Virus record (IMG/VR): IMGVR_UViG_3300020122_000238
Location: 211,301 to 275,300 of that record
Direction: 5' to 3' (one strand)
DNA: 64,000 nt
The position numbers and the translations under genes are program-made. The notes under the pieces are model-generated. The model did no database searches. It was not told where the DNA came from and saw nothing but the letters and a program-made list of their open reading frames with translations. Shown piece after piece: positions 1 through 64,000 of the stretch. Each line of letters begins with the position of its first letter. The stretch's first letter is position 1.

Positions 1-18
1 CCCAGTATAATTTTCCTC

Positions 19-65
19 GCATGGGGATCTATACAAGGCTCCCCACCTTGTATAGATCCCCATGC
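19..65. repeat. 20-bp perfect inverted repeat carrying two divergent start codons
   Basis: Arms 19-38 and 46-65 (GCATGGGGATCTATACAAGG / CCTTGTATAGATCCCCATGC), 7-nt loop. Each arm contains TTGTA-N9-ATG; the minus-strand ORF runs off the left edge. Confidence 0.9.
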
Positions 66-268
66 CCATCGAACTCTCTCCCCAGCTCATGAACACCCTC
101 GCCGGCTTGATCGGTGAAGGCGCTTCCATCGATGACCTGTTCGCCCGTCTGCGGGAGGAAGGGGACATCCCGGAACACGAGTTTCCGGGCATCCTCTGCA
201 AGGTGCTGACGACCACCTTGGCGGAGAACACCAACAACTTCCGCAACCAGCTCGTGAAGTTCCTGTGA
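62..268 (+). CDS. hypothetical protein
   Basis: 68-aa ORF, GC3-rich codons, TTGTA 9 nt upstream, GTGA overlap with next gene. Confidence 0.75.
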   Translation: MPIELSPQLMNTLAGLIGEGASIDDLFARLREEGDIPEHEFPGILCKVLTTTLAENTNNFRNQLVKFL

Positions 269-543
269 ACCTCGAAATTCACGACAACACGACGGATGAG
301 GGGGGCACCTTGATAGGAGTCGCCAGAAATCTGGACTACATGTACCAGGCGGAGCAGTGGGTGATCGACTCCAAGGACGAGAGGCGGGTCGCTCGCTTCG
401 TCCTGTTCTCGGGCCCTATGACGCCGATTCGCGAATGGCGTATGGTCAACGGAGAGCCGAGCGACGTCCCCATCACGCCGGGGACGGTCGCCGATCCCCG
501 AACGTTCGCCCGCGAGACAACGGACCGAACATGTAGAGGTTGA
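265..543 (+). CDS. hypothetical protein
   Basis: 92-aa ORF coupled to previous gene. Confidence 0.7.
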   Translation: MNLEIHDNTTDEGGTLIGVARNLDYMYQAEQWVIDSKDERRVARFVLFSGPMTPIREWRMVNGEPSDVPITPGTVADPRTFARETTDRTCRG

Positions 544-573
544 TCGGCAGCTCCCTCGGACTGTAGGACGGGC
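540..573 (+). promoter_or_regulatory. class A putative promoter TTGATC-N15-CTGTA-N8-ATG (representative copy)
   Basis: TTGATC 540-545, CTGTA 561-565, ATG 574. The same geometry recurs about 15 times in the window. Confidence 0.75.
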
Positions 574-807
574 ATGAACACTGAAGAAATGGTGGACGCC
601 CTATTCGCCAACAAGCCCGTGAAAGTCAGAGTGCCCGAAACGGGCCTGGCGTTCACGATCGCTCCGAAGAGGGGGTCTTTCGGGATCCTGTTCTTCGGGA
701 TCATCCCCGAGGGAAAGAAGCGCGCTCTGAAAACTCATGGGTACATGCTCATGGGGCGGAATGAGATGTGGGCCTGGGTAAACAGTCTTGAGTCCGTGGA
801 GAACTGA
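574..807 (+). CDS. hypothetical protein
   Basis: 77-aa ORF directly after class A motif. Confidence 0.75.
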   Translation: MNTEEMVDALFANKPVKVRVPETGLAFTIAPKRGSFGILFFGIIPEGKKRALKTHGYMLMGRNEMWAWVNSLESVEN

Positions 808-808
808 C

Positions 809-1168
809 ATGTTGAGCACCATTGAACGAGCCATTGCTCTCAGAACGCACTACCGGGAAATCCTGGTCGCTCGCAACGGACACTGGGGTACTTGCTCTGG
901 GTGCCCTCGCGACGAAGATGGTGTCCCACACCCTGGACGCTGTTCGGAGTATTCGCGATCCGATCATCACATTCCGGCCAGCGAAACGCATCGTGGTGAA
1001 GGCGTAAACACGACCGAAGCCATCGCTGCATTGGCTCGGGTTCTTTACGAGCGCGCTCCGAAGCCTGTGAAGACTGGCCACGCGGAAGCCGACGCGAAAG
1101 CGGAATGGCTGGCTGCGTGGGGCTGTGTGGAAGAAGCCGAGAAGAAATTTTATCCTCCTCGTGGTTGA
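809..1168 (+). CDS. hypothetical protein
   Basis: ORF; ATG 809 follows the previous stop. Confidence 0.65.
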   Translation: MLSTIERAIALRTHYREILVARNGHWGTCSGCPRDEDGVPHPGRCSEYSRSDHHIPASETHRGEGVNTTEAIAALARVLYERAPKPVKTGHAEADAKAEWLAAWGCVEEAEKKFYPPRG

Positions 1169-1198
1169 TCGACAGCCACCCCCGACTGTAGGACTCCC

Positions 1199-1561
1199 AT
1201 GACGACCACCAAGTACGACTTCACCAAGCTCACCGCGGACCTCAAGGCTGGCCTCCTCGTGGCCAAGCAGGTTGCGGCGGCCACCCACGACGGCGGCACC
1301 TGTAACTTCGACGCCCCCAAGTTCCACTTCGATCGTTCACCGTCCCCCAAGGTGCGGGCGGAGTTCGAGAAGGCCGCAACGGAAGCGGGGGTTCCCGGCT
1401 ACTGGACGGGGGACACGTTCGGCCGTCACCAAAACCGTCGCTTCGTCTTCGGTCCCGGGTGCGGCGGGCAGGGCCACTCGCGCACGAAGGCCGCGGAAGC
1501 TCTCAAGGATCACCTCGTCGCTGCGGGCTGGGACGTCAGCATGTACTACCAGGCGGACTGA
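1199..1561 (+). CDS. hypothetical protein
   Basis: 120-aa ORF, strong codon bias, class A motif at 1165-1190. Confidence 0.8.
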   Translation: MTTTKYDFTKLTADLKAGLLVAKQVAAATHDGGTCNFDAPKFHFDRSPSPKVRAEFEKAATEAGVPGYWTGDTFGRHQNRRFVFGPGCGGQGHSRTKAAEALKDHLVAAGWDVSMYYQAD

Positions 1562-1563
1562 TC

Positions 1564-1810
1564 ATGGGACGCCTGGTAGTTACCGTGAGGGGAGAATGCG
1601 AGCACCACAAGCGACGCGGACATCTACTGTGATGTCCGCGTCGCTTGTGGTGCAACGATCCTCCGCGTCGAGATGATAGGGGACTACCCCTCCACGGGCG
1701 CCCACATCTACGTGAAGTGCCAAAAATCTCCCGCCGAGCTGTCCGCGGCTATCGACGCTGCGGACGAGATCCCGCAATATTCAATCAGGACGGAAGTAGA
1801 GCGAAAATGA
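1564..1810 (+). pseudogene. small gene apparently split by a +1 frameshift
   Basis: ATG 1564 gives MGRLVVTVRGEC. The +1 frame continues STTSDADIYCDVRVACG...TEVERK and its stop overlaps the PurA-like ATG (ATGA). Confidence 0.5.
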
Positions 1811-3123
1811 GTAACGTAATCCTGATCGCGGGCCTCAACTACGGAGATGAGGGCAAGGGGACGACCGTCGACTACCTCGCTCGGAAGCACGAAGCGCACA
1901 CGGTCGTCCGCTACAACGGCGGAGCCCAAGCAGGCCATTCGGTGGTCCTGGAGGATGATCGGCACCACACCTTCGCCCAGTTCGGGAGCGCCACCTTCGT
2001 CCCTGGGGTGAAGACGCACCTCAGCCGGCACATGCTCATCAACCCGATCTTCATGATGTCTGAGGAGAAGCACCTCCGCACTGTCGGCGTCGAGGATGCC
2101 TTCGAACGGATGACCATCGAACGGGATGCGCTGATCACGACTCCCTACCATGTCGCCGCGAATCGCATCCGGGAGATGGCTCGCTCAAACCGCCACGGAT
2201 CTTGTGGGATGGGAATCGGCGAGACGGTGAGCAGTCACCTGTTCCACCCTCAAGAGGATCTCCGGATTGGGGATCTGGAAGGGCCAATCACCGCGCGATT
2301 GGAGCAGATCCGAGCGCGGTATTTGTGGGAGCTGGCTACTCTGCACATTCCCGAGTGCAAGTTCCGCGACTACGATTGCATCTGCCCGTTCAAGCATGAA
2401 TGGGGCATGCTCTTGAACAAGAGCCTTCTCCCCTTGATTGTGGGGTTGCTCACGGGATTTCTCAAGCTCCCGCTCAAGGTTGTCGATGAGACCTACCTCC
2501 CGCTCATCATGGGGGAAGGGACCACGATCTTCGAGGGTGCTCAGGGTGTCCTCCTTGATCAGGACTACGGGTTCCACCCCTACACGACCTGGTCCGACAC
2601 GACCTTCAGCAACGCCCTCAACCTGATCGAAGGCTTCTCTGGAGACGTAAGGAAGATCGGGATCGTTCGATCCTACATGACCCGGCACGGGGCGGGCCCA
2701 TTCGTCACGGAAGATGTCACCCTCCAGCTCCCCTCCACGAAGGTTGAGCACAACTCGCTCAATCCCTGGCAATCGAATTTCCGGGTGGGGCATTTCGACG
2801 CCTTCGCGACCAATTACGCCCTCAAGGTGATTGGGGGTGTCGACGAGATCGCCATGACACACTGCGATGTGCCAAGTAGTGGTAAAATTTGTGTTGGATA
2901 CAGGGGAGAGTTTACCCCCGAAGTGCTTCAGGATATGCCGCATGTGAAGCATATTCGTGAAGACCTCGACGTTCGTACGGGTATCACAAATGCTCTTTTC
3001 AATGTCTTTCCGGTGTACTTGACCGATGTGGCAGAGAAGGATTTCATCCCCAAAATTGAAGATTTCGTGGGGACTCCCATCACCATCAAGTCGTACGGCC
3101 CCACGGCCAAGGACAAGCGATAA
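1807..3123 (+). CDS. purA: adenylosuccinate synthetase (PurA)-family ligase, divergent
   Basis: Motifs GLNYGDEGKG, RYNGGAQAGH, GSCGMGIGE, FEGAQGVLLD, YMTRHGAGPF, FRVGHFD, THCD, SYGP; start at ATG 1807 (MSNVILIAG). Confidence 0.9.
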   Translation: MSNVILIAGLNYGDEGKGTTVDYLARKHEAHTVVRYNGGAQAGHSVVLEDDRHHTFAQFGSATFVPGVKTHLSRHMLINPIFMMSEEKHLRTVGVEDAFERMTIERDALITTPYHVAANRIREMARSNRHGSCGMGIGETVSSHLFHPQEDLRIGDLEGPITARLEQIRARYLWELATLHIPECKFRDYDCICPFKHEWGMLLNKSLLPLIVGLLTGFLKLPLKVVDETYLPLIMGEGTTIFEGAQGVLLDQDYGFHPYTTWSDTTFSNALNLIEGFSGDVRKIGIVRSYMTRHGAGPFVTEDVTLQLPSTKVEHNSLNPWQSNFRVGHFDAFATNYALKVIGGVDEIAMTHCDVPSSGKICVGYRGEFTPEVLQDMPHVKHIREDLDVRTGITNALFNVFPVYLTDVAEKDFIPKIEDFVGTPITIKSYGPTAKDKR

Positions 3124-4037
3124 TGGACCCCATCAAGATCATCCTCCCGCCCACCAGGCCCAAGCACGCGACGAACGCGTGGGAAGCCCTCATGGCGGAT
3201 GATGATGGTATCCTTGAGGGTGATACCGCGACCTTCACCTTCGACACGAAGGTTGCGGAAGGGGACCTCTGCGACATCTACCGAGGCACCTACAACGGCC
3301 GCCCGGCGGCTTTGAAGGTGTCCCATGGGGTCGACGTCAACGACCTCGTCGAGCATGAGGCGGACGTCATCCGGCACCTCTTCCCCGCAGAAGAGGCGAA
3401 CGTCGGGTTCCTCCGCTACCTCTCCAAGCTCAGCTACTCCTTCCATGACGAACGGGAGGGAAAGCGGATCAACGTCTTCCCCTGGCTCGGAGAACATGTC
3501 TCCGTCGCCGACATCCTGAAGGCGTATCCAGGCGGCATCGAGTACCAAAACATGGTCTGGATGTTCAAGCGTGGACTGGAAGGCCTCGGATACGTTCACG
3601 AAAAGAACGTCATTCACGGTGCGGTCCTCCCCCCGCATCTGCTGATCCATCCGGCCGACCACGGGGCCAAGCTGATCGACTGGTCCTACGCCGTCCTCAA
3701 CGCGGACGCACGACGGAACAAGGTCCGGGCCATGTCCGCACCCTGGAGGTCCTTCTATGCCCCCGAGATTCCCGGGAAAGGGATCCCGACGGCGGCGACG
3801 GATATCTACATGCTGGCCAAGTGCATGGTCGCTCTGCAAGGCGGGGACGTCACCACGGACGCGATGCCGGATACGACCCCAGAGCCCATTCAGAGGTTCT
3901 TGAGGGAGTGCCTGTCTCCCATGCAGCACCTTCGGCCGAACAGCGCATGGGATCTCGTCGAGGAGTTCAACGCGCTTCTTCGCTCCGTGATCGGCCCGCC
4001 GAAATACTTCAAGTTCGAGATGTCCCCCAAGGTGTAA
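3123..4037 (+). CDS. atypical Ser/Thr protein kinase-fold protein
   Basis: AALKV (Lys), VEHEA (Glu), VIHGAVLPPHLLI catalytic-loop variant, LIDWSY, FYAPE, TDIYML; TAATG-coupled to the PurA-like gene. Confidence 0.8.
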   Translation: MDPIKIILPPTRPKHATNAWEALMADDDGILEGDTATFTFDTKVAEGDLCDIYRGTYNGRPAALKVSHGVDVNDLVEHEADVIRHLFPAEEANVGFLRYLSKLSYSFHDEREGKRINVFPWLGEHVSVADILKAYPGGIEYQNMVWMFKRGLEGLGYVHEKNVIHGAVLPPHLLIHPADHGAKLIDWSYAVLNADARRNKVRAMSAPWRSFYAPEIPGKGIPTAATDIYMLAKCMVALQGGDVTTDAMPDTTPEPIQRFLRECLSPMQHLRPNSAWDLVEEFNALLRSVIGPPKYFKFEMSPKV

Positions 4038-4039
4038 TC

Positions 4040-4201
4040 ATGCTGAGTATGCAAAATATCCCGCCCGTCTGTGGGATCGTCATCGTGGTGGTTCTCATCC
4101 TCTCCGCTCTGGGGGTGGAAAATCGCTACTTGGGATACTTCATTATCGGAGCGGCGTTGGCCATGATTCTCGATGTGATCATCATGTGGGCACGTAAATA
4201 A
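4040..4201 (+). CDS. small two-TM membrane protein
   Basis: Two hydrophobic stretches; GGTGTA upstream. Confidence 0.55.
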   Translation: MLSMQNIPPVCGIVIVVVLILSALGVENRYLGYFIIGAALAMILDVIIMWARK

Positions 4202-4232
4202 CGTTCTCCCACTCTGGCCGTAGAGGAGTTCC

Positions 4233-4541
4233 ATGTTCAAATTCAACGGAGGCCGGGGCGCAACGATATGTGACTTCTGCCGGACCATGTTGACCAGCGG
4301 GTCCCGCCAGATTCGACCTTTTCTCACGGTCAAGATGATGGAAGGGTCCGAAGAGCATCTCGCTTTGGTCCACCTGTGTGACGCACAGTGCTTGGCCAAG
4401 AAGATCGACCGCGTGGTCGATCAGACCGAAGCGGGCTGGGGTGACGACCACGACTTCGGAGCTGAGAACCTGCAACTCCTGATCGCCGCCCTCAAAGAGC
4501 AAGGCGTCAGGGAGGCTCGCCGTATCACGCAGCCTCGATAA
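4233..4541 (+). CDS. hypothetical protein (CxxC, HxC)
   Basis: ORF with GGAG Shine-Dalgarno-like element. Confidence 0.65.
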   Translation: MFKFNGGRGATICDFCRTMLTSGSRQIRPFLTVKMMEGSEEHLALVHLCDAQCLAKKIDRVVDQTEAGWGDDHDFGAENLQLLIAALKEQGVREARRITQPR

Positions 4542-4597
4542 ACACAGCACACACCTAAAGTATTGACCTACCTCACGTCATACGTCAATATGTACGT

Positions 4598-5299
4598 ATG
4601 GGACGTCCTGCCACAGACCTGACGGATTTCAGGTCTGGTAAACTAACAGCCACACATCGAGAAGGGAGCACTGCTCAAGGAGCTGCTCTCTGGTTCTGCC
4701 GTTGCGATTGCGGGGAATTCGTACTCGTTCGAGGCACCAAGCTCAAATCAGGACAGATACAATCCTGTGGGTGCGGGATGCGTGAGTACCAAAACAGCCC
4801 AAAAGACTGGGAGATTCACGGTCAGGCGGGCACCCCAAAACGCAAGCCCACATCACTTTACAACACCTGGACCCTGATGCGATCCAGGTGTTGTAAAGTG
4901 AGAAACCCTGACTATCCGTCATATGGCGGGCGGGGGGTACAAGTGTGTGAAAGATGGCTAAATAGCTTCACGGCTTTCCAAGAAGATATGGGGCCGAAGC
5001 CGGGAGCCTCATACACAATCGATCGTATCGATGTCAACGGGAACTACACCCCCGAAAATTGTAGGTGGGCCACACGTAAAGAACAGGCGAGAAACCGCCG
5101 AGATAATGTCTTTGTGTCTTACGAAGGTGAGACGCTGTGCCTCACAAACTGGTCCGAACGTTTCGGGGTTGCAGCTAGAGACATCAAACGAAGGCTGTAC
5201 TTGGGCTGGTCTATTGAGCGAGCCCTGAGAGAACCTTCTCGTATGCTACCCAAGAGGCGACATGGTGACTCCGAAAGAAGTGGGCTGGGGATCGTATAA
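4598..5299 (+). CDS. free-standing HNH homing endonuclease-like protein
   Basis: CRCDCG...SCGC, YGGRGVQVCERW, TIDRIDVNGNYTPENCRWATRKEQARNRR; lower GC than neighbours; paralog of 28305-28940. Confidence 0.85.
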   Translation: MGRPATDLTDFRSGKLTATHREGSTAQGAALWFCRCDCGEFVLVRGTKLKSGQIQSCGCGMREYQNSPKDWEIHGQAGTPKRKPTSLYNTWTLMRSRCCKVRNPDYPSYGGRGVQVCERWLNSFTAFQEDMGPKPGASYTIDRIDVNGNYTPENCRWATRKEQARNRRDNVFVSYEGETLCLTNWSERFGVAARDIKRRLYLGWSIERALREPSRMLPKRRHGDSERSGLGIV

Positions 5300-6389
5300 A
5301 TCCTATGAAGGACCGATTTGGCTCGGTCGCGATACCCCCTACAAGATGCCCGACGCCCCTACAAGTGCGGAGAAAGTGATGACTGTCATCACAAGTACGG
5401 AAGGGGGGTCCTTCTCAGCGATCAACATGTACGACCGCATGGTTATTTCATGCGGCATTTTGCAGTGGGGCGAGGCAGGCCAGTACAGCGTCTCCGATAT
5501 GATCGGGGCCATCGTTGACCAGGCAGGGGGCTTCCCGAAGCCTTTCCAAACCCAGCTCTCCAACGTCGACATCAACTTCGAGAAGAACGCCAAGGGGCGC
5601 TGGAGGTTCTTCTTCCGGGACTTCCGAGGTGAGGTCGACCGTCTCGGAGAGCAGAAGCAGCTCTTCTTGCTCCGCTCGAATGGCCTGAAGGGGACATGGG
5701 ACGAGGGCTCCAAGGAGTACGCCAAGAGCTGGGCAGCGGCTATCGCGAGCACCCTGGCACTCCCCGAGGCGCAGAAGGTCCAGGTTGCCTTCACGGTCCC
5801 GAAACTCTTGAGCTTCATCACGCCCGAGGCCCATGCGATCCTTTGGGAAGGGTCTCTCACGACGGACGCATCCGCCATGTCTTCTGGCTGGATCGGGGCT
5901 CTCCGTTCGGCCTACCTTTCCTTCGCCGCCAATCTCCCCATGGTCGCAAGCAACCAGCTCAAGATCGCGGTCGCGAAGTCAAAGGCTCCGAAGTGGTCCT
6001 CGGACTGGTGCATCGACATCTTGAAGCAGCTCACCTTTGGGCCGCAGATCACGATCTACCCGGTCCGCTACAACGGGATCCGGCCGGTCATTGAGCGGAT
6101 CTACGGTGTGGACCTACCTGACTTCGCTGCGGATCTCCAGGCATGGAGCGCGAAGCTGGGGATCGACCCGACGGATTCGATGCCTCCTTTCCTGACCCCG
6201 AAAGAGATTCAGATGGAGCTGATCGCAGAGGGTTATGACCTCGGGCCGGCGGGAGCTGATGGGCGGATTGGGGTCAAGACCACGGATGCCTTGTTTGCAT
6301 TCCAGGCAATACACGGGCTCAAGGTCGACGGAATCATCGGACCCATGACCCGCAAGGCTCTTCTGGCCGAGTGGCAGCGGCGGAACTAG
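5262..6389 (+). CDS. putative endolysin / peptidoglycan hydrolase with C-terminal PG-binding domain
   Basis: N-terminal TEGG..AIN.YD..S.GILQW lysozyme-like motif; C-terminal GYDLGPAGADGRIG...FQAIHGLKVDGIIGP PG_binding_1-type motif. Confidence 0.7.
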   Translation: MVTPKEVGWGSYKSYEGPIWLGRDTPYKMPDAPTSAEKVMTVITSTEGGSFSAINMYDRMVISCGILQWGEAGQYSVSDMIGAIVDQAGGFPKPFQTQLSNVDINFEKNAKGRWRFFFRDFRGEVDRLGEQKQLFLLRSNGLKGTWDEGSKEYAKSWAAAIASTLALPEAQKVQVAFTVPKLLSFITPEAHAILWEGSLTTDASAMSSGWIGALRSAYLSFAANLPMVASNQLKIAVAKSKAPKWSSDWCIDILKQLTFGPQITIYPVRYNGIRPVIERIYGVDLPDFAADLQAWSAKLGIDPTDSMPPFLTPKEIQMELIAEGYDLGPAGADGRIGVKTTDALFAFQAIHGLKVDGIIGPMTRKALLAEWQRRN

Positions 6390-6449
6390 AGGAGGCGCCA
6401 AGTCGGAAGATGTAGGAGCTTGGGCGCATCCCACATCTTCACACCGACA

Positions 6450-7139
6450 TCAGATCGTCGGGATGGTCATCGACTCGACCGGCTCATCGACGGCCTCCGG
6501 CTTCAAGATGTCCGCGGTCGTGAAGCTCGGGATGTGCGTGCCGAACCAGCGAACAGCAACCCCCATGCGGAGCTGGCTCTCCTTGGAGCCGCCCTCGCAT
6601 GTGCCGCTCGCATAGGCCCGGAGACCCTCCAGCGTGCCAAGACGTGAGCACGAAGCCACCGACGACTTCATCAAGTGATGCGCCGCTCGAAAGCACTTCT
6701 TCCGATCCGCTAGCAGCTCGTCAGCCGTCCACCCAATCTGGACATCGGCTGCATCATCGTAGGGAGAAGCCCAGCGACTCAGGGTCTTGTTCCAGTCCCT
6801 CGTTCGCCCCTTACCCACGTTGATCTGCATCAAGCAGACGCTCTTCCCACCGTCGCCTCGAAGGAGGCCATTGTCCACCTTCGAGGCGAAACGACCCGAC
6901 TCAAAGTAGGCCCCTCCGAGCATTGCCGCAGCCGTGCGAACAAGCCCATGGTCTGGACCTTTTGCCGGGGTGCTGTAGAAAGAAGGCTCGCTCATGACCA
7001 CTTCAGCAAGGTCTTGGGCAGTCTGCTCATACCGTGCCTGGGTTTGCTCGGGAGTTTCGAGACCTCCCCCATATTGGGTGTGACCCGGCGGAGACTTAGT
7101 CACCAAGAACGTCAGGATCCAAGAAACAAGCAACTTCAC
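6450..7139 (-). CDS. secreted lysozyme/transglycosylase-fold protein
   Basis: Signal-peptide-like N-terminus after AGGAGG; FES...GDGGKSVCLMQIN resembles the ES/GLMQI motifs. Confidence 0.55.
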   Translation of the reverse strand: MKLLVSWILTFLVTKSPPGHTQYGGGLETPEQTQARYEQTAQDLAEVVMSEPSFYSTPAKGPDHGLVRTAAAMLGGAYFESGRFASKVDNGLLRGDGGKSVCLMQINVGKGRTRDWNKTLSRWASPYDDAADVQIGWTADELLADRKKCFRAAHHLMKSSVASCSRLGTLEGLRAYASGTCEGGSKESQLRMGVAVRWFGTHIPSFTTADILKPEAVDEPVESMTIPTI

Positions 7140-7224
7140 AATCAACCTCCTGAAAGCCTGACCCAAAAAGGGTAGGGCTGGCCTTTCTACACCAGATAAA
7201 GTCTAAATCAAGAGAAATCGACGT

Positions 7225-7270
7225 AATTATGAGCCTTTTGGGGATCCACACCCCCAAAAGGCTCATAATT
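7225..7270. repeat. 19-bp perfect inverted repeat in divergent intergenic region
   Basis: AATTATGAGCCTTTTGGGG (7225-7243) / CCCCAAAAGGCTCATAATT (7252-7270). Confidence 0.9.
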
Positions 7271-7305
7271 TCTAGAACGCCTACACTTCTGGTGTAGACG
7301 CCCTT

Positions 7306-7821
7306 GTGACCATCGACGCAAAGAAGCTCCGGGCGATTCACGAGATGTTCCTGTGCAAGTCTCCGGACTCGACTCAAGAACTCCTCTACACAGCATACCC
7401 CAAAGCACGAGGTTTCTCCCACAATGAACGGAATCTAGCGGTTCTCGACGCGACCATCATTTTGGGGCTAGCTCAGACGTGGCCGGAAAACGAAGAGGAA
7501 CCGAACCAGGTGTTTTTCTTGGTCCGGTCCGCAGACGAGCTGGTCTGGTGTCTGAAAAGGCTCAAGGAGATCGCCAGAGGCTTCTTCGAGCGCCTCAAGC
7601 AGATGCCCAGTCAGAAGGAGGCCAAGGTGCAAGCGGCAAAGCTCATTGCCTCTTTCTTCAACAACCTTCGTATCGGGATCTCCACTCAGTTTGACGAGCC
7701 CCCGGCAAACTGGGTGTCCTTTAGCTACCTCGCATCCGACCCGGTCCCGACCTGGATGCGAGACAAGCTTATCCCTGTGCCTGTGCAACAGGACATGTTC
7801 GCCGGAGTCGAGGAGCAGTGA
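7306..7821 (+). CDS. hypothetical protein
   Basis: GTG start 9 nt after GGTGTA. Confidence 0.7.
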   Translation: MTIDAKKLRAIHEMFLCKSPDSTQELLYTAYPKARGFSHNERNLAVLDATIILGLAQTWPENEEEPNQVFFLVRSADELVWCLKRLKEIARGFFERLKQMPSQKEAKVQAAKLIASFFNNLRIGISTQFDEPPANWVSFSYLASDPVPTWMRDKLIPVPVQQDMFAGVEEQ

Positions 7822-7913
7822 GTATGTCCAGAGAGTAGACTTTCACGTTTTCCGTCTAGTACGTGATCCAACATACTAGACGATACCCGTCGAAGTCGGT
7901 GTAACCTCTCCCC

Positions 7914-8729
7914 ATGTATGACGATGCCTCGCTGGACGATTACTGGGCCATGTTGCGGCCCCCCGAGCCCATGCCGTCCCCTGTGATCTCCCTTGAGACC
8001 GCTACCGAATGGCTGAAAACCATTGGGGCTCCGAGACATTCTCCCCTCTTGGTAGTCCCTGGTACATCTGTGGAGCGTTGCAGCGTTTTTCGGGCTCTGG
8101 GGAAAGTCGTGGACAGCACCTACTTCGAGTGCGACCTGGAAAACGCCTCCTGGTTAGAGGTGGGTCTCGACACGACCATCGCAGCTCTCGTCTCCTGTCA
8201 GGACCTCGATCTGGAGGGCACCATTCGAACGATGGCTGACACGTCCCATTACCTGGAGCATGACGTGTACCGGATTCTCTGGGAAATTCGGTTCTTGCGT
8301 CGTGAAGATCGGCATCAAGCGGACGAGCTGTTCGATATCTTCCGGCGATTGGTCCGTGACACACAACTTCGAGAACATGAGGTTCGGAGGCTCCGGGACC
8401 TTGGCATCTCGAAGTTCATCTTCTCTTTCCGGGAGAAAGTGGAAGTGCTGTGCTTCCTCCGCACCCTCGCCTCTCAGAACGAAATCCCGAGTCGCCTGGT
8501 TCTTTCTTTCGACGGGTTGGACCAGGCCATACAAGCTGAGAACAAGGGGGTTCTTCGCCAGCTCGTGATGCTCATCTCTGAAGTCCGACGTTGGACGCTA
8601 ATCACCAGTTGCCCGATTGGCATCCTCCTGGGTTTTTCAGCGGCCCGAAGTAATACCGCAAAACTCCGCAAGCTCAATCAGAATCTCACCGCCGAAATGG
8701 AGGCCGGGCTCGCCTGGACCAAGTCATGA
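7914..8729 (+). CDS. hypothetical protein with N-terminal acidic-W tag
   Basis: Begins MYDDASLDDYWAMLRPPEP; GGTGTA 10 nt upstream. Confidence 0.75.
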   Translation: MYDDASLDDYWAMLRPPEPMPSPVISLETATEWLKTIGAPRHSPLLVVPGTSVERCSVFRALGKVVDSTYFECDLENASWLEVGLDTTIAALVSCQDLDLEGTIRTMADTSHYLEHDVYRILWEIRFLRREDRHQADELFDIFRRLVRDTQLREHEVRRLRDLGISKFIFSFREKVEVLCFLRTLASQNEIPSRLVLSFDGLDQAIQAENKGVLRQLVMLISEVRRWTLITSCPIGILLGFSAARSNTAKLRKLNQNLTAEMEAGLAWTKS

Positions 8730-9235
8730 TCCGGATCAATTTCACTTGCGATGTTGTCGAACTCGAACCGCTCAACACTGACGAGTACGACGGCCTGCTC
8801 ATGGTGATCTCCACAGCCACCACCCCGATTGGAGGGAATGACCAGGTGAAACATCAGGATACGGCGACGGGGGAATGGGACGACATCCCTGTTTCTGCGG
8901 GGGCCCGCTCAACAGGGGGGTTGGTCTTCCGGGAGCGGCAAGTCACTCTGCCGGGGAAGTACCTGATCCGCTCCGCGATCCGCAATGGGAAAGAGCCCTT
9001 CAGGACTTTCGACCTCTTCCTCGAACATCTGGGAGACCGAAATGCCCGCCTCACGGTCGAGCCTGGAAGCACCCTTGCGTTCTGGATCATGGGCAACTTC
9101 GACCCGATCTTGATCGGTGCAGAGCGTACGATCATTCACATCGAGAATGGGCAAATCACGTTGATCGACACAGGGAAGCCGAGCGATCAGCGCCGTCCGA
9201 CCGCCTGGGAGAAAATGGACGACGACGACATCTAG
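8726..9235 (+). CDS. hypothetical protein with C-terminal PTAW-acidic tag
   Basis: Ends RRPTAWEKMDDDDI; ATGA-coupled. Confidence 0.8.
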   Translation: MIRINFTCDVVELEPLNTDEYDGLLMVISTATTPIGGNDQVKHQDTATGEWDDIPVSAGARSTGGLVFRERQVTLPGKYLIRSAIRNGKEPFRTFDLFLEHLGDRNARLTVEPGSTLAFWIMGNFDPILIGAERTIIHIENGQITLIDTGKPSDQRRPTAWEKMDDDDI

Positions 9236-9238
9236 CTC

Positions 9239-9859
9239 TTGGTGTCCATAGAAGGGATGCCCCCTCGTCACCATCAACTAGACCCCCAAAGTGGAATGGG
9301 TATGAGCCCTCCGCACTGCCTCGTCTGTCGGGCCAGCTTCAACCCCAACGAGCCGCTCACCTCATGCGACCATATCTCGATCGACGACCTGAAGATCCAG
9401 ACAGTCTACGACATCGACATGGACGAGAAGCCCATCGGCATGGGGCTCTCGGGGGAGTGCTTCAACCTGAAGTGCCCCGACTGCAAGCAGACCTTCATGC
9501 AGCTCCGCAAGTCCATGCACGGGCTCTTCTATGGGTGCCCTTCCTACCCCGCGTGCAAGGGCACTCACGGGGCCAATGCGGACGGCGCTCCGAAGGGCAT
9601 CCCTGGAGACTTCGCGACCCGTCAGGCCCGTATAGCGGTTCACCTGGTCTTCGATCGTATATGGAATCAACCTGGCTCCAACCTGACCCGAATCCAGGCC
9701 TATACCTGGATGGCTTGGGAAATGAGGCTGGGAATCATGGAAGCCCATATCGCACGCTTCGACATTGAAATGTGCGAGAAGCTCGTCTCCCTGGTGAAAA
9801 AACACTTCGGGGTCACGAACGCGTGGGAAGCCATCCTCGACGACTCCATCTGGGATTGA
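9239..9859 (+). CDS. topoisomerase C4 zinc-finger / DUF3268-like protein with C-terminal tag
   Basis: CPDC...FYGCPSYPAC, RQARIAVHLVFDRIW, AYTWM, HIARFD..C; ends TNAWEAILDDSIWD; exact start uncertain. Confidence 0.7.
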   Translation: MVSIEGMPPRHHQLDPQSGMGMSPPHCLVCRASFNPNEPLTSCDHISIDDLKIQTVYDIDMDEKPIGMGLSGECFNLKCPDCKQTFMQLRKSMHGLFYGCPSYPACKGTHGANADGAPKGIPGDFATRQARIAVHLVFDRIWNQPGSNLTRIQAYTWMAWEMRLGIMEAHIARFDIEMCEKLVSLVKKHFGVTNAWEAILDDSIWD

Positions 9860-9883
9860 CGTCGTAAGACGCTACCCCGAAGG

Positions 9884-10108
9884 ATGGGTCCCCCAACAGC
9901 GTTTGCCGGGGGTTCATTTTGCGCCCGCGGACCCATGCGTCTTATCGACGGACCCTACGGCCGGTTCTACGGCTGCAAGCACTGGCCTGACTGTGTGTCT
10001 CGAATTCCGGCCGAGTATGACGGTACGCCGAAGTACCCGAAAAAGAAGCTGCCCCGAAGTCATTCGCGGGGCAGCTTCTTTCGGACGACTTCGACTAGTC
10101 GTTGGTGA
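9884..10108 (+). CDS. possible small C4 zinc-finger fragment
   Basis: MRLIDGPYGRFYGCKHWPDC resembles the upstream finger. Confidence 0.35.
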   Translation: MGPPTAFAGGSFCARGPMRLIDGPYGRFYGCKHWPDCVSRIPAEYDGTPKYPKKKLPRSHSRGSFFRTTSTSRW

Positions 10109-10541
10109 CGGTCTCGACCGTCCAGTAAGGCGGGAGGGGCTCGGCGATCCGAGCGGCCATGGCCTGGACGACGTCCAGGGGAGTTCCGTGCAGGTTCCGA
10201 GCTGCCGCCTTCTCGACAGAGCACTCGATGCGCAGGATGGCCGCCTCGTACCCGAAGGCCGAAGCCGCGAGCATGTAAGGCGCGATCTCGGCAACCGACG
10301 TGTTCGTGTTGTCGACGACGATGAGACTCCAGTCGGCCTCCAACGCAATGAGGAATCTCTTGAAGCACCTTCCGTGCGCTTCCCCGATCTTGGTGGGATC
10401 GAACTCATACTCCCCCGCCTCGTTGACCATGAATTGGTCGGTGGAGACGATGACCGCCTGGTTGACACCCTCGACCAGCTTTTTTGCAATCGTGGACTTC
10501 CCCGATCCCGACAGACCTTGCAAAACGATAACCTTCGGCAT
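10095..10541 (-). CDS. P-loop kinase, AAA_33 / N4BP2-like (polynucleotide-kinase-like)
   Basis: GLSGSGKST, STDQF, IVVDNTN, AARNLHGTP; class A motif upstream on the minus strand. Confidence 0.8.
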   Translation of the reverse strand: MPKVIVLQGLSGSGKSTIAKKLVEGVNQAVIVSTDQFMVNEAGEYEFDPTKIGEAHGRCFKRFLIALEADWSLIVVDNTNTSVAEIAPYMLAASAFGYEAAILRIECSVEKAAARNLHGTPLDVVQAMAARIAEPLPPYWTVETVTND

Positions 10542-10562
10542 GTGTACATCTACACAGGAAGA

Positions 10563-10605
10563 GGGAGGGGGATCAACCATATTTTCCCTGGTTGATCCCC
10601 CTCCC
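10563..10605. promoter_or_regulatory. back-to-back class A promoters forming a 17-bp inverted repeat
   Basis: GGGAGGGGGATCAACCA / TGGTTGATCCCCCTCCC; each TTGATC is 15 nt from (G/T)TGTA upstream of a divergent ATG. Confidence 0.75.
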
Positions 10606-10627
10606 GGTGTTTTTGTAAGACGACCAC

Positions 10628-11953
10628 ATGACGGCCACCCAAATGCACTTTCGGATCGATGGGGACGACTTCACTCGCATCGCCAGGGATTTCTTTCTGG
10701 AGGAGCGCCCTGATGCTGCGTGGCGCTTCATCACGGAAGGCCTGATGGGTGGTGAGCCAGGACAAGCCGAGCACTACGCCAAGCTCATCCTCAACGGAAA
10801 GACCAAGCTCATCGGCAACGAGACCGTGGGGCTGGAGCCGGTCGACGATGACGCGGCTGACTTTCAAAAGCAGGCCCGGTACATCTACGCCGGGCGCATC
10901 CGTAAAGAGGGCCGATGGTGGCGGCCGAGAGCCAAGGTCACGAACTTCGGCCCCGAGGATTGGCCGAAGGGAGCTGTGGCAGGTGATCAAGCCACCACGG
11001 CAGGCAAGGCGCATCTCCACGAGATCGGACGTCAGCGCGTCGCCCACTACGAGCTCAAGGACGAGCGCGTCTTCGATGTCGAAGGGGATTCCCTCATCTT
11101 CGAGCCGTGTGGAGAGCCACCGCATTGGTGGCCGGTTAACCGCACGACCGATGCCGCCCTCAAGGATTTCTTGGCCGCCGGGCGCAAGCTGGAGCTGGAT
11201 GGCTGGTCGCGTCGCTACCAGGTCCGTACCAAGAAGATCACCCCGCCGCCCCTCACGGACGACGAAAAGAGGGCCATTGCTGCCAAGCGGGCCAAGGAAG
11301 ACGAGGAAGATCGGAAGAAGATTGCAGCCTTCTCGATGAAGTGCACCATCATCGGGGCTCAGGTGGTGCTCCAAGCCGGCGAGGACACGTTCGACATGCC
11401 CTTGGAGGACGGGACGACGATCAAGGTCCCGCGGGCTCCGTTCGAAAACTGGGCCCTCCGGAACACGTCGCTGAGCCACCTCGCCCCGGCGTGGCAACCA
11501 ATATCCACGCCGGGGATGAAGATGCCGGGGGACGATGTCTTCCACACGGACTGGGTTCTCGGGGCCCAGCAGACGCTCAAGTCGGCCTATGAGGGCCCGG
11601 TCAAGGATGCCTCCTGGACTGCACGGTTCGATCTGCAACGGAAGCTGGGCAACTGGGAGTGTGGTGTCGTCGTCTCGGGGGAAGATGTGACGGGTGTGGT
11701 CGGCAAGGGCATCCTTGTGCTGTCCGACCTCGACCCCAAGAACCTCGAAGCCGTGATGAAGTCGAAAGCCGTCATCACGCAAGCGGGAGGGAGGCTCGCG
11801 CACCTGGCTCTGGTGGCCATGGAGCACTGCGTCCCGATCCTGCTTGTCCCCGACGCTCTGACCCGATACCCCAAGGGGGCGAAGTTGACCCTCTCGCCGA
11901 AAGACGGGAAGATCCACACGAGGGAGATCGGGGCCATCTACGACTGCGGTTGA
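10628..11953 (+). CDS. protein with C-terminal PEP-utilising enzyme mobile (phospho-His swivel) domain
   Basis: KAVITQAGGRLAHLALVAMEHCVPILLV...GAKLTLSPKDGKI matches the GGxxSHAAIVARE.GIP pattern; N-terminal ~330 aa unknown. Confidence 0.7.
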   Translation: MTATQMHFRIDGDDFTRIARDFFLEERPDAAWRFITEGLMGGEPGQAEHYAKLILNGKTKLIGNETVGLEPVDDDAADFQKQARYIYAGRIRKEGRWWRPRAKVTNFGPEDWPKGAVAGDQATTAGKAHLHEIGRQRVAHYELKDERVFDVEGDSLIFEPCGEPPHWWPVNRTTDAALKDFLAAGRKLELDGWSRRYQVRTKKITPPPLTDDEKRAIAAKRAKEDEEDRKKIAAFSMKCTIIGAQVVLQAGEDTFDMPLEDGTTIKVPRAPFENWALRNTSLSHLAPAWQPISTPGMKMPGDDVFHTDWVLGAQQTLKSAYEGPVKDASWTARFDLQRKLGNWECGVVVSGEDVTGVVGKGILVLSDLDPKNLEAVMKSKAVITQAGGRLAHLALVAMEHCVPILLVPDALTRYPKGAKLTLSPKDGKIHTREIGAIYDCG

Positions 11954-11983
11954 TCCCGGTCGCCCACTTGCTGTAGGTGAAAC

Positions 11984-12223
11984 ATGGACCGTCGAACCAA
12001 CTACGAAGATCGCACCATCCGTCGTCTGACCCGCATCATGTACCCCAAGTACGTGGAGGTCATGAAGAAGGGGGTGGCGCAGGGTGACATCTGGACCCTG
12101 AACGTCTCTGGGAAGAATGTCCTCGCCATCATCGGCGACGGAAACATCACCGTGATGGCGGATGGCGGGGGCTTCCGCCAGGTGGGCACCCCCAAGCGCA
12201 GCAAGTACACCCCCATCTTCTGA
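11984..12223 (+). CDS. hypothetical protein
   Basis: Class A motif at 11950-11975; strong codon bias. Confidence 0.75.
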   Translation: MDRRTNYEDRTIRRLTRIMYPKYVEVMKKGVAQGDIWTLNVSGKNVLAIIGDGNITVMADGGGFRQVGTPKRSKYTPIF

Positions 12224-12227
12224 CCCC

Positions 12228-12443
12228 ATGTCGACCCCTCAGCACCCTTCCCTGGAAGAACGCCTCAGTCTCTCTTGGGCCTCGTGGCTGCACTCGCATG
12301 AGGACGCAACACAGAAGTGCCCGGTGGTCCACTGCGAGCATAACCGCCCGCTTGGGACTATGCCGGGCTCCTCGTGTTGTTGCTCGTGGTGTCAAGGCCC
12401 GCCTTGGCCGATAAAAGAGCCGAATCCTAGTCCGAAGGTGTAA
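12228..12443 (+). CDS. small Cys/His-rich protein
   Basis: CPVVHCEH...CCCSWC; ends in GGTGTAA. Confidence 0.55.
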   Translation: MSTPQHPSLEERLSLSWASWLHSHEDATQKCPVVHCEHNRPLGTMPGSSCCCSWCQGPPWPIKEPNPSPKV

Positions 12444-12446
12444 TCT

Positions 12447-12911
12447 ATGGCGATGAACCCCGACGCCGTAGCCGTGTGGCAAGACTTGAAGACATGGGCG
12501 ATCCCTATCTTCGAGTGGTGCAAGGTGCATCCCTGGGGTGTTCTTACGTTCAACTTGTTCTTCGTCCTCGGGTGTTTCGACTCCTACCGCAGAGGGGCTC
12601 GCAAATACCGGCGTCTGGCAGAAGCTCAACAACTTCGAGACAGCAAACTGATCCGGGGCCTGGAGCAAAATGTGGAAAGTCGCATCCGGCGCCTGGACCA
12701 AGTGCAGCAAGCGCTTGCGGATCTTCGAGCGCAAGTCGCGTTGATTCGACCTGGGGGTGAGACAACGCCTGAACTCTTCCCCGAGATCCCGTCGCCACCC
12801 AAGAAGGCTCCGCGAAAGTCTCGGGCAAAGAAGGTCCCGCCGGAGCCGACCACATGGCACTCAAAGCTCCTCGACGACGGGGATGACATTGGGACGGCCG
12901 AGAAGAAGTAG
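12447..12911 (+). CDS. membrane-anchored coiled-coil protein with C-terminal tag
   Basis: One TM segment, coiled coil, ends EPTTWHSKLLDDGDDIGTAEKK; motif spacing suggests start at 12453. Confidence 0.75.
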   Translation: MAMNPDAVAVWQDLKTWAIPIFEWCKVHPWGVLTFNLFFVLGCFDSYRRGARKYRRLAEAQQLRDSKLIRGLEQNVESRIRRLDQVQQALADLRAQVALIRPGGETTPELFPEIPSPPKKAPRKSRAKKVPPEPTTWHSKLLDDGDDIGTAEKK

Positions 12912-12914
12912 ACG

Positions 12915-13658
12915 ATGCCTACCCCTGACGACGACATCCTCAAAGAGTACTGGGAAGACCTACAGGTTGGGCCGGTCCCGGACCCCACCCTCCCGAGCTT
13001 CTACGGGAAGCATCCTGGAGACCTGGTCATCGGGACATCCAAGGATCGGATCCTTGTTCGGATCCACCCCGACGGCACTCTGACCTATGGCCCGGACTAC
13101 ACGCCGGATGAAGCTGCGGTCGAGTTCTGGACGCAAATGTGCGTTCGTCGTATGGAGTCTGAAGAGCGGGTGATGCACCTCGGAGTCGTCGAGTCGATGC
13201 TCATTCGCATGGGGAACGCCGACCTCAACTACGAGGGCCGACAGAGGCAAGCTCAAGCCGAGGGCGCGACAGACCACGATCGCTTCCAAGCGGAGATGGC
13301 CCGACGCAACCTCGAAGCCATCGTTCACCAGACGATCGAATTCGGACGTGGCCTGGTCGCTCGTCCGGATGCTCCGGCTCCCATCGTGCCTGAACCTGCC
13401 CCCTCGGACGTGGACGGTCCTCCGGTCGATTACGAGCAGTATTCGTCCCCCATCGCGGATCCCCCTCCGACTCCGCGACCCTCGGCGAACCTTCAAGATG
13501 CGTGGAACATGATGAGCAACAGGCTCGAAGAGGCCGCAGCTCGTCGCCCCGTGGAGCACAGGCGAGCCCCTGGGTTTGGCAATGGCGTCGGGCCTTGTGT
13601 GTGTGGCGCTGCCTGGGATTTCAGGCAGCGTCGATGTTCGACCAGGAATTCTGGTTGA
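12915..13658 (+). CDS. hypothetical protein with N-terminal acidic-W tag
   Basis: Begins MPTPDDDILKEYWEDLQVGPVPDP. Confidence 0.75.
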   Translation: MPTPDDDILKEYWEDLQVGPVPDPTLPSFYGKHPGDLVIGTSKDRILVRIHPDGTLTYGPDYTPDEAAVEFWTQMCVRRMESEERVMHLGVVESMLIRMGNADLNYEGRQRQAQAEGATDHDRFQAEMARRNLEAIVHQTIEFGRGLVARPDAPAPIVPEPAPSDVDGPPVDYEQYSSPIADPPPTPRPSANLQDAWNMMSNRLEEAAARRPVEHRRAPGFGNGVGPCVCGAAWDFRQRRCSTRNSG

Positions 13659-13681
13659 GCGGATCAATCGAGTCGAAGATC

Positions 13682-13879
13682 ATGGAATTCGCGAGCATCG
13701 TCACTGAGTACCTCGAACTCGTTGGCTCGTATGCACTGGTCGACGAGTTCGAGGTAAGCCTAGTCACGGTCGAACGTTGGGCGACCGGCATTGCGACCCC
13801 ACACCCGAAGATCCAGGAGCTTGTCACGGCTTGGGTCCTCAAGCAGAAGCCGCTTGCAATTCTCGCTGTCTTGCTGTAG
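13682..13879 (+). CDS. small HTH-like protein
   Basis: EVSLVTVERWATGIATP resembles an XRE helix-turn-helix. Confidence 0.45.
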   Translation: MEFASIVTEYLELVGSYALVDEFEVSLVTVERWATGIATPHPKIQELVTAWVLKQKPLAILAVLL

Positions 13880-13917
13880 GCTGGTTTCTCTGGATCGGTC
13901 GTGGTGAGTGGGCATGG

Positions 13918-13950
13918 AAGCCCGGGAAGTTTTGACTTCCCGGGCTTTTT
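13918..13950. terminator. bidirectional intrinsic terminator
   Basis: 13-bp stem AAGCCCGGGAAGT/ACTTCCCGGGCTT plus T-run, between convergent genes. Confidence 0.8.
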
Positions 13951-14694
13951 TCATTGGCCAACGCCAGGCAGACGCACAAGTTTCAGGGCCCCGTTGTGGC
14001 TAACGAGAGGCGCCAGCTCGGGACTCCGGAACACGTCGAACAGGTGCATATCCTGACCGTCGACCGTGCAGCCCAACGAGACAAGGGTGACCGTCTGGCT
14101 GTAGTCCGTGTGCGCCATGTTGTGTCGCCACCCACAACCCTGAATGACGCGGACGAAGCGCCCCTTGGAGTCCTTCGAAAGAGAGACATTGGCTTCCCCT
14201 CGGATGCCCTTGTACCCCACGCCCTCGAAGTGCCAGCCGTAGTTCTCGACGAAGCCCGGGTGCGAGAGAATGGCGTTGTCGAGGACCCAGTGCTTGCCGA
14301 CGTTGCACACGAGGCCCTCAGGGTTCCCTTGCGCAGCGAGAGCCGTGTCAATCCGGCCGCTATGGGCGAGCATTGCAGCCGTTGAAGAATTGAACGGCTG
14401 AATCGAAGGCCCGAGAGTAACAACTTTCTGCGTCCAGATGAGATCCGCCAGCTTCGGGGTGAGTAGAGAACAGCCAAGAAGATCCGCGAGGTGCTGCTCC
14501 GTTTCGGCGGAAGCGTTGATCCGCACGCCCTCGATTTTGAGCGCATCCGAGAAGACCTGGAACTCGGCGTGGTGATCGCCATGGTCGGAGGTGACCGTGG
14601 ACCACAAGATAGGGTCAAAGGTCCCTTCTGCGACGAGTGCTCGGATTGCTTGTTCGCGAGCAGGGCCAGCGGACGGGGGAAGGTTCAGGCTCAT
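13951..14694 (-). CDS. hypothetical, enzyme-like (GKHWV, NYGWH, H...DYSQ)
   Basis: 247-aa ORF with clustered His/Trp/Asp motifs; family not assigned. Confidence 0.7.
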   Translation of the reverse strand: MSLNLPPSAGPAREQAIRALVAEGTFDPILWSTVTSDHGDHHAEFQVFSDALKIEGVRINASAETEQHLADLLGCSLLTPKLADLIWTQKVVTLGPSIQPFNSSTAAMLAHSGRIDTALAAQGNPEGLVCNVGKHWVLDNAILSHPGFVENYGWHFEGVGYKGIRGEANVSLSKDSKGRFVRVIQGCGWRHNMAHTDYSQTVTLVSLGCTVDGQDMHLFDVFRSPELAPLVSHNGALKLVRLPGVGQ

Positions 14695-14727
14695 ACTGAG
14701 GATCTTCCTAAAAAAACCCTATACACG

Positions 14728-15765
14728 ATGGCCATGATCGGACTCCGGGTGCCTCCCGAAACTGCTCAACTCCTGAAGCAGATCGACCTCAAGGGATTTG
14801 GGGTCCCCGAGCCTATGGATCAAGCGCACATCACGCTGCTCCATTTGGGGGATGATGTTCCGATTGAGTCTCTGACCGAGGCAATTCGGGTGTTGTACAC
14901 AGTGGCCTCGAAGACCAGACCATTTGCTGTGCAGACGAGCCGAGCGACAACCTTCCCGCCCCAAGATGGGAAGAAGACTCCCATGATTGCTCAGGTGGAC
15001 TCCAATGCCCTCCACGACTTCCACCGAGCCCTACAAGAAGCCTTCGAGGCTGCCGGGATCGACTTCTCGAAGAAGTGGCCCGAGTTCAAGCCTCATGTGA
15101 CTTTGGGGTATTCTAAAGACCCTTTGGTCGATGCAGACCACGTATTCGATGAGACTTTCCCTACGGTCGAGTGGGGCGCCCATGAAGCTGTGCTTTTTGG
15201 GGGTGACAAAGGAAAACAGACCATGATGGTAACAACCCCCTTCTCTCTGAGCCCCTTTCGCCAGGCTGTCCGACAGGCCATGTTCCGAGCTGCCAACCGG
15301 CCCTACGAACACGACCAGGAGGCTCAAAGCGAGAAGAAGGAGCTTCTTAAGAAGCTCGAATTGCTTTCCCAAGCAGCCTATGCTTCGGGAGACAACGCAA
15401 TGGCGTCCTTCGCAGAAAGTCTGGGGATGCAACTCGAACGAGCGGACACAGCCTGGAACTTCAGTCTCCCCCAAGAACGGAAACTCCGGGAAGGCCTACA
15501 ACAGTACCATCACCTGATGTCTCACCCGGCTGAGCTTGATCGACTGTTTGAAGAGAAGAACCGAGCCCCTCAAGTCAGCCCCGCGGAGCAGACGAGAAAC
15601 CTTCGGATCCGAATCAACCAGCTCCTCGATGCCGCGAAGCAAGATGGGGACAACTGGGTGATCAGTTTCGCAACCAATATCGGGAACATGGTGCGAAACA
15701 ACCGACAGCTATCTCCCGCTCAAAGCAACGCGCTGGAGAAAGCATTCAAGAAGTACCGTCTTTGA
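14728..15765 (+). CDS. 2H phosphoesterase (2'-5' RNA ligase/LigT-like) with helical C-terminal extension
   Basis: Two HxT motifs: AHITLLHLG and PHVTLGY. Confidence 0.8.
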   Translation: MAMIGLRVPPETAQLLKQIDLKGFGVPEPMDQAHITLLHLGDDVPIESLTEAIRVLYTVASKTRPFAVQTSRATTFPPQDGKKTPMIAQVDSNALHDFHRALQEAFEAAGIDFSKKWPEFKPHVTLGYSKDPLVDADHVFDETFPTVEWGAHEAVLFGGDKGKQTMMVTTPFSLSPFRQAVRQAMFRAANRPYEHDQEAQSEKKELLKKLELLSQAAYASGDNAMASFAESLGMQLERADTAWNFSLPQERKLREGLQQYHHLMSHPAELDRLFEEKNRAPQVSPAEQTRNLRIRINQLLDAAKQDGDNWVISFATNIGNMVRNNRQLSPAQSNALEKAFKKYRL

Positions 15766-16135
15766 GATTCGAGCCCCAGTAAATGACGTCATTCTGAGAG
15801 TACGACCTCGCGTGCCCCATTTCTTCGAGCCACGCGAGACCGTGCCGTAGAAGGGCAGAGGAGACCCCCGACGTCTTCCGCCACGCTTCGAGTTGGGGCC
15901 ACGTCCGAGGCTCCGACAAGTACTTGGAGATGGGGGCAGTCCACCCCACCCAACAGGGGTCCGTGAGAGTTGGAGCCCGCACATCCGAGAGCCGATGGTC
16001 GAACTTGTTCCTGGGAACCCCAGGAACAAGTTCGGGTTTTTTGGTGCGGGAGGGTCTCTTCACAGACGGGACTTTTGCTGCGGGGGCCACGTTGGAAACA
16101 GGGAACCCCAAGTCGTCTTCTGTCTCTTGCCACAT
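15746..16135 (-). CDS. hypothetical protein
   Basis: GGTGTA 9 nt upstream on the minus strand. Confidence 0.65.
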   Translation of the reverse strand: MWQETEDDLGFPVSNVAPAAKVPSVKRPSRTKKPELVPGVPRNKFDHRLSDVRAPTLTDPCWVGWTAPISKYLSEPRTWPQLEAWRKTSGVSSALLRHGLAWLEEMGHARSYSQNDVIYWGSNLKDGTS

Positions 16136-16198
16136 CCCCGTCCCTACACCGACATTTTTATCGTTGCAGGATTACCCAAAGAATCGTAGGAAATAGGT

Positions 16199-17008
16199 AT
16201 GGCCACCGTAATCGCCCAATGCAAGAGCTGTCATCAGATGATCTATTGGGAGGACCACATCGCCGGAGCGTGTTCCTGCCCTGAAGGCTCCTTGCGTCAG
16301 CTTCTCGCGCAGAAGCAACGTCGGCCGGCAACAATGGCTCGAACCGCGAGCCAAGCTCCAGTTCGTCAACAACTTCCGGACCTTACCCCCGAGATGCTCC
16401 TATCGAGCAGTGCCCTCCGAGAAATGCGAGCGGCCGAGGGCCACACGCATCGGATGCCTGCTCCTCGGCCTCCCCGAAATGAGGACAGGAACGCCTATCG
16501 GCGTGAGTATGCCGCCTCCTTCGACTCCGAGGATGAGCCCGCTGAAGACCCGGCGGCGTCCCTGGGGAGCCTGGAGGACATCTGGGGAGGGGCTGTGGCG
16601 AGGGATACCGGACGGCGAGGGAGCCTCGACATCGACTTCTCGACCGGGGAGCTGGATTACGAACCGCCTGTGCAGCAAGCACGGCCTTCGGGCATGGGAG
16701 CCGCCAGCCTTCCTCGCTTCAATGTCACCCGTCCTCCGGTGGATCAGACCGCGTTCCGCCGAGAGCTGGTCGGGGCCAACATGCGTGAGATCGGCCGGAC
16801 CCGAAACGGGCAGGTGATCTTCTCCGATCGGAGCACCCGCTCGGTTGATGAGCCCGCGCCTCGCCCCAGCTTCATCGAGCACACCTCCAGGACGGTGCCT
16901 GCCTCGCAAGCAAACGCCAGAACGGCCGCGATTCGAGCCGCGGAGCATGCGAAGCTCCCGACGGCGTTCGAGGTTCTACAGAGGCCCTTCCTCGAAGACG
17001 ACGACTGA
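16199..17008 (+). CDS. hypothetical protein (N-terminal Cys cluster, disordered) with C-terminal tag variant
   Basis: CKSC...CSC; ends LPTAFEVLQRPFLEDDD. Confidence 0.75.
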   Translation: MATVIAQCKSCHQMIYWEDHIAGACSCPEGSLRQLLAQKQRRPATMARTASQAPVRQQLPDLTPEMLLSSSALREMRAAEGHTHRMPAPRPPRNEDRNAYRREYAASFDSEDEPAEDPAASLGSLEDIWGGAVARDTGRRGSLDIDFSTGELDYEPPVQQARPSGMGAASLPRFNVTRPPVDQTAFRRELVGANMREIGRTRNGQVIFSDRSTRSVDEPAPRPSFIEHTSRTVPASQANARTAAIRAAEHAKLPTAFEVLQRPFLEDDD

Positions 17009-17049
17009 TTTGGGGTCGTCTTGGGAGTCCCTTGGTGTACTCTCAAGGA

Positions 17050-17440
17050 ATGGACCTCGAAGCATTCTCAAGCCCGCAATGAGGACGAGCGCCTGGAAAT
17101 GCAAGTCATCCTCGTGGGGCAAAAGGGGTCTGTCCCCGAGACGGTCAAAGACATCATTCAGGTTGTCCCGGACTTGTTCGAGATGACCATCGAACAAGTC
17201 CGTGATCATCTGGCTCATGTCCAGCCTCAGATCCCCACGTTCATCATCTTGCCCGAAGTGGCAGAGGAGCTGCTGGGGTTGAATCTGACGCAGATATACG
17301 CCTGTGTGACACAGGCGGTTCTGGACCTCAAGCTCACCCCGAACGAGCCCAACGAGCCCAACGAGCTGGTCCGTGGCGTCAGGGACATGTCCGCGGAGCT
17401 GGTCCGCCTGCATCGCAATCGTCTCTTCCCGGCCAAATAG
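17050..17440 (+). CDS. hypothetical protein (possible +1 frameshift near start, or start at 17099)
   Basis: GGTGTA-N10-ATG 17050 is out of frame with the long ORF; there is an in-frame ATG at 17099. Confidence 0.6.
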
Positions 17441-17477
17441 GCTCAGGACAGCCATGGGGCGGTGTAGTCCCGCCTCC

Positions 17478-17915
17478 ATGCTAGACATTTCTTCTCCCGA
17501 GTCCTTCATCAAGGGTCTCGAAGTCCTCAACACCCTCCGAGACCTCGTCGTCGACAATTCCACGAAGAAGGGCTTTCGAGCCCAGCTCATGTTGGGCTTG
17601 ACGGCAGCTCAGATCGCGGGCCCGATCGGCACCCTCATCCGAGCTGCCGTGATGACGATGAACGAAGTCGGCGAGCTGGCCGAGTTCTGGGAGTCGTTCC
17701 GGGATGGAACTCTCTTCTCGGAATGCGATAAGGCCGAGAAGATGCGCTTGATGGGGCTACCCGTTCTCACGAGTGCCGAAGAAGAAGTCGCGGACTCCTT
17801 CATTCGGAATCTCGATCGGGCAGAAGCCTTCAACGTTGATGTGGCGAAGGCGGTCGCCGTGAAGATGCTGATGAACGCAGGGCGCGCGCATCTTCACGGC
17901 GGAAAATTGGCATAG
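17478..17915 (+). CDS. hypothetical protein
   Basis: GGTGTA 11 nt upstream. Confidence 0.75.
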   Translation: MLDISSPESFIKGLEVLNTLRDLVVDNSTKKGFRAQLMLGLTAAQIAGPIGTLIRAAVMTMNEVGELAEFWESFRDGTLFSECDKAEKMRLMGLPVLTSAEEEVADSFIRNLDRAEAFNVDVAKAVAVKMLMNAGRAHLHGGKLA

Positions 17916-17946
17916 TTGGAGGAAGTGCTTGTAAAGCGTCTCAGGT

Positions 17947-18565
17947 ATGACACTGAGCGACGAAGCACGACAACAAAAAATTAGAGCCAAAGCTGAAGGA
18001 CGAGCTTGGAGGGAAGCCAACCCCAAGCTCGTCCTTCAGGGTATCCGGCGGTGTGCCCGATGTGGTTATATCGGGCAGCAAGAAACAGATTTCATTGCTG
18101 ATGCTCGGTGTCAAGGGGGCTACCGAAATGTGCCGAAAGTGTATTCGGGAATCTTCAGTCAAGTATCGTGAGACAAATCACGACGAGCTTCGCGAACGAT
18201 TCAAGAAGTGGCACCAAGCGAACATGGAAACATACCGAGCTAGCAAAAGAGCGTCTAACAAGAAACATGCGGTAAAGATCGCAGTGCAGAAGCGATCCGC
18301 TCGTCTCAAGCGGAATTATGGCCTCACGCTTGAGGATTACGAACACATGCTAGCGGAACAGGGGGGTGCATGTGCGATCTGTCACGACACTCCAAACGGG
18401 CGTTGGACGAAATTGAATATCGACCATTGCCACATAACCGGAAAAGTCCGGGGCCTTCTTTGCGTCAACTGTAACCGGGCTCTGGGGTATCTCAAGGATG
18501 ACCCCTCTAGGGCGATCCGTTGTGCAGAGTATCTTCAAATTAGCAAAGAAGGGAAGCTTCCCTGA
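17947..18565 (+). pseudogene. endonuclease VII-like HNH gene, apparently frameshifted near 18127
   Basis: C-terminal CAIC..IDHCHITGKVRGLLCVNCNRALG in 18053-18565; N-terminal CARC part in another frame (17947-18171). Intact counterpart at 39079-39633. Confidence 0.7.
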
Positions 18566-18578
18566 TGGACACTATTCC

Positions 18579-18634
18579 CCCGCGGATCCCGATCCCAAGC
18601 CGTACTAGTACGGCTTGGGATCGGGATCCGCGGG
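18579..18634. repeat. 56-bp perfect palindrome between convergent genes
   Basis: CCCGCGGATCCCGATCCCAAGCCGTACT|AGTACGGCTTGGGATCGGGATCCGCGGG, no loop. Confidence 0.95.
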
Positions 18635-18642
18635 AAGCGGGC

Positions 18643-19203
18643 CTAGAAGCAGGTCCCCTCGCTGAACCATCCGCCGGCTTTGTTCTGGGCCGTGCAGATG
18701 CTTCCGTGCTTGCAGTAGCCGAGATCCGCCGGGTTACCCGAGCAGAGAAGCTTCCTCATCGGGTCATCCCACTTCCCCTGGAAGAGATTGTACCCGTTGG
18801 GAGAAGTATTCCCCGACCCGTCGCACCCAAGCACCGTGATGTACCCACCCTCAGGAGCCGGCACAGCACAGACGACAGGGACATGGGGCAAGCAGACTCC
18901 ATCGAGACAGACTCCGTCGGGGCACAGATCCCCATCTGTCGCACAGAACCCGCCCCCCGAAGACGAAGACGAAGACGAAGACGCCGAAACGGATGTTGAC
19001 GAGCTGGTCTCGCCCGTCCCTCCGGCCGTACCCATCTCACCCCCAGCTCCGCCGAGTCCAGGCATCCCCCCCATGCCGCCCATGCCGCCCGTACCCGAAG
19101 AGCCGGCGTTCGTTGCGGTCGTGCTGCCGCCAGATCCCGAAGGGTCAGGGGTGGAAGCACAGCCAGTCAAAACCAAGATTCCCAAGAGAACGATGTTCTT
19201 CAT
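18643..19203 (-). CDS. Cys-rich lipoprotein with Ser/Gly/Thr linker
   Basis: Lipobox-like LVLTGC, GSGGSTT...GGMGG linker, C-x6-C..GVC.DGVC. Confidence 0.75.
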   Translation of the reverse strand: MKNIVLLGILVLTGCASTPDPSGSGGSTTATNAGSSGTGGMGGMGGMPGLGGAGGEMGTAGGTGETSSSTSVSASSSSSSSSGGGFCATDGDLCPDGVCLDGVCLPHVPVVCAVPAPEGGYITVLGCDGSGNTSPNGYNLFQGKWDDPMRKLLCSGNPADLGYCKHGSICTAQNKAGGWFSEGTCF

Positions 19204-19263
19204 GTTTTTGGGGTACACCGAAGCCAGGGTCTTACTTCCCTGGTTTCGATGTACGGGGGATCC

Positions 19264-19809
19264 TTAGTTCGTCGAGTTGGCGAGGTAACAGGTCCCGCGC
19301 ATCATGAAGAACGGCCCCCCATTGGGGTACACGACCGTCACCGCGCAGGAGTCGCCGTTGTCGCAGAACCCGATCTCCTCGACCTTGCCCGTGCAGAGCT
19401 GAAGAGCCGCCGCCCAGTCCTCGTTGGTGGGCACATCGGGCAGCGGACCATCCGTCTTGTAGATGGTGACCCCGTGCGGGGGAAAGCCGACTGCGTCGAT
19501 CCCATCCTTGCCGTCGCAGCCCTTCACGAAGAGGGAGGGCTTGGCCGGGTCCTTGTCCACGATCTGACAGGTGACCGGGATGCGCTCGACGCACTCACCC
19601 TGGAAGCAGATGCCCGTGGTGGGTCCGCCGCCTTCCAAGGGGCAGACGGTTCCGTTTTCCCCACAGAGGTTCGGTTTGCCGCCCGTACCGGAGCTGGATG
19701 AAGTCGTCGTCGTCGAGCTGGATGCGTCGGACCACGGAGCAGTATCGTCCGTGCCGCAGCCGCAGCCGAAGATGAAACCAGAGAAAATGATCAAAATGGT
19801 GTGCTTCAT
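19264..19809 (-). CDS. Cys-rich lipoprotein, paralog of 18643-19203
   Basis: FIFGC lipobox-like, shared VxGCDG and LCxG..(L/I)GxC..G..C motifs; class A motif upstream. Confidence 0.75.
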   Translation of the reverse strand: MKHTILIIFSGFIFGCGCGTDDTAPWSDASSSTTTTSSSSGTGGKPNLCGENGTVCPLEGGGPTTGICFQGECVERIPVTCQIVDKDPAKPSLFVKGCDGKDGIDAVGFPPHGVTIYKTDGPLPDVPTNEDWAAALQLCTGKVEEIGFCDNGDSCAVTVVYPNGGPFFMMRGTCYLANSTN

Positions 19810-19864
19810 GTCGCCTCTATAGTCCGACCTGGATTCGGATCAACTGGTGTAAGTAAAAAAAGAT

Positions 19865-20347
19865 ATGCCTAAGCTCGACAAGAAACTCCGCCTGGAAGTC
19901 GCACAGACCGTGCTCGATGGGGGGTCCGTCCTCTTCCTCACTCCGAACTCAGAAATGAATGACCGGGTTGCGGACCTCTTCAGGAAGGCATTCGTGGAGA
20001 ACGCCATGGATGTCACAGGCTGCGCGGAACTCACCGCCCGCAAGCTCATGAAGCCCGAAGGCGCAAATCCGAGCTATGTCCAGCTCGCGAAAGGCCCCGG
20101 GCATGCCTTCTTCCACCCGAACCAGGACATGACCGCCGACGAAGAGATCGGGAACCCCACCTTCGTCTACTGGCCGACCGAGGGCGGGGACTACCAGAAG
20201 GTGCCCTATAACACATGGAAGCGAGAGCGTCGGGCTCACCTCTGGCGGCCGGTTCACCTGAAGGGACAGCTCCTTTGGGAAGACACGCCGGCTGTGATTG
20301 CGGGCCCGTCGAATGCGTGGGCCAAGATCCTGGAGGATGACCTGTGA
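19865..20347 (+). CDS. hypothetical protein with C-terminal tag
   Basis: Ends GPSNAWAKILEDDL; GGTGTA upstream. Confidence 0.8.
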   Translation: MPKLDKKLRLEVAQTVLDGGSVLFLTPNSEMNDRVADLFRKAFVENAMDVTGCAELTARKLMKPEGANPSYVQLAKGPGHAFFHPNQDMTADEEIGNPTFVYWPTEGGDYQKVPYNTWKRERRAHLWRPVHLKGQLLWEDTPAVIAGPSNAWAKILEDDL

Positions 20348-20580
20348 CCCCAAGCGAGATGAAGCTGGCGGGCATTCTCCTGGAGATGGCGGCCGACGAG
20401 TTCGGCAATCACAGCTGCAACGACTTCAAGTTGCCACCGATGCCGGAGACAGCCGTGCTCACCCTCCTCACGGAGTACTACGCCCCGGATCCGATCCCTG
20501 AGCTTCAGAGCCCCATCCTCAACGACGCCATCCTCATGTCGATGATGGCCAAGAAGCTCCTGGTGGATGCCGGGCCATGA
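20344..20580 (+). CDS. hypothetical protein
   Basis: Coupled ORF. Confidence 0.7.
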   Translation: MTPSEMKLAGILLEMAADEFGNHSCNDFKLPPMPETAVLTLLTEYYAPDPIPELQSPILNDAILMSMMAKKLLVDAGP

Positions 20581-21002
20581 GCACGACGGCATGGGACCTG
20601 ATCCTGAACGATTTCGATGAAATCGAAGACCGGATCACGGCGGCCTGCCTCGCCTGCAAAGCCCGAGGGATTGTTGTCCAGTCTGGCGACTGGGGCGTCA
20701 CCTATGACGAAGACACCCACAAGTGGGTCCAGGGTACACCTTGGCGGGAGAGCACCTCTCTCCCTGTGAATCTCCTCGGCGCCTTGTTGCTCATCGAGAA
20801 CCCTTTCCCCGAGATGTACGTGTACGAGAACCGCACATGTTACGCGCCCACCGACACGGTGAGTAGACTTTTGGGCGTTGGGATCGCCTGGACTCTCTCA
20901 TTCTTCGCGGGGTGGGATGCAGCTCGGTTCCCCTCTTCGGGAGTCAGGACCGCCTATGACTTCGGGCAGCGGTTGGCAACAGAGATTTCATGTCCTCTGT
21001 GA
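20577..21002 (+). CDS. hypothetical protein with TAW-acidic tag at N-terminus
   Basis: Begins MSTTAWDLILNDFDE. Confidence 0.7.
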   Translation: MSTTAWDLILNDFDEIEDRITAACLACKARGIVVQSGDWGVTYDEDTHKWVQGTPWRESTSLPVNLLGALLLIENPFPEMYVYENRTCYAPTDTVSRLLGVGIAWTLSFFAGWDAARFPSSGVRTAYDFGQRLATEISCPL

Positions 21003-21045
21003 AATCTCTGAATGTCCGGGATAATTTCTGGTGTACTACGAGAAT

Positions 21046-21369
21046 ATGACCGACCCCACTTCGATTCCGACCGCAACCGCAACTGCAACTGCAACCCCGA
21101 AGCGCATCAAGCGCCCGACCAAGAAGACCTCGGCGAAGAAAACCGCCAAGAAGGTGGCCAAGAAGACCGTGGACACCACCATCAACGCCGTGGCTGCGTG
21201 GGCGACCACCAAGGCCAAGGCCAAGAAGGGTGACCGTGCCATGTTCGAGGCTGCCGCTGGCTTCCTCAACCAGCTCGCCAGCGCTCAGGCGGCGCTCCTC
21301 GCGAACCTCAGCCCCAGCGTGCTGAAGGCCGTCAAGGATCGCCTCGCTGCACTCCCGTACGGAAAGTGA
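21046..21369 (+). CDS. Ala/Lys-rich histone-H1-like protein
   Basis: KKTSAKKTAKKVAKK; extreme codon bias; GGTGTA-N10-ATG; strong terminator follows. Confidence 0.75.
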   Translation: MTDPTSIPTATATATATPKRIKRPTKKTSAKKTAKKVAKKTVDTTINAVAAWATTKAKAKKGDRAMFEAAAGFLNQLASAQAALLANLSPSVLKAVKDRLAALPYGK

Positions 21370-21373
21370 ACGC

Positions 21374-21415
21374 AAAAAAGCCCCCGGAGCAGCACGCTGC
21401 TCCGGGGGCTTTTTT
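21374..21415. terminator. bidirectional intrinsic terminator
   Basis: AAAAAAGCCCCCGGAGCAGC / GCTGCTCCGGGGGCTTTTTT, 20 bp, between convergent genes. Confidence 0.9.
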
Positions 21416-21419
21416 CATT

Positions 21420-22283
21420 TCAGCCCGCCTTCTTCCAGCCGTCTTCCGTCAACGTGACCCTGAACGTCCCCTTCGGGTTGTCCTTCGAGGTCCCGTTGTC
21501 ACGCTCGTTCAGCCAGAACCGGATGCCCAGCCCCGGCTTCTGGTGAAGAAGCCACACGAAGCAGACCCCGCCGCCATTCTCCAGCTCGCGAGAGACGACC
21601 ATCGGACGACCGTCGCGGTGGACCAGGATGCGCTCATCCGCGTCCTTGATGCGACGGAGGTTGTTGACCGTGCAGTTCGAGTTACGCGTGCAACCCGCCC
21701 GCTTCGCCGAGTGAATGACCGCCGTGCCGACGATCGTGTAGTACTTGCCAGCGATCTGGCAGGGAACCGTCTCGATGAAGGGGTGCTTCAACCCCTTCGA
21801 GAAACGATCCGCCGCCTCCTCCAGAGCCACCTGAAGGCCATCCTTCGGGGGAGCCGGAGCAGGCTCGTTCAGGTCCTCCAGAAGGAGGTCCATGTCCGCC
21901 GGATCGAGCGCGAGATTCACACCCGGGTTCGAGGGAGGAGTCTTGTCCTCCTCCTTCTTCCCCTGGAGGAAGTTCTGGAGAGCCTCTTCCGTCTTGGACT
22001 GGACAGGACGGAAGAGATTCCGGAGTGCCTCTTCCATCTTGTCCACGACAGGAGGAAGCTGCATCGCCATCGGAGGCTGCGGGAAGAGCCTGGATAGAAT
22101 CGTCCAGGCGTGGCGGTTCGTCTCCGCCGGGTACTGCTTGCCCATCGGCTCCAACATCAGCAGCTCCAGGAACTTGGTCCGCACAGCGTCCGCCTTGTCG
22201 GGCCGGAGAGCACCCTCCGAGACGAGAACCGTCGTGAGGGTCTGGAGTAGAAACGAGTTCGAGCCTTCCTTGATCTTCGCCAT
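21420..22283 (-). CDS. hypothetical protein
   Basis: ORF from MAKIKEGS; GC3-rich. Confidence 0.75.
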   Translation of the reverse strand: MAKIKEGSNSFLLQTLTTVLVSEGALRPDKADAVRTKFLELLMLEPMGKQYPAETNRHAWTILSRLFPQPPMAMQLPPVVDKMEEALRNLFRPVQSKTEEALQNFLQGKKEEDKTPPSNPGVNLALDPADMDLLLEDLNEPAPAPPKDGLQVALEEAADRFSKGLKHPFIETVPCQIAGKYYTIVGTAVIHSAKRAGCTRNSNCTVNNLRRIKDADERILVHRDGRPMVVSRELENGGGVCFVWLLHQKPGLGIRFWLNERDNGTSKDNPKGTFRVTLTEDGWKKAG

Positions 22284-22409
22284 GACACACCTCTGTGTGA
22301 GTGTTTCGACCCTCGATCCCCCACTGAGGACTTCGAGGGAGGCCGAGACTCCTCTGAGCCCCGGTCGTATACCCACTCTACACCAGAGATATCGTGTCTC
22401 AGACGGAAA

Positions 22410-22709
22410 TCAGAAGTCTTCGTCTTCTTTTAGCAACCGCTCATGCCACGTCCGAATTTTTTGAGCCCGAAGTCTGGCGAGGGGGCTAGGAAACAGAACA
22501 TCATACCCACGCAACTCACTCCGGAATGGCCCTCTGTAGCCTTCTTTGAAGATGACACGAATTCTAAATGAGTCCCTCGTAAAAATGGACTCCAACACGG
22601 CTTCAACCATCGAATCAGAACGGAAAAGAGAGACAATATGACGGAAACGAGTTTTCTCCTCAATCGTGAAGGTAGGGAACTCCAAGTCCCAAACGACTTG
22701 ATTAGACAT
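22410..22709 (-). CDS. hypothetical protein (AT-rich) with C-terminal tag
   Basis: Ends IRTWHERLLKEDEDF. Confidence 0.7.
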   Translation of the reverse strand: MSNQVVWDLEFPTFTIEEKTRFRHIVSLFRSDSMVEAVLESIFTRDSFRIRVIFKEGYRGPFRSELRGYDVLFPSPLARLRAQKIRTWHERLLKEDEDF

Positions 22710-22710
22710 A

Positions 22711-23106
22711 TCAGTCCTCCAGGATGGCATCCCAAACCGTGGGACCCTTCAAAGAATGAAACTGGTTGATAAAGTTTACCCATGAAGTAATTCGGAATTG
22801 TCTTGAATCATCGTGACTATAAGACAGCCAGCCATTTTTGATGGTCATAACGGAGACCATGTTTTTAAAATGTGTGGGATCCTTGTCTACAAAAACGGCG
22901 TCATGGTGTACCCAATGAGGAACGGGGGTGCCTTCATATTTCGGATGGAAAGGCGACCAAAAACGCTCAACTCTCTCAAGAGAAGTACATCCTGGTCGAC
23001 TCTCCCCCACGGCCAAAAGCCAGAGCCCATTGTCCGAGAAAGCCACGACCTCCGCCCAATACCCGGGCCCCTCAAGTTCCAACCAATCCCCAATTTCGTA
23101 GGCCAT
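22711..23106 (-). CDS. hypothetical protein (AT-rich) with C-terminal tag
   Basis: GGTGTA-N9-ATG; ends GPTVWDAILED. Confidence 0.7.
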   Translation of the reverse strand: MAYEIGDWLELEGPGYWAEVVAFSDNGLWLLAVGESRPGCTSLERVERFWSPFHPKYEGTPVPHWVHHDAVFVDKDPTHFKNMVSVMTIKNGWLSYSHDDSRQFRITSWVNFINQFHSLKGPTVWDAILED

Positions 23107-23121
23107 ACAAGAGATTACACC

Positions 23122-23448
23122 ATGAAGTGGAACGTCGACAAAGCCCTGACCGACTTGGCGAAGTGGGCGAGCGATCGGGACACCTTGGCGGGCATCTCGC
23201 AGGTCTACGTGGACGCTTCGAGGGCGACAGAGGTTGGGGTGCATCCGACCCCGCCCGAGACGAAGAAGGGGGTCGTCTACGTCTGGAAGGTGTACCTGCT
23301 CGCCGGGATGAACATCCACAGTTTCTACGGCCGGACGATTCAGGAGGCCTACCACAAGGCTCGCCGGATGCTTCGGCCCCCGGTCGGCAAGTCGACCAAG
23401 AAGAAGGTTGATCGGTTCAAACGTCGGCGTGTAGGACACGAGCAATGA
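23122..23448 (+). CDS. hypothetical protein
   Basis: ORF from MKWNVDKA. Confidence 0.7.
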   Translation: MKWNVDKALTDLAKWASDRDTLAGISQVYVDASRATEVGVHPTPPETKKGVVYVWKVYLLAGMNIHSFYGRTIQEAYHKARRMLRPPVGKSTKKKVDRFKRRRVGHEQ

Positions 23449-23690
23449 GCACAGTAGAATCCAAAGAGCCTGCCTGCTTCGCCATTTCGTTGGCAGTCAG
23501 TTCCTACATCGTTACCACGGCGGTCCGATCAGGAGGGACCGTGGTGTATGTCACAAAAAGTGTGGGAACTCACGCTCATCACAAGTACATCGGGACCTTC
23601 GGAGCTGAGGATGAAACTCCGGAGATGGAGCATCTCCGAGGCTACCGAGATTTACTGCTCGACACTGTCAAGAGGATGTTCGTGAAATGA
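23445..23690 (+). CDS. hypothetical protein
   Basis: ATGA-coupled. Confidence 0.65.
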   Translation: MSTVESKEPACFAISLAVSSYIVTTAVRSGGTVVYVTKSVGTHAHHKYIGTFGAEDETPEMEHLRGYRDLLLDTVKRMFVK

Positions 23691-23965
23691 AAGAAAAAAA
23701 GCCCCCCATCTCTCTGAAGGCTGTCCGCAAGGTGTGCAGCTTGCCGGGGAACAAGGCAAGCGTCGCCTGGTGGGATGACACGCTTCACGTCTGGTGGTAC
23801 AAGCCTTTGAGCATCGAAGCCGCACAGGGGCGCCTGAACAAGCTTCTGGACGACAAGGATGTGCATGACGGGCGTTGCCCCTACGCCCTGAGCCCCAAGC
23901 CGGGGGCTCGTCCCGCCCTCACGGTCGACGACGTGTACACGCCTCCGAAGCACATCCTGGAGTAA
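23687..23965 (+). CDS. hypothetical protein
   Basis: ATGA-coupled. Confidence 0.65.
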   Translation: MKEKKPPISLKAVRKVCSLPGNKASVAWWDDTLHVWWYKPLSIEAAQGRLNKLLDDKDVHDGRCPYALSPKPGARPALTVDDVYTPPKHILE

Positions 23966-23969
23966 GAAT

Positions 23970-24350
23970 TTTGGGTACGCGAGCCTGAATCCCTATATGG
24001 TCAAGACTCGCGTACGTCGTCCGGTGGACCTTCCCAGTAATGGGTGAGCTACGATGCTCTTGAGCCATTCGACCGCGGAATCAACAGCGGGCAAACCCGG
24101 CGGGCGTGGTGGAAAGCCACGCCATTTTCTCTAGAACTCCTCGTCGAGCCTCTCCCACCCCGTGAGATACGGGAGTTTCGGTGGGGTGAGTGGCGGGGTT
24201 CAGGATTGGAGCAAGGCTCCACAAGAATCGAACCTACCCCGATTGGGAAGTAGGTTGCTATCTCCTTCGAACAACGCGTGCAGATGTAGAAGTGCTTTGC
24301 CCAAAGCCCAATCGCACCGGACTCAACCTGAGTCCGGTGCGATTGGGGGC
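23970..24350. ncRNA. candidate structured non-coding RNA (class unknown)
   Basis: Largest gap between convergent operons, with at least 8 hairpins including a 19-bp stem at 24307-24347. Confidence 0.35.
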
Positions 24351-24367
24351 AAAAGAGGTGCCCAGCG

Positions 24368-24733
24368 TTATACGTCGTCGCCATCAAGATGCTCCCAAAC
24401 CGTGGGGTTGGTCTCTGGCAGCTTCGGTTGAGCTTGCGCCATCGGGGGCAGAGTTGTTCTCAGAACGAGGCTCAGAAGCTCTGAATCACCCCGCGGTCGA
24501 GCTTGTGCCTGAAGCTGGGCTCGTAGCTCCCTGCGTTCTCGGATGATCCTCTCCAGGACCTCGACGGAGTTCTCGTCGCTGTCTTCCGCGTACCTTTGCA
24601 GACGTTCCGTGAGCTGCTTGAGGAGGACTGCATCTTCAGACTCCGTGTGAACGTAGGCAAGGAGCTTGCCTACGCCAATTGCTATCGCAATGAGCAGCAC
24701 CGCGAGACCAAGGGTAACAATGAAAGCGATCAT
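24368..24733 (-). CDS. membrane-anchored coiled-coil protein with C-terminal tag
   Basis: N-terminal TM, coiled coil, ends NPTVWEHLDGDDV. Confidence 0.8.
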   Translation of the reverse strand: MIAFIVTLGLAVLLIAIAIGVGKLLAYVHTESEDAVLLKQLTERLQRYAEDSDENSVEVLERIIRERRELRAQLQAQARPRGDSELLSLVLRTTLPPMAQAQPKLPETNPTVWEHLDGDDV

Positions 24734-25122
24734 CCGATCTCCTCTTCATCCGAGAGCAAGGCCGCAGCTCCCGCCGGTTGCGGGGGAGGAGTAGGTTCTT
24801 CAAACACATCTCCTCCCGCCCAGACCACTTCACCCCCACGAGTACAAATATAGCCAAAGCAAGAGGCCTTAAGCCCCCTCACGATTTCCCGAGTGTCATC
24901 GAGAACCTGACTGTGAGGTGGCGTCTCGTTGCCATCCTTGAAGGTTGTCCCTGTCCCCCCCACAGTCAGAGACAGGAGAGCAGAGTACTTGGTGTTCTGC
25001 GAGAGCTTCTTGGTTGATGCGAGGGCGCCCACTGTATACCCTTTGGCCACCAATCCCGCAATAATGCGAGGGATGTGCATCTCGGATATGAGGGTCACCC
25101 AAAGTCGACACGTAGCTTCCAT
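24730..25122 (-). CDS. hypothetical protein, acidic C-terminus
   Basis: Ends PPPQPAGAAALLSDEEEIG. Confidence 0.7.
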   Translation of the reverse strand: MEATCRLWVTLISEMHIPRIIAGLVAKGYTVGALASTKKLSQNTKYSALLSLTVGGTGTTFKDGNETPPHSQVLDDTREIVRGLKASCFGYICTRGGEVVWAGGDVFEEPTPPPQPAGAAALLSDEEEIG

Positions 25123-25136
25123 GACGTCTCCAAAAA

Positions 25137-25174
25137 AAGGAAGGTCTGTCCCGCTTTCGGGACAGACCTTCCTT
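25137..25174 (-). terminator. intrinsic terminator
   Basis: 17-bp stem followed by T-run on the minus strand. Confidence 0.8.
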
Positions 25175-25198
25175 ACACCTCAACCAGAGCGAACCTGC

Positions 25199-26365
25199 TT
25201 ACCAGTCGGAGCCGCCGCCGCTGGAGTCCGAGCTGGACGATGAGTCCGAGCTGGACGATGAGTCCGAGCTGCTTCCTCCGCGGTCCGAGGGCGGAGAAGT
25301 CGAGGAGACCCAGTTCGAGGACCCGCCACCCGCATCGTAGCTCGAAGAACCTCCCGAGCTGGGCTCGTAGCTCGGCGTGGGCGTGTAGCTGTGACGTTGG
25401 ATCGGAACCTCACGCTCGATGTACACGTCCCGCTCGACGACGCGACCCCGATCCCGATGCAAGGCATCTCCGATGAGCATGCCCGTGAGCAGGTCGTTGC
25501 CATTCGAGCCGTAGTGGCCACCGTACCCGCCGTTGTTGTTGATGACCGTCGTGGAACTCGATGCAGCGGCAGCCGCGGGAGCCGGCTGGATGTAGGTGGG
25601 AGCCGCGACCCGGCGAGGAATGGGGGTGCTCGCCACGTTGTAGTCACCTCGGCCGATGCCACCCGTCCTCGCCCTGGCGGCCCCTGCTGAGGCGCTGGCT
25701 GTCGCCGTGGACTTCCGGATACCCTCGGCCCACGCACCTTCCTCGATGTTCCGCGAGCGCATTTCCTGAGCTTCCTCGCGGGTTTCGTTCAACACGGCCT
25801 GGTAGCGGGCCTGATCCGCCTGCGACTTGCGGTACAGGTAGATGGCGAACCAGACGAGCGAGCCGACACCGAGGAGGATGAGAGCCCAGCCACCGACACC
25901 GAGGCCTTCATGCACGACGATCGGGGGCGGGGGAGCGAGAGTCCCGCTGGTCGTCCTGGTCGACACATCGGCACGGGCTCCGATGGCCGTGAGTCCGCCC
26001 ACCCAGTTCTTCTCGCGAAAGGCCGGATTGCCCGCGGCGAAGATGGAGTCCTGATCGAGGGCCTTCACCGGGACGCCGACCCCGAACCGAACGATCGTCG
26101 AGTGATGGTCCGGATCGAGCGCGATGACGATGACGTTGGGCGAGTCCACCCAGGCTTTGGCCGCGCTGACGAGCGCTTCCTTGGCGGGCGAAACCCGGAT
26201 GAGGACATGGGTCTCGAAGGACCAGCTCGACCCTCTGGCCTGGAGGTTCGCGACATCAGCCGACGAAAGCAGATGCGCCTCATCGTTGACGACGACATGT
26301 CCAGCCATGGCGGACAAGGTCCAGAAGAAGACGGCGAATGCGAGGGAAATGCTGTGTTTTTTCAT
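25199..26365 (-). CDS. TPM (DUF477-like) domain membrane protein with Gly/Ser-rich tail
   Basis: Signal peptide, VNDEAHLLS.AD motif, TM, GGSSSYDAGGG...GGGSDW tail. Confidence 0.7.
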   Translation of the reverse strand: MKKHSISLAFAVFFWTLSAMAGHVVVNDEAHLLSSADVANLQARGSSWSFETHVLIRVSPAKEALVSAAKAWVDSPNVIVIALDPDHHSTIVRFGVGVPVKALDQDSIFAAGNPAFREKNWVGGLTAIGARADVSTRTTSGTLAPPPPIVVHEGLGVGGWALILLGVGSLVWFAIYLYRKSQADQARYQAVLNETREEAQEMRSRNIEEGAWAEGIRKSTATASASAGAARARTGGIGRGDYNVASTPIPRRVAAPTYIQPAPAAAAASSSTTVINNNGGYGGHYGSNGNDLLTGMLIGDALHRDRGRVVERDVYIEREVPIQRHSYTPTPSYEPSSGGSSSYDAGGGSSNWVSSTSPPSDRGGSSSDSSSSSDSSSSSDSSGGGSDW

Positions 26366-26379
26366 GTCTTCTCTTCAAT

Positions 26380-27486
26380 CTACACCAGCTTGAGATCAAC
26401 CGAAGCGCGTTCAAGAGAGTCGAACGATGCCCTCAAATCCCCGACACCACCACGGTAGGCGAGAGCGTAAGGGGTAGGGTTGTCCCCAGCGGCATCCGTC
26501 AGTTTTTTGGAAACGGCGTGCCCGATCAGACCTTCCAAGATGATCATGGCACCCACACCCCCATTTCGGATCTTATGCGCGAGGTTGGATGATATCTTGT
26601 GCCCGCCGTTGTCGGTGGGATACCATTCGGCCTCGATGTTGAAGCGCTCCCGAATCGTCCGGAGCTTCTCGTCTTTGACGATGCCCCCGATGATGACGAG
26701 CGGCTTGTTTTGAAGCCGGGCCCTGAGCGTGGGCCATTCCCCAGGGGTGACTGTCTTCGCGAGGATCACATCTTCTTCCCCCTCGAAGGCGGCGAGCTTC
26801 TCCCTGGATTCGCGGGCGATCCTATCCCAGTCGTCGTTATGATCCTTCGCGAGTCCTCGTACGTAGTTGTGGGGGCAGTTGTCCCCACGGACCTTGGAGA
26901 GCAGGGGGATCGAGCGTTCGACCTGCCAGAACAGGTGATGGGTTGAGGGCAGCCGCGTCAACATCTGGCGCACCTCAGCCGTGAGAGCCTGCACGTAGGT
27001 TTGGATCTGAGCAGGGGGTTTCTTCCGAAGATCTGACGTGGCGAAATCCTCGATCTCATCGAGGATCCTCTGTGCACTATGTGCGAGAGGATCTTCCTCG
27101 ACTGCCGGGTCTTCGTGCGGGGGTGCCTGGGGTGGGAGGACCACCTTGACAGGAGGCACCTCTACCACCTTGACAGGGACAGGCGAGGCTTTCAGCTCTT
27201 GCGGGGGAGCTTGAAACGGAACCGCACCGATCAACTCCAGAAGGCTTGTCAACGCATCGCATAGTTTGAGACGCTCTGCATCGATGATTGAAGGCGCTGG
27301 AGTGGACGCTTCCTGTTTGATGGCCGCGAGCATGGCGGCGATCGTTCGTTGTTCCGCATCCTCTCTGTGCGCGACCTCGAAGGAGGTGAGTCGTTCGCGG
27401 AGACATGCGACCATGTCAGATATCGGCCGCACCTCGGCTTCGACGCTGAGAGCACAGGCATTGTATAGTAAATTGGGCAGTTCCAT
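26380..27486 (-). CDS. protein with C-terminal DUF2325-like alpha/beta domain
   Basis: PLVIIGG...EWY...AMIILEGLIGHAVS...GGVGDL; start uncertain. Confidence 0.6.
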   Translation of the reverse strand: MELPNLLYNACALSVEAEVRPISDMVACLRERLTSFEVAHREDAEQRTIAAMLAAIKQEASTPAPSIIDAERLKLCDALTSLLELIGAVPFQAPPQELKASPVPVKVVEVPPVKVVLPPQAPPHEDPAVEEDPLAHSAQRILDEIEDFATSDLRKKPPAQIQTYVQALTAEVRQMLTRLPSTHHLFWQVERSIPLLSKVRGDNCPHNYVRGLAKDHNDDWDRIARESREKLAAFEGEEDVILAKTVTPGEWPTLRARLQNKPLVIIGGIVKDEKLRTIRERFNIEAEWYPTDNGGHKISSNLAHKIRNGGVGAMIILEGLIGHAVSKKLTDAAGDNPTPYALAYRGGVGDLRASFDSLERASVDLKLV

Positions 27487-27635
27487 TGTTTCCCGAGTTA
27501 CCTTTGAAAGGTGTACAATGTAGGCAAAAATGGCCTCGTTGAGGTTCTCCCTTCTATACACCGGGGAGCCCTGGGGGTAAAACAGGGCTCCCCGCACGTC
27601 GACCTAGAATACAAATTGCCGGTGTATAGGCCAAC

Positions 27636-28025
27636 ATGTCCGACGACGACTTGGAAGAATACTGGGAGGTCAGTGTCCTCCCTCCCCGCCCTCCTGGTCT
27701 TCTCCAACCTTTGGGCCCTCCGGAAGGATCTGGAGGGCCTCTCTATATTTTTGGAAAGGCCTCTGTGCTCTATTTGGAGGTAGGGGCCGCAAATTGCGAG
27801 CGCTTTGGAGACCGGCAACCCATTACGATGACCCCCGTATCTGACACAGGGGGCACGCAATGGCGACTCAGCCCGGAATTCCGATTTACACGATCAGCAC
27901 TCATCTCAAGGTTCGATCTTTGGGATAATCCAAGCGGCGGGCGCAAGCTATACACCTCTGACTTCGAGCCTCTCAACGTTGGCCCTGAGTATACATTCAC
28001 CTTCCACCTGAATATTAAAATTTGA
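27636..28025 (+). CDS. N-tagged protein with degenerate tail-fibre-like domain (paralog of 33924)
   Basis: MSDDDLEEYWEVSVLPPRPP; LWDNPSGGRKLY. Confidence 0.7.
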   Translation: MSDDDLEEYWEVSVLPPRPPGLLQPLGPPEGSGGPLYIFGKASVLYLEVGAANCERFGDRQPITMTPVSDTGGTQWRLSPEFRFTRSALISRFDLWDNPSGGRKLYTSDFEPLNVGPEYTFTFHLNIKI

Positions 28026-28026
28026 C

Positions 28027-28308
28027 ATGCCTACCGATCGCCAAACCCTCGTCGCTGTTCTATCGCTCCCTCCGGGCAAGCTATCCCCGCGAGAGAAGAC
28101 CATCTTCACGCAGTGGCTCGATACTCTCGACGCTGGAGTCATCGCCCTGACCAAGGGGCAGCGAAAGTGGGTGGATGATGTCTTCGTGAAAAATGAGCTA
28201 GACAAGGGGGAGCGGCCTCCCCCCAAGCCGCTGAAGGGGCGCATCAAGAATGAGCAGCCCCTCGACAAGATGCCCCGACCTCTGCGTCCCCCGGGGCGAT
28301 CGAAATGA
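28027..28308 (+). CDS. hypothetical protein
   Basis: 93-aa ORF. Confidence 0.7.
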   Translation: MPTDRQTLVAVLSLPPGKLSPREKTIFTQWLDTLDAGVIALTKGQRKWVDDVFVKNELDKGERPPPKPLKGRIKNEQPLDKMPRPLRPPGRSK

Positions 28309-28940
28309 GCGGTACCCATGAAAATCTCATGGGGCAGGTCTTCGGTCGCCTCACGGTAATCGCGGGCCCGACCCATAAACGTGGGCGCACAGCCTGGATG
28401 TGTCTGTGCTCATGCAGCAAACGAAACTCTTTTATCGTTTGCTCGAAAGAGTTGAAGATGGGGCAGTCCACCTCATGCGGTTGCATCAAGGATGAGCTTC
28501 ATCGCGTCCGCCTCGCAACACATGGGATGTCCGAAACCCCTGAATACCGTGCCTGGCAGCTCATCAAGAACAGATGTGGAAACCCCAAGGCAAGAGAGTA
28601 CCTCTACTACGGGGGACGGGGAATCAAGCTATACGACGCCTGGCAGACCTCCTTTGTGCTATTCCACACACATCTTGGGCCAAGACCCTCACCCCTACAT
28701 TCTGTGGATCGGCATCCCGACATGAATGGGGACTATGCACCTGGTAACGTTCGATGGGCAACCTCCAAAGAGCAGAACAGAAATCGTAGAAACAACGTAC
28801 TAATCGTAGTTGGCGGGCGCACAATAACGTTGGCACAGGCTGCCGAAGAAGCTGGCCTCCCTTACGGTCTGGTGTATCGAAGATTCGTCAGAGATAAATT
28901 TACACCTGAATTGACTCTCAAACCTCCTGGACGAAAATGA
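28305..28940 (+). CDS. free-standing HNH homing endonuclease-like protein
   Basis: CLCSC...SCGC, YYGGRGI, SVDRHPDMNGDYAPGNVRWATSKEQNRNRR. Confidence 0.85.
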   Translation: MSGTHENLMGQVFGRLTVIAGPTHKRGRTAWMCLCSCSKRNSFIVCSKELKMGQSTSCGCIKDELHRVRLATHGMSETPEYRAWQLIKNRCGNPKAREYLYYGGRGIKLYDAWQTSFVLFHTHLGPRPSPLHSVDRHPDMNGDYAPGNVRWATSKEQNRNRRNNVLIVVGGRTITLAQAAEEAGLPYGLVYRRFVRDKFTPELTLKPPGRK

Positions 28941-29497
28941 AACGCTGGGATCCTGACATCGAGGATTACATCGACGAGACGAATGGCGAGGAGCCGGATA
29001 TCGAAGACGATATCCGCTTCAAGCTCGATATGGTCGAGATGATCCGTACCGAGTTGGGAGACAAGAAAGCAGCTTTGGCTCAAACCACGCTGAAGATCCC
29101 CGAGCTGGACTATTCTATGTCCTTCCACGTCGGGATGTGGCTGCGCCATGCTGAAGACGAAGTAACCAGAGTTCGTCTCGAAATATTGGAGGTTCGAGAC
29201 GAAACCTGTCTCGTCTACTGCGTCGGGTGGGAGGAGCCGACTGAGAAAACAAAGAAGATACTCTGTTGGTATAGAATATCTGAACCCCCCTCGACGGCTC
29301 TGCCATCTTGGGTGAAGCCGGGTGCGTACTTCGGCAGCAATTCTCGCAACAGATGGTGCATTCTTACCATCAAAGAGGGCATGTTCACAGCGAAGCGTAC
29401 ACGCGATCAGTACTTCGCCACCTGGACATCAGAGGACCTGTTCGACGAGTGCCGTCCCATCCTCACGGCATGGGAACAGCTCGACGACTTGGGATAG
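28937..29497 (+). CDS. hypothetical protein with C-terminal tag
   Basis: Ends ILTAWEQLDDLG. Confidence 0.75.
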   Translation: MKRWDPDIEDYIDETNGEEPDIEDDIRFKLDMVEMIRTELGDKKAALAQTTLKIPELDYSMSFHVGMWLRHAEDEVTRVRLEILEVRDETCLVYCVGWEEPTEKTKKILCWYRISEPPSTALPSWVKPGAYFGSNSRNRWCILTIKEGMFTAKRTRDQYFATWTSEDLFDECRPILTAWEQLDDLG

Positions 29498-29499
29498 CT

Positions 29500-29805
29500 A
29501 TGGCTCGTTTCTGTACACACTTTTCCGATATCGACTGCTGTGATGTCCCTTGTTCAAGGCAAGGCTGTGGACACGAATGCTCGTACCACGAAGAGAAGTT
29601 GTGCATTGGCGTGGGTTGTACCTGCACAGCCTTCGACAACACCCCCGTTGTCCGAGATCACCATGCTGAGGACCTCAGCTTCATCCTGGAGCTGAGGACT
29701 GCGACCCCCGAGAAGCTCCGCGAGCTTGAGATCAACCTGCACTTTGGGGGTCCACAGTGGCAGCGCATCGCAGTTGAACGAGAAGTCTCAAAAAGATCGG
29801 TGTAG
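29500..29805 (+). CDS. Cys-rich hypothetical protein
   Basis: CGHECSYH...C...CTCTAF. Confidence 0.65.
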   Translation: MARFCTHFSDIDCCDVPCSRQGCGHECSYHEEKLCIGVGCTCTAFDNTPVVRDHHAEDLSFILELRTATPEKLRELEINLHFGGPQWQRIAVEREVSKRSV

Positions 29806-29814
29806 TCGCTCGGG

Positions 29815-30387
29815 ATGTTGACGAAGAAGATCCTGACGGCGACGAAGCATTACCTGAGCAAGACCCCCGAAGAGAACCGCGCCTATGGCCTGGTTACGGA
29901 TGGGAAGATCAACCCCGGCACCTTCCGCTTCATGCCGGTGCTGGCGTGGCTTCGCAAGAAGCCCGAGAGGAGCAGGATTGTCCTCTCGGGCTTCTTGCTG
30001 CGCATGACGGAAGGTGCTTTCGTGGGAGGCCTCGACTGGTCCATCCCGCTGAACCCGGAAACCGAGAACGACGCCGCGAACCTTCTCTCGTCCTTCGGGT
30101 GGGACAATCGAGTGTGGCCTTCAGACCCGGGCTGGCCCGACGATCTGCCGGATGAGGAACACACGCTGCACGGGATGCTCAAGAAGAAGGGCATCTTGGA
30201 GACGCTCACGTTCCCGCCGAAGGAATCGGGCAACAGGGTGATGACGCTTCATGTGCTGAAGGTGTCGAACCCCTTCCCGCTGCCGATCCTGGTTGCTGAT
30301 GAAGACCGTCAGGAGGTGGCCCCCGAGATGCTCTCGAAACTTCGAGAGCTGGTCGCCGACCCGAGCTGCTTCTCGCTGTCCTCCTAG
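29815..30387 (+). CDS. hypothetical protein
   Basis: GGTGTA-N10-ATG. Confidence 0.75.
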   Translation: MLTKKILTATKHYLSKTPEENRAYGLVTDGKINPGTFRFMPVLAWLRKKPERSRIVLSGFLLRMTEGAFVGGLDWSIPLNPETENDAANLLSSFGWDNRVWPSDPGWPDDLPDEEHTLHGMLKKKGILETLTFPPKESGNRVMTLHVLKVSNPFPLPILVADEDRQEVAPEMLSKLRELVADPSCFSLSS

Positions 30388-30977
30388 TCGTCCGCGAGAA
30401 GGTGCCCCCACGCGTTGTCAGGTCTACCTTTGGGCCCTCTCGTCCGAAGCAACCTGACAATGGGGAGATCGGCTGCCGCAGCCAGGGAATCATCCAGCTC
30501 CCTGGTTGCGATGGAGCACTGGTCGATGTGGTGCGCGGGATTTGAGATGTCCCGCACCGTGATGAGCCACACCCCCTTCTTCTTCTGAATGTAGACCCCA
30601 GCCCGCCAGGTGTTCATGACCTTCGTGTTGGGGTCTTGGGCTCCCGTGGCGACATCGAATGGCTCTGGGATCAAAGCCATCGTGTTCTCCGTCTCACGGT
30701 AGAGATGTTTCCCGAAGGGCCGTCGCGTGTACTCCGTGCTGATCTGGTTCAGCGGAATTTGAGTCTCATGGCAGACAGTATCCCACCGCGTAAGAATTCC
30801 CCCAGGCACGAGAGTGGTGATTGGCCCTGTAGTTCTTGACCCGTGGGGGGTCGTCAGGTCAGGCCGCCAGGTCACGATCCCATCAACCTCGGAGGTCTTC
30901 AGCGATCGAATCACAACATGACCGGGGCACATGTCCCCCAAAATCATGACAGGCTTCTGCATCAGGACAAGGATCAT
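30384..30977 (-). CDS. hypothetical protein with C-terminal tag
   Basis: Ends PDNAWGHLLADD; GGTGTA-N10-ATG. Confidence 0.7.
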   Translation of the reverse strand: MILVLMQKPVMILGDMCPGHVVIRSLKTSEVDGIVTWRPDLTTPHGSRTTGPITTLVPGGILTRWDTVCHETQIPLNQISTEYTRRPFGKHLYRETENTMALIPEPFDVATGAQDPNTKVMNTWRAGVYIQKKKGVWLITVRDISNPAHHIDQCSIATRELDDSLAAAADLPIVRLLRTRGPKGRPDNAWGHLLADD

Positions 30978-30987
30978 CTTGAGGATC

Positions 30988-31001
30988 TACACCGCGGTGT
31001 A
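30988..31001. promoter_or_regulatory. palindromic bidirectional class B element TACACC-GC-GGTGTA
   Basis: Exactly 10 nt from ATG 30977 (-) and from ATG 31012 (+). Confidence 0.8.
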
Positions 31002-31011
31002 CTCTAGCGAC

Positions 31012-31731
31012 ATGGGATCGACCCCCAAAAAGACCCCTGTGAAGTACCACTCCTGGTGGACCGAGAAAGCCGTACCTCATCGGAACATGTTGATGGTGAG
31101 GTACGACTACGGGCACTCCAGGGTCGATAGATCCTTGTACGGATGTCTGGTCGTCGGAGACGACCAGACGCTCCTCTGGCTCAGCAGTGAGGAGATCCGG
31201 GAAAAGTGGAAGCCCTTCCGCGTACCCTTCTCGGCAGTTATTCCTCTGGGGGTGTGGCCCCAGTGGGTGACTCGACGAGATGTCCAATGGCACACAGCGC
31301 CAGACCATCCTCGGCGAATGACCATCGTCTCGTACAAGCCCAAGAGCTTCTGGCTTGCAACCACCACCGTGGTCGAGCCCTTCGAGGGCCCAAGATTCCA
31401 AGTCTACAGAGCAACGCAGAGTTTCAAGGTTGATCACGAGATGGTGCAATACGGGGACCATCTCACCCTCGATAGAGACTACAACGTGTGGACCGTGCGT
31501 AAGAAGAGCATCGCTCGGTTCTGCAACCGGGAGATCACAGCCTTCCTTGCTATGCAATACCTCATCCCCGTGATTCAACCGAGCGGGATGCCCTTCGATT
31601 GGAGCATTCAGAAGTTCACCACACGCTTCTGGAGTCTCCACACTTTCGCTCAGAACCATCGGCCTCTGATGCCCTCAAAACCGACCGCTTGGGACGTTGT
31701 GATGGCCGACGAATTCGAGGAAATGGTGTAG
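31012..31731 (+). CDS. hypothetical protein with C-terminal tag
   Basis: Ends KPTAWDVVMADEFEEMV. Confidence 0.75.
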   Translation: MGSTPKKTPVKYHSWWTEKAVPHRNMLMVRYDYGHSRVDRSLYGCLVVGDDQTLLWLSSEEIREKWKPFRVPFSAVIPLGVWPQWVTRRDVQWHTAPDHPRRMTIVSYKPKSFWLATTTVVEPFEGPRFQVYRATQSFKVDHEMVQYGDHLTLDRDYNVWTVRKKSIARFCNREITAFLAMQYLIPVIQPSGMPFDWSIQKFTTRFWSLHTFAQNHRPLMPSKPTAWDVVMADEFEEMV

Positions 31732-31740
31732 GTATAGCCC

Positions 31741-32286
31741 ATGGGAATCCTCGATCGTGTTGTGCGTCGCGTCTGTGAAAAAGTCTCCAAGTGGGCCCCT
31801 TCGTGGCGCATGATCACCCGAGGTGACAACGAGCCCTACCTGAAGAGGTACTACTTCTTCAGGCGTGAATGGGTTCTGGAATGGTTCGAGACTCAGGGTT
31901 GGGAGACCCCGAGGTTCGTGGCCAAGATCCCCTCGCTCTACCTTCACCATTTCGTGGCGGGGGATGATGAGGTCGAGCTGCACAACCATCCCTTCAAGAA
32001 GAGCCTCGCCCTCGTTCTGACGGGCGGGTATCACGAGGAACGTAAGGTGGGGAACGAGGTCCACAGCCGGATCGTCCCGCCCTGGTCCTTCAACCTCATC
32101 GACGCCAATACCTTCCACAAGGTGGAACTCCTCGACAAGGAGAAGGGCGCCTGGACCATCTTCCTTTCGGGAGAGCGTACCCAGCGCTGGGGTTTTTGGC
32201 ATCCGGAGACGTTCGAGTACGTCGACTGGGAAAACCATGTGGACGCCCGCCCCAACCCCGAGGCAAGGCTTCACCATGCCCCCTAG
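31741..32286 (+). CDS. cupin-like phage protein
   Basis: LYLHHF...LHNHPF...LTGGYHEE...FHKVEL...WTIF. Confidence 0.65.
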   Translation: MGILDRVVRRVCEKVSKWAPSWRMITRGDNEPYLKRYYFFRREWVLEWFETQGWETPRFVAKIPSLYLHHFVAGDDEVELHNHPFKKSLALVLTGGYHEERKVGNEVHSRIVPPWSFNLIDANTFHKVELLDKEKGAWTIFLSGERTQRWGFWHPETFEYVDWENHVDARPNPEARLHHAP

Positions 32287-32608
32287 AATGTGGGCTGGGG
32301 GGCCCCTCTACCCTGACTGGTTGGTCATCAACCAACTCGTTGAGACGACGGCAAGACACCCAGGGATACGACAACAATCAGTCATTACCAGGATCACTGA
32401 CGGGTTGGTGTACGTCCGATCAAATACCGGCATCGGAGATATTTGGTATCGAGCAGAGCACTTCGTGGACGAATGGCGGGTGCTTCATACCCCCCTGAAG
32501 AACGATCTCGCTCCCGAGGACTACAGGTGGGAGCCCAAGCCTGTCGAGCCCCCCAAGCCCGCTCCGACGTGGCATGAGCTCCTCATTGACGATGACTTCG
32601 ACATCTAG
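32276..32608 (+). CDS. hypothetical protein with C-terminal tag
   Basis: Ends APTWHELLIDDDFDI. Confidence 0.75.
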   Translation: MPPRMWAGGPLYPDWLVINQLVETTARHPGIRQQSVITRITDGLVYVRSNTGIGDIWYRAEHFVDEWRVLHTPLKNDLAPEDYRWEPKPVEPPKPAPTWHELLIDDDFDI

Positions 32609-32633
32609 TCGAAGTCATCGTCAATGAGGAGCT
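32577..32633. repeat. 26-bp perfect inverted repeat encoding the same C-terminal peptide in two convergent genes
   Basis: AGCTCCTCATTGACGATGACTTCGAC-ATCTA-GTCGAAGTCATCGTCAATGAGGAGCT. Confidence 0.95.
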
Positions 32634-33321
32634 GCTCCCAGGCAGTGGGCCAGAAGATGTGGACCCTGGGGGTGGCCGGAGGGGGAGGGGGCTGCGTCGG
32701 CACCCCGGGAAGGTACCTCCCCATCAGAGAGGGGGTCTCGGTCGGATCGAACTCCGGGACTTCAACTCGACGTCGCATGTTTTCCAAAGCCCGCGTGTTG
32801 AAGACCATGTCCCCAACGTGTTCGTGAGCCGTTAACCCCTCGCCGGAAATCCGATCCATGGCGTCGAAGACCCGCTGGTCCTCTTCCTCTCGAAGACGCT
32901 CTTGCGCGAACATCTCTCGTGTCCTCACAACATCCTGCCACACAGTATTAGGGGCAACCTGCACGAAGGAGGGCGTAAACTCCTCTCGGAAAACCGAGTA
33001 CCTGGGGTCAGGAGAGGGTTCTCCAATCCCGTAGACGTTGCGGAACGTTTCTTGGGAGACGCACAGATCCACGTGGACCATACGCTCCATGATCTCCATT
33101 TCCTCCGATAGGTTGAGGGATGAGGGCAGCAAAGGAAGCAACTGTATGGGGGGTGCCGGTAGGATGGGGAGCGCCGGTAGGACCGGTAGGATGGGGAGCG
33201 CCGGTAGGACCGGTAGGAGCCCCATCCTCCTGATCACTTCATTCGCACGCTCACGTATGTCTTGGAGCACCAGATGCTCCAGAACTCGCCGGATGAGAGG
33301 GACACCATCACGAGGGGGCAT
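32605..33321 (-). CDS. hypothetical protein with Pro/Leu repeat and C-terminal tag
   Basis: Ends WPTAWEQLLIDDDFD; GGTGTA-N9-ATG. Confidence 0.75.
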   Translation of the reverse strand: MPPRDGVPLIRRVLEHLVLQDIRERANEVIRRMGLLPVLPALPILPVLPALPILPAPPIQLLPLLPSSLNLSEEMEIMERMVHVDLCVSQETFRNVYGIGEPSPDPRYSVFREEFTPSFVQVAPNTVWQDVVRTREMFAQERLREEEDQRVFDAMDRISGEGLTAHEHVGDMVFNTRALENMRRRVEVPEFDPTETPSLMGRYLPGVPTQPPPPPATPRVHIFWPTAWEQLLIDDDFD

Positions 33322-33362
33322 GGAGAGCCCTACACCACCTTTCCGCGGTGTAGGGCAGGAAG

Positions 33363-33836
33363 ATGGCTGACGAAGATCCGGATGATTTGAGCGCGGACTG
33401 GAAACTGATCGGAGGACCTCCGCCTCCTCCCGAAGAACCCCCTCCGATCAGTGCAACCGAAGCCATCGAGCGCATGGTGATGGCTTCGGTTCAGTACTTG
33501 GCCATCCTATCGGCAAGGGTGGAAAAGTCCCCATCCATCACCATACAGGTGCATCACAAGAAGGACGCAGAGGGGCAAATCGTCACGACCTGGTCTGCCC
33601 AATACCGCTCCGAGTCGAACCCAGCCATCAGCCTGGTCCCCAGTACGCAGTTCCCCACCATCGACGAAGCCGTTGAGAGCTTGCATAGCAACATGGCTAC
33701 CATGCTCTCGAATCAGTTGAGAGCATGGCAAAAAGAGGCGGCCTCGCACCAACAGCAGATGGAGGAGAAGTTCAAGATCGCTTCCTCCATCGCTACGATC
33801 TTGGGGAATTTAGGGGTTCCGCAGACGAAAGTCTAG
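33363..33836 (+). CDS. hypothetical protein with N-terminal acidic-W tag
   Basis: MADEDPDDLSADWKLIGGPPPPP; GGTGTA-N10-ATG. Confidence 0.75.
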   Translation: MADEDPDDLSADWKLIGGPPPPPEEPPPISATEAIERMVMASVQYLAILSARVEKSPSITIQVHHKKDAEGQIVTTWSAQYRSESNPAISLVPSTQFPTIDEAVESLHSNMATMLSNQLRAWQKEAASHQQQMEEKFKIASSIATILGNLGVPQTKV

Positions 33837-33923
33837 CCTTACAGGCTACGTCTGTGTTACCCTCGCCTCGAAACCCTGCCAGATCAGCGCGATCTAGGGC
33901 AAAGCCGGTGTATAGGAGTACTC

Positions 33924-34349
33924 ATGAGCGAAGACCTGTATGATTTGGACAGCTATTGGGAGTTGAGGGTTCTACCTCCTCGGCCTCCCGAACCTGAGAT
34001 CGAAGCAGCGCCAGAACCCATTCAAGAACTCACTTTCACTCCGAGGGGAGTGTACTTGGGCCTATTCACAGCCCTACCCCAAGACACCAATGAGGGTGTG
34101 GAGCTTACCGATACCAGATACGCTCGCGCATCTGTGAATCCCAGATTCACATCAAACAGTAGGGGGGAATCGGTAGCTGAGATCACACACCGATTCCCCC
34201 CTATGAGCACTCCCGTGGTTGTGATGGGTGGGGGTCTTTGGGATGCCCCTGTGGGGGGCAATCTCCTCTACTTTTCAAGCCTAGCCGTGAATCTCCGCGT
34301 CGACCTCGGAATGAACGCGGAGATTCACCTCACCGTCTCTGCTGACTAG
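33924..34349 (+). CDS. N-tagged protein with phage tail-fibre-like domain
   Basis: MSEDLYDLDSYWELRVLPPRPP; YLGLFTA.P...E...YAR...GLWDAPVGGNLLY. Confidence 0.7.
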   Translation: MSEDLYDLDSYWELRVLPPRPPEPEIEAAPEPIQELTFTPRGVYLGLFTALPQDTNEGVELTDTRYARASVNPRFTSNSRGESVAEITHRFPPMSTPVVVMGGGLWDAPVGGNLLYFSSLAVNLRVDLGMNAEIHLTVSAD

Positions 34350-34735
34350 AGCTGTACCTTCACCTGAGCGTAAGCGAGCGCATCGGCCCAGCCCTCTTCG
34401 GAGGCGGGAAAGCGAGCGGAAGGACCCGGGGCCTCCGTGGCGTCACGAGAAGCCTTCTTAGGGTCTCGGAAGTGCGGGTCGATGGTCCGCCAGCGCATCG
34501 CATTCAGAGACGAGACGCCCAGATAGACGAGGACCTTCACCCCCTCGTAACTGCATGTCTTGCAGTTGGGGTAGGACACCTTGATGACGAGGTGCCGTCC
34601 AACCGCAACTGCGTCCACGATTGTGTAGTTCTTGGCGTCGGGTGTCTTGGGCACGGAGGAGTAGCTTTCGTAGGGGTCTCTGTAGTCCTTGTGGCTGCTA
34701 CAGCTCGGGTCATTGGCGCTGTGTCGACAGGTCAT
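34346..34735 (-). CDS. hypothetical protein
   Basis: 129-aa ORF. Confidence 0.7.
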   Translation of the reverse strand: MTCRHSANDPSCSSHKDYRDPYESYSSVPKTPDAKNYTIVDAVAVGRHLVIKVSYPNCKTCSYEGVKVLVYLGVSSLNAMRWRTIDPHFRDPKKASRDATEAPGPSARFPASEEGWADALAYAQVKVQL

Positions 34736-34759
34736 GGGCTCTCTTCAAGGGTAAGACGT

Positions 34760-34999
34760 TTAGACGTAACGTGGATCCCGCAAGTACGGAAACAGCTCTT
34801 GCATCGAACCAGGCTTGGCCGGAGGGAACCCTTCACCATCCGGCACCCCCAGCATCTTGCTGAAGTTCGGCTCGCCCGTTTCAGCCGCCATATCATTCAG
34901 GGTATCGGCGAAAGACGCTGCCAGATCCTCCGGAAGATCGGGGTTGGCGTCGATGGCCTTTTGTTCTGCGGGCGTCCAGTTCGTCGTCTTCATCGTCAC
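34760..34999 (-). CDS. hypothetical protein
   Basis: Coupled to upstream gene. Confidence 0.6.
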   Translation of the reverse strand: MTMKTTNWTPAEQKAIDANPDLPEDLAASFADTLNDMAAETGEPNFSKMLGVPDGEGFPPAKPGSMQELFPYLRDPRYV

Positions 35000-36129
35000 T
35001 TCGCCGTGTTGCGCAGCTCGGTCGAGCTGATGTCCCAGCGGCCCGGGACGTCCTTGAACAGAAAGACAAGGATGTCGACGACATCCTTGTGGGCGTAGAT
35101 GATGTCACTGCCCGTCTTGTACTCACCCTTGACGAGCCGACCGAGCACGTAAAAGCGCGTGCAGTGGGCCGAGAACTCCTCCAGCAAGGGCGCGACTTCG
35201 ATGCCCCACTTGGGGTCGAGCATCGTCGCCAGGGTGTCCGCCCCGAGCACGAAGGCAGCACCCGGGAAGGCCTTCGCCTTGTCGAGGAAGAGCGGGTCGT
35301 TCTCCGACAAGAGGTAGTTACGCCCTCGCATCCCAGCCACCCGTTGCAACAGCTCCGGGACCGTGACAGGCGTCTTGTGGACCGGGTTGATGGTGGTCAT
35401 GTGGACCAACGTCTGGTAGAACCTGTAGGCGAGAAGATGCGCTTCCCGGCCCCCCTTCTCGTGCCCATCATGGAAGGGATTGAAGCTCCCCGGGTAGATA
35501 AGGGTCGTCAGGGGGTTGATGTCCGCAGCCGTTCCGCGCGTCCCATCCGCCTTGAAGTAGGGGTGAGCGAAGAGACGAGCCCGCGCTTTGTCCATGGCCT
35601 CGATGGGCTCGAACTTCACCCCGAGGATGTCGGGGTCGACCGGGAGGCCCATCGCTCGCGAGAGGATGTTCAACCCCATCGAATCGGCGATCATCCCGTC
35701 CACCGTGCGCTGCTCCCAGCCCACTCCTTTGGGGATGACAGCGGAGGCGATGTAGCAGCCCCCATCACCGAAGGCCGCGACGAAGATCCGGTGATCTCCC
35801 CGGTGCTCCCGAGTCGAAGCGACCGAAGCAGCGAGGCCAATCCCGATTGCCTTCGAGCCAGGCTTCACGGCCCGGAGGTACGCGGTCATGGCGAGGTCGA
35901 GCGCGATGTTCTCGTCGCAGTACTTCTCGGGGATGAATCCGAGATGGCGCGCGGTGGCCTCGGGCTCGTACGGGAAGCACGCTTCGATGAAGAAGTTAGA
36001 AATGCCCGGAGGAGCCCAGAGGCGGGACTGGACCCCTGCTCCGGCCCCCGTGGCGATGACGACGACCCGTGGAGCGTCAGCCCCAAGGTCGCGGAGGATT
36101 TCGATGTTGCGTGTGGTGTTGGTGCTCAT
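34996..36129 (-). CDS. CinA-like domain fused to NMN adenylyltransferase-like (HxGH) domain
   Basis: ATGAG...PPGISNFFIEACFPY; YPGSFNPFHDGH; FLDKA...FVLGADT; ISSTELR; class A motif upstream. Confidence 0.75.
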   Translation of the reverse strand: MSTNTTRNIEILRDLGADAPRVVVIATGAGAGVQSRLWAPPGISNFFIEACFPYEPEATARHLGFIPEKYCDENIALDLAMTAYLRAVKPGSKAIGIGLAASVASTREHRGDHRIFVAAFGDGGCYIASAVIPKGVGWEQRTVDGMIADSMGLNILSRAMGLPVDPDILGVKFEPIEAMDKARARLFAHPYFKADGTRGTAADINPLTTLIYPGSFNPFHDGHEKGGREAHLLAYRFYQTLVHMTTINPVHKTPVTVPELLQRVAGMRGRNYLLSENDPLFLDKAKAFPGAAFVLGADTLATMLDPKWGIEVAPLLEEFSAHCTRFYVLGRLVKGEYKTGSDIIYAHKDVVDILVFLFKDVPGRWDISSTELRNTAK

Positions 36130-36283
36130 GTTGTCGGCTCTACAAGACGAGAAAGCCACGGATCAACCAGGATTCTCTTCGGGGTTGTGGGTCCCCACAG
36201 AGATCGGACCAGTGGCGTCGATGTAGCATAGCCTAACCTTCCAGGGCTTCCTTCTCCCGAAGGACATGGTGCTTTGGGGCACC

Positions 36284-36562
36284 TTAAAAATCGTCGTCTT
36301 CCAAGAGGAAGGCCACATGTGGGGGAGGCAGAAGCCGTAACCGACTCACGAGCACGCCTGCATGTGTCGTCTCCCCATACTGAAGATCCAGGGGGCATAC
36401 AGTGACCCACCCCTTCTGGAAATGATACCCGGGAGTGGAGTTGTCGCGCACTCCCGAAATCAATCGAACTTTTCTCCCCTGCCAACTATAACCCAAGCGA
36501 CCTTCGACGATGTATATCTCGGGAGAAAAGTTGGCACGTGGTTGAGGACAGTCTTCGCTCAT
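36284..36562 (-). CDS. hypothetical protein with degenerate C-terminal tag
   Basis: Ends PPPHVAFLLEDDDF; ATGA-coupled. Confidence 0.65.
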   Translation of the reverse strand: MSEDCPQPRANFSPEIYIVEGRLGYSWQGRKVRLISGVRDNSTPGYHFQKGWVTVCPLDLQYGETTHAGVLVSRLRLLPPPHVAFLLEDDDF

Positions 36563-36783
36563 TTGCGGTGGAAGACCTTGATCTCCCCCTCGGTCTCTTC
36601 GACGGAAGCCAGCATTTGCAGGGCTTCTTGGGCGGTTCGGACCTTCTCCCGAGTGCTGTAGGTGAAGGCCCAAGATCGTACGTCAACCCATCCGTCGGTA
36701 TCCCCCGCCCACCAATACCTCCGAGCCCAGCGATTGGCGGCAGAGGTATCAACACGCACATCTCGACGGATGATGTAGAGCAT
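36559..36783 (-). CDS. hypothetical protein
   Basis: 74-aa ORF. Confidence 0.65.
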   Translation of the reverse strand: MLYIIRRDVRVDTSAANRWARRYWWAGDTDGWVDVRSWAFTYSTREKVRTAQEALQMLASVEETEGEIKVFHRK

Positions 36784-36786
36784 GGA

Positions 36787-37878
36787 CTACTTCGCAGCCG
36801 GCTCGTCGCGCACAGCCCAGCCGATGGCCGGACGCACGATGAGGCTCTCCTCGTTCTGTGATACGCCAACGAAGCCCCCGAGGAACTCCATCTCGAACTT
36901 CGCGTCGTAGTAGAGCCAGGTGAACGGGACCTTCGAGAGACCGAGCGAGAAATCGGAGGGGTTGGGCCCTCCGCACATGTCCCCGATGCCCCGGGACCAC
37001 TTGTCGAGCGCGCGGTTCTTCCCGCGCGTGAGGTACGGGAAGAGCACGTTGATCCAACCCGTCACGTACGGCCCGCCGCTACCCCCGCCCTCATGGTAGA
37101 AGCTCTCCCAGAACTTGGGGTCGGCCTTACCTTCGGCCGACTCGATGACCTTGTCCAACACGGGGAGCAGCGCGTCAATCCACCACCCAAGGTCGTACTC
37201 CGCGAGGACCGCTGCCCGCGCCTTGACCCGACGCCAGTCTTCCACGGTGCCGAGCAGGGTGATCTCCGGGATGCCGCATGCCGTCCGCATGCCGTATGTG
37301 AAGTAGGCGCTCATGGCGTCCATGAGGACAATCTCGGAGGCCGCCTTCTCGATCAGGCCGGTCGTCGAGAAGTCCGCAACGATGAGGTCACGGGTCTTGC
37401 CGATGTGCTGGGCGAGCTGGTCAGAGAACTCACCGAAGGCTCCCGGCCAATCATTATCGGCGGAGCCCTTCACGAAGAAGTCCCGCACGACCTCGATGTG
37501 CTCCTTCCCCTCGTGCTTGACGAAGCGGCTCCGGAGCTTCTCCGCATTCTCATTGACATGGGCCGCGAAGCCCTGCGCGATGCAGAGCCAGAAGTCGTCC
37601 GGGCTCAGGGCGAACGGGTAGTGGTGATCGAAGGCGATGTGGACAGCCGAGATGAAGGGGTTGATGCTGACGGTGTCCCCTTTTCTCTCCGACTTGCGGG
37701 TTCCGATGAGGGTCTCCGAGCTGGAGGCCGCTGCTTCGGGGGGAGCACCCCCAACGAGCCGGTGAATGGCTTCACCAACGGCAATACCGGCATCATAGGG
37801 CCGGTATTTGTTTTTGATCTGGGTGTACGGAGCTTCCGCGAGGGCGATCTTTTTGATCGTGGCTTTGAAGGTCTGCAT
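36787..37878 (-). CDS. DUF4419 family protein
   Basis: NPFISAVHIAFDHHYPFALSPDDFWLCIAQG, FVKHEGK, CGIPEITLLGTVEDW; GGTGTA-N10-ATG. Confidence 0.8.
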   Translation of the reverse strand: MQTFKATIKKIALAEAPYTQIKNKYRPYDAGIAVGEAIHRLVGGAPPEAAASSSETLIGTRKSERKGDTVSINPFISAVHIAFDHHYPFALSPDDFWLCIAQGFAAHVNENAEKLRSRFVKHEGKEHIEVVRDFFVKGSADNDWPGAFGEFSDQLAQHIGKTRDLIVADFSTTGLIEKAASEIVLMDAMSAYFTYGMRTACGIPEITLLGTVEDWRRVKARAAVLAEYDLGWWIDALLPVLDKVIESAEGKADPKFWESFYHEGGGSGGPYVTGWINVLFPYLTRGKNRALDKWSRGIGDMCGGPNPSDFSLGLSKVPFTWLYYDAKFEMEFLGGFVGVSQNEESLIVRPAIGWAVRDEPAAK

Positions 37879-37904
37879 GAGGACCTCTTACACCAAGACG
37901 ACCC

Positions 37905-38234
37905 TCAAGAGAGGAAGAAAAAGTCCACCCTTTTGCCCTCGAACTCCCAAACCTCGACGATCTTCTCATCCTGAGACCCCAAGCTCCGCCACCTCGCCTG
38001 GACGATGTCCTTGTCGTAGAGCTTCTTCAGCCCAGCGCCTCGAAGGATCTGTTCCACCCAGAGCTTGTCCTGATCAGCGGACGACGCCGGGTAGACGATC
38101 AGATCCATGTCTTTGGTGCTCGACCCCTTGATCAAAACACTCCCCGTCAAGCCGAGATAGTACCTCGGCTTGAGAAGCTCGGAAAGCGTGAGAATGAAGG
38201 TCAGGCCGGAATCTCGATCCCAGGTGATAGGCAT
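37905..38234 (-). CDS. minimal nucleotidyltransferase (Pol-beta fold)-like protein
   Basis: LTGSV...KDMDLIV and GKRVDFFF match the hGS..DxD..D pattern. Confidence 0.55.
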   Translation of the reverse strand: MPITWDRDSGLTFILTLSELLKPRYYLGLTGSVLIKGSSTKDMDLIVYPASSADQDKLWVEQILRGAGLKKLYDKDIVQARWRSLGSQDEKIVEVWEFEGKRVDFFFLS

Positions 38235-38245
38235 CCCCAGGGGCT

Positions 38246-38272
38246 ACACCAACCAGGTCAGAGCGATTCCGT
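38246..38272 (-). pseudogene. relic original 3' end of the DUF3307 gene (GIALTWLV*)
   Basis: gga atc gct ctg acc tgg ttg gtg tag encodes the same peptide as the current DUF3307 terminus. Confidence 0.75.
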
Positions 38273-39070
38273 CTCAAGCCACCAAAAATGAGGCAAGTAC
38301 TCTGCGGGTACGAATGGAGATTGACGTCCAGCCACTCGCATAGGTTGGAAATTCACCAGAAGGCGAAGCAAGGTTTCGAACTCCCAAGGTTCTGGTGTTT
38401 TGGGGTCCTTGAGCCATTCTTCAATGAAACCGCGCTGCTCGTATCGAAATCTGGACAGAAAAACTCTTGTCTCAAGAAGTTTGTGCGCCGCGACCATCTG
38501 ATCATAGGCAAGAGCATCCAGTCGAGCCTGCATCTCTACAGAGATGCAGGCTTCCGGCACTCGAAGTCGGAAGCGTTCGGGAACAACAGTTTGAGGGTTC
38601 CAGTCTTCAAGACCCAAGGATGCTCGAAGTTCATTGATATAGGACAGCAGAGAAGAAGACAGACGAAACAATTCTCGTGTCCCCTCCACATAGATCCAGT
38701 CCGACGAAAACCGACTGTGGAGGAGTTTTTCGTCCTCCATGTCTCCTGTTACCCATGCCAGAAGCTCAATCTTGCGCGTCGATGACGACTGTATATTGTT
38801 CAGTCGTTGATGTATGTTGGTGGCAAATCCAATCTTTACCACGTCCGCATCAAGTCGAACAATGTATACCCCTGTAGCTTTTGGCCGAGGGTAAATAGGC
38901 GCGTCCAACTGTGCGGGCATCAATGTGTGCATGGCCCTGCGCCAATAAAAAAGACATGCTGCACATGTGAAGGATACCCAATATCCGTGCCCCTCATGCA
39001 CCTCAACGGTCGTTGAGGTGCATGAGGGGCACGGAGGGGTAAGCGCGGGCGGGAAGAAAACAAGAACCAC
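38258..39070 (-). CDS. GIY-YIG superfamily (T5orf172/MUG113-like) protein with N-terminal zinc ribbon
   Basis: CPSC...CAAC; GVYIV...VKIGFATNIHQRL...EKLLHSRF...ELF; AT-richer. Confidence 0.75.
   Translation of the reverse strand: MVLVFFPPALTPPCPSCTSTTVEVHEGHGYWVSFTCAACLFYWRRAMHTLMPAQLDAPIYPRPKATGVYIVRLDADVVKIGFATNIHQRLNNIQSSSTRKIELLAWVTGDMEDEKLLHSRFSSDWIYVEGTRELFRLSSSLLSYINELRASLGLEDWNPQTVVPERFRLRVPEACISVEMQARLDALAYDQMVAAHKLLETRVFLSRFRYEQRGFIEEWLKDPKTPEPWEFETLLRLLVNFQPMRVAGRQSPFVPAEYLPHFWWLETESL
38984..39035. repeat. 25-bp perfect inverted repeat inside the 5' coding region of the GIY-YIG gene
   Basis: TCCGTGCCCCTCATGCACCTCAACG-GT-CGTTGAGGTGCATGAGGGGCACGGA. Confidence 0.95.
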
Positions 39071-39078
39071 GAGGACAC

Positions 39079-39633
39079 CTACACCAAGGCTGCCCTCAAA
39101 TATCCGGTGGCAGTCTCCAGACGCTCCAAAGTGTCCCCCAGCAAACCAAGCGCCAGATTGCAGCTATGACAGAGAAGACCCCGGACCTTGCCCGTTGTGT
39201 GGCAGTGGTCGACGGCCCAAGAGGAGTTGTCCTTCTGTCCAGGTTTGTCTGCTCGGCAAATGGCACAACGTCCGCCTTGAGCTTCAAGCATCCTGGCGTA
39301 GTCGTCAGGGGTCAAGCCCTTCTTCTTGAGTCGTGAAACCCACGACTTGTAAGTGTTTTCGTTGCGATGCCCCTTCCGATACTCTTGGGCCTCAACGAGG
39401 TGCTCAGAATGGTACTTGCGCATCCGAGCCCGACGAGCATCAGAATTCTCGTGGTATCTGCGGTTGTTGTCCGAGATGCGCTTCTCGTGGTGCTTCCTGA
39501 AGTCGGCCTTCGATTGGAGGCGACGACAAGGCGGGCACCTCGATTGCGGCTTCATCACGCCGCGTTTCTTGATGAGACCGAAGACTTCCAACGGGAATGG
39601 GAGGGTACAGCCGGGGCAGATTTTCTCTTCCAT
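39079..39633 (-). CDS. endonuclease VII-like HNH protein
   Basis: CPGC...CPPC; QGGRCAIC...VDHCHTTGKVRGLLCHSCNLALG. Confidence 0.85.
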   Translation of the reverse strand: MEEKICPGCTLPFPLEVFGLIKKRGVMKPQSRCPPCRRLQSKADFRKHHEKRISDNNRRYHENSDARRARMRKYHSEHLVEAQEYRKGHRNENTYKSWVSRLKKKGLTPDDYARMLEAQGGRCAICRADKPGQKDNSSWAVDHCHTTGKVRGLLCHSCNLALGLLGDTLERLETATGYLRAALV

Positions 39634-39684
39634 TCTGACAAGCGGCTCGTATTAATGAGAAACCACGCCAGAATGATGAGAAAC

Positions 39685-40230
39685 CTAAAGCCAGGTCAAC
39701 GCGATGCCATTACAAATCAAATGGCAAGTATTATCACAAATGATGAGGAGCCAGACGGAGAGCCACATCGGCCGGTCCTTGTGGTAGCCCGTCCCGACGC
39801 AGTCCGACCACATATAGTTGCGGACCATGGGCTTCTCGCTGGGGATATCCGAAGGGTCCATGTGCGTGCAAGTGCCGCATTTACGACAGGCTTTGATACC
39901 GCTGGGAGGAGCATCATGCTCTGTGAGGCTCACGCAGACCGCACAGAAGGTATCCCGTCGGTAGGTCGGAGCAAGCCACTTCGGAGCGAGGAAGTTTTTC
40001 GCCCAACAGACGTAGCGGGCGAGCCGGAAGCGGTCGATGAGGAAGTGGGTGAGGATGATGAACGCGAGCGCAGGGAGCGAACGCGTGATGAAGAGGAACG
40101 GTAGGCTGTAGCTCAGCGCATGAGCCGCAGCCGGAACCGAACTCTTCGTTTTTTCTTGAGCTTGCCAATCACTTTGTAAAAGGTAGTCCCCCACCAAGTG
40201 ACAAAGAAGCGCATCAGCAGTTAGAAACAT
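39685..40230 (-). CDS. DUF3307 family membrane protein with inserted CxxC...CxxC
   Basis: HLVGDYLLQSDW, AHALSY, THFLIDRF, DNTCH. Confidence 0.8.
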   Translation of the reverse strand: MFLTADALLCHLVGDYLLQSDWQAQEKTKSSVPAAAHALSYSLPFLFITRSLPALAFIILTHFLIDRFRLARYVCWAKNFLAPKWLAPTYRRDTFCAVCVSLTEHDAPPSGIKACRKCGTCTHMDPSDIPSEKPMVRNYMWSDCVGTGYHKDRPMWLSVWLLIICDNTCHLICNGIALTWL

Positions 40231-40726
40231 TTTCTATCCTTTGATGGGGGCAAGTACCCCCAAATCGAGTCGACCAATTGCAGTTCATGCAGAGCACCGT
40301 ATACCCTTCCTGGGGCCATCCCTTGTTTCGTAGGTCCCGGTAGGTATTCGATCCCCCTCCCACCTGTTTGCGATGGGAGGCCCCGTCCCTATTCAAATGC
40401 TCCAGGGTCAAAAACTCTTCGCACTCCTCACCGCAGCACTTACAGGAGCCCCCATAAGCAGCAATCATCTCTCGCTTCAAACGGAGAAATGACGCGTGAC
40501 TGCTCTGTCGAGCTTCCTCTGGGTGCTCTTTTCTGAAGCGCAGTTGGGCTGCGTTATTTCTTTCGCGTTTTTTGGGGTCTGACAGGTATGTCTGCCTATA
40601 GACAGCCTGCTTTGTCTTGAAACAGGCTTTACACCAAGGTTGACGGCCATCCTTGGACCCCTTACGAGGCGGGAAAGTATCCGTGGGGAAGGGATCTCCA
40701 CAGGTGCGGCAGTTTTTGAGAGGCAT
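40214..40726 (-). CDS. HNH endonuclease-like protein
   Basis: CRTC...CKAC; CKCCG...LTLEH...VLCMNCN; AT-rich. Confidence 0.75.
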   Translation of the reverse strand: MPLKNCRTCGDPFPTDTFPPRKGSKDGRQPWCKACFKTKQAVYRQTYLSDPKKRERNNAAQLRFRKEHPEEARQSSHASFLRLKREMIAAYGGSCKCCGEECEEFLTLEHLNRDGASHRKQVGGGSNTYRDLRNKGWPQEGYTVLCMNCNWSTRFGGTCPHQRIENVSNC

Positions 40727-40763
40727 GTCTACAAACAGACAGCCGTATAATTGGAGTACCGCA

Positions 40764-40796
40764 ATCTCCGATGAGTTGAGCGGCAGTAAAAATCAT
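40764..40796 (-). pseudogene. relic original 5' end of the DUF3307 gene (MIFTAAQLIGD)
   Basis: Preceded by GGTGTA-N10; resembles the current start MFLTADALLCHLVGD. Confidence 0.6.
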
Positions 40797-40842
40797 ACCG
40801 CTCAACTACACCAGCTACGAGACAATCAGAGGGAAGCCCCGT

Positions 40843-41823
40843 TCAGTCCTCCCAGAGAGAATTGTCCCAGAGCTTCACATTCATCTCCCAGATCATGTCG
40901 TGACCCTCCAGCCCGGTCAGGTACTTCTCGGGGATGCCCTTGTAGCGGTAGAAAGCCCCCGCGAAGGATCCGGCGATGGCCGCTGTCGTATCCGTGTCTC
41001 CGCCCGCCCGAATGGCCGAGACAATCGCTTCCTCGTAGGTGTCCGTGAGCAGGAAGCAGGCGAACGCAGCCGGCACCGTCTGGAGAACATGGCCCTTGGT
41101 GCCAATCTCCAGAAGGAGAGTGGGCAGATTCACCCTCGGCTCCGTCACCGCTTCCACAGCCAGCCGGTTCAGCAGATCCTTGATCTGCGAAGACCGCAGC
41201 TTGGAAATGACCTCCGTGAAGGCATTCAGCTTGCTGTAGGTACAGTCCCGACGGCACAGGAGAGCAACCATCCCGGCGACGGCAGCGGAGCCTTCCTCGG
41301 CCTCCAGGGAGCGATGGGTGAGCTGGGCATCCCGACGAGCCACAGCCATCCCCTCATCGAGGGGCCGATGGCAGTAGTACATCCCAATCGGGGTCGCCCT
41401 CATCGCGGTCCCGTTGCCCTCGGACCCAACGACTCCGCACGTCTCGGGGTTTCCTTCGCGAGCGAAGGTCTCCAGGGCCTTCTTCGTCGTCCCACCAATG
41501 CCCCGGCAATCCACAGACTGGAACCAGGCGAGGTAAAACTGAGCCACGGTGACAGGGTCAAACCCCCGACGCTTCACCAGAGCCCCTGCGAGCGCGAGCG
41601 ACATCTGAGTGTCGTCCGTCCACTCCCCAGCTTCTTGGTCGTGGAAGCCCCCGCGGGAATCGCGGTACTCCCCCTTCCAGGTGAGAAGGTCCTGGTCGAC
41701 GATGTGGGACTTGCTGAAGGGCTTCTCGAACGGCGCCCCGAGAGCATCCCCAATGGCGAGCCCGACGAGCGGGGCGGGGTAATGCTGCATGATATCCGCC
41801 AATGCTTCCTTCGAAAGAGTCAT
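40843..41823 (-). CDS. ADP-ribosylglycohydrolase (DraG/ARH family)
   Basis: GLAIGDALG, WTDDTQM, GNGTAMR, LTH, GGDTDTTAAIAG. Confidence 0.92.
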   Translation of the reverse strand: MTLSKEALADIMQHYPAPLVGLAIGDALGAPFEKPFSKSHIVDQDLLTWKGEYRDSRGGFHDQEAGEWTDDTQMSLALAGALVKRRGFDPVTVAQFYLAWFQSVDCRGIGGTTKKALETFAREGNPETCGVVGSEGNGTAMRATPIGMYYCHRPLDEGMAVARRDAQLTHRSLEAEEGSAAVAGMVALLCRRDCTYSKLNAFTEVISKLRSSQIKDLLNRLAVEAVTEPRVNLPTLLLEIGTKGHVLQTVPAAFACFLLTDTYEEAIVSAIRAGGDTDTTAAIAGSFAGAFYRYKGIPEKYLTGLEGHDMIWEMNVKLWDNSLWED

Positions 41824-42227
41824 TACAATCCGCTCTCCTGGGGGGTCTTGCGCACACGGGCCTTGGTCATGCTGAGCGCAGCATGACTCACGGTATCCTT
41901 GCCCAAGACCTTGAACTCGTGATCCACGATGAGCAACCCCACCCGGTTGTCCCAGCCGATGGAAAAACGGTAGAGCCAGGCGTCATCGACCTTGAGGATG
42001 GTCTTCAGATGAGTCCAGGCTTGAGCGCTTTTGGCCAGATCGAAAGCCCACAGGACAGCGCCCAGAGCGGTACATCGAACGGGGACATTCTTGTCCAACC
42101 CCGTCCAATCGAACATCGCTCCACGGTCGAGCTGGATCCCTTGAGCTTCGGCCGTGTCGCACGCTTCCCCGATGATCTGGAGGGCCGGCTTCCGAGGCGG
42201 GACATAGAGAACGTTCAGTTCAATCAC
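41823..42227 (-). CDS. hypothetical protein
   Basis: GTG start 11 nt after GGTGTA. Confidence 0.7.
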   Translation of the reverse strand: MIELNVLYVPPRKPALQIIGEACDTAEAQGIQLDRGAMFDWTGLDKNVPVRCTALGAVLWAFDLAKSAQAWTHLKTILKVDDAWLYRFSIGWDNRVGLLIVDHEFKVLGKDTVSHAALSMTKARVRKTPQESGL

Positions 42228-42900
42228 CTTTTGGGTTTACACCGAATTCGGGGGAATCGAGCTGGTCCCAAGATGTTGGACGTCGATTGTACTCCGCCTC
42301 AGCCCGACGGCGCTTTTTCTCTTCTCGACGCCGGACCTGGTCATCGGTGAGAGACGGAGTATTTGCAGCTTGAAGCTCGACGCCATCAACCCAAGGGGGG
42401 CGTTGGGGCGTATATTCCTCAAGAACCACGTCAACCGCAAAAGACAGCGTTGCAACCTGTACTTCTCTTGGGGTTCTTTCGGCGGAACCAGCGAAGTTCA
42501 CCTCGAAGGGACCATCTTGCCGTTCTTGCAGGATGGTAAAGGCATCCTGAAATAAAGTGATATCTCTTTCGATGATGGTGTGTGTACCCCCCAAAATGTG
42601 TACTCCAAACCTGTCAATGGAAGAGACCATTGACAGGTTACATACAAGTCCAGCTTGTCGGAGCTGTCGGCTGGCTTCAAAAGGAGAAATAGGCACTACT
42701 ACTTCCGACACTGGAGCAGGCTGCGGCGGAGGAGACCAACCATGGGGCTTGCGAATCACCCGCGTGAGCACCCCGTTCTGCTCTGAGAAGGCCTGGCTGC
42801 TTTGAATCGCCTCGTGCTCATGCACAGAAGCGAGAGACGGAAGGTCAACCCACCCGGCACGGGCCGCACGAGACTGGACGCAGTAGAAGCGAGAAGGCAT
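42220..42900 (-). CDS. hypothetical protein with near-C-terminal tag
   Basis: RRPTSWDQLDSPEF; GGTGTA-N10-ATG. Confidence 0.75.
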   Translation of the reverse strand: MPSRFYCVQSRAARAGWVDLPSLASVHEHEAIQSSQAFSEQNGVLTRVIRKPHGWSPPPQPAPVSEVVVPISPFEASRQLRQAGLVCNLSMVSSIDRFGVHILGGTHTIIERDITLFQDAFTILQERQDGPFEVNFAGSAERTPREVQVATLSFAVDVVLEEYTPQRPPWVDGVELQAANTPSLTDDQVRRREEKKRRRAEAEYNRRPTSWDQLDSPEFGVNPKGD

Positions 42901-42909
42901 ACCCCGCTT

Positions 42910-43245
42910 CTACACCGCGGGGTATGTCGACCTTTTGGGTATCTCGACCCCCACCCGGGCCGTGGAGATCAAAACAGCAACAAGAGCCTCCCGTTGATTC
43001 GGTGTGAGGCTCGTGGGGTCGATCTCGACGGGCCCCGATTCAATGCTTCGTTCCGCCAGCGTCAGAATGTCGAGCGTCGGAAGAGCCTTGATCAGCTTCC
43101 CCCATCGAGACACAGCAAGCCGGCGACGGTCGTGCTCCACTTCCCACAAGTAAGGAGCTGAAAGACCCATAATCTTCCCAAGCCCCCTGAGACTCAATCC
43201 CACAGCTTGACGTTGCTCACGAATGAGGCTTCCGACTGTTTGCAT
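42910..43245 (-). CDS. XRE-family helix-turn-helix regulator
   Basis: LIREQRQAVGLSLRGLGKIMGLSAPYLWEVEHDRR. Confidence 0.8.
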   Translation of the reverse strand: MQTVGSLIREQRQAVGLSLRGLGKIMGLSAPYLWEVEHDRRRLAVSRWGKLIKALPTLDILTLAERSIESGPVEIDPTSLTPNQREALVAVLISTARVGVEIPKRSTYPAV

Positions 43246-43257
43246 ACGCGCTAACTA

Positions 43258-43431
43258 CTACACCGAAGGTTTGGGCAGCTTCGTCTTGGGGGTGCCGACC
43301 ATCTTGACGCCCCTCGCCGGGCTCGTCTTCCCCGCGCAAGAGGAGCAAAGAGGGACCGTGGTGCCCCCTTTGGTGGTGTATGCGGGGGCTCCGCAGTTGA
43401 GGCACTTGTCACCCTGAGTCGTGGTAGTCAT
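43258..43431 (-). CDS. small zinc-ribbon protein (57 aa, not in ORF track)
   Basis: MTTTTQGDKCLNCG...PLCSSC...; ends in GGTGTAG. Confidence 0.55.
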   Translation of the reverse strand: MTTTTQGDKCLNCGAPAYTTKGGTTVPLCSSCAGKTSPARGVKMVGTPKTKLPKPSV

Positions 43432-43455
43432 GTCGAGAGGTCTACCACAAATTCT

Positions 43456-44289
43456 TCAGGGGATGCTCAGATCAACGCCCGCGGCCAGAGCCAGGCGTCG
43501 GAGGGTCTCCCGTACCTGCTTGCGATACTTCGGGTTGAAGCTCCTACGCATGGCGTCCGTGTAGACTTGCCGGAGGTAGACAGGGTTCCCCACCACCGCA
43601 TTGGAAGCCTGGAAATCCGCGATTCCAGCCGACATGAGGAGGTCATAGTCGGGGTTGTCTTCGTAGACGGGCGTGACCTCGGGGAATGCTTTCAGCAGTT
43701 CCGTGTACATGCTCTCCAAGGTCAACCCCCAGGTGAGCTGGTACACCTTCCCCGTGGGAGGCACCACCAACAGGAAGTTGTGCTCCCTGTTGTAGGGAGG
43801 GCAAACCCCCTCCCAGCAATACCAATCCGATTCGCCTCCCCACTCGTGCCAGGCTTCCCGGGTATCCCATCGAGCGATCCACCCATAGCGACACTTGCGA
43901 AGATCTCCAATCACCCGATACTTGGCGTCGAAGCCCTCGACGTGTTTGAGCCACTCCTCTGCCGCAATATGCGCTTCGCGGCCCCCGAAGATATCGACCT
44001 CTTTCAAGTCCTTGATGTTCTGAGGCGGACCATGATCGCGCCCTTGGCGGTCGGCCTGGATCACTCTCCCGAGCATGTGTTGAAACGACAGAGCGTATTC
44101 CTTCGCCTCCTCGAAGGAGGCGAAGGGGAGCTGGGTGTTGAGCGGGATCATGCCGAACCCGACGTCATAGCCGCCAGGCTCAGCATGCGGGTGACAACGA
44201 GCATCATTCCCAGAGGCCGTTCGCCCCTTGCACCGCCAAATGTGTACGTGACAGGACGCTTCTTCTTCGGCGGTCAAGGGGGTTGCCAT
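43456..44289 (-). CDS. hypothetical protein
   Basis: 277-aa ORF. Confidence 0.7.
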   Translation of the reverse strand: MATPLTAEEEASCHVHIWRCKGRTASGNDARCHPHAEPGGYDVGFGMIPLNTQLPFASFEEAKEYALSFQHMLGRVIQADRQGRDHGPPQNIKDLKEVDIFGGREAHIAAEEWLKHVEGFDAKYRVIGDLRKCRYGWIARWDTREAWHEWGGESDWYCWEGVCPPYNREHNFLLVVPPTGKVYQLTWGLTLESMYTELLKAFPEVTPVYEDNPDYDLLMSAGIADFQASNAVVGNPVYLRQVYTDAMRRSFNPKYRKQVRETLRRLALAAGVDLSIP

Positions 44290-44297
44290 TGGGAGAC

Positions 44298-45140
44298 CTA
44301 CTGCGCTTCGACGGCCCAGCTCGTTCCGGGGACGACGCGCTCGAACAGGTTGGTGTTCTGCCCCTCGTAGCCGAGACGAGCGAAGTTCCGGATGGGGAAG
44401 TACCAGTCCCCATTGCGCATGGTCCGCATGGTCTTCACCCCTGCCACGCGAGCCGCGAGATAGGGCTGGACGCTGCGGTCCATGCTCCGGTCCGTATAGT
44501 AGACCGGGCTCGCTTGAGACATCGCGCGAAGCCCCGTCCCGACGATGAGGGAGTGGTCCGTGGCCACGTCGGCATTGAGATTCGGGGGACGACCGTCGTG
44601 CCCATCCAGACCCGGGAGGAAGAGATTCGCGGTGTCAGTCGGCGTGTACCACCAGAGGAGGGGCTCCGCGCTCACATGCCCGCTCCAGCAACACAGAGCG
44701 AACTGCGAGTAGGGGTAGAGCCTGGCGTAGGCGTCGAAGATGGCCTGGTTGATCTTCGGCCGCTTGGCCATGGGCACGAACCCGAGCGCGGACGGGATGG
44801 CGCTCGCATCTTCCGCGAGGACGACCGTGTAGGACCCGCTGTCGAAGACCTGGATCCCCTTGAGACCATCGGACCCCAGCGAGCGCGTGTCGCTCCGCGT
44901 CTTGGGGGTGATGGCTTCCACCATATCCTTGAGGCAGTTCGGAGCCGAGCGCGTGTCGATGATGTTCTCTGGGCCCATCGGGGTCTTCGAGGGGATCGGC
45001 AAAAGCATCGCATTCGGCCCGACGCTCACAGCCATGTTGCTGTAGCCGAGCGTGTGCATCACCCCGCCCTTGGGGTCAGGCAGCTCGGCAGTGTAGAGGA
45101 TGGTCTTTGAGAGGGTGGCGGGAGCGAGGGTGCAACACAT
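44298..45140 (-). CDS. conserved hypothetical protein
   Basis: MCCTLAPA...GPNAMLLP...CCW...PLLWWY.P...PGLDGHDG; very GC3-rich. Confidence 0.75.
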   Translation of the reverse strand: MCCTLAPATLSKTILYTAELPDPKGGVMHTLGYSNMAVSVGPNAMLLPIPSKTPMGPENIIDTRSAPNCLKDMVEAITPKTRSDTRSLGSDGLKGIQVFDSGSYTVVLAEDASAIPSALGFVPMAKRPKINQAIFDAYARLYPYSQFALCCWSGHVSAEPLLWWYTPTDTANLFLPGLDGHDGRPPNLNADVATDHSLIVGTGLRAMSQASPVYYTDRSMDRSVQPYLAARVAGVKTMRTMRNGDWYFPIRNFARLGYEGQNTNLFERVVPGTSWAVEAQ

Positions 45141-45163
45141 GGAGATTCGATACTTTCGAGGGT

Positions 45164-45946
45164 TCAGATCAGACGAAGAGAGGGAATCGTCCGCTCTTCC
45201 TGAGAGACGATGTTTTCTTCTTGGGCCTTCTTGAGGAAGCTCAGAGTCGGAGTGAAGGTCTTCTCCAGCTCCCGACGAGAGTTGTTGAGTGAGGTGATCT
45301 TGGACAGGAGGTCGCTCTGGGTCGTGATGGTCACCGCGTCGACCTTGTACCCCTTCTGCGCTTCTTGAGCGAGGAGCCGAAAGCTTGCAGAGATCGCCCG
45401 ACAGTCCCCGAGGTCTCGCCGAATCGCCTTGAAGTAGAAGTCGTTGCTGATGGCCGTGGTGACGAACGCGACGATCATGCTGACGATCACGATCCAGAGG
45501 CGGTAGTTTTCGGGGCCCCATCCGTGATGGGCAAGGATGCCGATGACGGGGACGAAGCTCACGAGCAACCCGTAGAAGATCCACATGCGGGTCTGCTTCT
45601 CCGAATCGTGTTTCGTGAGCTGGTCGTCGTGCATCATCATCGACGCGGTCGCCTTGATCCCGCAGTCTGTCTCCATCTCGAAACAGAACTGTTGGAAGGC
45701 CTCGCGGTCCTTCAGCTCAGGCGGAACGTTCGCCGCCACACGAGCCGCCTCTTTGGCTCGTGCGGCCTCTTCCTGCTTCTGGACTGCGGACTGTGAGGCG
45801 ACCAGCTCCGCGTACCGATCGTCGGCCTCCTGCTTGACGTTGAGGACAAGATTCACGTCGAGATCCTGGAGCAGCTTGTGGAAGCTGCTCCGCGCCTCTT
45901 GGACGAGAGAGGCGCAGCGGTCTTCGAGGCTCTTGGGTGTGGGCAT
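45164..45946 (-). CDS. coiled-coil two-TM membrane protein
   Basis: N-terminal coiled coil, two TM helices, helical C-terminus; GGTGTA-N10-ATG. Confidence 0.75.
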   Translation of the reverse strand: MPTPKSLEDRCASLVQEARSSFHKLLQDLDVNLVLNVKQEADDRYAELVASQSAVQKQEEAARAKEAARVAANVPPELKDREAFQQFCFEMETDCGIKATASMMMHDDQLTKHDSEKQTRMWIFYGLLVSFVPVIGILAHHGWGPENYRLWIVIVSMIVAFVTTAISNDFYFKAIRRDLGDCRAISASFRLLAQEAQKGYKVDAVTITTQSDLLSKITSLNNSRRELEKTFTPTLSFLKKAQEENIVSQEERTIPSLRLI

Positions 45947-45955
45947 GGGGGACCT

Positions 45956-46189
45956 TTACACCACAAAGCCACGATACTCGATCGCGTCCAGCTTGGGGGT
46001 GCCTTCTCCGCGAAGGATGAGCCCTACCTCATCCTTCGGTCTCGGGTAGCGGGGGAAGTCGATGCCGACGAGCTGCCAGGACCGATCCCCTTGATGCAAG
46101 AAATCTCCCACTCTGATGGGGGTCTCGGGCAACCCCTTGATGAGAGCGATCATCCGGTCCTTGGTGTGGAAAATCGCGAAGATGTTCAA
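45956..46189 (-). CDS. hypothetical protein
   Basis: Coupled ORF. Confidence 0.65.
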   Translation of the reverse strand: MNIFAIFHTKDRMIALIKGLPETPIRVGDFLHQGDRSWQLVGIDFPRYPRPKDEVGLILRGEGTPKLDAIEYRGFVV

Positions 46190-46881
46190 AATTCATCCTC
46201 CCCCAAAAGCGCGCGGCCCAACGTCGAGAGATGGGGGCCGAAGGGCTTCGCCGGGGCCAGCTCATTTCTGGATTCGACCCTGGAGTCCAGAGTTCTCGAA
46301 AAGACGTAGCAGAGCCGGGGGTGGCTGAGTTGTCGAAGAGCCTGTTGCAAGTCTTTGGCTGCTCGGGGCGCAAGGTGCATGTCCTCGAACGCGAAGACGA
46401 ACAGGGGGTTCTCGTTTCGCAAACCACCCGCGATGAACTCCGTAGCCTCATTGACGTATTCGTACCAGACCGAGTGTCTATCCGTGGCGGCCCACCTCGG
46501 CGGTTCGAGTTCAAACAGTACGCTCACGTACTGCCGCCAGGCGTTCTGCACTCGCTCCGAGCTGTTCTCGTTCCACCCCATAGTCCGAAATCGACTCAAA
46601 ACGACAGCATTCAACGCCGACATCAGGTAGAAAGGCAGGGAGGTGGTGTTTCGAGTAACTTCGTTGATCTCGAAGTTATCCCAGACTCGCACAGGGATGA
46701 TGTTGTGGTACAGGCACTCGTTCAACAGCTCGCCGATAGTACAGGCGCCATGGAGATCCAGGGTGATCGGTTGTCCCCGTCCCCTCAGATCCACGAAGTC
46801 TTGTCGTCTGTGGGACTCGTTGCGCCAAGGACGGTCGAGCTGACGAAGAGCATCATGAAGTTGCTGGGGTCTGATTTCCAC
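46186..46881 (-). CDS. hypothetical protein with degenerate C-terminal tag
   Basis: Ends LSTLGRALLGEDEF; GGTGTA-N10-GTG. Confidence 0.7.
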   Translation of the reverse strand: MEIRPQQLHDALRQLDRPWRNESHRRQDFVDLRGRGQPITLDLHGACTIGELLNECLYHNIIPVRVWDNFEINEVTRNTTSLPFYLMSALNAVVLSRFRTMGWNENSSERVQNAWRQYVSVLFELEPPRWAATDRHSVWYEYVNEATEFIAGGLRNENPLFVFAFEDMHLAPRAAKDLQQALRQLSHPRLCYVFSRTLDSRVESRNELAPAKPFGPHLSTLGRALLGEDEF

Positions 46882-46890
46882 AAGGGGGGC

Positions 46891-47298
46891 TTACACCGGG
46901 TCGTTGATCCCCAACGCGGCCCTCTCTGCCGAATCGAGCTTGGCGAGTGCTCTCTGACGCACCTGCTCCACGGACATGATGCGAGGCAGCACAATGACCG
47001 GCTCCCCGATCTTGATGATGTGCCCGACCATTCCCTCATCCAACAAAACGCGGACCGAACGGACAAATCCCGTACCCCCAGCCACACCTCTGCCCCGCGC
47101 AAATTCCAGCGCCGTGCTCTCATCTTCGGTGACGCAAATGTGGTAGGTCCCCTGGGTTGCGGGGGTACGGCATCCACGTACCTCGAAGGCGTCGATGATA
47201 CGCACAAGATGTGGGAGCGGAGGAGGGGGGGGCAGAATGGTCATGGAGGATGGGGGGGAGACCTCTGTCTCTCGGTCTGAATAATCTTCGTCCAACAT
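46891..47298 (-). CDS. hypothetical protein
   Basis: GGGAGGA Shine-Dalgarno; acidic then Pro-rich N-terminus. Confidence 0.7.
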   Translation of the reverse strand: MLDEDYSDRETEVSPPSSMTILPPPPPLPHLVRIIDAFEVRGCRTPATQGTYHICVTEDESTALEFARGRGVAGGTGFVRSVRVLLDEGMVGHIIKIGEPVIVLPRIMSVEQVRQRALAKLDSAERAALGINDPV

Positions 47299-47391
47299 AA
47301 ATCCTCCCTGTACCCTACACCCAAGACAGAAAATCCTGGACGTCGAATTTCTAACACAGCCAAAAAGTCTGGCATGGTGTAAAATAAACCC

Positions 47392-48135
47392 ATGAGCGTC
47401 AACGACATTTACAGGGACTACCTTCGAGCGGCTTCCAGGACCAACGAAACCGTCTACCTCCGCAAGGTATATGCGTGGTTGACTGTGGGCCTGATGCTCA
47501 CATCCGGCGCGGCTTGGTACTCCTTGACGGGCTTTGGTGAGAGGCTCCTGGTTCAGGGCGACAAGCAGGCGATGGTCCCGAACCTCGTCGCCGACATGGA
47601 GGCGCATCCCTTCATGGCCATCGGGATGTTCTTCGCCCTCGGCCTCGGAGCCATGATCTTCAGCCGTACGAAGGGGCTGAACGCGGTGCTCTTCTTCAGC
47701 TTCTCGGCGTTCTCGGGGGCCTTTATCGGGCCGTCACTCTTCATCGCCCAGCTCTCCGCGAGCCACGGCCACACGCTCAGCCCGAATCCCATCCTCCATG
47801 CTGGGGTGCTCACCGTGAGTGCCTTCGTCGGGCTCACCACCTACGTCTTGACGACGCGGAAGGACTTCTCCGCCTGGGGGGGCTTCTTGATGTCTGGGCT
47901 CTTCGTTCTCATCGCGGCTGGCATCCTTGGGCTCTTCGTCCAGGCTGAGGTCTTCCACCTGGCCGTTGCAAGCGCGGGTGTCTTCATCTTCCTCGGGTAC
48001 ATCCTCTATGACACGTCGAAGATTCTCCTGAAGTCGGACTACAGCGATCCGATCGGGGACGCGTTGAACCTCTACCTGGACGTCCTCAACCTCTTCCTGA
48101 ACTTGCTGCGGATCTTCGCCTCGTCCAAGGACTGA
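47392..48135 (+). CDS. Bax inhibitor-1 / YccA family membrane protein
   Basis: YLRKVY, seven TM segments, RKDFS, YILYDTSKI, ALNLYLDVLNLFLNLLRIF. Confidence 0.9.
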   Translation: MSVNDIYRDYLRAASRTNETVYLRKVYAWLTVGLMLTSGAAWYSLTGFGERLLVQGDKQAMVPNLVADMEAHPFMAIGMFFALGLGAMIFSRTKGLNAVLFFSFSAFSGAFIGPSLFIAQLSASHGHTLSPNPILHAGVLTVSAFVGLTTYVLTTRKDFSAWGGFLMSGLFVLIAAGILGLFVQAEVFHLAVASAGVFIFLGYILYDTSKILLKSDYSDPIGDALNLYLDVLNLFLNLLRIFASSKD

Positions 48136-48138
48136 GTC

Positions 48139-48613
48139 ATGGAAGACGTCGACCTGGACTCCGATTGGGCCGTTTTGAAGGGAGAGCCGGACAGGCTCTC
48201 CCTTCGTGGCGACAGGCGATTGGGACAAGCCCAGCGCGATCTGGCTCGTCGAGTGTACAGGCAGTACTAAAGAGTGCTGGCACATCGCGAACCCCAAGCT
48301 GGTATGGGTCGAGTCCAGCCCTCTCTTGGACACGCCCAAAAACGCGGAGTACATTCGCCGATACCATCTCGGGGGTGTGCAAACCACAACAGGGCGTTGT
48401 AGCAAGGATTCAGCTACGTTCACTATGGCAGAGGCGCACACCCTGATTCGCCGGAGTCGAGTCGGGCATCTGAATCGTATCAAAGAAGAGATCAAGACGG
48501 TTGAGATCGAGCAGGAAAGAGCGCTGCTCTTTCTGGAGTGGGCTCGCAATCGAGCCCGCGAGATCGTCGATGACCTCGAAGGTAACCCGTACCGCTCTTC
48601 CCCACCTCCCTAA
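48139..48613 (+). pseudogene. N-tagged hypothetical gene with apparent +1 frameshift near 48197
   Basis: MEDVDLDSDWAVLKGEPDRL; +1 frame continues PFVATGDWDKP... to 48613. Confidence 0.55.
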
Positions 48614-49248
48614 TCGTACGACTGTCGAGACTTCACCCGCATACTGGCTTCCCAGGCCAGATGAAGCGCCAAGAGGCTAATGTTCAACGCGAACATAAGG
48701 CCCATAGCCGCGGGCCAATTCGCAAAGTAATACCCCCCAAGCACCGCGGTTTCCGCTGACAGGTATGCCATAATGGCCTGTTCGGTGAGCCCCAACCAGC
48801 ACTTCCCTCTCCAGAGTGCCCGGCCGATATAGAACCAGCCCACGCCTATGCTGACGGCCTGGACCACTGCATATACCCAGAAGCTCGCTGAGTAGGGATA
48901 TCCGAGAGCGATTGCCAGAGTGACCCATAGGCACACTTCTGGTGTAATCCAACTCCACTTCTTTCGGATCGTGCGTATGACAGTCACGCAGAGCCCGACT
49001 GGGAGCGAGAGGAACGAGACCTCGTCGAGAATGAACATCAGGCCTCGATGGGGTCTCGTCATTTCGAGAGGGACCCTACCAAAATCAACGAGGGCCACCC
49101 AGAGGGCGTAGTACGCGAGAGGTTTATGGAAAGGCGCCTTCTTGGCGTGACTGAACGCCAAGAAGGCGACCCCCCCTTGCATGGCATACCCCACCCAAGC
49201 GAGCCACGTAAGGGGCATGAAAGTATCAGGTCTTGGGAACGGGAGCAC
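48610..49248 (-). CDS. multi-pass membrane protein
   Basis: About 7 hydrophobic segments. Confidence 0.75.
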   Translation of the reverse strand: MLPFPRPDTFMPLTWLAWVGYAMQGGVAFLAFSHAKKAPFHKPLAYYALWVALVDFGRVPLEMTRPHRGLMFILDEVSFLSLPVGLCVTVIRTIRKKWSWITPEVCLWVTLAIALGYPYSASFWVYAVVQAVSIGVGWFYIGRALWRGKCWLGLTEQAIMAYLSAETAVLGGYYFANWPAAMGLMFALNISLLALHLAWEASMRVKSRQSYD

Positions 49249-49429
49249 CCAGAACGGCGGGGTCGATCAGCTCGATCGCCTTCGTAGCGACCGCTCGCCA
49301 CGCGTTCTTGGTGCTAACGTCGAGCTTTTCCCACGTGATGTACGTGGTTTCTCCACGTGTGGCAAGCGACGTCTTCCAGAGTTCTTCAGCGACACGATCG
49401 GGCGGCGGGGGCGGGGATGTAAAACCCAT
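49226..49429 (-). CDS. hypothetical protein
   Basis: 67-aa ORF from MGFTSPPP. Confidence 0.55.
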   Translation of the reverse strand: MGFTSPPPPPDRVAEELWKTSLATRGETTYITWEKLDVSTKNAWRAVATKAIELIDPAVLGAPVPKT

Positions 49430-49578
49430 GGTTGATCTCCTCCTAGAGATGACTCTCAGGAATAATAAGAGAAACCCCACAGGAAAACCCTTACGCTCTG
49501 GGGACAGCACGATTATTACCGTGTCGGTGGAATACACGCGGCGGTTGATCGGGAGCAGTTGGGGGTGTACTAGGAACC

Positions 49579-49896
49579 ATGCCCAACCATTTCGAAACCT
49601 GCATGTCCGACGCCATCGCTTCCCTGCGGAATCTCAGCCGAGACGCGAAGGAGACCAAACCCATCCTCGCCTGTCAGGCAGGGCTGATCTCCTACATGCT
49701 GATGGCCGCCGACTACCCGTTCTGCATCGCGGCGGCCATTCACTCCGGGCTGGACACCCTGGCGCCGTACGAGGAGTTCATGGTGGAAGGCGACCCGATG
49801 ATCGAACGAGAGCGCCCGACCGAGCTGACCAACATCGCGTGCCACGCTGTCACCGCGCTCCTCCGCCTCGCAGACACCCTCACCAAGATCGATTGA
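49579..49896 (+). CDS. hypothetical protein
   Basis: TTGATC and GGTGTA upstream. Confidence 0.75.
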   Translation: MPNHFETCMSDAIASLRNLSRDAKETKPILACQAGLISYMLMAADYPFCIAAAIHSGLDTLAPYEEFMVEGDPMIERERPTELTNIACHAVTALLRLADTLTKID

Positions 49897-49907
49897 TAGG
49901 AGACCCC

Positions 49908-50195
49908 ATGCTTCACCTGCACACCGAAAAAGCTCTTGCTGTTGCACGCACGGAGCTGGGCAAGCTCTTCGCTTCGACGAAGAACTACGGAGCTTCTGTC
50001 TTCGCACGACGGGTTGGGCTCCTTGCGACCGACCTGGAACGGGCGGGGAGCTTCGGGCACGTCAACGAACTTCCGTTACTCGTCGATCGTGGGCTCGATC
50101 TCATGACCGGATTCATGGGTAAGTCGTTCATGACGGAGAACACTCTCGGGCTCTCCAAAGAAGAGTTCGACATCTTGTTTGGAGGATGGCATTGA
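49908..50195 (+). CDS. hypothetical protein
   Basis: AGGAG Shine-Dalgarno. Confidence 0.7.
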   Translation: MLHLHTEKALAVARTELGKLFASTKNYGASVFARRVGLLATDLERAGSFGHVNELPLLVDRGLDLMTGFMGKSFMTENTLGLSKEEFDILFGGWH

Positions 50196-50295
50196 TGGGC
50201 AGACCTACCAGGCTGCTCGTGCCCTCATGCTCCTTGCCGACGAACTCATCACGCTCTGAGGTTGATCCCGGCTTCGGCGTACCTGTAGTACCCCC

Positions 50296-50661
50296 ATGAA
50301 GCACTACTGGAAGTTCCCCGCCGACCTACCCGAAGACGCTGCGGAAGGTATCGCAACGTGCCAACACTGTGGCGCTCTAATGAAGGTCGACGTTGGGCCT
50401 CAAGGCGGATCACGGTCGCACTACAGGTGGTCCCTCGACGCTGATTGGGGAGCGAAGAAGCTGGGGAACTGCCCCGGATCGGCGAAGATCAAGATTTCCC
50501 TCGTTCGTATCGGTCAAGCCTACATTAGGGGGATCGTGGAGACCAAGGGGGAGCGCTACGGCTACGAGATGAACAACGTGGCTCGCTGCGATGTGATCAT
50601 CACCCCGTGGGACATTCGAGCCAAGTGGGAGAAGTACCCCACAAATTTCACCAAGCTGTGA
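50296..50661 (+). CDS. hypothetical protein (CxxC)
   Basis: Class A motif at 50262-50287. Confidence 0.7.
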   Translation: MKHYWKFPADLPEDAAEGIATCQHCGALMKVDVGPQGGSRSHYRWSLDADWGAKKLGNCPGSAKIKISLVRIGQAYIRGIVETKGERYGYEMNNVARCDVIITPWDIRAKWEKYPTNFTKL

Positions 50662-50664
50662 GAG

Positions 50665-50847
50665 ATGATGGGACGCTTCAGCACCATCCTGGAGGCCCAA
50701 GTTCTGGGTCATACCCTATGGTGCACCCACTGGGAGCTTGGCCTGGTTGACGTCGCGGTCTTCAAGAAGGGGCACATCCTCTGGCGACCCTTCGGAGACG
50801 TCAAACCACGCACAGCGTGGTTTGTGCTCGACAACGACGACTTCTAA
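50665..50847 (+). CDS. small protein with C-terminal tag
   Basis: Ends PRTAWFVLDNDDF. Confidence 0.65.
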   Translation: MMGRFSTILEAQVLGHTLWCTHWELGLVDVAVFKKGHILWRPFGDVKPRTAWFVLDNDDF

Positions 50848-51266
50848 CGACGAAAGCGATCCCCCAAAGAAAACGTCAGGGGGATCGCTTTCGTCGTTTT
50901 GCCTCGGTCCCCACGCGGGGGTTTCGCCGTGTACCCCGGAACGAGCTTCGCCCGCTCTTGCCCCAGAATGCTCAAGAGGTTCCTGCGAACGTGCTCCTCG
51001 GAGTCCTCGGGGTGAACCACAAGCACAGGGATGTTGGGATGCTTCTTCTTGAACTCTTGGGCCCGCTTCCAGCTCGACTTGACTTGAACCTTCAGGATGC
51101 CGGCGTCGAGGACCACCACGAGGTCAATTCCTTGGTGGTCCTCTTCTTGTGTTGCACGCCGTACTGAATGCACCCATGATGGCATCCTGTTGGGACACAC
51201 CTCAAAACAGAGCGACGCGAGAAGCTCTGCCGTCTCGCCCATGACCTGTCCCGCACGTCCTGTCAT
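50844..51266 (-). CDS. PD-(D/E)XK nuclease-like protein
   Basis: GETAE...DHQGIDLVV...KVQVKSS; GGTGTA-N11-ATG. Confidence 0.6.
   Translation of the reverse strand: MTGRAGQVMGETAELLASLCFEVCPNRMPSWVHSVRRATQEEDHQGIDLVVVLDAGILKVQVKSSWKRAQEFKKKHPNIPVLVVHPEDSEEHVRRNLLSILGQERAKLVPGYTAKPPRGDRGKTTKAIPLTFSLGDRFRR
50846..50898. repeat. 20-bp inverted repeat at convergent junction (terminator-like)
   Basis: AACGACGAAAGCGATCCCCC / GGGGGATCGCTTTCGTCGTT, 13-nt loop. Confidence 0.85.
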
Positions 51267-51319
51267 CCTCTTGCCACTACACCAGTTGATCCGCGGCCCC
51301 CCAACCTTGTAGAAAAGCC

Positions 51320-52039
51320 ATGCCTTCCGATGAAGAGTACAGCCGTGAAGATTGGATGCGAGGCGTACCCCCACCTGGAACGGCCCCCGTTGTGCCTCCT
51401 GTGACCACGTACACATACGGAGTTGGCCTTGGGGATGAGAACCAGCTCATTCCGTTCCTGGTTCGTACTGGAAGACCCACACCCGGTGACGTGGTCGAGG
51501 TCCTCGAACAGCACGATATGGAAGGGAAGGCCTCGGAAGCTGCCGCCCAAAGGAACGCGCTCCTCAAGAAGTACCGATGGGCTCTCGCCGAAGTCCGACA
51601 AGACCAAACCGACAAGCACAAGTCCCGGGCAAGCCTGGCTCTGGAGCAACAGCGGTCTGAGGAGGCCCGGCGTCTGGAGGAAGAACGCTGGCAGAAGCAA
51701 CAAGCCGAACGACAGATCCAGCTCAGAGCGGCTCGGAAGCTGGAGATTGGCCGTGTGGCTGCTCACTCGGATGGGCAGTCGATCCACATGGCCATCTTGC
51801 TGGACGTTGAAGACGAGTGCCTTGCGCTCTTCTTGACCTCTAGGCCGGGCTGGGCTCGTCAGTATCGGGAGATGACGGCAGATGAGCGGGCTCTCTGTGG
51901 GATGAGCGCCCGGAACAGGACCACCTATCTGGCCCCGGTCATTCGTCCTTGGGACACGTTCTCGATGACCCCCAAGCAGTTTCCAGAGTCGCGAGTCATC
52001 GAGCTGCGCGAGGAATTCAAGCGAGAATATGCCGACTGA
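51320..52039 (+). CDS. hypothetical coiled-coil protein
   Basis: Class A motif at 51286-51311. Confidence 0.75.
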   Translation: MPSDEEYSREDWMRGVPPPGTAPVVPPVTTYTYGVGLGDENQLIPFLVRTGRPTPGDVVEVLEQHDMEGKASEAAAQRNALLKKYRWALAEVRQDQTDKHKSRASLALEQQRSEEARRLEEERWQKQQAERQIQLRAARKLEIGRVAAHSDGQSIHMAILLDVEDECLALFLTSRPGWARQYREMTADERALCGMSARNRTTYLAPVIRPWDTFSMTPKQFPESRVIELREEFKREYAD

Positions 52040-52567
52040 TCAGCGGCACTCAGGAGATCCGAACGACCCGTCCGAGTTGCAGCACGATGTACAGGTCATG
52101 CCCTCGGGGCAGAAGATCTGATCGTCGTCCGCGCAGTAGGACCCGCCCTGGCACGTCGTGCTGTAGTAGTCCGAGCAGACCGCGGGAGGGGGCTGGCCGT
52201 CGTCCACGCAGGCGTAGAAATCGTCAAAGCAGGCGATGATCATCGCCACCTTGCAGTCCGTGTCGGGGACTTGTTGGGGGCTCTGGCAGAAGTTCGAGCC
52301 GCACTCCGGCTGGGCACAGATGCAGGACAGAGCAGCATCGAAGACACCCTGCGAGGCCTCACAAAGCACCCGCGGAGGCCCAAAGTCCTCGCCAATGGTG
52401 CCGAGCACGCCCGCGCAGAAGTCGCACTCGACAGGGGCTCCCCCTGTCCCTCCCGTACCGCCCATGCCTCCCGAGCAGAGAGCCTGGGAGTGCTCTGCTA
52501 CAGGTTCGATCGAGCTACAAGAGGCGAGGATACCGACGAGAATTGAGATGGAAATGAGCTTGTTCAT
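52040..52567 (-). CDS. Cys-rich lipoprotein
   Basis: ILASC lipobox-like, GGMGGTGGTGG, about 14 Cys. Confidence 0.75.
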   Translation of the reverse strand: MNKLISISILVGILASCSSIEPVAEHSQALCSGGMGGTGGTGGAPVECDFCAGVLGTIGEDFGPPRVLCEASQGVFDAALSCICAQPECGSNFCQSPQQVPDTDCKVAMIIACFDDFYACVDDGQPPPAVCSDYYSTTCQGGSYCADDDQIFCPEGMTCTSCCNSDGSFGSPECR

Positions 52568-52631
52568 ACCCCAAGTCCTGTATAAAAAGAACTGCGGCCC
52601 CCAGTAGGGCTCTTATGATCCTCTCTGAGTG

Positions 52632-53348
52632 ATGTACTCCTACGACCGACGGGCTAACGTGAAGATGTCTCCCTGGATCTGGAAGCTGTTCGACAAGATC
52701 GCCCAAGTACGCAAATCGAAGATCGACGAGTGGGTGAAAGAGGCGGCCGAGAGCGTCTACACGGGCGAAGACCTCGTTCGAGACAACCCGAACGACTCGG
52801 ATGAGGAGCTGGCGAAACGGGCCATGTCGTCCCTGGAAATCAATTGGGACGACATCATCAAGGACGAGACCCCTCGCATCGCCAAGTGGGTCAACCACGT
52901 CCTCTCGCAGGTCAGTGGCTCTCTTGCCCTCGACGATGACTCCTACGCGGACATCAACGTTGACGGTAAAACGTTGACGGTCGAGACGCAGGCTACTGGG
53001 GCCATGTACGAATACGACCCCAACGACTACCTCTCTCGAACCGAAGTGCCTGCCCTGAGCGACATGCACAACAAGGAAATCGAAGCGAAGTTTGAATCTA
53101 CAGGGGCCGATGTCGATGTTCGGTGGTCCCTGGAGAAGCACGCCACCTACGACGCAGACGAAGTGATCTACAAGATCAAGCTCAAATGGGCATACGACTC
53201 GAAAGAGCTGAGCCTGAAGTATGGGGCAGCGACGTTCGAGCACGCGTTCAAGGCCAAGCTGCCGGAGTTCCGGGCGGAGGTCGCGGCGAACCCGCGATCG
53301 CCTACTCCGGTGGGACCCGCTGTGAAGACACGCCGTCGTGGTCGTTAG
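52632..53348 (+). CDS. acidic hypothetical protein
   Basis: 239-aa ORF, GC3-rich. Confidence 0.75.
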   Translation: MYSYDRRANVKMSPWIWKLFDKIAQVRKSKIDEWVKEAAESVYTGEDLVRDNPNDSDEELAKRAMSSLEINWDDIIKDETPRIAKWVNHVLSQVSGSLALDDDSYADINVDGKTLTVETQATGAMYEYDPNDYLSRTEVPALSDMHNKEIEAKFESTGADVDVRWSLEKHATYDADEVIYKIKLKWAYDSKELSLKYGAATFEHAFKAKLPEFRAEVAANPRSPTPVGPAVKTRRRGR

Positions 53349-53575
53349 GCCATCCCCTGGATCCCATGAGCGTCCAAGTAGTCGAGACGCTCAACAGCTC
53401 GTGTAGCCGTTCGCTTGACGATTTCGGCCGAGCTAGGGTCCGAGAGAATCTCTTGAAATATGACTCGAAGCCTCGCTCGTCCCTTCGGCGAGGCCTGAGC
53501 TTCATAAACGAGCCGACTGATATCCTCCAAGACAGTCATCAGAACTTCTCCGGATGGGGGTCCCAAGATGGCCAT
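53345..53575 (-). CDS. hypothetical protein
   Basis: 76-aa ORF. Confidence 0.55.
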   Translation of the reverse strand: MAILGPPSGEVLMTVLEDISRLVYEAQASPKGRARLRVIFQEILSDPSSAEIVKRTATRAVERLDYLDAHGIQGMA

Positions 53576-53964
53576 TCGCTATCGTAGGGGCGAGAGGGTG
53601 CTTCGTAGCCAGTCTCCCATCGAGTCATGGCCTCTCGGAAGACTTCTTCGTCAACGCCCTCCTCAGGGATCCAGAGCATCCATATGCGAAGACGTTCTTG
53701 AGCTTTGTGGGACATCGTTTTCCACTTCGCGGGAGTCCCCGCACAACCGTTGGGGGGCAAGCGGTCGATTGGCTTCGGGGTGAAGGGTCCTTGAATGACT
53801 CCCGCGACCCAAACGATATGCCGTCGACAATTGAGGCAAACGAAGAGGTGCTTGGTTGTCCACTGATAGGTCTTCTCTCGCAAGAATTGCCACTTGTGGG
53901 GGTCGCCAATCAGCTCCTCGGGCTTGTGCTCGGGCAATTGATCATCGTCCAAATCGTCAGTCAT
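53539..53964 (-). CDS. hypothetical protein (CLNC)
   Basis: ATGA-coupled to upstream small ORF. Confidence 0.6.
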   Translation of the reverse strand: MTDDLDDDQLPEHKPEELIGDPHKWQFLREKTYQWTTKHLFVCLNCRRHIVWVAGVIQGPFTPKPIDRLPPNGCAGTPAKWKTMSHKAQERLRIWMLWIPEEGVDEEVFREAMTRWETGYEAPSRPYDSEWPSWDPHPEKF

Positions 53965-54137
53965 AGAGTTGGCACGTAGATGAATCGTTTGAACTGCACG
54001 CACCACTTGCAGACCCAGAGAGCGCCGCTCTTGACCCAACCCTCTTTCGGTTGATGTCCTGGAGCCGTGCTAGCCCCTGTGGGGGCAAAGCGACGCTTCT
54101 TCTTGCAGACAGGGCACTTCTTGCTGAAGGAACCCAT
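53961..54137 (-). CDS. small zinc-ribbon protein (58 aa, not in ORF track)
   Basis: KCPVC...VCKWC. Confidence 0.5.
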   Translation of the reverse strand: MGSFSKKCPVCKKKRRFAPTGASTAPGHQPKEGWVKSGALWVCKWCVQFKRFIYVPTL

Positions 54138-54226
54138 GGGATCAATCTCTATGTACCTTGATCCACGTGAGATGAATTTTGATCCACGTGTGTTGAATTT
54201 TAACCCACCTTTTACACATGCTAACC

Positions 54227-54793
54227 TCAGCTTCTTCTCGGCAAGCCCATAGACTCCAGGACCTTAAACGCAGACTCTTTGCTCGGATCCTTCCGAAGAA
54301 GGAAGCGGGGACGATACTTCCCGTCGGGCCATTTCACGAGTTCGGTCCAGACGTCGACATGCCTGGCGAACATCTCGCTCTTCAAGTTCGTGTAGAGGAC
54401 CACCTGTCTACCTTCATCTCCCGTCCACGTGTGCAGAGGAAGCATCACGAAGTAGACACCACCCTTGAAGTGGTCGTAGACCCCCGCGACCACTTGCTGC
54501 GACCGAAGACTGTGGGCCCATCCCTCAGCACAACAGATGAGGAGGAGACGAATTTCCTCTTCATTTTTGACAGGCGGGGGAGGCACGAACGTTTCCCAGT
54601 TGGGGTTCAGCCATCCTGCGAAAGTAGCTCCCTGCGGAGGGAGCCCGCGATTCTCACCATGAGCAGCGGACCACTGATTGAACATGAGACCCACAGCCAT
54701 TTCGATGCCGTTGTGACCCATGCACTGGGTGTTCCCCTCATACCAGAGATCGACGATGCGTTTCCAGACGTTACGGATGCCGGGGGTTGCCAT
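54227..54793 (-). CDS. hypothetical protein
   Basis: GGTGTA-N9-ATG. Confidence 0.7.
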   Translation of the reverse strand: MATPGIRNVWKRIVDLWYEGNTQCMGHNGIEMAVGLMFNQWSAAHGENRGLPPQGATFAGWLNPNWETFVPPPPVKNEEEIRLLLICCAEGWAHSLRSQQVVAGVYDHFKGGVYFVMLPLHTWTGDEGRQVVLYTNLKSEMFARHVDVWTELVKWPDGKYRPRFLLRKDPSKESAFKVLESMGLPRRS

Positions 54794-54886
54794 GAGTAAG
54801 TAATACACCGGAGGGCATTTTTAGTCTCCTTGTATCGAACGTCTAACTAGAAGGTACACCTTCAACTTCGTCCCACAGGAGACTAC

Positions 54887-55288
54887 ATGAAAGGTTATGT
54901 ATACCCTTCAAATGCAACACCCCTCACTGATTCGCAATTAGCAGTAGTTGCTCTTGCATCTGACCGGTCACTCAAAGTGACCGTTGTAAGTGGGGGTGGA
55001 GGATCAACAGCAGCCACCACGGTTACCACGAGCGAAGTTACAGTGGATACCAGCTCGGCAGCCCTGAGCGGAGTCTACCCTCTTGGCGTTCAGTTGTACG
55101 CTGACGATACAAACACCGTGACCATCTTTCTTGGAGGAGAAGCGGTTACTACTTCTGGGGCTACCCGAGGGATGCCTTTGGCCCCTGGTAGTTTCTACAC
55201 ACCTCCTGACAGTATACAAGATCTCAGCAAACTCTTTGCTGTAGCTGCCTCAAATTCACAAAAACTTGTCATCCTGGGAGTCGTCTGA
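54887..55288 (+). CDS. possible virion-associated small protein
   Basis: AGGAG Shine-Dalgarno; Thr/Ser/Val-rich; AT-richer codons. Confidence 0.6.
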   Translation: MKGYVYPSNATPLTDSQLAVVALASDRSLKVTVVSGGGGSTAATTVTTSEVTVDTSSAALSGVYPLGVQLYADDTNTVTIFLGGEAVTTSGATRGMPLAPGSFYTPPDSIQDLSKLFAVAASNSQKLVILGVV

Positions 55289-56727
55289 TGAGCAACGGAA
55301 CTCTCAACCGAATCGTCCCCACCCTCCTCATCGCTGACCGTGCCGCACTGGCGGCACTCGTCGGCTATTCCAACGGCGAGATCGTCAGTACGATCTCGCC
55401 GCCTGCAACATGGCGGTTCCGCGTCACCCTGGCTTCGTCTCCTGATCCTCGGCGTGAGGTACGGGCCGGGGACGACTCTGGTACCTGGTTCAGGCATCTC
55501 GCTATCGGCGAGCCCGGAGGGAACACAATCCCCGAATGGTACATCAATGCCGACCTTGGCTCTGACGACAACCCAAGCGGCTCGGACGACAACCCACTCG
55601 CGAGCATTCAGGAAATGCTCTACCGTCTGGGGCAGCAACCGATCGACGGCTACAGTCCGTTCTTGTCTGACGTGGGTGGAATCGTCTACGTCTACCTGAA
55701 CGGCACCTTCTTCGATCCGCTTACGATAGACGTGAGTTTCGTGAACGATGGTGGGCTCGCCTTCGTCGGTAATCGTACTGTCCTCACGTCCCATACCATC
55801 TCGGCGGTCACCCCTTGGAACTCGGCAACAGGTGTCATCGGGTCCTACACGGTCTCTGGGACGGCACTGTCAACGAACGCCGCTGGGAAGTTCATGCGGA
55901 TTAGCGGAGGCGCCAGGCAGGGCAACAAGGCGCCCATCGCCAAGGTCATCACTGGGGGCGTCGGGGGTAGCTTCAGGGCCAACTGGGCCGATCAAGCCAC
56001 CAATGGCGGTGTCATTGAACCTCAAGTTGGAGACCCCGTCGACATCATCTATTGTACGGTCATTGCAGCGGATATCAGAATTCGTAGTGGTGTGGCCGGT
56101 ACTAATGGTGGGACGGTATACTTCGAGGCGTGTGAGCTGGGTATCGTGGGCCAAAACCACAGCGTCGTGGTCGAGTCTGGACAGGCCAGTTTCACCGCGT
56201 GCGTGGTCCACGGGCTCGACTTCTACGAGGGAGTGGTGAGCGGCTTGCTCAATACCTGCCTCGTGAACGAGTGCAGGTCGTACAGCTTTGTTGACGCTGC
56301 TGGAACCACATTCAAGTCCATCGGCGGCACTCCACTCTCGGCTCGTGGAGGAGGCATCATCAGAGTGTCAACACGATGTCTCGTGCAAGGTGGCGGTATA
56401 TCGGTCGGGCACGTGCAAGAGGGACCGGGGCACATCCGCTGCTTGAGTCCCATCGCCTGTGCCGACTACACCCCAAGCGCGGCCCTTGTCATGGCCGGGT
56501 CGTCCATCGTCCTCGATGACGTGCTGACAGCCCGAGACGCAGCTCCCGCGCCACTCGCGGTGCAAGTCATGTCGGGGGGTCAGTTTTTTTACGCTTCCAC
56601 CAAGGCTCCGGTCATCGTCGGAACCAACCCGACGAATGACTACAAGATTGGGGGCACATTCAAGGCAAAAGGTGCCATCCCCTACTTTGAAGTTCTCAAC
56701 GGTGCTGTTGTCGCGGTCAACCAGTAG
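55288..56727 (+). CDS. tail-fibre / beta-helix-like structural protein (putative)
   Basis: WYINADLGSDDN..G...PLASI motif; Gly/Val/Ser-rich. Confidence 0.5.
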   Translation: MSNGTLNRIVPTLLIADRAALAALVGYSNGEIVSTISPPATWRFRVTLASSPDPRREVRAGDDSGTWFRHLAIGEPGGNTIPEWYINADLGSDDNPSGSDDNPLASIQEMLYRLGQQPIDGYSPFLSDVGGIVYVYLNGTFFDPLTIDVSFVNDGGLAFVGNRTVLTSHTISAVTPWNSATGVIGSYTVSGTALSTNAAGKFMRISGGARQGNKAPIAKVITGGVGGSFRANWADQATNGGVIEPQVGDPVDIIYCTVIAADIRIRSGVAGTNGGTVYFEACELGIVGQNHSVVVESGQASFTACVVHGLDFYEGVVSGLLNTCLVNECRSYSFVDAAGTTFKSIGGTPLSARGGGIIRVSTRCLVQGGGISVGHVQEGPGHIRCLSPIACADYTPSAALVMAGSSIVLDDVLTARDAAPAPLAVQVMSGGQFFYASTKAPVIVGTNPTNDYKIGGTFKAKGAIPYFEVLNGAVVAVNQ

Positions 56728-56880
56728 AGGGGCGGGAGAGGCACGAACGTTTCCCAGTTGGGGGTTACCATATGTCGGATAGGTCCTTGTCAAGGCGCTC
56801 CCAGGCTGTAGAACCACGCAGCTCTTGGTGTATAGTTTCTTTCGGTTGATCCCGAGCGTGTATTCCCCTGTAGGACCCCC

Positions 56881-57336
56881 ATGGCTCCCCCCGAAACCAG
56901 GAAATGGTGCGCCACTCGCGACCCCCACCCGAACGTGGCGGGCTGCCACGAGATGCACGGCTACTATACGGGAGATCAGTGCCCCGTGTGCTTCGAGGAT
57001 GCCTACGAAGCACAGCTCGCGGGCAACGATGACTACCGAAGGCGGCTCGCTCTGGACGGCTTCAGCTTCCGGCCGACCACCGACTACTGGTACCCCTGTT
57101 TCGATCGGGGCCTGGTTGGAATCTACATCACGGAACCCACCTCGAAAAGTCTCGCCGAACGATCCTCGAAATATGTGACCTATGTGGAAGGGGCCTGCAT
57201 GATCGTCGTCATGGGTGGGGACGACGACTCCTACACCCTCCAAGCGGCCTCCTACGAGGAGGCCGTCGCTATCGTCCGGGGGCTCCCGTTCATCATCTCG
57301 AAGGATGATCTCAAAGCCCGAGGCTTTCGGCCGTGA
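56881..57336 (+). CDS. hypothetical protein
   Basis: Class A motif with 16-nt spacer. Confidence 0.7.
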   Translation: MAPPETRKWCATRDPHPNVAGCHEMHGYYTGDQCPVCFEDAYEAQLAGNDDYRRRLALDGFSFRPTTDYWYPCFDRGLVGIYITEPTSKSLAERSSKYVTYVEGACMIVVMGGDDDSYTLQAASYEEAVAIVRGLPFIISKDDLKARGFRP

Positions 57337-57423
57337 TTCTGGACAGAGGGACCTTCGCAAAGAGATCGACGAGCCGGAGTTCCGCTCGGTCCCTGCCGGC
57401 TGAAGTCGGTGTAGAAACGCGGG

Positions 57424-57893
57424 ATGCCCCATCCCAAAGCTATTCATTCCGAAAACATCCTCGAATCCGCCTACTTCAACATCAGTGATGGAGGGTTGAA
57501 GATCAGCCTCATCGAGGACAACTGGACGCGGGAAGCTTTGATCTTCGCCGAGCGAAAGCCGGACTGATCGGCTTCGAGTACAAGCAGGTCGGCTCGGAGA
57601 CCAGGTACAACCGGAGCTGGATCTTCGAGGTGAAGATGTCCAACTCCGGGGAGACGACCACCTTCCGCTTCCCGATTGCCAGCCCTGTGGTCGTCTCCTG
57701 GACCATCGACGCGCTGAAGCGCGTCCTCGCCCGGATGCTGGTCCCTGAAATCAGGCCCACCGATGGTGTGGAGTTACCCTTCCGGGATCTGCGGTATGCG
57801 GATGTTTCCCGTATCGACGGACAAGACGCTCCCCCCCGCCCTCTTCCGGAAAAGGAAGCGTACACCCCCGGCTCCGAGGACATCAAGCAATAA
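57424..57893 (+). pseudogene. hypothetical gene with apparent -1 frameshift near 57543
   Basis: GGTGTA-N10-ATG 57424 ORF stops at 57567; the -1 frame is open 57489-57893. Confidence 0.55.
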
Positions 57894-57910
57894 ACCTCTC
57901 GGGTGCGGCC

Positions 57911-58834
57911 TTGGTTATGGATGATCTACGCCCGACGGGAACTGTCGAGGTCAAGTGCTCGCACTCTGGCTGCAATACCTATTGGTGGATCGATTGCCTC
58001 GATCCCAGGCTGCCTGACGGCCCATTCCTGTGTGGGTCAACCCACGAGGATGACCGCCAGAAACAAATCGACAGCCTTCAACCGCTCTTCGGGATTCGTT
58101 GGGGTCAACGGGTCTATCGTGGAGAACGCTCAGACGGTCTACCCAGCGTGGGTGGCTATGGGGGCGAACCCGCGGGTTCTGTGCTCTTCAACGACAAGTG
58201 GGGCGTCAAGAAGGGGAGCCTGGATTACGAAGACGTCACGAGCCTCGACAACCCCCTGACGATTCCCGAGCACATCAACTGGGATGACCTCGGCCCCTAT
58301 CTCAAGGACATGAATCAGGATCTTGAGACGTTCCCGCACATGGGAGGCAAGGTATACATCGGCCAAGCAGACGGCTCCCTCAAGGCCACGAATCTCGTCC
58401 TACATCAATGCACAAAGTGTGGGAGGGTCGCACATCTCAACGAAGCTCACCCTCGGGCTCTGACGGGGCCTGCCACTTGCGATGATGAGTATTCGTGGGA
58501 CGAGACGAGCCCGTGTCCGACCAAGGATGGCATTGCGCTGGCTCTCGATGACTTGTTGACGGCGTACCATGGCAAAGAGACCATCTGGACCATGTGGACG
58601 GGATGCGACACGAGCGCCCGGAATGCCGTCAACCACTACGATCAGGGTATCATCCTCATCAGAAAGCTCGTCGAGCCCTTCCCTGTCTTCGCGCTTCTCC
58701 GCTACTCCAGCCCCTACGAGATCCTCAGCCTCGTCAAGAGCCTGAAGTTCACCCGGCTTGTCGAGATCCCCATGCTTGCATCCACGCCCCCCGAGTTCTC
58801 CAGCCGGGCCTTGACGGCGCTCGACTTCGTTTGA
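57911..58834 (+). CDS. hypothetical protein with several CxxC motifs
   Basis: 307-aa ORF. Confidence 0.75.
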   Translation: MVMDDLRPTGTVEVKCSHSGCNTYWWIDCLDPRLPDGPFLCGSTHEDDRQKQIDSLQPLFGIRWGQRVYRGERSDGLPSVGGYGGEPAGSVLFNDKWGVKKGSLDYEDVTSLDNPLTIPEHINWDDLGPYLKDMNQDLETFPHMGGKVYIGQADGSLKATNLVLHQCTKCGRVAHLNEAHPRALTGPATCDDEYSWDETSPCPTKDGIALALDDLLTAYHGKETIWTMWTGCDTSARNAVNHYDQGIILIRKLVEPFPVFALLRYSSPYEILSLVKSLKFTRLVEIPMLASTPPEFSSRALTALDFV

Positions 58835-58868
58835 GCTTTTGGGGGTCCGTGGTGTAAGGTTGGGGGTC

Positions 58869-59156
58869 ATGTCTGAAACGACCCCCACGAGCTGCACACA
58901 CGACTGGAAGATCCAGCCGGACGCCTCCGACCGTAGGGTGACCCGCTACCAGTGCGCGACATGCCAGCGCTGGGGCTACCGGATGTGGACCGCGAAAGAG
59001 AACGGGCGAATACAGCTCTACACATCGCCGACCCCCGTCGCCTCCTGGTACAAGCTCCCCGAGTCGCCTCCTCGCCCCGCCAAGAAGAGGATCAACCCTG
59101 AGGAAGTCGTCGAGACTTTCGTGCCAGATTTCGAACGTTGGCGAAATCCGAGTTGA
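58869..59156 (+). CDS. hypothetical protein (CxH..CxxC)
   Basis: TTGAGC-N15-GTGTA upstream. Confidence 0.7.
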   Translation: MSETTPTSCTHDWKIQPDASDRRVTRYQCATCQRWGYRMWTAKENGRIQLYTSPTPVASWYKLPESPPRPAKKRINPEEVVETFVPDFERWRNPS

Positions 59157-59186
59157 TCCGCTTCGTCCTCGCCTTGTAGGATACTC

Positions 59187-59474
59187 ATGCCTTCCAAGAC
59201 AACCAAGACCGTCTCTGTTTTATCTGACGTCAAGATCAAAAGCAGAGGTCGGTTCGAGTACGTGTCCAAGCACGGGACCAGAACTAGCGCGCGCTTCGAT
59301 CTTTTTCTCATCCGTGAGGCGTGGGACCAGGACTGCGACTTCGAGGACCTCGCCGATGGTTATGGTGTGGGTAAGGGCACACAGGGCGACTGGAGCGCGA
59401 TCCGTGACTCGTCGCCCGCAGCCATCGACCGGATGTTGCAGAAGGCCATCAATTTTCTCTTTCCGAACGCGTAG
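59187..59474 (+). CDS. hypothetical protein
   Basis: Class A motif. Confidence 0.7.
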   Translation: MPSKTTKTVSVLSDVKIKSRGRFEYVSKHGTRTSARFDLFLIREAWDQDCDFEDLADGYGVGKGTQGDWSAIRDSSPAAIDRMLQKAINFLFPNA

Positions 59475-59508
59475 TTGATCGGCTGTGTCTTATGGCTGTA
59501 GGAGGTTC

Positions 59509-59808
59509 ATGAAAGAACCCCTCAGCAACATCGGCCACGTCTGCGAAGCCCACGCCGCCAAGGGCGGACGGTTCAGCTCGCATGCCCCCGAAAGCTTCGT
59601 CGGCAAGTACATCAAGATGAACTTCGTCGGTAAGACCGACGAAGGCGTCTCCAGGAACGAGCACATGTGGGTGCTTGTTGCGAGCGTGGAGAACGGCCTC
59701 TTGAAGGGCACGCTCAACAACGACCCCGTCTACGATCACGGCGGCCTGGTGTATGGCTCGATCGTCCAGGGGATCACGCTCGCCCAGATCGAGGAAGTCT
59801 GTGATTGA
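59509..59808 (+). CDS. DUF2314-like protein
   Basis: EHMWVLV...LKGTLNNDP; class A motif. Confidence 0.6.
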   Translation: MKEPLSNIGHVCEAHAAKGGRFSSHAPESFVGKYIKMNFVGKTDEGVSRNEHMWVLVASVENGLLKGTLNNDPVYDHGGLVYGSIVQGITLAQIEEVCD

Positions 59809-60362
59809 GCATCAGTGGGTTCTGGTCGACTACCGGGAAATCTGGAGAAAGCAACTCGATCAGGCCCGAGTAATCGAACTAGCCCAAAGCGCACTACCAG
59901 ATCCACGTCTCCTGGCGCGATCTGGAGAATCAGATCAGCAAGGACTCGGGTCTACCGATCAACATGGAGCCCGACTATCAGCGCGACCACGTCTGGACGC
60001 CGGAGCAGAAAACGGCCTTCGTCGAGTACGCCCTCATGGGTGGTGAGTCCTCGATGGACATCACCACCAACTGTCCCGGATGGATGACCGGTTACGAAGG
60101 CCCCTACGAGCTGGTGGACGGCCTTCAGCGCGTGTCTGCGGCCCTTGGCTTCATGCGGAACGAAGTCCCGGCGTTCGGGAAGCTTTACTCGGAGTTCGAT
60201 GGCAAGCTCAGCTACGCCTCGGGGCCATCGTTCAACTGGCGCGTGATGAACCTTGCGACCCGCGCCGAAGTTCTCAAGCTGTACCTCCTCATCAATGCGG
60301 GCGGGGTGGTCCACTCGGCGGAAGAGATCGCCCGCGTCAAAAAGATCCTGGAGACGGCCTAG
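59801..60362 (+). pseudogene. DUF262 (ParB-like) protein, apparent +1 frameshift at ~59882
   Basis: PDYQRDHVWT..Q, ELVDGLQR, INAGGVVH. The in-frame region upstream of ATG 59964 (HYQIHVSWRDLE) has no start and joins the GTG 59801 frame at cta-g-ccc. Confidence 0.7.
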
Positions 60363-60403
60363 TTGGTTGATCCGTGAAGCGCTTGACCTGTATGAAGGGG
60401 ACT

Positions 60404-60652
60404 ATGTATATCGCAATCGAAGCTGGTTGGCTGGTCATCGAGTTCGGCGAATCCTCGATGGGGACGTTCGCTCTCGACGACGTGGAAGGAGCGGCAACGT
60501 TCCTGGCTGCACACAAGGACCGCAACGACGGGGGCGCACTCTACTCGTCGTCGTGTGATGCTCCCGAGCTGTTCGGGGCCTCCCAGGGATGGAAGTTCGA
60601 GCCCCACATGGATCGCGTGATCGCGCGGGCCATGGTCCTCATCGAGGGTTGA
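60404..60652 (+). CDS. hypothetical protein
   Basis: Class A motif at 60367-60392. Confidence 0.7.
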   Translation: MYIAIEAGWLVIEFGESSMGTFALDDVEGAATFLAAHKDRNDGGALYSSSCDAPELFGASQGWKFEPHMDRVIARAMVLIEG

Positions 60653-60747
60653 TCCGTATGCCCCTCAACATCGCCCCGCTGTGGAGGTTGAATTGACGGA
60701 AGAAGTATCGCGGTTGATCCGTACGACCCTCGCGCTGTAGTCCCATC

Positions 60748-61002
60748 ATGAATACCGCCTACCGAAACACCCTCCTCGCGGAATGCCTCGAAGGAGCCCG
60801 CAAGCACATCGCCGAGTTCAACGCAGGCGGAGGGCACATCTCCTTCTCGGGTCTACGCGGAGCTGTGTCCTCCTGGGGTGGCGGCCTGAACGAAGAAGAC
60901 CGTGCCGTCATCACCAACACGCTCGCCAGCGAACTCGTCACCTCTGGCTTTGATCTTCGCGTGAGCGTCATGAACCCCAAGGTCTGGACCCCCAAGAGCT
61001 GA
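60748..61002 (+). CDS. hypothetical protein
   Basis: Class A motif at 60714-60739. Confidence 0.7.
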   Translation: MNTAYRNTLLAECLEGARKHIAEFNAGGGHISFSGLRGAVSSWGGGLNEEDRAVITNTLASELVTSGFDLRVSVMNPKVWTPKS

Positions 61003-61005
61003 ACC

Positions 61006-61377
61006 ATGCTTCGAGGAACCGTGAAGCTTCGTACCTGGCACTTCGAGAACGCCGTCGTTGCGGCCATTCTGCTCTGTGTGTGGGTCGTGACCGGCATGAA
61101 GCCCATCGAGCTGTTCGGCTCTGTGGCCGTCTTCTGCGGCCACGTCTGCACGTCGATGGGCGACCGGATGACCGAGAAGGACGCCGCTCGGGAGAAGCCC
61201 TCGGTCCCCTGCGCCCGGCACTTCTGGTACTTCTTCGTGGTGAAGGAGCTGTGCTGGCTCACGTACTTCGCTCTGAAGGGCGCCTGGAGTGCTCTCGCTG
61301 GAGTGGGGATCGCGCTGGGGTACATCGCCTGGAGGAAGTTCTGGCGGCGCTACCACCCCATGAGCATGGAGTCCTGA
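61006..61377 (+). CDS. membrane protein
   Basis: Four hydrophobic segments. Confidence 0.7.
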   Translation: MLRGTVKLRTWHFENAVVAAILLCVWVVTGMKPIELFGSVAVFCGHVCTSMGDRMTEKDAAREKPSVPCARHFWYFFVVKELCWLTYFALKGAWSALAGVGIALGYIAWRKFWRRYHPMSMES

Positions 61378-61381
61378 AACT

Positions 61382-61588
61382 ATGAAACAAAGCGAAGTCA
61401 CTCAACAACAATTTGCTGAATGGTCGTTCGAACGAGACCAAAGCATCGGGATCTACCCCGGGCGCACCTCTTTGGCCGACCTTCCCGAGGACGAGCAGAA
61501 TCAGTACCAAGAGGAAGCTGCCTACTACCTCAACGAGCACCCGAAAGATGATTGGCCAAAGGACATCATGGTGAGGTTGGAGCCCTGA
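61382..61588 (+). CDS. hypothetical acidic protein
   Basis: 68-aa ORF. Confidence 0.6.
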   Translation: MKQSEVTQQQFAEWSFERDQSIGIYPGRTSLADLPEDEQNQYQEEAAYYLNEHPKDDWPKDIMVRLEP

Positions 61589-61611
61589 TTCACCTGTGGC
61601 AGGTCTTGTGT

Positions 61612-61872
61612 ATGAAAGTCCAAGACCTTCTCAACCTGCTCTCGGGTGTGGACCCCTCCCTGGACATCTGCATCAGCACAGGTCCTGGGGGAGGGGACAC
61701 GTACACCATTGCCTACTTCTCAGCAGTCAAGATTCAGACACCCGTCAAGGACGTCCAAGCCGATGCCACTTGGCGTAGGGTCGACTGCTTCATCCTCGCG
61801 GCGACCCAAGGCGAGCTGCTCCCGGTCTACGTACCCGCACCTCTAATACAATCGAACCCCTGCGACTGTTGA
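61612..61872 (+). CDS. hypothetical protein
   Basis: ORF from MKVQDLL. Confidence 0.6.
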   Translation: MKVQDLLNLLSGVDPSLDICISTGPGGGDTYTIAYFSAVKIQTPVKDVQADATWRRVDCFILAATQGELLPVYVPAPLIQSNPCDC

Positions 61873-61873
61873 C

Positions 61874-62239
61874 ATGCTGATCCAGAGCGAAGGCACCATC
61901 GAAATCAGCATTTCGCTCGACGGGATGTTCCGCTTGGTGTTGCTTGTTGACCCCGAGATCACCGCCCTTGCGAGGGCTCTGGTGCCTCCCAGCGTTCGGC
62001 TCAACAAGCAGAAGTTCGCACCCCATATCACGGTCGTGCGAAGTACACAAGGGATCCTCTCCTTCCGATCCATGTCCCTGGCAGGGAAGACCGTCCCCTT
62101 CGAGTACGACCCCGAGGTGCATGTCGGAGAGGTCTACTACTGGCTCAATGTCTACTCCCCCCAGCTCCAAGAAATCCGAGTAAGGCTGGGGCTGAGTCCC
62201 TCGGACTGGTACACGAGGCCGTCATGTGGGGCGCTCTAA
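61874..62239 (+). CDS. possible half 2H-phosphoesterase-like protein
   Basis: Single PHITVV motif. Confidence 0.45.
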   Translation: MLIQSEGTIEISISLDGMFRLVLLVDPEITALARALVPPSVRLNKQKFAPHITVVRSTQGILSFRSMSLAGKTVPFEYDPEVHVGEVYYWLNVYSPQLQEIRVRLGLSPSDWYTRPSCGAL

Positions 62240-62369
62240 GGGTTCAATACCCCCTTTGGACGTGCCCCTATCACGCTGGGAACCAGCCGCTGGATGCTCT
62301 CAGCGCCTTCCGTCATGGCTTCTGTACGCCCATGGAAAAGGGCCTTTGCCGCAAGATCCAGGATTGACC

Positions 62370-62714
62370 ATGCAAGACAAAGCCGCTCTCCTCGCCCGCG
62401 CTGCTCAAGTTCGCGAAATGCTCATCGAAGAGCTGGCTCATTTCGGAAGCACCTTGGTGGAATGCTCCAACCGAGAGTACGTCGTGGCGCACTACAAAAT
62501 CTTGAACCGAGAAATGGGCGTGCTGCACTTCGGGGCCACTCGCGATGATGCGGAGGCCGCTCTCTGCGAGCTGGGATGGACAACCCTGGTCCACAGGTAT
62601 CAAGGCAGCTATCGCACCTGGTACGTCTGCCCTGACGACGGAAAGCCCCTTCTCCTCAACGAGGCCATGGAGCGCATCCTGTTGGGATCGATCCACATCG
62701 ACATCCCGGTGTAA
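62370..62714 (+). CDS. hypothetical protein
   Basis: ORF from MQDKAALL; ends GGTGTAA. Confidence 0.7.
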   Translation: MQDKAALLARAAQVREMLIEELAHFGSTLVECSNREYVVAHYKILNREMGVLHFGATRDDAEAALCELGWTTLVHRYQGSYRTWYVCPDDGKPLLLNEAMERILLGSIHIDIPV

Positions 62715-62722
62715 GGGTTGAT

Positions 62723-63034
62723 ATGCCCACCGACCTCGTTCTTGCTCAGAAAATCCTCGATTTCGTGAATGCCGAGTGCGGCAACTCGTTCCTGACACTG
62801 AAGGACATTCAGAGCATCGCCAAAGACGAGCCTGTCTTAGCCGCGTGTAAGTACTGGCAGTTCTTGCGGCTGATCCTCGAAGAGGGCGCCGTCAACTTCG
62901 GCTTCCTCAACCAGCACATCTTCATGCGTCGCCAGTACAAAGCCCTTCTGGCGAAGATCGAGCGATGGGACGCCTGGGGAGATGAGAACCTCCCCGGCTA
63001 CGATGGTGCTCACACCTACTTCCTCGGTTTCTAA
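62723..63034 (+). CDS. hypothetical protein
   Basis: TCGATC-N15-GTGTA upstream. Confidence 0.7.
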   Translation: MPTDLVLAQKILDFVNAECGNSFLTLKDIQSIAKDEPVLAACKYWQFLRLILEEGAVNFGFLNQHIFMRRQYKALLAKIERWDAWGDENLPGYDGAHTYFLGF

Positions 63035-63036
63035 CC

Positions 63037-63327
63037 ATGAGCCCGTACCGCGCTTCCCCACCTCTCCCCACTCAAGACCCCAAGCCTTTCAAGAGAAGCT
63101 GGAGAGCCAGGCTTCGACGCTTTTTGCGCCACTTCGCGGGGGCCTACAAGGGGAGCTTCCTCGCTCGCTACCCGGTGCGCTGCCCCGAGTGTGGGAAGCG
63201 AAGCTGGGACCCCCACGAGGAGCGTAAGACCCCCTACAAGCACCAAATGCGATGGGCTCGGGTTGTGATGAACGCCTACCGCTGCGGGCACCGTGGGACC
63301 CTCTCGTGTACGGTCAACTTCAGCTAG
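63037..63327 (+). CDS. basic zinc-ribbon protein
   Basis: CPECG...CGH...C. Confidence 0.6.
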   Translation: MSPYRASPPLPTQDPKPFKRSWRARLRRFLRHFAGAYKGSFLARYPVRCPECGKRSWDPHEERKTPYKHQMRWARVVMNAYRCGHRGTLSCTVNFS

Positions 63328-63343
63328 CGGTGTAAAAAGGGCC

Positions 63344-63622
63344 ATGCCGAAAGAAATCGGAGTATATCGAGCATCCCCTATGAAGGCGCACGTCTGGGAC
63401 ACTGAGTACGTGGACGGCGGAGCCGTCGGGGATGGGTACTTTTACCGCTGTCAGGGCTGTGGAGCTTCAGGCGGCCCTGTGTGGGACGAATCCAAGCCCA
63501 AACCCACCAACTGGACGTTTCTCGCAGGAACGGGACTTCAGCTCGATCCTCATGATTGTGAGGCGGCAAGAGCACAGATCAAAAACTATCGGGCAGACGT
63601 TGAAAAGGAATGGGCTCGCTGA
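63344..63622 (+). CDS. hypothetical protein (CQGC)
   Basis: GGTGTA-N9-ATG. Confidence 0.65.
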   Translation: MPKEIGVYRASPMKAHVWDTEYVDGGAVGDGYFYRCQGCGASGGPVWDESKPKPTNWTFLAGTGLQLDPHDCEAARAQIKNYRADVEKEWAR

Positions 63623-63658
63623 TACGGCCCCCTCCGACGTTGAACCCCGATAGAGACG

Positions 63659-63719
63659 TCGAAGACGACCTATGAGTCAGGTGCCACGGAATGGCACCTG
63701 ACTCATAGGTCGTCTTCGA
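63659..63719. repeat. 28-bp perfect inverted repeat at convergent junction
   Basis: TCGAAGACGACCTATGAGTCAGGTGCCA-CGGAA-TGGCACCTGACTCATAGGTCGTCTTCGA. Confidence 0.95.
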
Positions 63720-64000
63720 GAAGAACCACCCAGCACGGTTTCCCCTCAGAAGTGCTTCTGAGGGGTTCCTTCCCGAGGATCTGCCGCACCTCTTCGAGAT
63801 AGCTTTTGATCGCTGGTTTATGATCCGTGAAGTGAGGGGTGTTGTAATGAGACCTGAAGGCGCCCACCGTCCATGCCAGGACGACATCCCCTCGATACGC
63901 TCCATTGAGCAACTGTCGAGGGTCTTTCCACGGCAGCCATTCTCCAGGGTGTAGTTGCACACCAGCTCGAAGTGCGTCGAACCACGCTTGAAGCGACGTG
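63703..64000 (-). CDS. 5'-partial hypothetical protein with C-terminal tag
   Basis: Frame open to window edge; ends KPCWVVLLEDDL. Confidence 0.7.
   Translation of the reverse strand, partial: TSLQAWFDALRAGVQLHPGEWLPWKDPRQLLNGAYRGDVVLAWTVGAFRSHYNTPHFTDHKPAIKSYLEEVRQILGKEPLRSTSEGKPCWVVLLEDDL

What the first reader, a model, noticed from the sequence alone, without database searches (positions are those of the whole stretch)
38246..40812. DUF3307 gene invaded at both ends by endonuclease cassettes that supply recoded termini and leave relics
Seen: the active DUF3307 ORF (39685-40230, minus) has AT-rich codons only in its first ~30 codons (ttt cta act gct gat...tta caa agt...gaa aaa) and last ~17 codons (att tgt gat aat act...), around a GC3-rich core. 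Beyond the downstream EndoVII plus GIY-YIG pair, 38246-38272 encodes GIALTWLV* in different codons, matching the active end NGIALTWL*, and still carries the GGTGTA element for the next gene. Beyond the upstream HNH, 40764-40796 encodes MIFTAAQLIGD behind its own GGTGTA-N10, matching the active start MFLTADALLCHLVGD. Established: intron-less homing endonucleases can carry a recoded, cleavage-resistant copy of their target gene end. Inference: two independent such invasions of one gene, one of them a two-nuclease cassette.
Basis: partly seen in the sequence, partly recalled or inferred. Interest (0 to 1): 0.8.

Follow-up and report, generated by a model that had tools for sequence, protein, structure and literature searches.

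The report
Nuclease cassettes replaced both ends of gene
In a soil jumbo phage, two separate selfish nuclease cassettes have inserted at the two ends of one small conserved gene, each bringing its own copy of the gene end and leaving the original end behind as a short relic, an arrangement described so far mainly in fungal mitochondria.

Summary
The window is part of a 275 kb IMG/VR phage contig. On the minus strand it reads ARH gene | orphan start signal plus 12-codon DUF3307 start relic | HNH | intact DUF3307 | EndoVII | T5orf172/GIY-YIG | 8-codon DUF3307 end relic | next gene.

- **3' relic.** It ties for the best of 109,043 six-frame positions against a family profile. The 5' relic ranks 4th-5th.
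- **Codon composition.** DUF3307 has GC3 of 0.38, 0.80 and 0.44 in codons 1-37, 38-163 and 164-181 (permutation p about 0.0005).
- **HNH cassette.** Its closest homologs (62-66%) lie directly upstream of DUF3307 genes or remnants in four other genomic contexts. They share a 5' leader that begins exactly where the window's relic ends.
- **EndoVII plus GIY pair.** It recurs downstream of DUF3307 in contig L220, while the syntenic contig L221 lacks it (an empty site). L221 also shares gene order with the window and has no nucleases.
- **Diverged codons.** Codons 163-174, AT-rich in the window, are a divergence hot spot between L220 and L221 (p = 6.5e-5).

Cleavage, immunity and the donors remain untested. 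The closest known parallel is the mitochondrial mobile-ORF gene hybrid. I score this as a new variant of a known kind.

The parts
40843..41823 (-). ADP-ribosylglycohydrolase gene. It is the native upstream neighbour (GC3 0.79).
   Evidence: Pfam PF03747 at 6e-68. It is 49% identical to the ARH of the syntenic contig L221.
40797..40812 (-). Orphaned native start signal: GGTGTA plus a 10-nt spacer.
   Evidence: This is the genome-wide gene-start motif. Here it leads only into a 44-codon ORF that overlaps the HNH start.
40761..40796 (-). 5' relic of the native DUF3307 start, reading MIFTAAQLIGD(C).
   Evidence: PSSM rank 4-5 of about 110,000 positions. The TAAQL start variant exists in the family, in P0097. 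The relic ends exactly where the conserved HNH leader begins.
40727..40760 (-). Conserved 5' leader of the HNH cassette.
   Evidence: It aligns with the sequence upstream of the HNH homologs in L131, L134, L136 and L219 (alignment A3).
40214..40726 (-). HNH-type homing endonuclease gene (GC3 0.58). Its last 17 nt overlap the DUF3307 start.
   Evidence: PHROG HNH endonuclease at 2e-12. The Cys4, EH and N motifs are invariant. The closest homologs sit upstream of DUF3307 elsewhere.
40120..40230 (-). DUF3307 codons 1-37: the AT3-rich replacement 5' end (GC3 0.38). An AAGGA sequence, not GGTGTA, precedes its start.
   Evidence: Fisher test against the core gives p = 2e-6.
39742..40119 (-). DUF3307 core, codons 38-163 (GC3 0.80, like the flanking native genes).
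   Evidence: It is 58% identical to the DUF3307 of syntenic L221.
39709..39741 (-). DUF3307 codons 164-174: the AT3-rich segment (GC3 0.18) and candidate nuclease target region.
   Evidence: The same codons differ at 14 of 36 nt between occupied L220 and empty L221, against 39 of 348 elsewhere in the gene (p = 6.5e-5).
39685..39708 (-). Active DUF3307 end, GIALTWL plus stop. This is the copy duplicated by the 3' relic.
39634..39684 (-). Spacer and EndoVII 5' leader, partly conserved with L220. It contains a 10-nt direct repeat.
   Evidence: Alignment A2.
39079..39633 (-). Endonuclease VII-motif nuclease gene (GC3 0.68).
   Evidence: Pfam PF02945 at 2e-23. It is 80% identical to the EndoVII of L220, with dN/dS 0.05.
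38258..39070 (-). T5orf172/GIY-YIG-clan nuclease gene with an N-terminal zinc ribbon (GC3 0.51). Its last codons and its stop are read from the relic sequence.
   Evidence: Pfam PF10544/PF13455. It is 51% identical to the GIY of L220. Conserved motif residues are shown, and the end of the ORF is compared with L220.
38244..38273 (-). 3' relic of the native DUF3307 end, reading (D)GIALTWLV plus stop. It overlaps the GGTGTA start motif of the next gene.
   Evidence: It ties for rank 1 of 109,043 positions. It differs from the active copy at 5 of 21 nt, all synonymous.
37905..38234 (-). Native downstream gene (109 aa, GC3 0.78, no family match).

Best explanation
**What it is.** DUF3307 is a native gene of this phage, sitting just downstream of the ARH gene as it does in the distant syntenic relative L221. 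Two different free-standing homing-endonuclease cassettes, each specialised on one end of DUF3307, entered it from other phages.

- **Upstream cassette.** It consists of a conserved leader, an HNH gene, and the first roughly 37 codons of the donor's DUF3307. The HNH stop overlaps those codons.
- **Downstream cassette.** It consists of the donor's DUF3307 tail, an EndoVII-motif nuclease and a T5orf172/GIY-YIG nuclease.

**How it most likely happened (inferred).** In each case a nuclease from a co-infecting donor cut the resident gene near its end. The broken end on the core side invaded the donor's homologous DUF3307, and copying ran outward through the donor's gene end and the nuclease gene(s). 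The donor's outer neighbours were not homologous to this phage's neighbours, so the far side was sealed by a non-homologous or microhomology join to the other broken end. That end still carried the resident gene's extreme terminus.

**Result.** The product is a functional mosaic gene with a native core and donor-derived, differently coded ends. The native first 12 and last 8-9 codons are stranded outside the cassettes.

**Why the relics persist (inferred).** They carry signals that are still used. The 5' relic holds the native GGTGTA-N10-ATG start. The 3' relic supplies the stop of the GIY ORF and the start motif of the next gene.

**Shown versus inferred.**
- Shown: the anatomy, its statistical significance, the association of each cassette with DUF3307 in other genomes, and an empty site in a relative.
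- Inferred: cleavage specificity, immunity of the recoded segments, the repair pathway, and the order and independence of the two events.
For: **Anatomy and statistics**.

**HNH cassette.**
- The five closest homolog contexts (62-67% aa) include four that lie immediately upstream of DUF3307 and overlap it or a remnant of it. Their upstream neighbours differ: Cpn10, a divergent gene, CoaE.
- Homologs at 46-49% identity are not linked to DUF3307.
- The shared leader starts right after the window's relic.

**EndoVII plus GIY cassette.**
- The same gene order is found in L220 (EndoVII 80%, GIY 51%, DUF3307 57.5% aa identity).
- L221 is 83% identical to L220 on both sides but lacks the 1.4 kb pair, which in L220 sits exactly between the DUF3307 stop and the next gene's start.

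**DUF3307 is native here.** L221 shares g226-g134-ARH-DUF3307 order with the window and has no nucleases.

**The two cassettes are separate units.** HNH-bearing loci lack EndoVII/GIY, and L220 lacks HNH.

**Cassette end.** The GIY ORF reads past its natural stop position into the relic.

**Composition.**
- GC3 of the nucleases (0.51-0.68) and of the gene ends (0.38, 0.44) is below that of the core and flanks (0.78-0.84).
- Relatives without nucleases lack the strong N-terminal drop.

**Candidate target.** Codons 163-174 are a divergence hot spot between occupied and empty alleles. Both occupied alleles share the rare Cys165.

**The nucleases are maintained.** They are under purifying selection with intact motifs.

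**Precedent.** The architecture is documented in mitochondria (PMC3630166; PMC6279837).
Against: - **No close relative and no donor.** The best DUF3307 homolog is 59% identical. The best match to the N-terminal 40 residues is 80%. Protein-level segment comparison shows no chimerism.
- **No empty alleles in reads.** Public reads show only the occupied junction, at very low depth.
- **The 5' relic is imperfect.** It lacks four codons, including the invariant His11. It is itself AT3-rich (3 of 10 codons), so AT-rich first codons alone do not mark foreign DNA.
- **The last 7 codons of the active gene are GC3-rich**, which does not fit a simple low-GC donor.
- **The all-synonymous pattern has another explanation.** It could also arise if the 3' relic is frozen by its overlapping functions while only the active copy drifted under selection.
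- **The empty relative is not flat either.** L221 also has modest GC3 in its tail (0.55 and 0.29).
- **No relics elsewhere.** No relic is seen in L131, L134 or L220, so relic formation is not a regular feature of these cassettes.
- **Timing is unresolved.** Synonymous sites are saturated between the window and L220, so relative timing cannot be read.
Confidence: 0.72

Rival explanations
1. Single-event 'HEG island' import. The whole block HNH-DUF3307-EndoVII-GIY came from one donor and replaced the interior of the resident DUF3307 through two non-homologous joins. On this view the active gene is entirely foreign, and its mosaic composition was inherited from the donor.
For: - Relics of both native ends flank the block symmetrically.
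- HEG-bracketed islands have been proposed to be mobilised together in phages (PMC10448857).
- A single event is formally more parsimonious than two.
Against: - The core GC3 (0.80) matches the native flanking genes (0.78-0.84). Every nuclease and both gene ends are lower.
- In all other loci found, the two cassettes occur separately.
- Two independent non-homologous joins would have to fall exactly at the two extremities of the resident gene. The one-ended homologous model explains that placement directly.
Confidence: 0.13
2. In-situ duplication. The nucleases inserted with a short local duplication of the target (a repair footprint). The copies then diverged in place, so no donor-derived gene end is involved.
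For: - The duplicated stretch at the 3' end is short (7-8 codons), and the active copy of it is GC3-rich like native DNA.
- Both copies share the rare Thr179.
- A relic constrained by overlapping functions would force the differences to be synonymous.
Against: - An insertion inside the coding region would inactivate the gene unless a replacement end arrived at the same time.
- This model does not explain the AT3-rich codons 164-174 and 1-37, or the 4-of-8 amino-acid difference between the 5' relic and the active start.
- Five random substitutions are all synonymous with probability of about 3e-4.
Confidence: 0.07
3. No relics at all. The two short matches are chance or assembly artefacts, and the nucleases are ordinary intergenic free-standing HEGs.
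For: - The 5' match is short and gapped, and 2-3 unrelated positions in the window score higher.
- The contig is a metagenome assembly. Independent reads cover only one junction.
Against: - The 3' match is 7 of 7 residues plus a stop, tied for rank 1 of 109,043 positions, and lies at exactly the expected place.
- The 5' match starts at an orphan start motif and ends at the conserved cassette leader.
- All ORFs are intact and overlap coherently across the junctions.
Confidence: 0.04

Closest known systems
Mobile endonuclease ORFs (mORFs) that create 'gene hybrids' in fungal mitochondria. Examples are Allomyces macrogynus atp6 (Paquin et al. 1994, as cited in PMC3630166), Glomus atp6, atp9, cox2 and nad3 (PMC3630166), and the cob and atp6 C-terminal duplications in Endoconidiophora (PMC6279837).
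   Same: A free-standing GIY-YIG or other endonuclease ORF is inserted at the 3' end of a conserved gene. It brings a foreign, mostly synonymously different copy of the C-terminal coding segment in frame with the native core. The native C-terminus is left stranded downstream of the nuclease ORF.
   Different: - The host here is a bacteriophage, not an organelle.
- The nucleases are HNH, EndoVII-motif and T5orf172 types rather than LAGLIDADG.
- The relics are only 8-12 codons long.
- One gene is hit at both ends. The 5'-end version (new start codon region supplied, native start stranded upstream) did not turn up in the papers I searched.
- The cassettes are not fused in frame to the gene.
Intronless homing by free-standing HEGs of T4-like phages (SegB, SegF, SegG, MobE; PMC2988022, PMC2330249, PMC2790892).
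   Same: - The nuclease gene sits beside its target gene rather than in an intron.
- Cleavage of the HEG-less allele leads to co-conversion of adjacent target-gene sequence.
- The HEG-bearing allele differs at the target site.
   Different: In T4-type homing both flanks are homologous, so the product is clean, as in the L220/L221 pair. No duplicated gene end or relic is reported in the papers I read. Cleavage was not tested here.
F-CphI / DHHRN family of EndoVII-motif homing endonucleases (PMC6083498).
   Same: The window's 39079-39633 protein has a C-terminal Endonuclease_7 catalytic domain behind an N-terminal extension, and it is free-standing next to a conserved phage gene.
   Different: The target gene is different, and activity is unknown here. 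Membership in the homing clade of that family's tree was not tested.
T5orf172 HEGs and 'HEG islands' of ICP1 and other phages (PMC10448857).
   Same: A T5orf172/MUG113-domain nuclease with a zinc-finger-type extra domain sits next to a conserved gene. Nucleases bracket a gene on both sides.
   Different: The bracketed unit is a single 181-codon gene rather than an operon-sized island. Gene-end relics are not described in that paper's main text.
mobE splitting nrdA in Aeromonas phage Aeh1 (cited in PMC10448857).
   Same: An HNH HEG has inserted within the boundaries of a phage gene without destroying its function.
   Different: In Aeh1 the gene is split into two expressed polypeptides. Here the gene stays whole because the cassette supplies a replacement end.

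Membership tests
Free-standing homing endonuclease gene (HEG) | Encodes a nuclease of a known HEG catalytic class. | tested here: met
   - HNH: PHROG 2e-12, invariant motif.
- Endonuclease_7: Pfam 2e-23.
- T5orf172/MUG113: Pfam above cut-off, conserved GxY...KIG, Arg and Glu.
Free-standing homing endonuclease gene (HEG) | Sporadic presence or absence at one conserved site next to a conserved target gene. | tested here: met
   - L220 (occupied) against L221 (empty) for EndoVII plus GIY.
- HNH is present upstream of DUF3307 in L131, L134, L136 and the window, and absent in L129, L220, L221, L223 and L224.
Free-standing homing endonuclease gene (HEG) | Site-specific cleavage of the HEG-less allele and unidirectional gene conversion. 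| not testable with these tools
   This needs purified proteins or co-infection crosses.
Free-standing homing endonuclease gene (HEG) | The HEG-bearing allele differs at the target site (immunity). | tested here: inconclusive
   Codons 163-174 are a divergence hot spot between L220 and L221 (p = 6.5e-5) and are AT3-rich in the window. The cleavage site itself is unknown.
mORF-type gene hybrid (mitochondrial model) | An inserted copy of the gene end is in frame with the native core, keeping the gene intact. | tested here: met
   The 181-aa protein is full length, with all invariant family residues present.
mORF-type gene hybrid (mitochondrial model) | The native end is displaced to the far side of the endonuclease ORF. 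| tested here: met
   The 3' relic is at 38244-38273 and the 5' relic at 40761-40796.
mORF-type gene hybrid (mitochondrial model) | The native (displaced) end is closer to near relatives than the inserted end is. | tested here: inconclusive
   There is no close relative. Against L221 the relic matches 14 of 21 nt and the active copy 13 of 21 nt (sequences), which does not discriminate.
mORF-type gene hybrid (mitochondrial model) | The hybrid is transcribed and the relic is not part of the functional mRNA. | not testable with these tools
   No RNA run holds this phage.
DUF3307 (PF11750) | Match to the family model above the curated cut-off, with the conserved His, Asp, Gln and Asn positions. 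| tested here: met
   27.6 bits against a cut-off of 23. There are 33 invariant columns shared with 21 homologs.
DHHRN (F-CphI) EndoVII-motif HEG family | Conserved EndoVII catalytic residues in a C-terminal domain. | tested here: met
   The Pfam domain covers residues 104-180. The VDHCH...VRG...CN stretch is conserved with L220. Placement in that family's tree was not tested.

The most novel reading that the evidence does not exclude
The relic boundaries may record where the double-strand breaks were: around codon 16 for the HNH and at codon 174/175 for the 3' pair. If so, free-standing phage homing endonucleases can cross into genomes with no shared neighbouring genes by using the target gene itself as their only homology arm. 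The route would be one-ended invasion followed by end joining, carrying along a portable, differently coded and presumably cleavage-immune copy of the gene end. That would make these cassettes the phage counterpart of mitochondrial mobile ORFs. It would include a 5'-end version I did not find described, in which the stranded native start signal now heads a short upstream ORF that overlaps, and may throttle, the HNH start.
Probability: 0.35. Interest if true: 0.75.

Novelty: new variant of a known kind. Interest (0 to 1): 0.6.

Why it matters
Free-standing homing endonucleases are abundant in phages, but how they move between phages that do not share gene order is poorly documented. This locus preserves the footprints of two such moves in one gene: stranded native ends, mosaic codon usage, and cassette leaders shared with unrelated contigs.

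- **A defined family-target pair.** It identifies an HNH family tied to the 5' end of DUF3307 and an EndoVII plus T5orf172 pair tied to its 3' end. Natural occupied and empty alleles (L220 and L221) are available for cleavage assays.
- **A link between fields.** If the inferred route is right, it connects phage intronless homing with the mitochondrial gene-hybrid phenomenon.
- **A practical warning.** Gene ends next to nucleases can be foreign, which matters for phage phylogenies and recombination analyses.
- **A hint about DUF3307.** Its function is unknown, but it appears conserved enough across large phages to support dedicated parasites.

Tried and rejected
- **Close relatives in annotated phage records.** Only short or distant hits were found.
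- **Close relatives in IMG/VR through DUF3307.** The next best is 50% identical and there is no synteny.
- **Relatives of the three nucleases in IMG/VR, and of EndoVII in JGI metagenomes.** None at 58% identity or below lies next to DUF3307.
- **Donor search with the N-terminal 40 residues alone.** The best hit is 80% identical.
- **Protein-level chimerism test by segment identity.** Uninformative, because all segments are about 60% identical to all homologs.
- **Nucleotide-level donor test.** An L136-type allele is nearest for codons 9-24 but only at about 82%, which is not decisive.
- **Empty alleles in public reads.** Three soil runs hold the phage at very low depth. Only the occupied DUF3307/EndoVII junction is covered, and no skipping joints appear at the cassettes.
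- **A second DUF3307 copy suggested by PSSM hits near 6500.** Rejected. Both hits lie inside one unrelated ORF and there is no HMM match.
- **Rare Gln23 as a marker of HNH-linked alleles.** Rejected. P0002, P0015 and P0093 carry it without HNH.
- **EndoVII as the more recent arrival, on the basis of 80% identity.** Not supportable, because synonymous sites are near saturation for all three genes.
- **Sigma-70-like promoter inside the AT-rich tail.** None found.
- **Function of DUF3307.** No NCBIfam match and no solved-structure match.
- **Relics beside the second EndoVII gene at 18 kb.** None found.


Full report
**Source and layout.** The window is part of IMGVR_UViG_3300020122_000238, a 275 kb phage contig. 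On the minus strand the region reads:
- ADP-ribosylglycohydrolase gene (ARH), 40843-41823;
- a 116-nt spacer;
- an HNH-type ORF, 40214-40726;
- DUF3307, 39685-40230;
- an Endonuclease_7 ORF, 39079-39633;
- a T5orf172/MUG113 (GIY-YIG clan) ORF, 38258-39070;
- a 109-aa gene, 37905-38234.

The DUF3307 product is full length. It carries every invariant residue seen in an alignment with 21 homologs and in column counts over 119 homologs.

**Codon composition.**
- GC3 is 0.78-0.84 in the flanking genes and 0.51-0.68 in the three nuclease genes.
- Within DUF3307 the best three-segment model puts boundaries after codons 37 and 163, with GC3 of 0.38, 0.80 and 0.44. Only 1 of 2000 permutations reaches that fit.
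- The low tail is really codons 164-174 (2 of 11 GC3). The last seven codons are GC3-rich.
- In 29 genes of the window that start behind the GGTGTA motif, codons 2-11 and 12-37 average 0.65 and 0.68 against 0.72 for the rest. The drop in DUF3307 is therefore unusual.
- GC-rich relatives without flanking nucleases show little or no N-terminal drop: L002 0.72, L004 0.75, L005 0.91, L129 0.72, L220 0.74, L221 0.74.

**The relics.**
Against a PSSM built from 119 homologs, excluding the window's protein, it ties with the active end for rank 1 of 109,043 six-frame positions. It differs from the active copy at 5 of 21 nt, all synonymous. Five random substitutions are all synonymous with probability of about 3e-4.
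- *Caveat on that test.* The relic also encodes the last codons and stop of the GIY ORF and the GGTGTA start motif of the next gene. It may be frozen while only the active copy changed under selection.
- *5' relic.* It reads MIFTAAQLIGD(C) at 40761-40796. It starts at an ATG 10 nt after a GGTGTA and ranks 4th-5th of about 110,000 positions. Two or three higher chance hits exist; those near 6500 lie in an unrelated ORF.
- *Its flaws and supports.* It lacks four codons, including the invariant His11, so it has decayed or been trimmed. The TAAQL start occurs naturally in the family, in P0097.
- *Start motif.* GGTGTA followed by 9-11 nt and a start codon is this phage's general gene-start signal: 67 copies against about 29 expected. 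At 40812 it leads only into a 44-codon ORF overlapping the HNH start, which is what a truncated gene start would look like.

**Comparative evidence for the HNH cassette.**
- The closest HNH homologs in a 5.8-billion-protein collection are 62-68% identical.
- Their contigs show the HNH ORF immediately upstream of a DUF3307 gene and overlapping its start in L131-133 (behind Cpn10), L134 (behind a divergent gene) and L136 (behind CoaE).
- In L135 the HNH is followed by a broken DUF3307.
- L219 is the one exception.
- Homologs at 45-49% identity (L019, L217, L218) are not linked to DUF3307.
- A DNA alignment shows a shared leader of about 34 nt upstream of the HNH start in the window, L131, L134, L136 and L219. 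In the window it begins immediately after the relic's GAT TGC.
- The HNH stop overlaps the first codons of DUF3307 in every case. The nuclease gene and the gene's 5' end are thus physically one unit.
- The active DUF3307 start in the window is preceded by AAGGA, not by the resident GGTGTA signal.

**Comparative evidence for the EndoVII plus GIY cassette.**
- The only close relative of the GIY protein among 1.84 billion representatives (P0186, 51%) lies on contig L220. There the order is DUF3307, EndoVII, GIY.
- Identities to the window are EndoVII 80%, GIY 51% and DUF3307 57.5%. Part of the EndoVII leader is conserved.
- Contig L221 (144 kb) is collinear with L220 at 78-86% nucleotide identity on both sides but lacks the two nucleases. 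In L220 they sit exactly between the DUF3307 stop and the next gene's start, with no relic. This is a natural occupied/empty pair.
- L221 also shares the order g226, g134, ARH, DUF3307 with the window, at 51, 40, 49 and 58% aa identity. DUF3307 is therefore ancestral at this locus, and L221 represents the nuclease-free state at both ends.
- In the window the GIY ORF runs past the position of its natural stop in L220 and terminates inside the relic. This places the cassette's right edge at the relic's first base.
- HNH-bearing loci lack EndoVII and GIY, and L220 lacks HNH. The two cassettes are separate elements.

**Candidate target region.**
- Between occupied L220 and empty L221, the 12 codons equivalent to window codons 163-174 differ at 14 of 36 nt. 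The rest of the conserved gene differs at 39 of 348 nt (Fisher p = 6.5e-5).
- The final seven codons are nearly identical between L220 and L221.
- These are the same codons that are AT3-rich in the window.
- Both occupied alleles encode the rare Cys165, found in 6 of 119 homologs.
- This fits a nuclease recognition or cleavage site just upstream of the insertion point that is altered in cassette-bearing genomes. Cleavage itself is untested.

**State of the nucleases.**
- All three have intact catalytic motifs.
- They are under purifying selection between lineages. EndoVII has dN/dS 0.05, and the others have saturated synonymous sites with pN of 0.27-0.32.
- Because synonymous sites are saturated, none of the shared history is recent and the order of events cannot be read.

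**Mechanism (inferred).**
- In L220/L221 both flanks are homologous and the insertion is clean, as in T4-type intronless homing (PMC2988022).
- In the window the outer neighbours (ARH, the 109-aa gene) differ from those of every cassette-bearing contig found. Only DUF3307 itself could serve as homology.
- A break near a gene end would be repaired by invasion of the donor's DUF3307 from the core side. Copying would run out through the donor's gene end and nuclease genes, and a non-homologous join to the other broken end would finish the repair.
- That sequence yields exactly the observed structure: native core, donor end, cassette, then the stranded native terminus.
- The same architecture at C-termini is documented for mobile endonuclease ORFs in fungal mitochondria. 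The documented features are an inserted C-terminus, a mobile ORF, a displaced native C-terminus, and mainly synonymous divergence (PMC3630166; PMC6279837).
- I found no phage description of such relics in the papers searched. That is a limited search, not proof of absence.

**Limits.**
- No close relative or donor exists in the collections searched.
- Public reads hold the phage at very low depth and show only the occupied DUF3307/EndoVII junction.
- A single-event import of the whole block, in-situ duplication, and artefact remain possible at low probability.

**Verdict.** This is a phage example, at both ends of one gene, of a phenomenon known from organelles, with a defined nuclease-target association that can be tested directly.

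Noticed in passing
Whole window, for example 38245-38250, 40807-40812, 37889-37894, 42238-42243 (minus strand); also L134, L135, L136, L220: GGTGTA followed by 9-11 nt and ATG/GTG is a recurrent gene-start signal. There are 67 copies against about 29 expected, and 29 precede ORFs of 90 aa or more. It often overlaps the previous gene's stop as GGTGTAA or GGTGTAG. The spacing does not fit a Shine-Dalgarno site. The same motif occurs before genes in the related contigs.
   Followed up: partly
window 17947-18565 (+) and about 18590-18640: A second Endonuclease_7 ORF (Pfam 3e-24, 35% identical to the one at 39079-39633). Its zinc-finger N-terminus seems to lie in a different frame (ORF 17947-18171), which suggests a frameshift. 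A long perfect palindrome follows it. No gene-end relics were found beside it.
   Followed up: partly
L135:600-800: An HNH homolog (63% identical) is followed by a broken DUF3307. A VGDY fragment sits in one frame and the C-terminal 30 residues in another, with the middle of the gene missing. The HNH has outlived its target gene here.
   Followed up: partly
window 39655-39685 (minus strand): A 10-nt direct repeat GGTTTCTCAT occurs twice, 21 nt apart. The first copy overlaps the DUF3307 stop and the second lies in the EndoVII leader conserved with L220. The window has 15 extra nt here relative to L220, possibly a junction footprint.
   Followed up: no
window 40727-40760; L131, L134, L219 upstream of HNH: The conserved HNH leader contains the palindrome ACGGCCGT (ACGGCTGT in the window). 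It could be a small hairpin or a protein-binding site that regulates the nuclease.
   Followed up: no
window 40662-40796 (minus strand): The 5' relic opens a 44-codon ORF from the native start signal. It overlaps the first 21 codons of the HNH gene in another frame, so it could act as an upstream ORF limiting HNH translation.
   Followed up: no
window 44298-45521 (minus strand): In a crude ORF call, the first 30 codons have GC3 of 0.33 against 0.75 for the rest of the gene, the only other gene with a drop as large as DUF3307. The start codon was not verified and there is no Pfam match.
   Followed up: no
L129, L136, L221 and other DUF3307 loci: DUF3307 genes in large phage contigs often lie among nucleotide- and cofactor-metabolism genes: NT5C, thymidine kinase, phosphoribosyltransferase, CoaE, NUDIX and ADP-ribosylglycohydrolase. 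The family has no solved structure and no NCBIfam name.
   Followed up: no
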